Under the pieces are notes generated by a model. It saw only the letters and a program-made list of their open reading frames with translations, made no database searches and was not told the origin of the DNA. The position numbers and the translations under genes are program-made. Shown piece by piece: positions 1 through 26,403 of a stretch of 26,403 nt of DNA (the first letter of the stretch is position 1; the number at the start of each line of letters is the position of its first letter). Origin of the DNA: a virus (taxonomy: Duplodnaviria > Caudoviricetes); the IMG/VR virus record IMGVR_UViG_3300005805_000404, positions 1-26,403 of that record; one strand, written 5' to 3'.

Positions 1-1116
1 ATTATACCTACTTACTGCTTCTTCTTCTGTTTCTAAATTTTTAGCAGGTGGTGGTGTTGTTGCTTGTTGAGGATATCTATAATATCCTAAAAATCTACCA
101 TCAGTTCCATAATGAGGATACCAATTATTATCTTGAGTTTGTGTTTTAGGTGTTTCTGTTTGATATGTAATCTGACCTGTTTTAGAATCAATTACTGGAG
201 TAACATTTTGTGAAGGTGGTTTTGATATATTTGTTGAAGTATTAGGGGTTGCGGTATTTTTTAAAGTGTTAGTATTAGGATCTATTTTCGAACCTGTACC
301 AGATGGTTCAGTTCTTGGTGGTTGCAGTGTTATAGGTCTACCAGTTGATCCTCTAACATTAGGATTTGGTGGAGTTTGGGGCCGTACTTCAGGTTTACTA
401 GGTTCAATCATATCCTCAAGTCTAGGTTTTACTGGAATTCGTGCAGCAGGTTGTTGTGTAGTAGATTGTTGTGTAGTAGATTGTTGTGCAGTAGATTGTG
501 TAGTAGATTGTGCAGCAGGTTTTTGTCCTCTAATTACTATATCTTTTTTAACATTAGGAAAAATTAAATTTTTATCTCTTTGTAATATTACATCTACTAT
601 ATTATTTGAACGATTAGTATATGTAGCATTTCCATATTTATCATATGTTACTACTGGATTTTTATTTTCACCCAAAGTAATTCTACCAGTTCCTTTTTTA
701 TCATATGTTATTACTGGATTTATATTTTTTGGTGTAGGTTTTTGTGTAGGTATTGGTGTATAAGTAGTAGGTGGTGTAAGTTTTTGTGTAGATAAATTTT
801 TATATTCTTTTCCAATTGCTTGTGCTGTAGGATATAATTGTTCACCAGCAGCAAATGATCCTGCTACTTTTGCAACTTTACGAGTTTTACTAACATTTGC
901 TGCTTGCTTAGCAGCATTTGCTAATTTAGCAGCTTTCAGTCCTTTAGATGCAAGATTAAGAACAGGAACGAAATTAAGACCTGCTTGAACAGCAGATCCA
1001 ACTGCACCTTTAACATTACCTTCTCTAGCTTTTCTAACTGTATCTTTAATATCACCTGTAAAAAAAGTATCTACACCTTTTAAAGCTGCTCTTGCAACAT
1101 TATTAAAACTAGCCAC
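1..1116 (-). CDS. Probable internal virion/ejection protein, truncated by the window start (VASFNNVARAALKGVDTFFTGDIKDTVRKAREG...TEEEAVSRYN); not in the ORF track
   Basis: GTG at 1116-1114 preceded by GAGGTG and a late-promoter motif at 1143-1163. The frame translates without stops in the parts I checked, including the window edge. Ala/Lys-rich N-terminus and Pro/Thr/Gln-rich linkers; lies after the tail genes, where podoviruses place ejection proteins. Confidence 0.7.
   Translation of the reverse strand, partial: MASFNNVARAALKGVDTFFTGDIKDTVRKAREGNVKGAVGSAVQAGLNFVPVLNLASKGLKAAKLANAAKQAANVSKTRKVAKVAGSFAAGEQLYPTAQAIGKEYKNLSTQKLTPPTTYTPIPTQKPTPKNINPVITYDKKGTGRITLGENKNPVVTYDKYGNATYTNRSNNIVDVILQRDKNLIFPNVKKDIVIRGQKPAAQSTTQSTAQQSTTQQSTTQQPAARIPVKPRLEDMIEPSKPEVRPQTPPNPNVRGSTGRPITLQPPRTEPSGTGSKIDPNTNTLKNTATPNTSTNISKPPSQNVTPVIDSKTGQITYQTETPKTQTQDNNWYPHYGTDGRFLGYYRYPQQATTPPPAKNLETEEEAVSRYN
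441..520. repeat. Coding 15-bp tandem repeat (TTGTTGTGYAGTAGA x3 plus shortened copies) encoding ST(A/T)QQ units
   Basis: Units at 451-465, 466-480 and 481-495, a 12-bp copy at 496-507, flanked by GTGCAGCAGG at 441 and 510. Confidence 0.9.
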
Positions 1117-1142
1117 ATTTCACCTCATTCATAATGTCTCCT

Positions 1143-1163
1143 GTTATTACCAACTAATGGGGT
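1143..1163 (-). promoter_or_regulatory. Putative late promoter, copy 4 (ACCCCA-TTAGTTGG-TAATAAC)
   Basis: Matches the four-copy intergenic motif with identical spacing. Confidence 0.7.
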
Positions 1164-1164
1164 C

Positions 1165-2892
1165 TTAAAGCCCAGTTAGTTCGTACACCCTATCTTGTGC
1201 TGGTATTGCACCATTCTGATCTGTATTAGAAAAGTACATAAATCTTATTACTCCTGTAGCTACCTCTATAGGTATATCTGTCTTAATATCGTTAGCAGTA
1301 GACATGTTATCTGGTAGATCAGGATCATAATATATATAAGTAGAACTTACATAATTATATGCTGCAGTTGCTGGATAAAATCCAGGAGTTGCTGCACCTA
1401 GTGTTACATCATCTGCTACTCCATTTAATATTACTAGACCACTACTAGTATGCATATGACCTTGTAATGCATCTCTAGTAAATGTTAATGATGTATATGT
1501 ATTTGGTATATTAGTGTCATAATCAAATACAATACCTGTAGATTGTTCCCATAATGTCATATGCCATGTTGAAGTTGTTGTATTTTTATAAATGTAAGTT
1601 AAATCACCATTAGGTGTAAGTCTTATGTCTGTGCTATAATTACCTGATACAACAGGATTAAATGCAGCACTAGTAGATGTTGCTACTAAAGTAAAATTAC
1701 TATCATCGTTAGCATTTTTTAAATAAAAGAAAACATTTGAAGAGTGTTTTATTGCTGCTAAATAACCATGACCTGCAACTAAAATTGTTGCATAAGTTGA
1801 AGATACAGTAGTATCATCTATAGTTCCACCTGATGCAGTTGAAGGAACATCTGTTGCAGTCTTAACATATGTTAATGTTGTAGATGTTGGAGTTCCAGTA
1901 ATTGTATATGTACCATTAAAAGTTGCATCTACACCTGCTACTGTAATTTGCATACCTGATAATAATTGATGATCTGCTGCTGTAGTTAATGTTGCAACAT
2001 TTGAAGTTAATTGTTTATTAGTTACAGTTCTTATTTCTGGAGATACATTTAAATTACCTTTATCTACAGGAGCAGTATCTGTATCTGACATTCTCCAGAA
2101 ATTACTAGGTCCAGGTGATGTAGTAGTATAAGACCAAGTCCACATATTCTCAGTTAAATGATCAAATGCATTCCAGTCATTACCATTAGTTGCTAGAAAT
2201 GAACTCCAGACTACATCTCCAGGTCTTCTATAATGATAAGTACCATTAGTACTAGGTGTAGCAGCAGCCAATATAACTGTACCATTACCTTGCTGTATAT
2301 AAATATCTCTACCAAAACCAGAACCTAATGCTGTTGCAAATAAAGATGAGTTTACACTACTACTTCTAGTAAATGCATTAACTGTTGTATTACCATTTTT
2401 ACCAATTATAGTATCTGTACCAATACCAAAACTTCCAGCTATATCATGTGTTACTCCATATCCTGTAACTATAGTACTTACACCTTGTGTGGTTAAATCA
2501 AATGTTAAATCTGGTTGAGTAACTATTGGGAAGTTAGGACTTAATGCAGCAGCTGCAGGTAGAGGAACAGGTGTGATTGTTCCACTTCTCTCTGATATAC
2601 CAATAGCATAATATAAATCATCTATCTCTATAATAATAACTTCATCATTAGGAGTTAAAGAAGAAGGAGTTGTATTTAAAAATTCTAATATCTGACCATC
2701 TTCTGTAGTTCCTGAACCTAAACCATTTGCAGGATTATAAGTTGTTACTGTTAGTAATTGAGTAAATCCACCACCAAGATCACCTAAATCAGCTTTAGGT
2801 AAATTATCTAATTCTCTTTTAATAGCCTTAGGACCTTTATATCTACTTGGTCCATATCCAATAGTTATTTGATCTCTACGCATCGCTTCCAT
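1165..2892 (-). CDS. Tail fibre/spike-like virion protein (575 aa) with an inserted beta-rich module
   Basis: Thr/Ser/Gly-rich, beta-strand-like sequence directly after the tail nozzle-like gene, whose end it overlaps. Module VTNKQLTSNVATLT...GVDATFNGT at ~1819-2031. Confidence 0.65.
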   Translation of the reverse strand: MEAMRRDQITIGYGPSRYKGPKAIKRELDNLPKADLGDLGGGFTQLLTVTTYNPANGLGSGTTEDGQILEFLNTTPSSLTPNDEVIIIEIDDLYYAIGISERSGTITPVPLPAAAALSPNFPIVTQPDLTFDLTTQGVSTIVTGYGVTHDIAGSFGIGTDTIIGKNGNTTVNAFTRSSSVNSSLFATALGSGFGRDIYIQQGNGTVILAAATPSTNGTYHYRRPGDVVWSSFLATNGNDWNAFDHLTENMWTWSYTTTSPGPSNFWRMSDTDTAPVDKGNLNVSPEIRTVTNKQLTSNVATLTTAADHQLLSGMQITVAGVDATFNGTYTITGTPTSTTLTYVKTATDVPSTASGGTIDDTTVSSTYATILVAGHGYLAAIKHSSNVFFYLKNANDDSNFTLVATSTSAAFNPVVSGNYSTDIRLTPNGDLTYIYKNTTTSTWHMTLWEQSTGIVFDYDTNIPNTYTSLTFTRDALQGHMHTSSGLVILNGVADDVTLGAATPGFYPATAAYNYVSSTYIYYDPDLPDNMSTANDIKTDIPIEVATGVIRFMYFSNTDQNGAIPAQDRVYELTGL

Positions 2893-5074
2893 CTCCTGGT
2901 CTGCTTGGCTTCATTCCTACTGACCAGAATGTAGCTGATTCAATTTGTAAGTCACCTCTGAATGTAGCTTCTGCAGATATTTCTACAGATGAACCTATAC
3001 CTGCTGGTATAACAAATTCATCTCTATCAACTAGATTTCTATTTATAGTTTTAGTATATGTAAATACAGATGTATCTAAGTTAGGTCCAGCTTTAATAGT
3101 TACAGTTCTAACTTGTGCTGTAGATCTTCCTCTAGTTCTCATACCATATCTAAACCAACTTACTTTCTTATGTTGTTCTGAGTTACCTAATGTAGCAGTT
3201 CCTACAGTGCAATCTAATTGAACATTATCAAATGTTGCTCTCTCTGTATCTGCTTGATTATCTCTAGCTACACAGAATCTATAAACTCTATTATCCATTA
3301 CAAAGTATAAACTACCTGCAACTTTCTTAAAACTTTTAGGTGCTATTTCATATGAAGGAAATACTAACTCAGTCCATGCAGCTACTGCTGATTGACCTTT
3401 AATACCTTCCATTAAATTTAATACAAAATATCTATTAGCTCTTCTCATAACTAAATATTTACCAATAGCAGAAATCTCATCATTTACTGTAGTTCTATCA
3501 GGAGTTACTGGACCTATTCTATCTAATCTATCTACTTGTATACCATCTGTATACCACACTCCACCTAATCTATCTAGGAATACTACTATACCAGAATCAG
3601 GCCATACACATGATGGTGTTCTAGTTCCTGTTGCTGATATATCTCTAAATGGTCCAAGACCACCTCTAGTAACATTTATATCTAATACATCATTACCTTC
3701 TTGAAGATCTATAAATGTAGGATTACCATTAAATACTCTTATACCATCTGACTCAGTATTAGGTGATGATATTGTTACTAAAGTATTATCTAATACATGC
3801 ATTCCTAATATTTGTGATTCTGCTGAACCAGCTAATAATATAGATTGTTCATGATAACTATCTGGTACTTCTTCAGAGAAGAAGAATTCATTTGGATTTC
3901 TTTGTATATTATTTACTACTGCAGTACCTGTATCTGCTGTACTTGTAATATCTGATCCTGATTTAGTATATGTAAATGTAGTTGCACCAGTAACAGTAAT
4001 AGTAAATGAACCATTAAGAGTTGTATTAGTTACTGCTGTTATAGTTGCACTATCACCTGTTTTAAAGTTATGATCTGCTGATGTAGTTATAGTAACAGTA
4101 TTACTAGTTCTAGCTACATTTGAGATATTCTTTGTATTAACCCAGTTTACTAATGAATTTCTTCTAACTAATATATCTCCAAGTACTAATCTATTTTTCC
4201 ATATACATCCTACATTTGCTTTAGGCATAACATTACGCATTGCTAATGCATATGAACCTAAGAATACACCTACACGAATCAAGCTACTACCTCCAGTTGC
4301 TTGTACTTGTAGTTGATCTCCTGAACCTAATGCTGAAGTATGTGTATATGAATCTAATGGTTGAATAGTTGTTATAGTTGCACCTGTATTAATTCTTACA
4401 TCTACTGGATATTTACCATCGTTAGCAATAGTCCATGCTGTGTTTACTCCTGTGAATGTAGTAACTATACTCCATGTAGTTGTTGCTGTAAATGTTTTAG
4501 CATCATTTTGATTTAAAGTTTCTCCAACTAATGGTTTAATTAAATTAGGTTGATCTACTGGTTGATATCTATTCCATGTCTTAATAGCTAATGAATTAGT
4601 TAAATCATTTTCATATATAGCAAATGGTGATGTTGATCCTGAAGTTGTATTTATTAATAATGCATTAACTTCTCCTATATAATTATTTGCATCATCTTCT
4701 ATTGATAAAGGTATTTCACATATAAATCTATAATCTGTATTTGCTGTTATTGAAGATTGTAAAGTCCATGATACTACATTTGCTACTGTATAATTAGCTG
4801 TATCTGATGGAGCTATTGCTGTATATATTTCACCATTATTTGTTATAGCAACTAAATAAGAGTTTGAAGAACCTGTAAATCCACTAATAGATTTTACTCC
4901 ACCTGTTATAGCATTAGATGCACCAATACTTTGTGCAGCCCATTGTGTTCTTAATGTTTGATCTGAATCCATGACAAAGCCTTTTAATCTAGACCATTGT
5001 CTATTTGAAAAGTTATCTATAGAAAATTGTTCATTTATACCACCACTAAAATCACTTATAGTTAATGTATCCAT
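2876..5074 (-). CDS. Podovirus tail nozzle/stabilisation protein (T7 gp12/P22 gp10-like, 732 aa)
   Basis: N-terminal 'TISDFSGGIN', 'WKNRLVLG' and 'FFFSE...PDSY' motifs typical of these beta-propeller proteins; size and position after the adaptor fit. Confidence 0.7.
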   Translation of the reverse strand: MDTLTISDFSGGINEQFSIDNFSNRQWSRLKGFVMDSDQTLRTQWAAQSIGASNAITGGVKSISGFTGSSNSYLVAITNNGEIYTAIAPSDTANYTVANVVSWTLQSSITANTDYRFICEIPLSIEDDANNYIGEVNALLINTTSGSTSPFAIYENDLTNSLAIKTWNRYQPVDQPNLIKPLVGETLNQNDAKTFTATTTWSIVTTFTGVNTAWTIANDGKYPVDVRINTGATITTIQPLDSYTHTSALGSGDQLQVQATGGSSLIRVGVFLGSYALAMRNVMPKANVGCIWKNRLVLGDILVRRNSLVNWVNTKNISNVARTSNTVTITTSADHNFKTGDSATITAVTNTTLNGSFTITVTGATTFTYTKSGSDITSTADTGTAVVNNIQRNPNEFFFSEEVPDSYHEQSILLAGSAESQILGMHVLDNTLVTISSPNTESDGIRVFNGNPTFIDLQEGNDVLDINVTRGGLGPFRDISATGTRTPSCVWPDSGIVVFLDRLGGVWYTDGIQVDRLDRIGPVTPDRTTVNDEISAIGKYLVMRRANRYFVLNLMEGIKGQSAVAAWTELVFPSYEIAPKSFKKVAGSLYFVMDNRVYRFCVARDNQADTERATFDNVQLDCTVGTATLGNSEQHKKVSWFRYGMRTRGRSTAQVRTVTIKAGPNLDTSVFTYTKTINRNLVDRDEFVIPAGIGSSVEISAEATFRGDLQIESATFWSVGMKPSRPGDGSDA

Positions 5075-5746
5075 TTATGAACTCCTAAATCTCAGATTAA
5101 CTGTTCCTGCCGTTCTCCCATCAACTCTTAGGATTTCCCCACCTATCTGTATAGGTCCAAGATCATGATCAACAACTAAGTCTGCTTTCATGTTTTCTAG
5201 TAATGATCCATATTCTGATGCATAGAACTGTGCTCTATTAGTGTCATCAGATTGTGAGTATAAAACTTTTATTGCAGTTCTATAAGCAATTATATTTGCA
5301 TACTCTGAAGGAAGTTCTGTTGCATTAGCTCCTGATGGATCTATGAGAGGTGCAGCTTTAATATAATTAACTTTATAAGTCATTTGTTCTCCAAATGCTT
5401 TTGATAAAACTATTTGATTAGATGAGTTGCAGTCATAAAAATATTCATCGTCACCTTCAACTGTCTGTATTAATCCTCTTCTTGAAGGTATCTGTAACAC
5501 TAATCCATTAGGATATGTTACTGCAAATTCTTTTATTTTACCTGATGGGCTGGATAATGTTATTGTTGTTACATTAGCTGCTAAAGTTCCTGTTACTATA
5601 TTTACCATCCATGGCCAGTCATCTGCTCTATTTACTTCTGTATATGACTCTTGTATCCATCTATCTAATAATGCATCTGATAATAAGTCAGTAGAATATA
5701 CTCCTGTTAAATCTCTGACATAACTTCTTAGTGTGGTTAAATTCAT
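5075..5746 (-). CDS. Head-tail adaptor protein (223 aa)
   Basis: 'MNLTTLRSYVRDL...LLDRWIQESY...DWPW' and 'ELPSEYANIIAYRTA' fit the podovirus adaptor pattern; follows the major capsid gene. Confidence 0.75.
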   Translation of the reverse strand: MNLTTLRSYVRDLTGVYSTDLLSDALLDRWIQESYTEVNRADDWPWMVNIVTGTLAANVTTITLSSPSGKIKEFAVTYPNGLVLQIPSRRGLIQTVEGDDEYFYDCNSSNQIVLSKAFGEQMTYKVNYIKAAPLIDPSGANATELPSEYANIIAYRTAIKVLYSQSDDTNRAQFYASEYGSLLENMKADLVVDHDLGPIQIGGEILRVDGRTAGTVNLRFRSS

Positions 5747-5761
5747 TCTTTCTACCTCTCT

Positions 5762-5782
5762 ACTATCTTAAAGTCCTGGGGT
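5762..5782 (-). promoter_or_regulatory. Putative late promoter, copy 3 (ACCCCA-GGACTTTA-AGATAGT)
   Basis: Same motif and spacing, immediately after the capsid terminator and before the adaptor RBS. Confidence 0.7.
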
Positions 5783-5783
5783 T

Positions 5784-5824
5784 AAAAGGTAATGCCCACT
5801 ACCTTTTACAATAGTGGGCTCACC
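5784..5824 (-). terminator. Rho-independent terminator after the major capsid gene
   Basis: Minus strand GGTGA-GCCCACTAT-TGTAAAAG-GTAGTGGGC-ATTACC-TTTT: a GC-rich hairpin followed by a short U tract. Confidence 0.75.
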
Positions 5825-5837
5825 TTAGTTATTCATA

Positions 5838-7034
5838 TCAGGTACGAATAAGTTTTCCATGAGCTCTACGCTCAGAAGTACCAACGCTTAATGTTGAAGC
5901 GATTGGAACGACCTCATCCAGTGTACCTTGAATACGGTCTGCTGGGTAGGTCTTCATAAACTCGCCTGCAAGGTATGCAAAGCGGAGTGCTGGTGCATGT
6001 ATGAAGTATGCTTCAGCTACTGGAGCATCTGGATCCATACGAACTACTATTCCGTCAAAACTAATTTCACGGAAACGAGTCTCTGCTTTATTTACATTAC
6101 TAAAGTCATAACGACCTTTGTCTTGTAGGTAAGCTTCGAACTCTTCATATACATCAATACCTGCAATGATGTGTGTTGGTCTCTTGCGACTTGCGACATA
6201 GATAGCGTTAACCATCTCACGGAATGCTACAAGAATATCCTTTGAAGCTTTAGCAATAGTTTTTTCAGTTGCTCTCCAGAAATCTTTGATATCTGAACAT
6301 ACAACAGAACCTGTTGCTGAAGTTGAAGCTACATCTGATGCTGTCTTAGCATAAGATATAGTAGTTGCTGCTACTGCAGTTAATGTGAATGTACCATTAA
6401 ATGTAGCGTCTACACCTGAAACTACAACTTCGTCACCAACGATATAATCGTGAGCTCCTACTGTAAGTGTAGCCACATTTGATGTAAGTGCTTTATTTGT
6501 TACTGATTTGGTAGAAACTCCACCACGAATTCCACCTACTGGTTTAGCAGTGGTTGTTGAAGTTTTATCAGATGAACGAATTAACTCACGAAGTGAGAGA
6601 ATGTCACCTGTAGATGAAGATGCAGCCCATAGTTCAGCGATTAAGAAATCCTGATGGTCTGCTGTTGCACCTTTGACATATTCCTCTACAAGATTAACAA
6701 CTTGCTCTGGGCCAGTGTTCTGTAGTATATCTGAGTGCTTAACACGAAATGGTGTTAATACGGTATTTGACCAGTCATATACAGCAGCTCCGATAGTATC
6801 TGCTGAGACTGCGGTGGAATATCCACCAGATCCTGATGCGGTGTCATATGCGGTTGAACCTAAGTTCGCTGCACGCAATGGAATGACTAGACCACGACCA
6901 GTTTGTGATTTAGACTCTTTCTTGAAGAGTTCTAGTGTTGGGTGCGTTAACAAAATGTTATCTGCAAGAACTTTCTCATACTTCTGTAGAGTGGTTGCAA
7001 ATAGTTGAGTAAACGCTGCGTTTCCGAGGGCCAT
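5838..7034 (-). CDS. Major capsid protein (398 aa) carrying a ~70-aa inserted domain
   Basis: 'LFATTLQKYEKVLADNI..HP', 'VGGI...FWR', 'F.EISFDGIVV.MD', and C-terminal 'L..SERRAHGKL'. Follows the scaffold gene, has a strong RBS (AAGGAAGG) and is followed by a terminator. Confidence 0.9.
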   Translation of the reverse strand: MALGNAAFTQLFATTLQKYEKVLADNILLTHPTLELFKKESKSQTGRGLVIPLRAANLGSTAYDTASGSGGYSTAVSADTIGAAVYDWSNTVLTPFRVKHSDILQNTGPEQVVNLVEEYVKGATADHQDFLIAELWAASSSTGDILSLRELIRSSDKTSTTTAKPVGGIRGGVSTKSVTNKALTSNVATLTVGAHDYIVGDEVVVSGVDATFNGTFTLTAVAATTISYAKTASDVASTSATGSVVCSDIKDFWRATEKTIAKASKDILVAFREMVNAIYVASRKRPTHIIAGIDVYEEFEAYLQDKGRYDFSNVNKAETRFREISFDGIVVRMDPDAPVAEAYFIHAPALRFAYLAGEFMKTYPADRIQGTLDEVVPIASTLSVGTSERRAHGKLIRT

Positions 7035-7077
7035 GTGTTTACCTTCCTTTTTTTAGTAATTTAAGGGCCAGAGAGAT

Positions 7078-8073
7078 TTAAAAATCTATTTCCTTCATTG
7101 TATCTTGGATGAGTGATCTTAGATCTTTAGGATTGTTTACTTTCGATACATTGGATCCGCCAACGCTCTTCCGTGAAACCACCTTTGTTGCTTGTTTCTT
7201 AGGGTTTGCAACTCTACCCTTTGTCCTGCTATTTTCATACATCATAGCAGCGTAGGCCTTTTTAAGATCTAGAATACCATTTTCATTTGCATACTTTAAT
7301 ACAGATACTTTAAATTCCTGTCTATCTCTAGCTGTTGGTAAATCTATTCCTTCAGTTTTAATAATATCAGTTATTTGATTATCGTACATTTGTATTGCAT
7401 CTTGAACTTTTGATTCATAAATCTTATCTACTTCTTGCTCTTGACGAAGTCTCTCAAATTCTTCTTTCTCTGCAAGTTGTTTTCTAAGCCTTTCCATTTC
7501 TGTTTCTTGTGTCCATACTTTCTTTGTCTCCGTATCAATACCAAAGTATTGAAGTGCTTCAGGAGTTAACAGATCATTTGCTGCTGCCTCTTTGATTACT
7601 AATCCGAGGAAGTAGGATGGATTATCTGTTGAGCCTAGTAGGTTTGTAAGAACTGATACTGGATTTGTTTCCCATGCAGTGTCTAGTGTAGACAACTGTT
7701 CTAGGGTTTCTTGATATTGAGAAATTTCTTGCTGGAATGCTTCTTTCTCTTCCTTAAGAAGTTGCATAGATTTGGTATAATGAGCCTGCCGTGAGTATCC
7801 TGACTTTAATTCATCTAAAGTAACTTCATACTCTTCTCCGTCTACCTTAACGATATAATTATTAGGGTCAGACTCTTCGCTTTCATCGACTTCAGTTTCA
7901 TCAGATGTTTCAAGATTTTCATCTTCCTCATCTTCTGAGGTCTCTTCTGTAGATTCTAAGTCTACTAGATCTTCATCTGTTTCTTCTGTGACTTCAACTG
8001 CAGTATCCTCTTCGGGTGCAATTTCTTTCATTGCTTCGTTGATTGCTTCTTCTATTGTTATTGCATTTTCCAT
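7078..8073 (-). CDS. Capsid scaffolding protein (331 aa)
   Basis: Acidic N-terminus, hallmark 'VKVDGEEYEVTLDELKSGYSRQAHYTKSMQ', coiled-coil regions; directly upstream of the capsid gene. Confidence 0.88.
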   Translation of the reverse strand: MENAITIEEAINEAMKEIAPEEDTAVEVTEETDEDLVDLESTEETSEDEEDENLETSDETEVDESEESDPNNYIVKVDGEEYEVTLDELKSGYSRQAHYTKSMQLLKEEKEAFQQEISQYQETLEQLSTLDTAWETNPVSVLTNLLGSTDNPSYFLGLVIKEAAANDLLTPEALQYFGIDTETKKVWTQETEMERLRKQLAEKEEFERLRQEQEVDKIYESKVQDAIQMYDNQITDIIKTEGIDLPTARDRQEFKVSVLKYANENGILDLKKAYAAMMYENSRTKGRVANPKKQATKVVSRKSVGGSNVSKVNNPKDLRSLIQDTMKEIDF

Positions 8074-8080
8074 ATTATTT

Positions 8081-8170
8081 CTCCTCTCGAGTGGTCCCTT
8101 TGAGAGTGTCGATGGCCTCGATTCTCATATTACCTTGTTCGAATATTAGTTTACAGGGGAATATACCCCT
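8081..8170 (-). promoter_or_regulatory. Structured 5' leader of the scaffold-capsid operon
   Basis: Minus-strand hairpin AGGGG-TATATT-CCCCT, then nested stems TTCGA/TCGAG, GGT/ACC, TGAGA/TCTCA and TCGA/TCGA abutting the RBS GAGGAG. Confidence 0.5.
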
Positions 8171-8172
8171 TC

Positions 8173-8193
8173 ACTATTAGTTAGTGTTGGGGT
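8173..8193 (-). promoter_or_regulatory. Putative late promoter, copy 2 (ACCCCA-ACACTAAC-TAATAGT)
   Basis: Four-copy motif; intergenic, upstream of scaffold and capsid genes. Confidence 0.75.
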
Positions 8194-8207
8194 GTTTTAA
8201 TTATGTA

Positions 8208-8432
8208 TTAATATTTATCTTCTGATTCGTCTTCTTCAGACTCTTCTTCATCTTTTTCATAAGAATCAGATTTATCTTCAGAGTGCATATCTTCACACTT
8301 GACACATGGCATGCCACAGCATGGGCATTTACATTCTTTCTTATCTTCATAGGATTCATCACCTTTTGGTTTTCCTCCCATAACGATCATTATGTCTAGT
8401 GCTTTCTTTTTTGCTTCTCTATCTGGCATCAT
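8208..8432 (-). CDS. Small acidic Cys-cluster protein (74 aa, MMPDREAKKK...CKCPCCGMPCVKC)
   Basis: Start moved to the ATG at 8432, after the AAGGAG RBS and the portal stop; the longer track ORF overlaps the portal gene. Confidence 0.7.
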   Translation of the reverse strand: MMPDREAKKKALDIMIVMGGKPKGDESYEDKKECKCPCCGMPCVKCEDMHSEDKSDSYEKDEEESEEDESEDKY

Positions 8433-8445
8433 ATTATCATCTCCT

Positions 8446-10371
8446 TTACAGTGCCAATCCACCACTTGATGCTCCAGGGACTCCTGGGCCACCAAATTCT
8501 TCTGCTATCGCCTCTGCAGGTGCTAGACCTGCATTAGGATTCATACCAGCCATTAACTCATCTAGAGTCATGTTCTGTTGTTCCAATGGCGGTTGTTCCA
8601 TCATTGGCACTTCTTGAGGTACTTCTTCAACTGGTTGTTCTACTGGAACTTCTGGTTGTTGTATAGGTGTTAATATAAAGTTAGGATCATATCCTAAATC
8701 TTTAATAGCCATTCTTAATGCATTAGTTGGATCATAACCTAGTTGTGTTAATGCAGGTATAACTGATTGTAGAGTTTGTATACCACGCTGTGCTCTTGTT
8801 GCAGGATTTAATGCTCTTGTAGATCCACCTTCTACAGATACTTTAAACTCTCCATAAATATCTGATGGTGATACATTTAACCACATAGAACCATTTGGTC
8901 CAGCAATTCTAATTGCTCTCTGATCATCTAAGAATTCTTGACATAGTAATAATATTCTTAAACCTATTCCTGATATTGATGCTTCTAATGAAGCTAACTT
9001 ATCTTGTGCTCTTAGTGTTGCAACTCCATCTACTACTGCTGCTGCAGTTGCAGACATTCTATCTGCTCCTACTCCACCAGCTTGGAAATCATTAATACCT
9101 AATACTTGTTGCATAGCATCTTGAAGTTTGTCATCCATTACATATGCATCTGAAGGTGTTGCTTGTCTTGATAATGGTCTTACAACATCATCTAAGCTAG
9201 CTGCTTCAGGTACATCAAATACAACTACTTGATCTGGTATTGGTGATTCTAATTGTTTCTTTAACTCTGGAGTCATGTGGCGTTTTCTTACAGCATATTT
9301 ATTACCACTTCTCTTTAAGTCATCAATCTGTGCTCTTGTTACTTCACCTAACATTAATTGAATACCTGCAATGTTTTCTAAATCTCCAAATGACCAGAAC
9401 TGCATACCACCATCATTATAATTTCTAAAGTGTACAAATGGTGAGTATCTGTGTTGATAAGGTATTGGACCTTCATATAATGGTTCTGATGCATCTATTT
9501 GAAATACAGTTAATTCTCTTGTAGCTAAATCATAGAACTCATAAACAACTACATATGATAATACTTCTGGTAGAGTTGTTTGACCATTAAGATAAGTTGA
9601 TACTAAAGCATCTGATGCAATAGTTGCATCTACAGATAGATTTACATCTTCTCCATATTTTTCTCTAACATCATCATAAGGTAATCTTAATCTCTGACAT
9701 ACCCATCTTGCTGCATCTAATCTTCTTGCATCTCTTGATACGAACATATCATAAGGTGATACATATTCAACGAATGGATCATCTGATTCAACTCTTTCAT
9801 ATGTTGATTGTGCTTCATTCTTTTCTGATAGATCTGCTGTTTCTGGAGCAAATCCTCCATCTTTATTTGTTGCCTCTGCTTGATCTACTTCCATTAAAGC
9901 TTCATCCATATTTAAATCTGATGGAGTTTGTTTATATTCTTTAACTACATAATCCCATCCTACTTTACAGAAACCATTTCCTAATTTAATCATATCTTCT
10001 GTTGCTGACTTAACATCGTCAGTAGCATTTGTTCTCTTCCAGAAATATTGTAGAACTGCTTGTGCAAATGTAGCATTATCTTCTGCTGTATTATCTTGAC
10101 CTCCAATAGGAACAACAAGCATCTGTGGATCTCTTGATACTATGCTTGTAACCATTAATGATAAATGTGGTAGTGTATAATTTATTGTCTTAAGAATATT
10201 TCCTGGAATTGGTGTTGGTGTTAAATCTGCAAAGTCTTTTGCATTCAGGTCTCTCCTCAAGCCTGTTCTATATAATCCTTCTAAAATCTTCCAGTGTTGA
10301 TGTAGTGGATCCATTCTTCTAATAGCATCACGAAGTAACATCTGCTTATCATTTAATGTAAATTTTTTCAT
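8446..10371 (-). CDS. Portal protein, P22-like (641 aa)
   Basis: 'DMIKLGNGFCKVGWD', 'VEYVSPYDMFV', 'ARWVCQR', 'LGINDFQAG', 'ATAA', and a Gln/Pro-rich tail; follows terL. Confidence 0.9.
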   Translation of the reverse strand: MKKFTLNDKQMLLRDAIRRMDPLHQHWKILEGLYRTGLRRDLNAKDFADLTPTPIPGNILKTINYTLPHLSLMVTSIVSRDPQMLVVPIGGQDNTAEDNATFAQAVLQYFWKRTNATDDVKSATEDMIKLGNGFCKVGWDYVVKEYKQTPSDLNMDEALMEVDQAEATNKDGGFAPETADLSEKNEAQSTYERVESDDPFVEYVSPYDMFVSRDARRLDAARWVCQRLRLPYDDVREKYGEDVNLSVDATIASDALVSTYLNGQTTLPEVLSYVVVYEFYDLATRELTVFQIDASEPLYEGPIPYQHRYSPFVHFRNYNDGGMQFWSFGDLENIAGIQLMLGEVTRAQIDDLKRSGNKYAVRKRHMTPELKKQLESPIPDQVVVFDVPEAASLDDVVRPLSRQATPSDAYVMDDKLQDAMQQVLGINDFQAGGVGADRMSATAAAVVDGVATLRAQDKLASLEASISGIGLRILLLCQEFLDDQRAIRIAGPNGSMWLNVSPSDIYGEFKVSVEGGSTRALNPATRAQRGIQTLQSVIPALTQLGYDPTNALRMAIKDLGYDPNFILTPIQQPEVPVEQPVEEVPQEVPMMEQPPLEQQNMTLDELMAGMNPNAGLAPAEAIAEEFGGPGVPGASSGGLAL

Positions 10372-10399
10372 ATTTTATTCCTTTGTGGTTTGTGGGTTG

Positions 10400-12115
10400 T
10401 TAATCATAATACATACCTCCACCTAAAGAGAAACTCTCCCAGGCTTCTTGCTGTGCTAGTTCTGCATCTGCGATCATCTTCTTACGAATCTCACGCATCT
10501 TTGTAAACTCGACAGTGATAGTATTATCATTATTAATTTTTACTGGGGCGATGATATCTAAGTTCTCTGTTAGTGACCATAGTGCTATTGCTAATGACAT
10601 AACTAAGTCGTCATGACATCCATAATCTGCTGCATATCTTACACCACCTGAAGGTAATTCTTGTCTAACAAATTGATGTAGTTCTTCTAATAATGCTTTA
10701 TGTACTCCTCTTAATGATGGATTTGTTGTATTAGCATTTGATAAATAATCTGCAAGTTTATCTATAACCATTCTTCTTCTATCTGCAGTCATAGGGAATG
10801 AAAATAATCTATCTGAATATTTAGCACCTTTTCTACCTGTTGGTCTAAATACATAAGGGTTAGGATAATTTAAATTTCTATGTAATTCATTAATTGGTAG
10901 TTGACCTTGACCTCCTTGATCTTCTACTGCTAGTAATGCAGCTGATTCTTTACCTGCAAAGAATCTTCCTAGTCTATCTATATCTAAAGCCCAGTCAACT
11001 GGTTCTGTTGTATTACTTTGATAGTATGCAACTATTCTTGGTATGTTATCTATATCTGATGTTAATACATGTGCAGTTGAATAGTCACCGCCTTTACCTT
11101 GTGCAGGGTCAGCACCAATAAAATATCTTTGTTCTGTATCTGGATATTCTGCAATATGTAATGGACCTTCATCATCTAATATAAAACTAATTCCATTTTC
11201 ATCTTCAGTTAAATAACCTCTATATTGCATCTCATCACCATCATGAGGTAAATTAATAAATCGTGGATTACCAGATTCTCTAAATGCTTCTACATCGTTT
11301 GATGGATACTCTGAATAAAACTCCCATGGATTAGCTGAGAACTCTCTACGCTTTGCTTCATATTCTTTTATTGTAATTAATTTAGATGCAGACCATGGTT
11401 GAAATATTGGAACAAATTGATTTGTTTTATTTTTAGCTGCTTTATATATTTTAGCAAATTCATTATATGCACCACGAGCAGTTGAGATAATTAATATTTT
11501 ACCACCAGCGTCAGTAGTAGGCATAATTGTTCTATAAGTATTTGTTGGATCTTCCATGAGTGCGAACTCATCAAGAACTACCATGGTTGCAGTTTCACCA
11601 GCACCTGCAGTCTCTGTACCAGCAAATGATTTAACTTGACATTTCATTCCATCTGCAAATTCAAATTCTAATTTATACTCTGCAGCTTTTTCTAATTTAG
11701 GTCCTCTTTCTTTCATCCATTGAGGTAAGAATTGATACATGAACTTAACCATGCCTAAGTTTTTATTTGCTGAGTCTTGATTCTTAGAAACTAATAATAG
11801 GTTTGATCCTGGTTGAAATAATGAATGCCATAATATATCTGCCATGGCTAAAGTTGTATAACCTAACTGACGAGCTTTTACTATTATCGTGAAACGATTA
11901 TCATTCCAGGTATCTAATGCTTCTTCTTGATAATCAAATAAGTCAAATTGTGTTCTTCCTCTTACATCCCATTTTGGTTGTACTTGTATAAATACATAGT
12001 TACGCATAAAATATTTTTTATCTGCAGCACACTTACGCCATTCTAACTCTACCCATAGCTTTTGTTTTTTGCGTGCTAATTTATGATCAGAAACCTTTGT
12101 CGAAGTCGTCATCAT
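10400..12115 (-). CDS. terL: Terminase large subunit (571 aa)
   Basis: Walker A KARQLGYT, Walker B VVLDEFA, coupling motif ISTARG, and RNase H-like nuclease motifs IGADPA..DYS and HDDLVMSLA. Confidence 0.95.
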   Translation of the reverse strand: MMTTSTKVSDHKLARKKQKLWVELEWRKCAADKKYFMRNYVFIQVQPKWDVRGRTQFDLFDYQEEALDTWNDNRFTIIVKARQLGYTTLAMADILWHSLFQPGSNLLLVSKNQDSANKNLGMVKFMYQFLPQWMKERGPKLEKAAEYKLEFEFADGMKCQVKSFAGTETAGAGETATMVVLDEFALMEDPTNTYRTIMPTTDAGGKILIISTARGAYNEFAKIYKAAKNKTNQFVPIFQPWSASKLITIKEYEAKRREFSANPWEFYSEYPSNDVEAFRESGNPRFINLPHDGDEMQYRGYLTEDENGISFILDDEGPLHIAEYPDTEQRYFIGADPAQGKGGDYSTAHVLTSDIDNIPRIVAYYQSNTTEPVDWALDIDRLGRFFAGKESAALLAVEDQGGQGQLPINELHRNLNYPNPYVFRPTGRKGAKYSDRLFSFPMTADRRRMVIDKLADYLSNANTTNPSLRGVHKALLEELHQFVRQELPSGGVRYAADYGCHDDLVMSLAIALWSLTENLDIIAPVKINNDNTITVEFTKMREIRKKMIADAELAQQEAWESFSLGGGMYYD

Positions 12116-12353
12116 CAGTTATACCTGTTCCTTCTTCGTATGATTTCTTAATAACTTCTGCTGATTTAAATAATAGATTTAAGGATTCACTCCATCCTTC
12201 TCCATTTGGTCTTAATAAAGAATAACCAGCATTACCTTCTTCATCAATAAATTCAAATACTACTATAGCAGAACCAATCATACCGCCATCACCTATAATA
12301 TTCTTTGATTGTTCGTGTATAAAATTTCTAAGATCATCCATATTTTTAAACAT
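12087..12353 (-). CDS. Hypothetical protein between terS and terL (MFKNMDDLRNFIHEQ..., ~88 aa)
   Basis: The 3' part of the track ORF 12087-12581 fills the gap after the terS stop, with AAAGGAAG upstream. Exact start uncertain. Confidence 0.6.
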   Translation of the reverse strand: MFKNMDDLRNFIHEQSKNIIGDGGMIGSAIVVFEFIDEEGNAGYSLLRPNGEGWSESLNLLFKSAEVIKKSYEEGTGITDDDDFDKGF

Positions 12354-12381
12354 AGGTTCAATAACTTCCTTTCTGATTTGA

Positions 12382-12903
12382 TCAGCTATTCTGAAGATTG
12401 ACTTCGTAGCCTTTGGACCTAAGATAATCCACAACATTGGCTTCACCAAGAAGTGTAATCGAGTCGATAATAAGTTGATCAAGCGAAAGGCCAGCAAGAT
12501 CCGAAGTCCTTGCAGCCGATTCTTCAGCAACGAAATCTTTCCCATAAGTCTTGAAATATAGGTCGAGATATTTTGGATCACCTGTTAACGCTCCTTTTAC
12601 TAGTGTTGATTTTATCTGTGTATATTCATCTTCTTCAGAAGATTCAGGTTCATCTGCTATGATAGCAGGTGTTCCATCTACCGATACAGCTGATAGTCCA
12701 TTATTAACTCTTGTCGCTTGCTTCTTTTCAACAAGAGCCTTGAACATAGGATCATTCTGCCATCTTCTAAGGGTTCTATCAGAGACTTTATTAGCCTGGG
12801 CATACTCTTCCTTGGTTCTAGGTAGATTAAGTCTCTCTTTTTGTTCTGGCTCTAATATAAGCCAGTTAGCATATGACTCCCATTGAGGACTTGTGTGGCT
12901 CAT
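12382..12903 (-). CDS. terS: Terminase small subunit (HTH, 173 aa)
   Basis: 'WL..P...RL.PRTKEEYA...KVSDRTLRRWQNDPMF' HTH and 'ALTGDPKYLDLYF'; first gene of the packaging operon; RBS AAGGAG. Confidence 0.75.
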   Translation of the reverse strand: MSHTSPQWESYANWLILEPEQKERLNLPRTKEEYAQANKVSDRTLRRWQNDPMFKALVEKKQATRVNNGLSAVSVDGTPAIIADEPESSEEDEYTQIKSTLVKGALTGDPKYLDLYFKTYGKDFVAEESAARTSDLAGLSLDQLIIDSITLLGEANVVDYLRSKGYEVNLQNS

Positions 12904-12921
12904 ATATCTCCTTTAATAGAA

Positions 12922-13088
12922 TGAGAGAGCGGATCTTCCTTCCGAGAGCGATTGCTCACCATAGGAGGAGGTTGGGATATACTAGTGTCGATCTTTGACG
13001 AGAATTGCCCCTTAACTAAAAGTGGGATCCTCTAACATAATCACCAGTATTCATCGGATAGGCTCACATTAAATGATCCACCCTCTCA
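12922..13088 (-). ncRNA. Candidate structured RNA or cis-regulatory leader upstream of terS
   Basis: Five nested helices found by eye. Their mismatches become G-U pairs only on the minus strand. See findings. Confidence 0.6.
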
Positions 13089-13108
13089 CTATTATGTCCT
13101 ATTGGGGT
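13088..13108 (-). promoter_or_regulatory. Putative late promoter, copy 1 (ACCCCA-ATAGGACA-TAATAGT)
   Basis: Four-copy motif at the head of the packaging operon. Confidence 0.75.
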
Positions 13109-13196
13109 TTATTGTTATTATCAGTTTATTAAAAACATAATCTTGCATTCTATTAGTTATGTAGGTGGTTAATATTTTTTATATATGTGTAGAATT

Positions 13197-13270
13197 CACA
13201 GTAAAGTGCCGTTCGCTCGCTGCCCTTTAAGGGCTGCAGCGACCTGCAGTCTTTACTGTGCCGCCCACTC
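13197..13270. repeat. Nested inverted repeat element, copy A
   Basis: CACAGTAAAG (13197-13206) pairs with CTTTACTGTG (13251-13260) and encloses TCGCTGC/GCAGCGA and CCCT-TTA-AGGG. Confidence 0.8.
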
Positions 13271-13800
13271 GACCCAACTGGGGACACACACCCTTCAAAT
13301 TTGATTATCTAGATTGTTTTTTCCAGTAGGACAGCTAGTATACCTGTGTCCCTAGATATTCCTGTTCTTTTTGTCCTTCAGGTCCTATATAGGGTTGTCC
13401 AGAAAATAGGAGAAATAGGTGGGTTTTTTAAGATCGGACCGCTAAAAACTTGAAAAAATGGCGTTTTGATAGTATATATATAGTAGGACCTCCGCTGGGG
13501 GAAACTGGGTATCTGGAATATCTGGAATATCCTGAATTAAGACAGGAATATCCTGAGACCTGTGGTCTGTAGGTGTTCCTGATATTAAGGTTATTAGGCT
13601 AGACCCTATACAACCTAAAAAATAGGACAGTAATAAATAGGTTTGTCAAGTATTACTATCAACTTTGTTGACTTGATATCTTGATTATGGTAAAGGATAG
13701 GTGGAATAAAAAACAGGTTTTAGGAAATTCCAATCCACCCTACTAATCAATTTGTCAAGTATCTAAAAATCAATTGTTGATATTATCAACTTTGTTGATT
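13271..13800. other. Non-coding divergence region with clustered short repeats; possible replication origin or genome-end region
   Basis: No ORFs. Inverted repeat CTGGGGACACA/TGTGTCCCTAG (13278/13345); GGAATATC x3 (13516, 13525, 13545); TTTGTCAAGTAT x2 (~13642, 13751); TATCAACTTTGTTGA x2 (~13657, ~13784). Confidence 0.45.
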
Positions 13801-13804
13801 ATCC

Positions 13805-13837
13805 TACTTGCATTTATTTATTAATATCGGATAATAT
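13805..13837 (+). promoter_or_regulatory. Host sigma70/SigA-type early promoter P1
   Basis: TTGCAT (13808) followed by GATAAT/TAATAT. Shares TACTTG...TATCGGATAATA at identical spacing with the site at 15080. Confidence 0.6.
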
Positions 13838-13887
13838 AAATATAGATATTGAAATAAAAGTAAATATCTAAAACGAAAGGAAACAAT

Positions 13888-14064
13888 ATGAACAAAGGAA
13901 ACAATATGAACATAGAATCACTAAATAATGGCTTAGATTCACTACTCAATAAAATATCAGTTTTAGATTGCGAAATTTTACTTACTTTGAATGACATTAG
14001 TAATATTAGAAAACGACTTGATAGGATAAGAGAGGAATTGGAAAATATAAAAATAGCCAAGTAA
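13888..14064 (+). CDS. Small coiled-coil early protein (58 aa from 13888, or 52 aa from 13906; MNIESLNNGLDSLLNKISVLDCEILLTLND...); not in the ORF track
   Basis: Two in-frame ATGs, each preceded by AAAGGAAACAAT; open frame ending at TAA 14062-14064. Confidence 0.75.
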   Translation: MNKGNNMNIESLNNGLDSLLNKISVLDCEILLTLNDISNIRKRLDRIREELENIKIAK

Positions 14065-14114
14065 GTCGAAACCGCCCTAGGCGGTCTAGGTGTAAAGCAC
14101 CTACTGATGAGACT
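14064..14114 (+). ncRNA. Type II hammerhead ribozyme
   Basis: AGTC-GAAA-CCGCC-CTA-GGCGG-TC^TAGGTG-TAAAG-CACCTA-CTGATGA-GACT. Complete catalytic core (CUGAUGA, GAAA, GUC cleavage triplet) with three perfect stems. Confidence 0.95.
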
Positions 14115-14133
14115 AAGAGAAAGGAATCAGCAC

Positions 14134-14319
14134 ATGGAACTAAAAATAGGCAGTAACTACACTACTACAAAAAGCGGTGTAACAGGAATAATTAAGAGAG
14201 TAGATACTTATGCTACAGTATGCAGAATATTACTAGATATAGAGGGACAGGATAGATGGACTACCCTACCTATCAAGAAATCAACTATTAAGACACAGAA
14301 AAGAAAGGCGGTAAAATAA
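14134..14319 (+). CDS. Small beta-barrel-like early protein (MELKIGSNYTTTKSGVTGII..., 61 aa)
   Basis: ATG at 14134 follows AAAGGA. The track start at 14107 lies inside the ribozyme core. Confidence 0.75.
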   Translation: MELKIGSNYTTTKSGVTGIIKRVDTYATVCRILLDIEGQDRWTTLPIKKSTIKTQKRKAVK

Positions 14320-14924
14320 TGAGTAATAAACTATCACCACTATTGATTGCACTAGAGAAATCCTATGAGTCAATAGCAAAGAAAACAGGTGCTCCAAAAG
14401 CAACCCTAGTTATCTCTAGAAAAACAGGTAACACCATGGGTCATTGGACTAGTCTAGCGGTATGGTCTAACGGTCAGGATAAGTATAATGAACTTATGAT
14501 ATCAGGAGATTACCTAGACAGAACTTCCGAGGAACTCCTAGGCACTCTATTACATGAGATAGCACATGCTATCAATACGGCTAAAGGTGTTAAGGATTGC
14601 AGCAGTAATCAATATCATAACAGGAACTTCAAGAATGAGGCAGAGGCACTAGGTCTTAATACTAAATTCTCAGATGGTCGCGGATTCGCTACTACAACTA
14701 TCTCTGAAGAGGGATTGAATAGGTGGGCAAAGGAACTTGAATTGATCAAAAATGCTAAAAATCTATCAGTCCCACGCCAAGTAGTAAAAACAAAAGGCAG
14801 AGATACTAACTATAAGAGTTATAAGTGTGATTGTGGATATGTAATTAGAATGAGTAAATCTACTTATGAATTATCATCTCCAACATGCAGTATATGTAAT
14901 GAAAGTTTTAGGGGGGTAATATAA
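14319..14924 (+). CDS. SprT-like zinc metalloprotease
   Basis: TLLHEIAH...YHNRNFK..A..LGL and a C-terminal zinc ribbon CDC...CSIC. Confidence 0.85.
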   Translation: MSNKLSPLLIALEKSYESIAKKTGAPKATLVISRKTGNTMGHWTSLAVWSNGQDKYNELMISGDYLDRTSEELLGTLLHEIAHAINTAKGVKDCSSNQYHNRNFKNEAEALGLNTKFSDGRGFATTTISEEGLNRWAKELELIKNAKNLSVPRQVVKTKGRDTNYKSYKCDCGYVIRMSKSTYELSSPTCSICNESFRGVI

Positions 14925-14925
14925 A

Positions 14926-15060
14926 ATGACTACAGAAAGTATTTTAATATACACAACAGAGACACCAAGAAAGCGTAGCGGTTGTAATGACCCTAGATGT
15001 TGCGACCAAAACTTTTATGAGTATGCAAGTAAAGAATGGAATGAAGGAGTAATGAATTAA
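14926..15060 (+). CDS. Small Cys-containing protein (44 aa, MTTESILIY...GCNDPRCCDQ...); not in the ORF track
   Basis: Open frame starting 1 nt after the SprT stop, with GGGGG upstream. Confidence 0.55.
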   Translation: MTTESILIYTTETPRKRSGCNDPRCCDQNFYEYASKEWNEGVMN

Positions 15061-15079
15061 GACAGAAATTATCAACAGA

Positions 15080-15111
15080 TACTTGACAGATAATCAGAGT
15101 ATCGGATAATA
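15080..15111 (+). promoter_or_regulatory. Host sigma70/SigA-type early promoter P2
   Basis: Perfect TTGACA at 15083 and GATAAT at 15105, intergenic, followed by the hairpin GGTAGTGA/TCACTACC (15119-15148). Confidence 0.7.
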
Positions 15112-15177
15112 AATAATAGGTAGTGATGAAAAAGAAGTAGTCACTACCAAGTATAAAGTAAGAAAGGAAAAAAAGAA

Positions 15178-15420
15178 ATGAATAAATATAAAGTATATGC
15201 TACCGCTACTATAAACTATGAAGTAGAGGTAGAGGGTAATAGTGAGATAGAGGCACTATCTACTCTTGATGATTGGATACAGGATGACTTTGAAGACTAT
15301 AAGGTTCATGGGTCTTGGGACTTTACAGTAGAAGAAATAGAAGATCCATATACAGAATACTACTCTAAGGTGGAGCAGTATTATGCAGATACAACAAGAG
15401 AGGAGCAAGACAATGAATAA
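15178..15420 (+). CDS. Hypothetical acidic protein (80 aa)
   Basis: RBS AAAGGA; 'YKVYATATINYEVEVEGNSEIEA' resembles a common small phage protein pattern. Confidence 0.8.
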   Translation: MNKYKVYATATINYEVEVEGNSEIEALSTLDDWIQDDFEDYKVHGSWDFTVEEIEDPYTEYYSKVEQYYADTTREEQDNE

Positions 15421-15532
15421 TATAAATATATTGTGTGAGATATGTGATGAACAACCTCCACGCACTATTGAAAGTAAATACTGCCAAGATTGTAGAGACT
15501 GGTTAAAAGGAGAGGAGGACTACAATGAGTAA
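15413..15532 (+). CDS. Small zinc-finger protein (39 aa, CEICDE...YCQDC); not in the ORF track
   Basis: RBS GAGGAG, two CxxC motifs, overlaps both neighbours. Confidence 0.7.
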   Translation: MNNINILCEICDEQPPRTIESKYCQDCRDWLKGEEDYNE

Positions 15533-15791
15533 AGTAAAAGATATAATAGAAAGACTATCTCAGTTAGACCCTGAGAGCGAACTTATAATCGCTTATTGGG
15601 ACTTAGAGACAGTTAATGATTGGGATGCTGCAGGTTATGATGAAGTTACTGATGAACCTATCCAACTAACTAAAGAGCAGTGGTCTAAAGTAGTAGAATA
15701 TTATCAAGATAGAGTTACTACTTGGGGTCAAGATGTTGAAGATATAATCTCTGAAGCACTAGAGATAGAAGAGAGGTGGCATCTATCATGA
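15525..15791 (+). CDS. Hypothetical protein (88 aa)
   Basis: RBS GAGGA; 'KVKDIIERLSQLDPESEL' is a common small phage protein start. Confidence 0.8.
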   Translation: MSKVKDIIERLSQLDPESELIIAYWDLETVNDWDAAGYDEVTDEPIQLTKEQWSKVVEYYQDRVTTWGQDVEDIISEALEIEERWHLS

Positions 15792-15922
15792 TAAACTACT
15801 TTGATAACTTACTATTATGTATTAAGAACCACCATATTAGATATGCTAATAAAGGTGGGGCAGTATGCATAGAGTGTGTAGAGTGTCATAATATTTTAGT
15901 AGTGTTAGGAGATATCCAATGA
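15788..15922 (+). CDS. Small Cys/His protein (44 aa, ...HHIRYA...CIECVECHNIL); not in the ORF track
   Basis: ATGA overlaps at both ends; RBS GAGGTG. Confidence 0.7.
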   Translation: MINYFDNLLLCIKNHHIRYANKGGAVCIECVECHNILVVLGDIQ

Positions 15923-16200
15923 CTAGATACTTACACAAGCATAGACCACTATTTGAAATAGTCTCTGACATAAAAGCAGATTATAAAAAGATGCCTAAGT
16001 ATGTAAGAGATACACTCGATGACTTGGCTCAACACAATCAAGTCACTGACTTAAAGATAAGAAGAGAAGATGGCAGTAGATGTTCAGGTCATATATATGT
16101 CCAACTATCTCTGATGGTATTAGGTAAATACAATACAGAAAAGTCTGAAGATCTAAAGAATGAACTCAGATATATCATGAGAATGGGAGGAAGAATATGA
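15919..16200 (+). CDS. Hypothetical protein (93 aa)
   Basis: RBS AGGAG; ATGA translational coupling. Confidence 0.75.
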   Translation: MTRYLHKHRPLFEIVSDIKADYKKMPKYVRDTLDDLAQHNQVTDLKIRREDGSRCSGHIYVQLSLMVLGKYNTEKSEDLKNELRYIMRMGGRI

Positions 16201-16340
16201 GAAAAGAAAAAAGAATAGAGATACTAAGAAAAGAGTATGCAAGAGCAGTAATGAACCCATTATTTGATAACCCTGCAGACTACTGCATATTACTTGACTT
16301 AATACAAGATGAGATAGAAAGATTGGAGGTAAGGAAATGA
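16197..16340 (+). CDS. Small helical protein (47 aa, MRKEKRIEILRKEYARAVMNPLF...); not in the ORF track
   Basis: RBS GGAGG; ATGA overlaps at both ends. Confidence 0.75.
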   Translation: MRKEKRIEILRKEYARAVMNPLFDNPADYCILLDLIQDEIERLEVRK

Positions 16341-16642
16341 GTAATCAATTAGTAAAAGGCAATGACACTGCAGAACTATTGTTCAGAGCGGTTCAAGTTA
16401 AATGGTATAATGCTAGTCCAAGAGTAAAACACTGGCTCGGCACTATAGGAGAAGCCTATCAGGCGGTGATAGATGGAGACGAAAATCGTCTCATCAATCT
16501 ACCAACAGAGGCTACTACAAAATCAGGTGAGACCAAAGATAAGGCTATAAATATCTTGATAGGTTTCAATGATTGGCTAGGAAGAGATATCGTATGGAGA
16601 TGTCTCGATACTGCTAGAGAGAATAATGGAGATCTCTACTAG
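16337..16642 (+). CDS. Hypothetical protein (101 aa)
   Basis: RBS GGAGGT; ATGA translational coupling. Confidence 0.75.
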   Translation: MSNQLVKGNDTAELLFRAVQVKWYNASPRVKHWLGTIGEAYQAVIDGDENRLINLPTEATTKSGETKDKAINILIGFNDWLGRDIVWRCLDTARENNGDLY

Positions 16643-16731
16643 TAGTGGCAGGGTAGGAGAAGATATCCAAGTCTATTCCTTTCTACTTGTAGGGGGTGCA
16701 ATTCCCCCTCTACCCACTATCTTGTGCTACT
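16641..16731 (+). ncRNA. Structured element with a tRNA-like T-arm and acceptor-like stem (not a canonical tRNA)
   Basis: GGGGG-TGCAATT-CCCCC (16692-16708) adjacent to GGGTAGG/TCTACCC (16651/16709); no anticodon arm. Confidence 0.45.
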
Positions 16732-16842
16732 GATTGGATGTCAGTTACCAAGATTATCCACGCATAACCATGCGGGACTTTATTGCCTTATTATTTACAG
16801 AACTTATACAAGTGTATGTATTAATAAAGAAAACAATAACAG

Positions 16843-16872
16843 TGTCCCTAATTGGGTCGTGTGGAAGGGACA
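16843..16872. promoter_or_regulatory. Putative operator TGTCCCT-N16-AGGGACA, copy 1
   Basis: Near-identical, ungapped copy at 19126-19155; both are intergenic. Confidence 0.7.
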
Positions 16873-16931
16873 GTAAAGCATATGCGGTGCTTATGCAAAG
16901 CAACGCAACAGGTGCTTTACTGAGCCACCAC
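16871..16931. repeat. Nested inverted repeat element, copy B
   Basis: CAGTAAAGCA/TGCTTTACTG enclosing TGCG/CGCA and TGCTT/AAGCA. Confidence 0.75.
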
Positions 16932-16956
16932 TTATATAAATTAATGGAGGAATAAA

Positions 16957-17589
16957 ATGGAAGACAATAAATCAGCACTAGAAGGTGCTAGATTATTATA
17001 TAGAACTATCATGTTAGGTAATCATTATAATAATAAACCATACAGTGATGAGAGTGATGAACTATTAGACTTTCTTGGTCGCTCTGCATATATAACTTTA
17101 GATGTGTTGACAGACTTAGGTGATGATAAATACTCATCAGATAATCGTAAGAATATAACTCATATTAGATATCTGGCTGCTTTATTATTTGATAAAGATA
17201 CAGTATATGAATTAGCAAAAACTATACACTATATATTAGATAATGATAACCTAACTATCAGTGATATACAAGATATATTATATGGTAGCAGTAGAGATAT
17301 TGATATAAAAAAGATACAGACAATTGGTAAATTATTATATGAAGGTAAAAGTTATAGATATGTATCATCTGAAGTAGGTGTATCTTATGATACAATAGAA
17401 AGAATAGAAAGTTTCACAGGAATAAATCAAGCAAGAAAAGATAGGTTAATTGATCAGGCTTGTGATGCAGTAAGAGAAGGTGTGTCAGTTAGAACTTTCG
17501 CCAAGCAAGTTAATATACCAAAGTCTACAGCACATACAGTAATGAATAAAGCAAAGTCAGTATTAAAAGAACTAGGAGAGATACAATGA
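16957..17589 (+). CDS. DNA-binding protein with two C-terminal HTH motifs (210 aa)
   Basis: GKSYRYVSSEVGVSYDTIERI and GVSVRTFAKQVNIPKSTAHTV; RBS GGAGG. Confidence 0.75.
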   Translation: MEDNKSALEGARLLYRTIMLGNHYNNKPYSDESDELLDFLGRSAYITLDVLTDLGDDKYSSDNRKNITHIRYLAALLFDKDTVYELAKTIHYILDNDNLTISDIQDILYGSSRDIDIKKIQTIGKLLYEGKSYRYVSSEVGVSYDTIERIESFTGINQARKDRLIDQACDAVREGVSVRTFAKQVNIPKSTAHTVMNKAKSVLKELGEIQ

Positions 17590-17810
17590 ATACAGATGAA
17601 CTTATATCAGATGAATTAAGACAGCAGTCAGTAGGTAAAACAGTAAGAGAACTATATCACAATATAGATAGTTATATAAGTGAGATACATAGAGCAGTTA
17701 AAGATAATGAATTCGATTATGCAGAGACAATGACTGACAATCTAAAAAATAATATACTTATATTGTCTGCAATATTAGAACAGATAGAACAAAGCAGAGA
17801 GGAGGTCTAA
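17586..17810 (+). CDS. Hypothetical helical protein (74 aa)
   Basis: RBS AGGAG; ATGA translational coupling. Confidence 0.75.
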   Translation: MNTDELISDELRQQSVGKTVRELYHNIDSYISEIHRAVKDNEFDYAETMTDNLKNNILILSAILEQIEQSREEV

Positions 17811-17811
17811 T

Positions 17812-17970
17812 ATGTGTTGTGAGATAGGTCATAAATGCACTTGTAATGAAGAACCAAAGTTTAGTATAATATTTAAATGTGATGAATGCTCTGAAGTAAT
17901 AGTAGATCCTATTGTAGAACATCCTCAGTTTAGTATTTTATTATGCAACAATTGTAGTAGTAAGAACTAA
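17812..17970 (+). CDS. Small Cys-rich zinc-binding protein (52 aa, MCCEIGHKCTC...CDEC...CNNC); not in the ORF track
   Basis: RBS GGAGGT; eight Cys residues. Confidence 0.7.
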   Translation: MCCEIGHKCTCNEEPKFSIIFKCDECSEVIVDPIVEHPQFSILLCNNCSSKN

Positions 17971-17995
17971 TTATATATTAAGACAGGAGAATATA

Positions 17996-18931
17996 ATGAC
18001 AGCAGAAAGAGATGAAGCAGTAACCTCAAGAGAAGGTGCTCACCATCAGTCTAGTATAGAGACTATACTTGATGGATGCTCATGGCAGTATTACTTAAAT
18101 AATATTAAGAAGATACCAACGCCACCAAAGCCACACTCTCTAATGGGAACTGCTTATCACTCTGCCATAGAGGCACACGAGTTATCTAGAATGTATGGTA
18201 ATCCAACATTATCACTTAGTGATATGATATCTATTGCAGATCAAGAGATCCTAAAACAGTCCGAGGCTTTGACTGATGAGATGATGGTAGATAAAGATGG
18301 TAACATATTAACAGTAGATAATCTATTAGATATGTGTAGGTTCGCACTTAATAACTGGTATAATGAGAAAACAAAAGATGGAATATCTCATAGAGATTGG
18401 TTATTAAGACTAACTCCTGTAGCAATAGAGCCTTACTTTAAACTGCAATTAGTAGATGATGCACTGCCTATTGGAGGTTGGATAGATGGAGTTTATAAAG
18501 ATGAAGAAGGTAATTATTTATTAGTAGATCAGAAGACTGCTGGAGATTTTACTAGATGGTCTTATGATGGTAATGGTCATAGATATCAAGCAACAATGTA
18601 TGGAGTTGCATTAGTATTATCAGAAGATTTTCCTGAAGTTACTGAACTAGATAAAATAAATATGCATTATCTAGTATCAAGAACAAGAACAGGTAATAAG
18701 AATTTAGAGAAAGCTAGACATGTAATAGTTAAACCTGAACTAGATGATGTGGCTTTATTAGGTGAGAGAATAAGACAAGTAGAATTTATTATTAAGAATA
18801 ATTTATACGCCCCTAACCCATCATGGTTTTTATGTAAGCCTAGATTTTGTTCATTCTATAATGAATGTCAAGTCACTGGTAATTTAAGAAAAGCACCAAT
18901 AGATATAATAAGGAGATATAAAGATGAGTAG
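17996..18931 (+). CDS. Cas4/AddB(RecB)-like PD-(D/E)xK exonuclease (311 aa)
   Basis: S...C.WQYY, GTAYH, GWIDG...LVDQKT, Q...Y, and C-terminal C....C.....C (four Cys, Fe-S staple pattern). Confidence 0.88.
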   Translation: MTAERDEAVTSREGAHHQSSIETILDGCSWQYYLNNIKKIPTPPKPHSLMGTAYHSAIEAHELSRMYGNPTLSLSDMISIADQEILKQSEALTDEMMVDKDGNILTVDNLLDMCRFALNNWYNEKTKDGISHRDWLLRLTPVAIEPYFKLQLVDDALPIGGWIDGVYKDEEGNYLLVDQKTAGDFTRWSYDGNGHRYQATMYGVALVLSEDFPEVTELDKINMHYLVSRTRTGNKNLEKARHVIVKPELDDVALLGERIRQVEFIIKNNLYAPNPSWFLCKPRFCSFYNECQVTGNLRKAPIDIIRRYKDE

Positions 18932-19112
18932 ATTTATAACAGTAAAGAAAACAAATGGCTTAGTAACAGGTGGTAAAGTAACCTATGTAGAAATGTGGTT
19001 AGTCCCTGAAGATTTTTCAGAGCAAGAAATAACATTACTCACTGAGATATGTGATAATAATGTTTTAGATCCTCAACAAGCGTTCGATTGTGTGCGTAAG
19101 TTAAGGAAGTAG
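18924..19112 (+). CDS. Hypothetical protein (62 aa)
   Basis: RBS AAGGAG; overlaps the previous stop. Confidence 0.7.
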   Translation: MSRFITVKKTNGLVTGGKVTYVEMWLVPEDFSEQEITLLTEICDNNVLDPQQAFDCVRKLRK

Positions 19113-19125
19113 TAATAATAAGAAG

Positions 19126-19155
19126 TGTCCCTAATTCACTCGTGAGGCAGGGACA
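19126..19155. promoter_or_regulatory. Putative operator TGTCCCT-N16-AGGGACA, copy 2, followed by TATAAT
   Basis: Matches 16843-16872; upstream of the replication genes. Confidence 0.7.
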
Positions 19156-19194
19156 GTATATAATGTCTGACTATAAACCTGAGGAGGTTCACAT

Positions 19195-19944
19195 ATGACA
19201 AATGAAGACAATGACAATGTAAATGGCGGAGTAAGATCTACTACCGTAAAATTTACAGCATCAGGTAAACCATTCGGTGCTGATGTATTTTTATCTATAG
19301 AGACAGAGTATGAGTTTGATACTCTAGCCTATGATGATGAAGTAATGGAGAAGCAAGAACTTCTTACAATTCAGTTACAAGCACAGGTAACTGACTTAAT
19401 AAAGAATGCTGCACTAGCAACAAAAGAAGCAGCAATTAATACACCAAAGGGACAGGTCTCAATTCATCCTGCCTCAGGTGTAACAGCAATACCAGCAACA
19501 CAGTATAACACAGTTGCTCCAGCAGGGACTACTGCTCAGGCAGTAGTTGCAGTAGCAAATGGAGCACCGCAAAGTCAGGGAGACTGGCGTTCAGTTCCTT
19601 CTAGATTTGGAGATGGTCAAGTTAGATTTTTATCTACAGCAGCCTATCCAACAGATAGATTAAAAACTGACATTGGTTCATGGATAGTAAAGCAAGGTCT
19701 TAATGCAGATCTTTTTGATATATGGGATGAAAGAGTTGGTGCTAAAGGTGCTGAGGCTGGAAACCCTATTGGATCTGTATTCAATATTAAAGTTAAGAAG
19801 GATGCTCAACATCTAGTTCCAGAAGACTTCCACAGAAATGCAGCAGGTCGTGGTAAGTTTAACAATGATGGAAGTCTATATATCTATTGGTCTAAAGACT
19901 TCGATGCATATCTTAAATTTGTAGGGAAGGAGAAACTTGCATGA
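19195..19944 (+). CDS. Hypothetical replication-module protein (249 aa), possibly ssDNA-binding
   Basis: RBS GAGGAGG; two domains joined by an Ala/Thr/Pro linker; between the exonuclease and helicase. Function inferred from position only. Confidence 0.6.
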   Translation: MTNEDNDNVNGGVRSTTVKFTASGKPFGADVFLSIETEYEFDTLAYDDEVMEKQELLTIQLQAQVTDLIKNAALATKEAAINTPKGQVSIHPASGVTAIPATQYNTVAPAGTTAQAVVAVANGAPQSQGDWRSVPSRFGDGQVRFLSTAAYPTDRLKTDIGSWIVKQGLNADLFDIWDERVGAKGAEAGNPIGSVFNIKVKKDAQHLVPEDFHRNAAGRGKFNNDGSLYIYWSKDFDAYLKFVGKEKLA

Positions 19945-20021
19945 AAAAACTACTTAAAAAATTAAAGAAGTTAGCAAAGAAATACAAGTTAGTTAAACGC
20001 AAAAGTAATAAGAAGAAATAA
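19941..20021 (+). CDS. 26-aa hyper-basic peptide MKKLLKKLKKLAKKYKLVKRKSNKKK; not in the ORF track
   Basis: ATGA overlap with the upstream stop, RBS AAGGAG, fills the gap before the helicase. Confidence 0.55.
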   Translation: MKKLLKKLKKLAKKYKLVKRKSNKKK

Positions 20022-20040
20022 AGAATGAGAAGGAGGAGTC

Positions 20041-21051
20041 ATGACTTATATTACAAAACAAGATGGTGATGTTCTTTCAGTATCAGACATATCAGAAAAT
20101 GAGGTAGAGGTGGAACAGCAAGAAAAACCTAGACCTAAAAGGTCTTTCGGTTGGACTTCAAATGATGGTGTTAAGGGCTTACTAAGGTATGCCCAGAACC
20201 CAACAAAAAGAATAGCTACAGGTATATGGCCTATCGACTCCATGTTAGGTGGAGGAGTAGGTCGTGGTGAAGTATGTGTCATATTAGGTAAGTCAGGTAG
20301 CGGTAAGTCTATTCTAGGTCAAAATATATTGGAGTCCAACTTAGAGATACCAGCAGTCTTCTTCTCTTATGAGATGCCTGGGACTATGGTTCTAACAAGA
20401 TCATTAGCAATGTGGTCTAACAAAAGTCACAACACTATATTCAATATGGTTGAAACTAATACACTAGAAGATGAGATGTTAAGTGATTGGGAAGATGCTC
20501 ACAGAAAGCACTACTATATTACTAAGACAGGTCTAGATCTACCTGCTATGAGCACTGCTATTAAAGAGTGTCAAGAGCAGACAGGTGAGAGACCAGCACT
20601 TGTAGTCATAGACTACATGGAGCTAGTAGCATCAACAGGTTATGGTGAAACTATAGATAATATTACTTCAGTAGCACAAGCACTTAAAGGATGGGCTAAA
20701 GAAGAAGATGTCTCATGTGTTATATTACATCAGACAAATAAGACATTAAGACATGGAGATGCTCCTGATGAAGATGCCGCTAGATATGGTGGATACACAG
20801 AAGCAGATATAGTAATAGGTATATGGAGACCACATAAGTGGCAACCTAAAACAAGATCAGATGTTCCTTTAAACGACCATCAGATTACTTATCTTAGAGA
20901 TTATGTAGGTATTAATCTCATAAAGAATAGACCTAAGATTACAGTTCAGGAACAAGGTTATCTAGTTCCTATAAGTGACTCAGGTAGAATTAGAGTAAGT
21001 CCAGGAACTAGTTTAGAAGTTTATAGACCAGGCTCTGGTGGTGTATTCTAA
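20041..21051 (+). CDS. DnaB-like (SF4) replicative helicase, RecA-fold domain (336 aa)
   Basis: ATGIWPIDSMLGGG, Walker A GKSGSGKS, FFSYEM, VVIDY, LHQ, EAD, KNR. Confidence 0.9.
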   Translation: MTYITKQDGDVLSVSDISENEVEVEQQEKPRPKRSFGWTSNDGVKGLLRYAQNPTKRIATGIWPIDSMLGGGVGRGEVCVILGKSGSGKSILGQNILESNLEIPAVFFSYEMPGTMVLTRSLAMWSNKSHNTIFNMVETNTLEDEMLSDWEDAHRKHYYITKTGLDLPAMSTAIKECQEQTGERPALVVIDYMELVASTGYGETIDNITSVAQALKGWAKEEDVSCVILHQTNKTLRHGDAPDEDAARYGGYTEADIVIGIWRPHKWQPKTRSDVPLNDHQITYLRDYVGINLIKNRPKITVQEQGYLVPISDSGRIRVSPGTSLEVYRPGSGGVF

Positions 21052-21584
21052 TGGTAAATTTTAGATACTTAGATAATGAAAGTAGGTTTGGTGAAGGTGC
21101 TCCTTCAGGAGATCTAGCAGAGGAAAAAACTCTAAACTTCTTTAGAAGTATAGAGAAACCTCTACAAGAATTCGGTCCTAAACACATACCTACAGACAGA
21201 TCTATTAATCTAACTTGGACTGAGAAGGTCAGGCTAATGCCTGACTTTCTTGGTTATGGTATGTTTATAGAGGTTCAAGGATGCTGGTCAGATCATGTAG
21301 TTGTTAAACCTGATAAGCTTTACACACTACTTGAATGGGATGCAGAGATGCCTGTATGGTTCTCTATTTATATACAAAAGACTGATGAGATATTACTTGC
21401 ACCTCTACACACAATACTGTGGGCATGTGCTGATGAAAGATCTAAATCTATTATATTAGATGAAGGAACTTTATCTCAGAAGTTTGCTTATGAAGTTCCA
21501 ATAGAAGTATTACTAGATGTAAGAGTTAGTGATGCTTTTGCAGTAGATAAAATGTTAAAGGAGAAAACTAAAAAAGTGAGGTGA
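21051..21584 (+). CDS. Putative restriction-endonuclease-fold nuclease (PD...EVQG, 177 aa)
   Basis: 'GDLAEE...MPDFL....FIEVQG' pattern. Confidence 0.55.
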   Translation: MVNFRYLDNESRFGEGAPSGDLAEEKTLNFFRSIEKPLQEFGPKHIPTDRSINLTWTEKVRLMPDFLGYGMFIEVQGCWSDHVVVKPDKLYTLLEWDAEMPVWFSIYIQKTDEILLAPLHTILWACADERSKSIILDEGTLSQKFAYEVPIEVLLDVRVSDAFAVDKMLKEKTKKVR

Positions 21585-21587
21585 TTT

Positions 21588-22040
21588 ATGACATATCAAA
21601 AACCATATAATATAGATACTACAAGATATCAACATTCAGAAGAGATATTAAAAGCTCTATCTGTAATAGATGAATACTTTGTATCAGAGAAACCTGAAGA
21701 TCCATTGGTATTAATAGTCGATACTTTACTTGCTTTATTAGAAGATGATGAAAGAGCAGTTGTAGAAATGTGTCTTATGAAAAATATAAGTATGCATGAA
21801 GCAGCGAGAACATTAGGTTATATAAATAGTAATGGAAAAGAAGATCATAAAATGGTTAGTAGAAGATTGAAGTGGGCTCTAGTTAAACTAAGAGCAATAC
21901 TAGAAACACCATCTTTTGCTACAGCAATAGCAGGTCATAAAATGCCAATAGAAAATTATGAAGTTGTAGTAACAGATACTATATCTAACATAATAAAAAG
22001 ATTAGATATTAAGACAGAGGAGTTAGGTGATGAAGAATAA
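21588..22040 (+). CDS. Sigma70 region-4-like HTH transcription factor (150 aa)
   Basis: LALLEDDERAVVEM....NISMHEAARTLG...VSRRLKWALVKLR; no recognisable region 2. Confidence 0.75.
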   Translation: MTYQKPYNIDTTRYQHSEEILKALSVIDEYFVSEKPEDPLVLIVDTLLALLEDDERAVVEMCLMKNISMHEAARTLGYINSNGKEDHKMVSRRLKWALVKLRAILETPSFATAIAGHKMPIENYEVVVTDTISNIIKRLDIKTEELGDEE

Positions 22041-22419
22041 TTATCCAAGAAAATTAAAGATTGGTCCTTATACATATAACATAGAACTATATCCTGATGC
22101 CACCTACTCTGATCATGGAGCTTGTGTATATAATCATCAGACAATATTTATATCACCTAATCAACATGCAGAGAGAGCAGGAGATACATTATTACATGAA
22201 GTGTTACATGCAGTATGGGACTTATCAGGTTTCGATCAAGTAGCAGATCTCAATGAAGAGAATATAGTTAGAAGCATAGCCACTTGGCTAACTTTAGTAT
22301 TAAAAGATAATCCAAAATTAGTAGAGTTTATAACTAACCCTAACTTAAATTGGATACCAGATTATGAAGACGATGCTTTAGAAGAAGCATCTGATAATAA
22401 GGAGTCAGATAATGAGTAA
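22027..22419 (+). CDS. HExxH metallopeptidase-like phage protein (130 aa)
   Basis: 'P.KLKIGPYTYNI...G.C......IFI......DTLLHEVLHA...EENIV'. Confidence 0.8.
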   Translation: MMKNNYPRKLKIGPYTYNIELYPDATYSDHGACVYNHQTIFISPNQHAERAGDTLLHEVLHAVWDLSGFDQVADLNEENIVRSIATWLTLVLKDNPKLVEFITNPNLNWIPDYEDDALEEASDNKESDNE

Positions 22420-22780
22420 ATCAAAACAACAAGGAACGAGGCATGAGTCATGGATAGTAAATCAATTAATGTCAGTAGGTCTATCTGCAAAGAGAATAGC
22501 AGAGGGAGGATCAGCAGACGAAGGAGATGTAGAGTTGCTAGTAAAAGATCAAAGATGGGTACTGGAGGGCAAAGCCCGACAGAACCTAAATATACAGAAG
22601 ACACTAGCAAAAGCAAGGAAAAAGGCTGGAGACAATACGCCTGTAGCCGTCATCTGGAAACGCCTTGTAAAGGTAAAAGGCTACGAAAATCGTCAGCCTG
22701 TTGAAGGAGAAAGAGTAACTGTCACCCTATCATGGGATGACTTTGTATCACTACTAACAAAGGAGAATAACAATGAGTGA
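22412..22780 (+). CDS. Hjc-type Holliday junction resolvase (122 aa)
   Basis: SKSKQQGTRHE...DEGDV...VLEGK...PVAVIWKR...VTLSWDDF. Confidence 0.85.
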   Translation: MSKSKQQGTRHESWIVNQLMSVGLSAKRIAEGGSADEGDVELLVKDQRWVLEGKARQNLNIQKTLAKARKKAGDNTPVAVIWKRLVKVKGYENRQPVEGERVTVTLSWDDFVSLLTKENNNE

Positions 22781-23162
22781 TGAAATAAAGATAGAGCCAT
22801 TAACTGAAGAAGAGATCATCGCTATCTCTAAAAGGTTAGAAGATAATAAAGAATATGATACAGAAATTGCTAGAGCAATATTCACTGTTCTTGTATCTGG
22901 ATATGAATACCAAATACTTTATAGTACTTTACAGGCATATTACTCAGCATCTACTGCAGGTTTATACCAACTTGCTGGAGACTGCTCTAAGATAATAGGT
23001 CTTAAAGATACCAAGAAGATACAGAAGATGTATAGACAAGCAGCAACTATTGCTGGTAACTTACCTGCTATAGCTAAAAACATATTAGAAAGTCAACCTG
23101 AGGAGACAGATAATGAAGAAGATGCAGTGTCGGAAGTGTCTGAAGAAACTACCAATAAATAA
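22773..23162 (+). CDS. Hypothetical protein (129 aa)
   Basis: RBS AAGGAG; overlaps the previous stop. Confidence 0.75.
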   Translation: MSDEIKIEPLTEEEIIAISKRLEDNKEYDTEIARAIFTVLVSGYEYQILYSTLQAYYSASTAGLYQLAGDCSKIIGLKDTKKIQKMYRQAATIAGNLPAIAKNILESQPEETDNEEDAVSEVSEETTNK

Positions 23163-23478
23163 CTTTTATCTAAGAAAGAATGATAATGATAGAAGACAAG
23201 AGTGGTTATGTAAATCATGCAGCTACTTTCGTAAGTTAATAAAAAAATATAATATAACTGAAGAACAGTATATAGAATTATTTAATAAACAAAATAATGT
23301 ATGTGCTATTTGTAAAACAGTTAAGAAAACAATGTGTGTAGATCATGATCATGTAACTTTAAAAGTTAGAGGTATACTATGCAATAAGTGTAACTTTGCT
23401 ATAGGTCAACTAGATGATAAAATATCATTATTAGAAAATGCAATCGTATATTTAAAAGGAGATATAAATGAAAACTAA
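23113..23478 (+). CDS. Endonuclease VII-family (His-Me finger) nuclease with an N-terminal zinc finger
   Basis: YNITEEQY...QNNVCAIC....CVDHDH...KVRGILCNKCNFAIG..DD....ENAIVYL; N-terminal CRKC...CKSC; RBS AGGAG. Confidence 0.92.
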   Translation: MKKMQCRKCLKKLPINNFYLRKNDNDRRQEWLCKSCSYFRKLIKKYNITEEQYIELFNKQNNVCAICKTVKKTMCVDHDHVTLKVRGILCNKCNFAIGQLDDKISLLENAIVYLKGDINEN

Positions 23479-23749
23479 AATAGCATCAAAGGCATCTCTA
23501 GTATTTATAGCAATAGCTCAATTACTAGATACTATATCAACTTATATAGGTATAGAAGTATTAGGAGGTAAAGAATTAAATCCTATAATGAGTTACTTCA
23601 TAGGTTTAGGATGGAGTTATTTCTTAATAGTTAAACTATCACTTATATTATTATTAGTTCTATTCCCTTATAAGACTAAGTCTACTCCATGGTTTATAGG
23701 TGTGCTAAGTATATCTCCATTTATTTGGAACTTAATACAGATTATTTAG
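23468..23749 (+). CDS. Small membrane protein, DUF5658-like (93 aa)
   Basis: LLDTISTYIGI...GGKELNPIM....G......VK; three hydrophobic segments. Confidence 0.75.
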   Translation: MKTKIASKASLVFIAIAQLLDTISTYIGIEVLGGKELNPIMSYFIGLGWSYFLIVKLSLILLLVLFPYKTKSTPWFIGVLSISPFIWNLIQII

Positions 23750-25610
23750 GTGGATTCTTTAACGCTAAGTTTAAGAAACTTTTCTTCTGTTCTTCAGTAG
23801 TATAATCTTCACCTATTAATTGCTTCCTTTTTACATCCATTATATTTTCAAATCTTTCTTGTGGAGATTTTTTAAATATAGGATTTATATTAGTTAATTT
23901 ATTTTCTGCCAATACTTGTTCTAAAGTTCTAGTAGGATTATAATATATATTTCTCCAAGCATACCATGAAGCAGATTGAACTTCACTTGGTAACATACCT
24001 AAATCATCTGCAGCTTTCTGATAAGCTTTCATAAATAATTGATAAACTTTTTCATTTTGTAACATAGGTAAACTAAAACCATTACCTTTTTTAACTAAAG
24101 AACCTAATGCTAAATTAGCAGCATGTGTATCTACAGTAACAAAATTAGGATCATTAGGATTCATTTTATTTTTTGCATAGCTACCTATTTTAATTAATCT
24201 ACCTTCTAAATCTAAAGCATTAACATCTAAAGGTTTTTCAAATTGCTGTGCTCTTAATGCTTTTGCATAAGCAGTACCAGTAGATCTTGTTCTTGACCCT
24301 TCTGGAGGTAAACTATATGGATTTTTAACGAATGCTGCTATTGCTTTTGCTTCTGATTCAGGACTTGCACCAGCACTAAATTGACTACCATAATTAGCAA
24401 GTTCTTCAGGAGATAATATATCTGAATTATCATTAATAAATTTATTATACTTTACATAAAATTGTGAATCATTTTTTATATCAGATAATTTAACAGCATT
24501 CTTAATATTCTCTGCCATAGTATTAATAACTTCTTCTTGATTTAATTTTAATATATTTTGATTTCCTCCACCTTTAATATAATCATATCCTTTTATAGGA
24601 ACAAATCCTAAACTCTTAAATTCTTCTGGATAATCTTTTAATGATTTATATATTAAAGATTCTACATCTTTACCTTTATCATCTTTTACAGTTTTAATTT
24701 TAGATTGCATTTTCTTATTAGCATCTTGACCAAATTTACTATAATTAACAGTACCTTGTTTTATTTTTTCAGTAGTAATAATTTCTTTTTCATCAGGCAA
24801 TACTAATTCCTTTGCTGCTTTATCTAATTTACTACCAGATACTTTTTTAGATTTACCAGTACTTTTTATACCACCAGCTAAACCACCAGTTAGAAAATCT
24901 ACAGATGTTCCACCTTTTAAAGAAGAAGGAGCTCTTGTGGCAGCCAAAGCTGCTCCACCTATTAATAAAGGTGCTAATGCTATTTTACCTGCTGTATCTA
25001 ATTCTTTATCTGATAAATAATCTCCTGCTGCAACAGAACCTAATCCTAATGCACCAGTTATTCCTACATTTTTTAATACTTGATTTCTTGCTATATCTTT
25101 TTGAGCTTCAGTTACAGGATATAAATCAGTTCTTAATGATCTAAAACCTTCTGCTTGATTTGTTTTTAAACCAGATCTTATAGCACTTAGATCAGTTAAG
25201 AATCTATTTGCTGGATCTAAACCTAATATTCCTTCTGGATTATAACCACCTAAATATTCATTTCTTCTTAGTCTAGACATAACTTCAGGTTTACTAACTA
25301 CATTAATTAACTCATCTATATTAGTTGCTACACCACCACCAGCCTTTACTGGTAGAGTAGGATCATTAGGAATAGAAGACATGAAGGAACCAATTTGTTC
25401 CCCACCCTCAATAAACTTACCTCTTCTAGGATCAAAAGAGAAACCTCCGCTTCTCTTTGATGATAATATTTCAGGAGCATTCTCCCTTATATTACGAAGT
25501 ATTCTTTCTTCACTATAAGGTAATATTTTACCTTTAGCTTGAGCACCAAGTCCAGCTAGTGGATTTTTACCTTGAGATAATACTTTTAATAATGTAGTAA
25601 AAGCACTCAT
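23742..25610 (-). CDS. Multidomain late protein (622 aa), probably virion-ejected, with a C-terminal DUF7178-like helical domain
   Basis: C-terminal 'FS...SPE...KIGSY..N.......VTVDTHA.....G...Y......Y..AA..LG..PSEVQSASW..WR'; two Gly/Ala hydrophobic segments in the middle; separate N-terminal globular domain. Confidence 0.6.
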   Translation of the reverse strand: MSAFTTLLKVLSQGKNPLAGLGAQAKGKILPYSEERILRNIRENAPEILSSKRSGGFSFDPRRGKFIEGGEQIGSFMSSIPNDPTLPVKAGGGVATNIDELINVVSKPEVMSRLRRNEYLGGYNPEGILGLDPANRFLTDLSAIRSGLKTNQAEGFRSLRTDLYPVTEAQKDIARNQVLKNVGITGALGLGSVAAGDYLSDKELDTAGKIALAPLLIGGAALAATRAPSSLKGGTSVDFLTGGLAGGIKSTGKSKKVSGSKLDKAAKELVLPDEKEIITTEKIKQGTVNYSKFGQDANKKMQSKIKTVKDDKGKDVESLIYKSLKDYPEEFKSLGFVPIKGYDYIKGGGNQNILKLNQEEVINTMAENIKNAVKLSDIKNDSQFYVKYNKFINDNSDILSPEELANYGSQFSAGASPESEAKAIAAFVKNPYSLPPEGSRTRSTGTAYAKALRAQQFEKPLDVNALDLEGRLIKIGSYAKNKMNPNDPNFVTVDTHAANLALGSLVKKGNGFSLPMLQNEKVYQLFMKAYQKAADDLGMLPSEVQSASWYAWRNIYYNPTRTLEQVLAENKLTNINPIFKKSPQERFENIMDVKRKQLIGEDYTTEEQKKSFLNLALKNPPK

Positions 25611-25612
25611 GC

Positions 25613-25798
25613 TTATCTCCTAAAGTTCTTTAAACCTTTATTAATACCTTTATCAATGGCTTTTTTGGTTTGGCGATCTTCTTCAGATAGACCTATAGCA
25701 ATGGCTTGTTTCTTATCTTTTACTTTATACTTCTTGCCTTTACCGCTATAGAGTTTGCCTTCTTTAAACTCACCCATAACCTTCTGCATTTTATCCAT
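25613..25798 (-). CDS. DUF6496-like small basic protein (61 aa)
   Basis: KVMGEFKEGKLYSGKG...VKDKKQAIAIGLSE. Confidence 0.8.
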   Translation of the reverse strand: MDKMQKVMGEFKEGKLYSGKGKKYKVKDKKQAIAIGLSEEDRQTKKAIDKGINKGLKNFRR

Positions 25799-25815
25799 AG
25801 TATTACCTTCTCTCT

Positions 25816-26166
25816 CTATTTGTTTTTCTTAGGGCTTTTATTACGATCTTTACCAGCTTGATAAGATTCTAATAAACCCCTACCCTTAGCAGCTAATCTA
25901 GCAGCAGACTGAGCATTCTTAGGTACAGGTTCTCCCCATGCTGCTGCAGCAAGAGCAAGCCTTGTAGGCTTGCCATTAGGCTTCTGCAGTGGTCCAGATG
26001 GATTAGTATAAAACCTAGTAAGGAATGAACCCTTACGCCTCTTCTTCTCTGGAGTATCTGCTGCACCTTTAACTCCAGGCTTTAGGTTAGCACCTTCAGT
26101 TCTTTTGAAGTGTGCTCTACCTGCTGCTGTTAATCCACCCTTAGGATCTTTAATTGGTTGTCTCAT
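25816..26166 (-). CDS. DUF6321-like basic phage protein (116 aa)
   Basis: KDPKGGLTAAGR......GANLKPGV.......RRKGSF..RF.......KPNGKPTRLALA...W. Confidence 0.75.
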   Translation of the reverse strand: MRQPIKDPKGGLTAAGRAHFKRTEGANLKPGVKGAADTPEKKRRKGSFLTRFYTNPSGPLQKPNGKPTRLALAAAAWGEPVPKNAQSAARLAAKGRGLLESYQAGKDRNKSPKKNK

Positions 26167-26402
26167 AATAATTTAGCCGCATCTATTAACTCATCAATAG
26201 ATCCTTCCCATTCATCAGATAAAGCATCAAAGGTTTCTTTTTGTTTATCATCTAATTCATTATAGTATCTTAATAAAGATTTTTTCCATTTATTTAGATA
26301 TTTTTTATATTCTGTTTTTGCTGTAGAATAATATTCAAAATCAGGATGGTGGAGGTAATACTGCACATGATCAGGAGAAAAATATTTTGGATTAATATCA
26401 TC
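26163..26402 (-). CDS. C-terminal part of a gene that starts beyond the window (…DDINPKYFSPDHVQYYLHHPDF…IDAAKLL)
   Basis: The frame stays open upstream of the track's GTG at 26366 to the window edge; its stop overlaps the next ATG. Confidence 0.65.
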   Translation of the reverse strand, partial: DDINPKYFSPDHVQYYLHHPDFEYYSTAKTEYKKYLNKWKKSLLRYYNELDDKQKETFDALSDEWEGSIDELIDAAKLL

Positions 26403-26403
26403 T

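Follow-up and report, generated by a model that had tools for sequence, protein, structure and literature searches.

A four-way-junction RNA with an anti-Shine-Dalgarno loop at the start of the late transcript of uncultured aquatic phages

When analyzing a 26,403-nucleotide stretch from an uncultured tailed phage, here called the window, we found that the leader ahead of the terminase small subunit gene (terS) is predicted to fold into a four-way-junction RNA that holds the anti-Shine-Dalgarno (anti-SD) motif CCUCC in a hairpin loop. Searches with terS and terL brought up 12 further distinct copies, giving 13 distinct phages in total, and the RNA is a four-way-junction family not catalogued in Rfam. 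A sequence-only reading of the window had described a late-expressed structured RNA with an exposed anti-SD sequence, and the comparison of relatives supports this description. The carriers are uncultured aquatic phages of one family.

The window has two divergent gene arms. The minus-strand arm encodes TerS, TerL, portal, scaffold, capsid, and adaptor proteins, and the plus-strand arm encodes an exonuclease, a helicase, and small genes. The terS gene (12382..12903, minus strand) was assigned from a weak PHROG match (phrog_2538, E value of 4e-4) and its position before terL. A homology search gave 73 terS homologues, and all 13 RNA carriers fall into a single terS clade (support of 99/97); because all belong to one clade, they share one origin and are not independent replicates. 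No close cultured phage was found (best terL identity of 27%), no relative was found in the species-genome collection, and WhiB was absent from the 5 records examined. A sister-clade genome encodes an endolysin of the VanY type, which is typical of freshwater actinophages. We also noticed a conserved stretch (CCCCAG..TATATAT..A/T-tract; 13430-13510, minus strand) that is present in relatives as well; many contigs start near it, and it is possibly a packaging or genome-end site.

The five helices claimed by the sequence-only reading, together with its ACCTCCTCCT segment, are all found in place on the minus strand. The minimum free energy on this strand is -57.5 kcal/mol (z score of -3.07), and none of 200 shuffles was equally stable; a repeat run with 60 shuffles gave a z score of -2.43, and the plus strand gave -1.02. 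In the 12 homologues, the sense z scores range from -1.45 to -4.25. The sense strand beats the antisense strand in only 7 of the 12, so folding energy alone leaves the strand unfixed. What fixes it as the minus strand is the outer closing stem, P1, where the 13 sequences have eight G-U cells versus one A-C cell.

The core has the order P2, U, P3, CC(A/U), P4 with a C-rich loop, P5, and P2, and P1 closes it (all coordinates on the minus strand). The 5' strand of P1 (13075..13088) is a purine tract common to other late transcript starts, with 93.6% of cells paired and double changes in 4 of 12 pairs; its pyrimidine-rich 3' strand lies at 12922..12935. Behind the variable 5' side of the P1/P2 internal loop (13063..13074), which is missing from the homologue L061, comes P2 (13054..13062 with 12938..12945), where 7 of 8 pairs changed on both sides. 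A single U (13053), invariant in 13/13 sequences, links P2 to the P3 arm (12976..13052). The base of this arm is a conserved GA/UC (AA/UU in L010), and its distal part is variable; L064 and L061 retain just a short hairpin there. The CC(A/U) linker (12973..12975) is followed by P4 (12958..12972) and the P5 hairpin (12946..12957), which has an invariant GA/UC base and a variable loop. P4 is a 3-bp helix of ACC and GGU (12972-12970 with 12960-12958) that the sequence-only reading had overlooked, and it makes the anti-SD segment the hairpin loop of a four-way junction: the C-rich loop spans 12969-12961, and CCUCC (12968-12964) lies in the loop region in 13/13 sequences, with a predicted unpaired probability of 0.23 to 1.0. 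The helix formerly named P4, with its CCC/GGG cap, is present in the window but belongs to the variable arm, which L064 and L061 have lost, and is dispensable. Unpaired invariant positions are almost all pyrimidines and are clustered around the junction. Swapped partners for the GA/UC pairs of the junction are conceivable, but the AA/UU of L010 favors the register given here.

Covariation in the relatives agrees with this fold. In the plain MAFFT alignment (12 sequences), 16 of 32 pairs changed on both sides, and 89.7% of cells pair. No shuffled or slid control came near the observed pairing, the controls being lenient in that the structure was taken from the same sequences. CCUCC and then GGUGA are retained in every member, while other loops vary or vanish. 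In the short forms of L064 (111 nt) and L061 (90 nt), the distal P3 arm is missing; L061, which has no P1/P2 loop either, is a natural minimal form. A model built from the 12 sequences recovered L061 as the 13th member (E value of 8e-6; 98 sources). Among relatives with 40 to 50% terL identity, the model search found nothing, the best hit with filters off being the sister-clade element described below (E value of 2.9), and a model search of whole records gave nothing new, with two carriers serving as positive controls in one run. Pattern scans of viral contigs and genomes yielded no model-confirmed member outside the clade; a single weak bacterial match, L249, had no fold (z score of 0.62) and was rejected. 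Rfam was searched at gathering and E-value thresholds with the window, 18 related loci, and the minimal form, and only chance matches came up; the sequence-only reading had likewise recognized no known family. No tRNA or tmRNA was found. An upstream ORF starting at a conserved AUG of the junction was considered and dropped, its lengths and frames being variable and the AUG missing in L010.

A late-promoter-like motif, CCCC-N10-WATRNT, ends on the first base of the RNA (13088..13107, minus strand) and stands before all 13 homologues; its promoter function is inferred. The window has minus-strand copies at 13107-13088, 10548-10529, 8192-8173, and 5781-5762, and the motif also precedes the scaffold and adaptor genes and lies inside terL ahead of the portal gene. 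At recurring sites, a purine tract directly follows it. At the adaptor gene this tract is the SD, and in scaffold leaders it forms a hairpin from position 1-3 (13/13 caught by the pattern; 22 loci). The covariation of these hairpins suggests that transcription starts 1-3 nt past the motif, which would be unusual for a sigma-70 -10 box. Since the purine tract of the scaffold promoters forms a hairpin from position 1-3, P1 is probably best read as the usual 5'-terminal stem of the clade, into whose loop the junction has grown. The other late promoters, spaced every few kilobases, come without the junction. If the motif is a normal -10 box, transcription would start inside P1. The earlier caveat that only part of P1 may be transcribed is weakened by the covarying outer pairs and by the hairpins that start from the same positions at sister promoters, but it still stands. 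Two proteins of the window are candidates for a late activator: a 150-aa protein (21588-22040, plus strand) that on visual inspection resembles a sigma-70 region 4 domain and has no relevant Pfam match, and a 210-aa helix-turn-helix protein (16957-17589, plus strand).

In two metatranscriptomes from different studies, contigs run from 13102 and from 13078 on into terS, and in two others they cover the leader only (6 kb compared). The contigs end at 13102, 13078, 13165, and 13074 and carry no information on strand, transcript ends, or level; the two that run into terS show that the leader and terS are transcribed in one piece. No terminator was found downstream of P1.

The scaffold gene has a second conserved structured leader (8074-8172, minus strand), with a 5' hairpin, GAACAAG, an inner hairpin, and CACUCG adjoining the SD. 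It is found in carriers, in the sister clade, and in relatives with 48 to 50% terL identity, has no Rfam match, and is possibly a translational operator. RNAs ahead of GP20 genes are reported in an earlier survey (PMC10690425).

The SD of the first late gene (12908..12913, minus strand) lies 6 to 9 nt behind P1 in 13/13 homologues. The SD of the gene that immediately follows the RNA outranks those of all other scored late genes in 10 of 11 genomes, the exception being the window (rank 3 of 6), and first-gene SDs average -10.3 in carriers versus -7.4 and -7.8 in RNA-less relatives, where the terS site is ordinary and the capsid gene has the strongest one. L061 is informative here. Several small ORFs (1181-2070, plus strand) lie between the RNA and terS, which they separate by about 900 nt, and the core is intact. 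The new first gene has AGGAGG (-10.3), terS is down to a weak GGAAGG (-5.7), and two of the inserted ORFs besides the first gene keep GGAGG sites. The RNA therefore belongs to the promoter and whichever gene is first and, being intact in L061 some 900 nt from terS, is not a terS operator. The proposal that it times terS translation is therefore only partly supported. The terS AAGGAG, named in the sequence-only reading as complementary to the loop, is predicted to be a weak partner (-7.8 kcal/mol, 18th to 21st of 32 start regions). The loop did not covary with the SD behind it (P of 0.38 and 0.13), and swapped SDs pair at least as well. Behind their intact loops, the window and L064 have AGGAG only. 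In 7/13 sequences the UCCCA linker could pair with codon 8 of terS, which was taken as chance, L061 having no such site.

We counted GGAGG in start regions of early and late genes. In nine carrier genomes it occurs in 2 of 93 late start regions (terS excluded) versus 19 of 58 early ones, only three genomes contributing a full early arm to the latter count. The ten nearest RNA-less genomes have it in 63 of 191 late genes, with 43 of 100 in five sister-clade genomes and 20 of 91 in five other near relatives. Gene starts came from a simple de novo caller with which homology-based calls agree, and the result is stable under three start-calling weights. The use of AGGAG is unchanged, at 28 to 29% of the late genes in each of the three groups, and only 2 of 25 late families contain GGAGG at all. 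Depletion of GGAGG inside coding regions is common to all groups and does not tell them apart. Instead, 15 of 93 carrier late genes have the SD form G[AG]AAGGT (e.g., 7034 of the window, minus strand), which is found in 0 of 191 near-relative and 0 of 219 distant late genes. The six best partners of the window loop among 32 start regions are all early genes, the helicase included, and early genes likewise take the top ranks in two other genomes; this ranking depends on the GGAGG counts, as the strongest SDs are the best partners for an anti-SD loop of any kind. A control with ten more distant phages (terL identity of 32 to 44%, no model match) gave GGAGG in 8 of 219 start regions on the terL strand and 57 of 182 on the opposite strand. 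Because these phages avoid GGAGG as well, the avoidance is not specific to the RNA and cannot alone be credited to it; it may be an older, general trait lost by the nearest relatives. Four distant phages that avoid late GGAGG share a hairpin that lies between genes and has a C-rich loop (L152 at about 987-1010, plus strand; G019, G024, and G025), and L154, L172, L173, and L176 have C/U-rich hairpins on the late strand about 2 kb before terL. A strict filter for such hairpins was passed by 6 of 39 loci, and they may be analogues of the RNA.

A different conserved element precedes terS in the sister clade (L066 118-215, L067, L068, L081, L120, L122, and L125; plus strand). It has ACC-loop-GGU-GAGC..GCUC-UCGG in common with the RNA, so that the P4-P5 half is similar, but its loop, CCCAAY, is no anti-SD; alternative pairings are possible, and homology was not supported by the model search. 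The sister clade uses GGAGG freely, and if the elements are homologous, the CCCAAY loop and this free use would fit the anti-SD reading. The element also shows that a P4-P5 scaffold can exist without an anti-SD.

Several known systems share features with the RNA. Cuckoo/RSs0680 (CcsR) of Alphaproteobacteria has 2 to 4 adjacent hairpins, each with CCUCCUCCC, and no multiloops (PMC4615179). The phage RNA is like it in the C-rich anti-SD motif of a hairpin loop, in the variable stems, and in cotranscription with a neighbor gene. Unlike cuckoo, which is encoded in bacterial genomes, it has one loop on a covarying four-way junction, a long closing stem, and a place at the 5' end of a late operon; the common core of this loop is CCUCC and the other loops vary, so CCUCCUCCC is not in every loop. 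Membership was rejected on these grounds, and the cuckoo/RSs0680 Rfam model matched neither the window nor the homologues. The 6C sRNA of high-GC Gram-positive bacteria binds mRNA targets through C-rich loops without a chaperone (PMC6486639), and C-rich-loop pairing to mRNA is the mechanism that we propose for the phage RNA. An SD-complementary loop, as in sRNAs of the 6C and RsaE types, is predicted in the consensus fold of all 13 members. However, 6C is chromosomal and has several C-rich loops and another fold, and the phage RNA has no Rfam match. T4 RegB inactivates early phage mRNAs at GGAG sites, its own included (PMC3014915); the proposed inactivation of early mRNAs through GGAG-type SDs, with autocontrol via an own site, would be similar, but RegB is a protein made early and acts by cutting, whereas here a late RNA would pair. 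T4 late mRNAs resist RegB though some carry GGAG, whereas carrier late genes are nearly without GGAGG. Fremin et al. mined the same viral collection in 2023, ignoring contig edges, for structured-RNA candidates by comparative genomics, and 14 of these lie before a putative large terminase, so that they are likewise structured RNAs upstream of phage genes (PMC10690425). Our RNA was not found in the searchable supplements of that work, and it may be among the unnamed candidates there. The passages of PMC5737381 that were consulted contain nothing on terminase, and literature searches listed no description of the RNA.

It is probable that the loop pairs with GGAGG sites. We tentatively propose, with less than even confidence, that it acts in trans as an anti-SD repressor of early mRNAs. 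P1, as a 5'-terminal stem, would protect the leader, which would accumulate either attached or as a decay product. The junction would keep the loop open, the weak P4 would unzip, and 6 to 10 bp could then form with GGAGG sites, damping early-gene translation late in infection and possibly that of host mRNAs as well. Late genes would escape via other SD forms, and the first gene behind the RNA, which mostly keeps GGAGG, would be throttled as feedback. The short duplex counts against this proposal, as the loop pairing spans 5 to 7 bp, and so do the lack of a terminator downstream of P1, the contigs that run from the leader into terS, the missing covariation of loop and SD, and the CCCAAY loop of the sister clade. 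The suggestion in the sequence-only reading that SD-led mRNAs are silenced in trans has circumstantial backing in the GGAGG split and the early-gene partners, but the distant control argues against its specificity. A broader version, in which genes are sorted by SD class and a late RNA imitating the 16S 3' end outcompetes ribosomes, making an early-to-late translation switch of RNA only, is doubtful. Control purely in cis would dose or delay the first late gene and have no action in trans, with the loop docking on the SD behind P1 as a pseudoknot or the P1 3' strand masking it once the 5' end is trimmed. We consider it somewhat less likely than action in trans. In its favor, the first-gene SD is strongest in 10/11 genomes, is unremarkable where the RNA is missing, and accompanies the RNA in L061, and the linker has 6 to 9 nt in 13/13; once the RNA has lost 7 nt from its 5' end, the P1 3' strand is predicted to mask the SD (accessibility of ≤0.1) in 7/13 sequences. 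However, the own SD is no better partner than swapped ones, the window and L064 carry just AGGAG, and the G[AG]AAGGT shift of other late genes is left unexplained.

The loop may also only resemble an anti-SD and make a tertiary or protein contact, the RNA being a promoter-proximal binding element for a protein or polymerase, such as a late-regulator site, a 5' stabilizer, or an antiterminator like put. That the RNA follows the promoter rather than a gene, that the invariants gather at the junction, that the 3' half of the sister-clade element is similar with a non-anti-SD loop, and that GGAGG is avoided also without the RNA all agree with such a role, which we still regard as unlikely: other late promoters without the junction recur every few kilobases, leaving less need for antitermination, and the strong first-gene SD is unexplained. 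It is very improbable that the RNA is a ribozyme of a new class and processes the late leader by self-cleavage. The compact conserved junction would suit it, as would P4 and its loop, which we take to resemble P3 and L3 of HDV-like ribozymes, and a type II hammerhead ribozyme (RF02276, 54.3 bits) does occur elsewhere in a clade member, among small early-side genes of L064 (231-297, minus strand), with none in the window. However, the L3 loop pattern of HDV-like ribozymes matched 0/13 sequences, and of the hammerhead core, which consists of CUGANGA and GAAA, CUGANGA is at the junction in 4/13 and GAAA is not at the matching place, so that these elements are not jointly conserved. The unpaired invariants are nearly all pyrimidines, and no Rfam ribozyme matched. 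The nested double pseudoknot given for HDV-like ribozymes (PMC10879173) likewise fails in 13/13, no consistent P1 and P2 partners being found around P3, and the catalytic C at J4/2 cannot be placed without P2. A packaging RNA like the phi29 prohead RNA (pRNA), an analogy drawn in the sequence-only reading, finds no support and is the most improbable role of all. The RNA does precede packaging genes, is a structured phage RNA of similar size, and has a CCA linker that recalls the CCA bulge of phi29 pRNA (PMC5066667). The same source describes pRNA as unique to phi29-like motors, and the phage has an ordinary packaging set of TerS, T4-type TerL, and portal. Unlike phi29 pRNA, with its two complementary interlocking loops, the RNA is a four-way junction and part of an mRNA, and inspection of the minimal L061 form revealed no other loop that is complementary to CCUCC.

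If translation is indeed switched by the RNA, early genes would be those with GGAGG, like host genes, and late genes those with a loop-resistant form. The RNA would then be a counterpart of T4 RegB and may be widespread in small tailed phages. To our knowledge, the shutdown of early and host protein synthesis by small phages without their own polymerase is poorly explained, and a trans repressor would be a compact answer with a matching genome-wide ribosome-site signature. Even if it acts in cis only, the RNA provides an uncatalogued four-way-junction family, a natural gene swap, and a defined late promoter motif.
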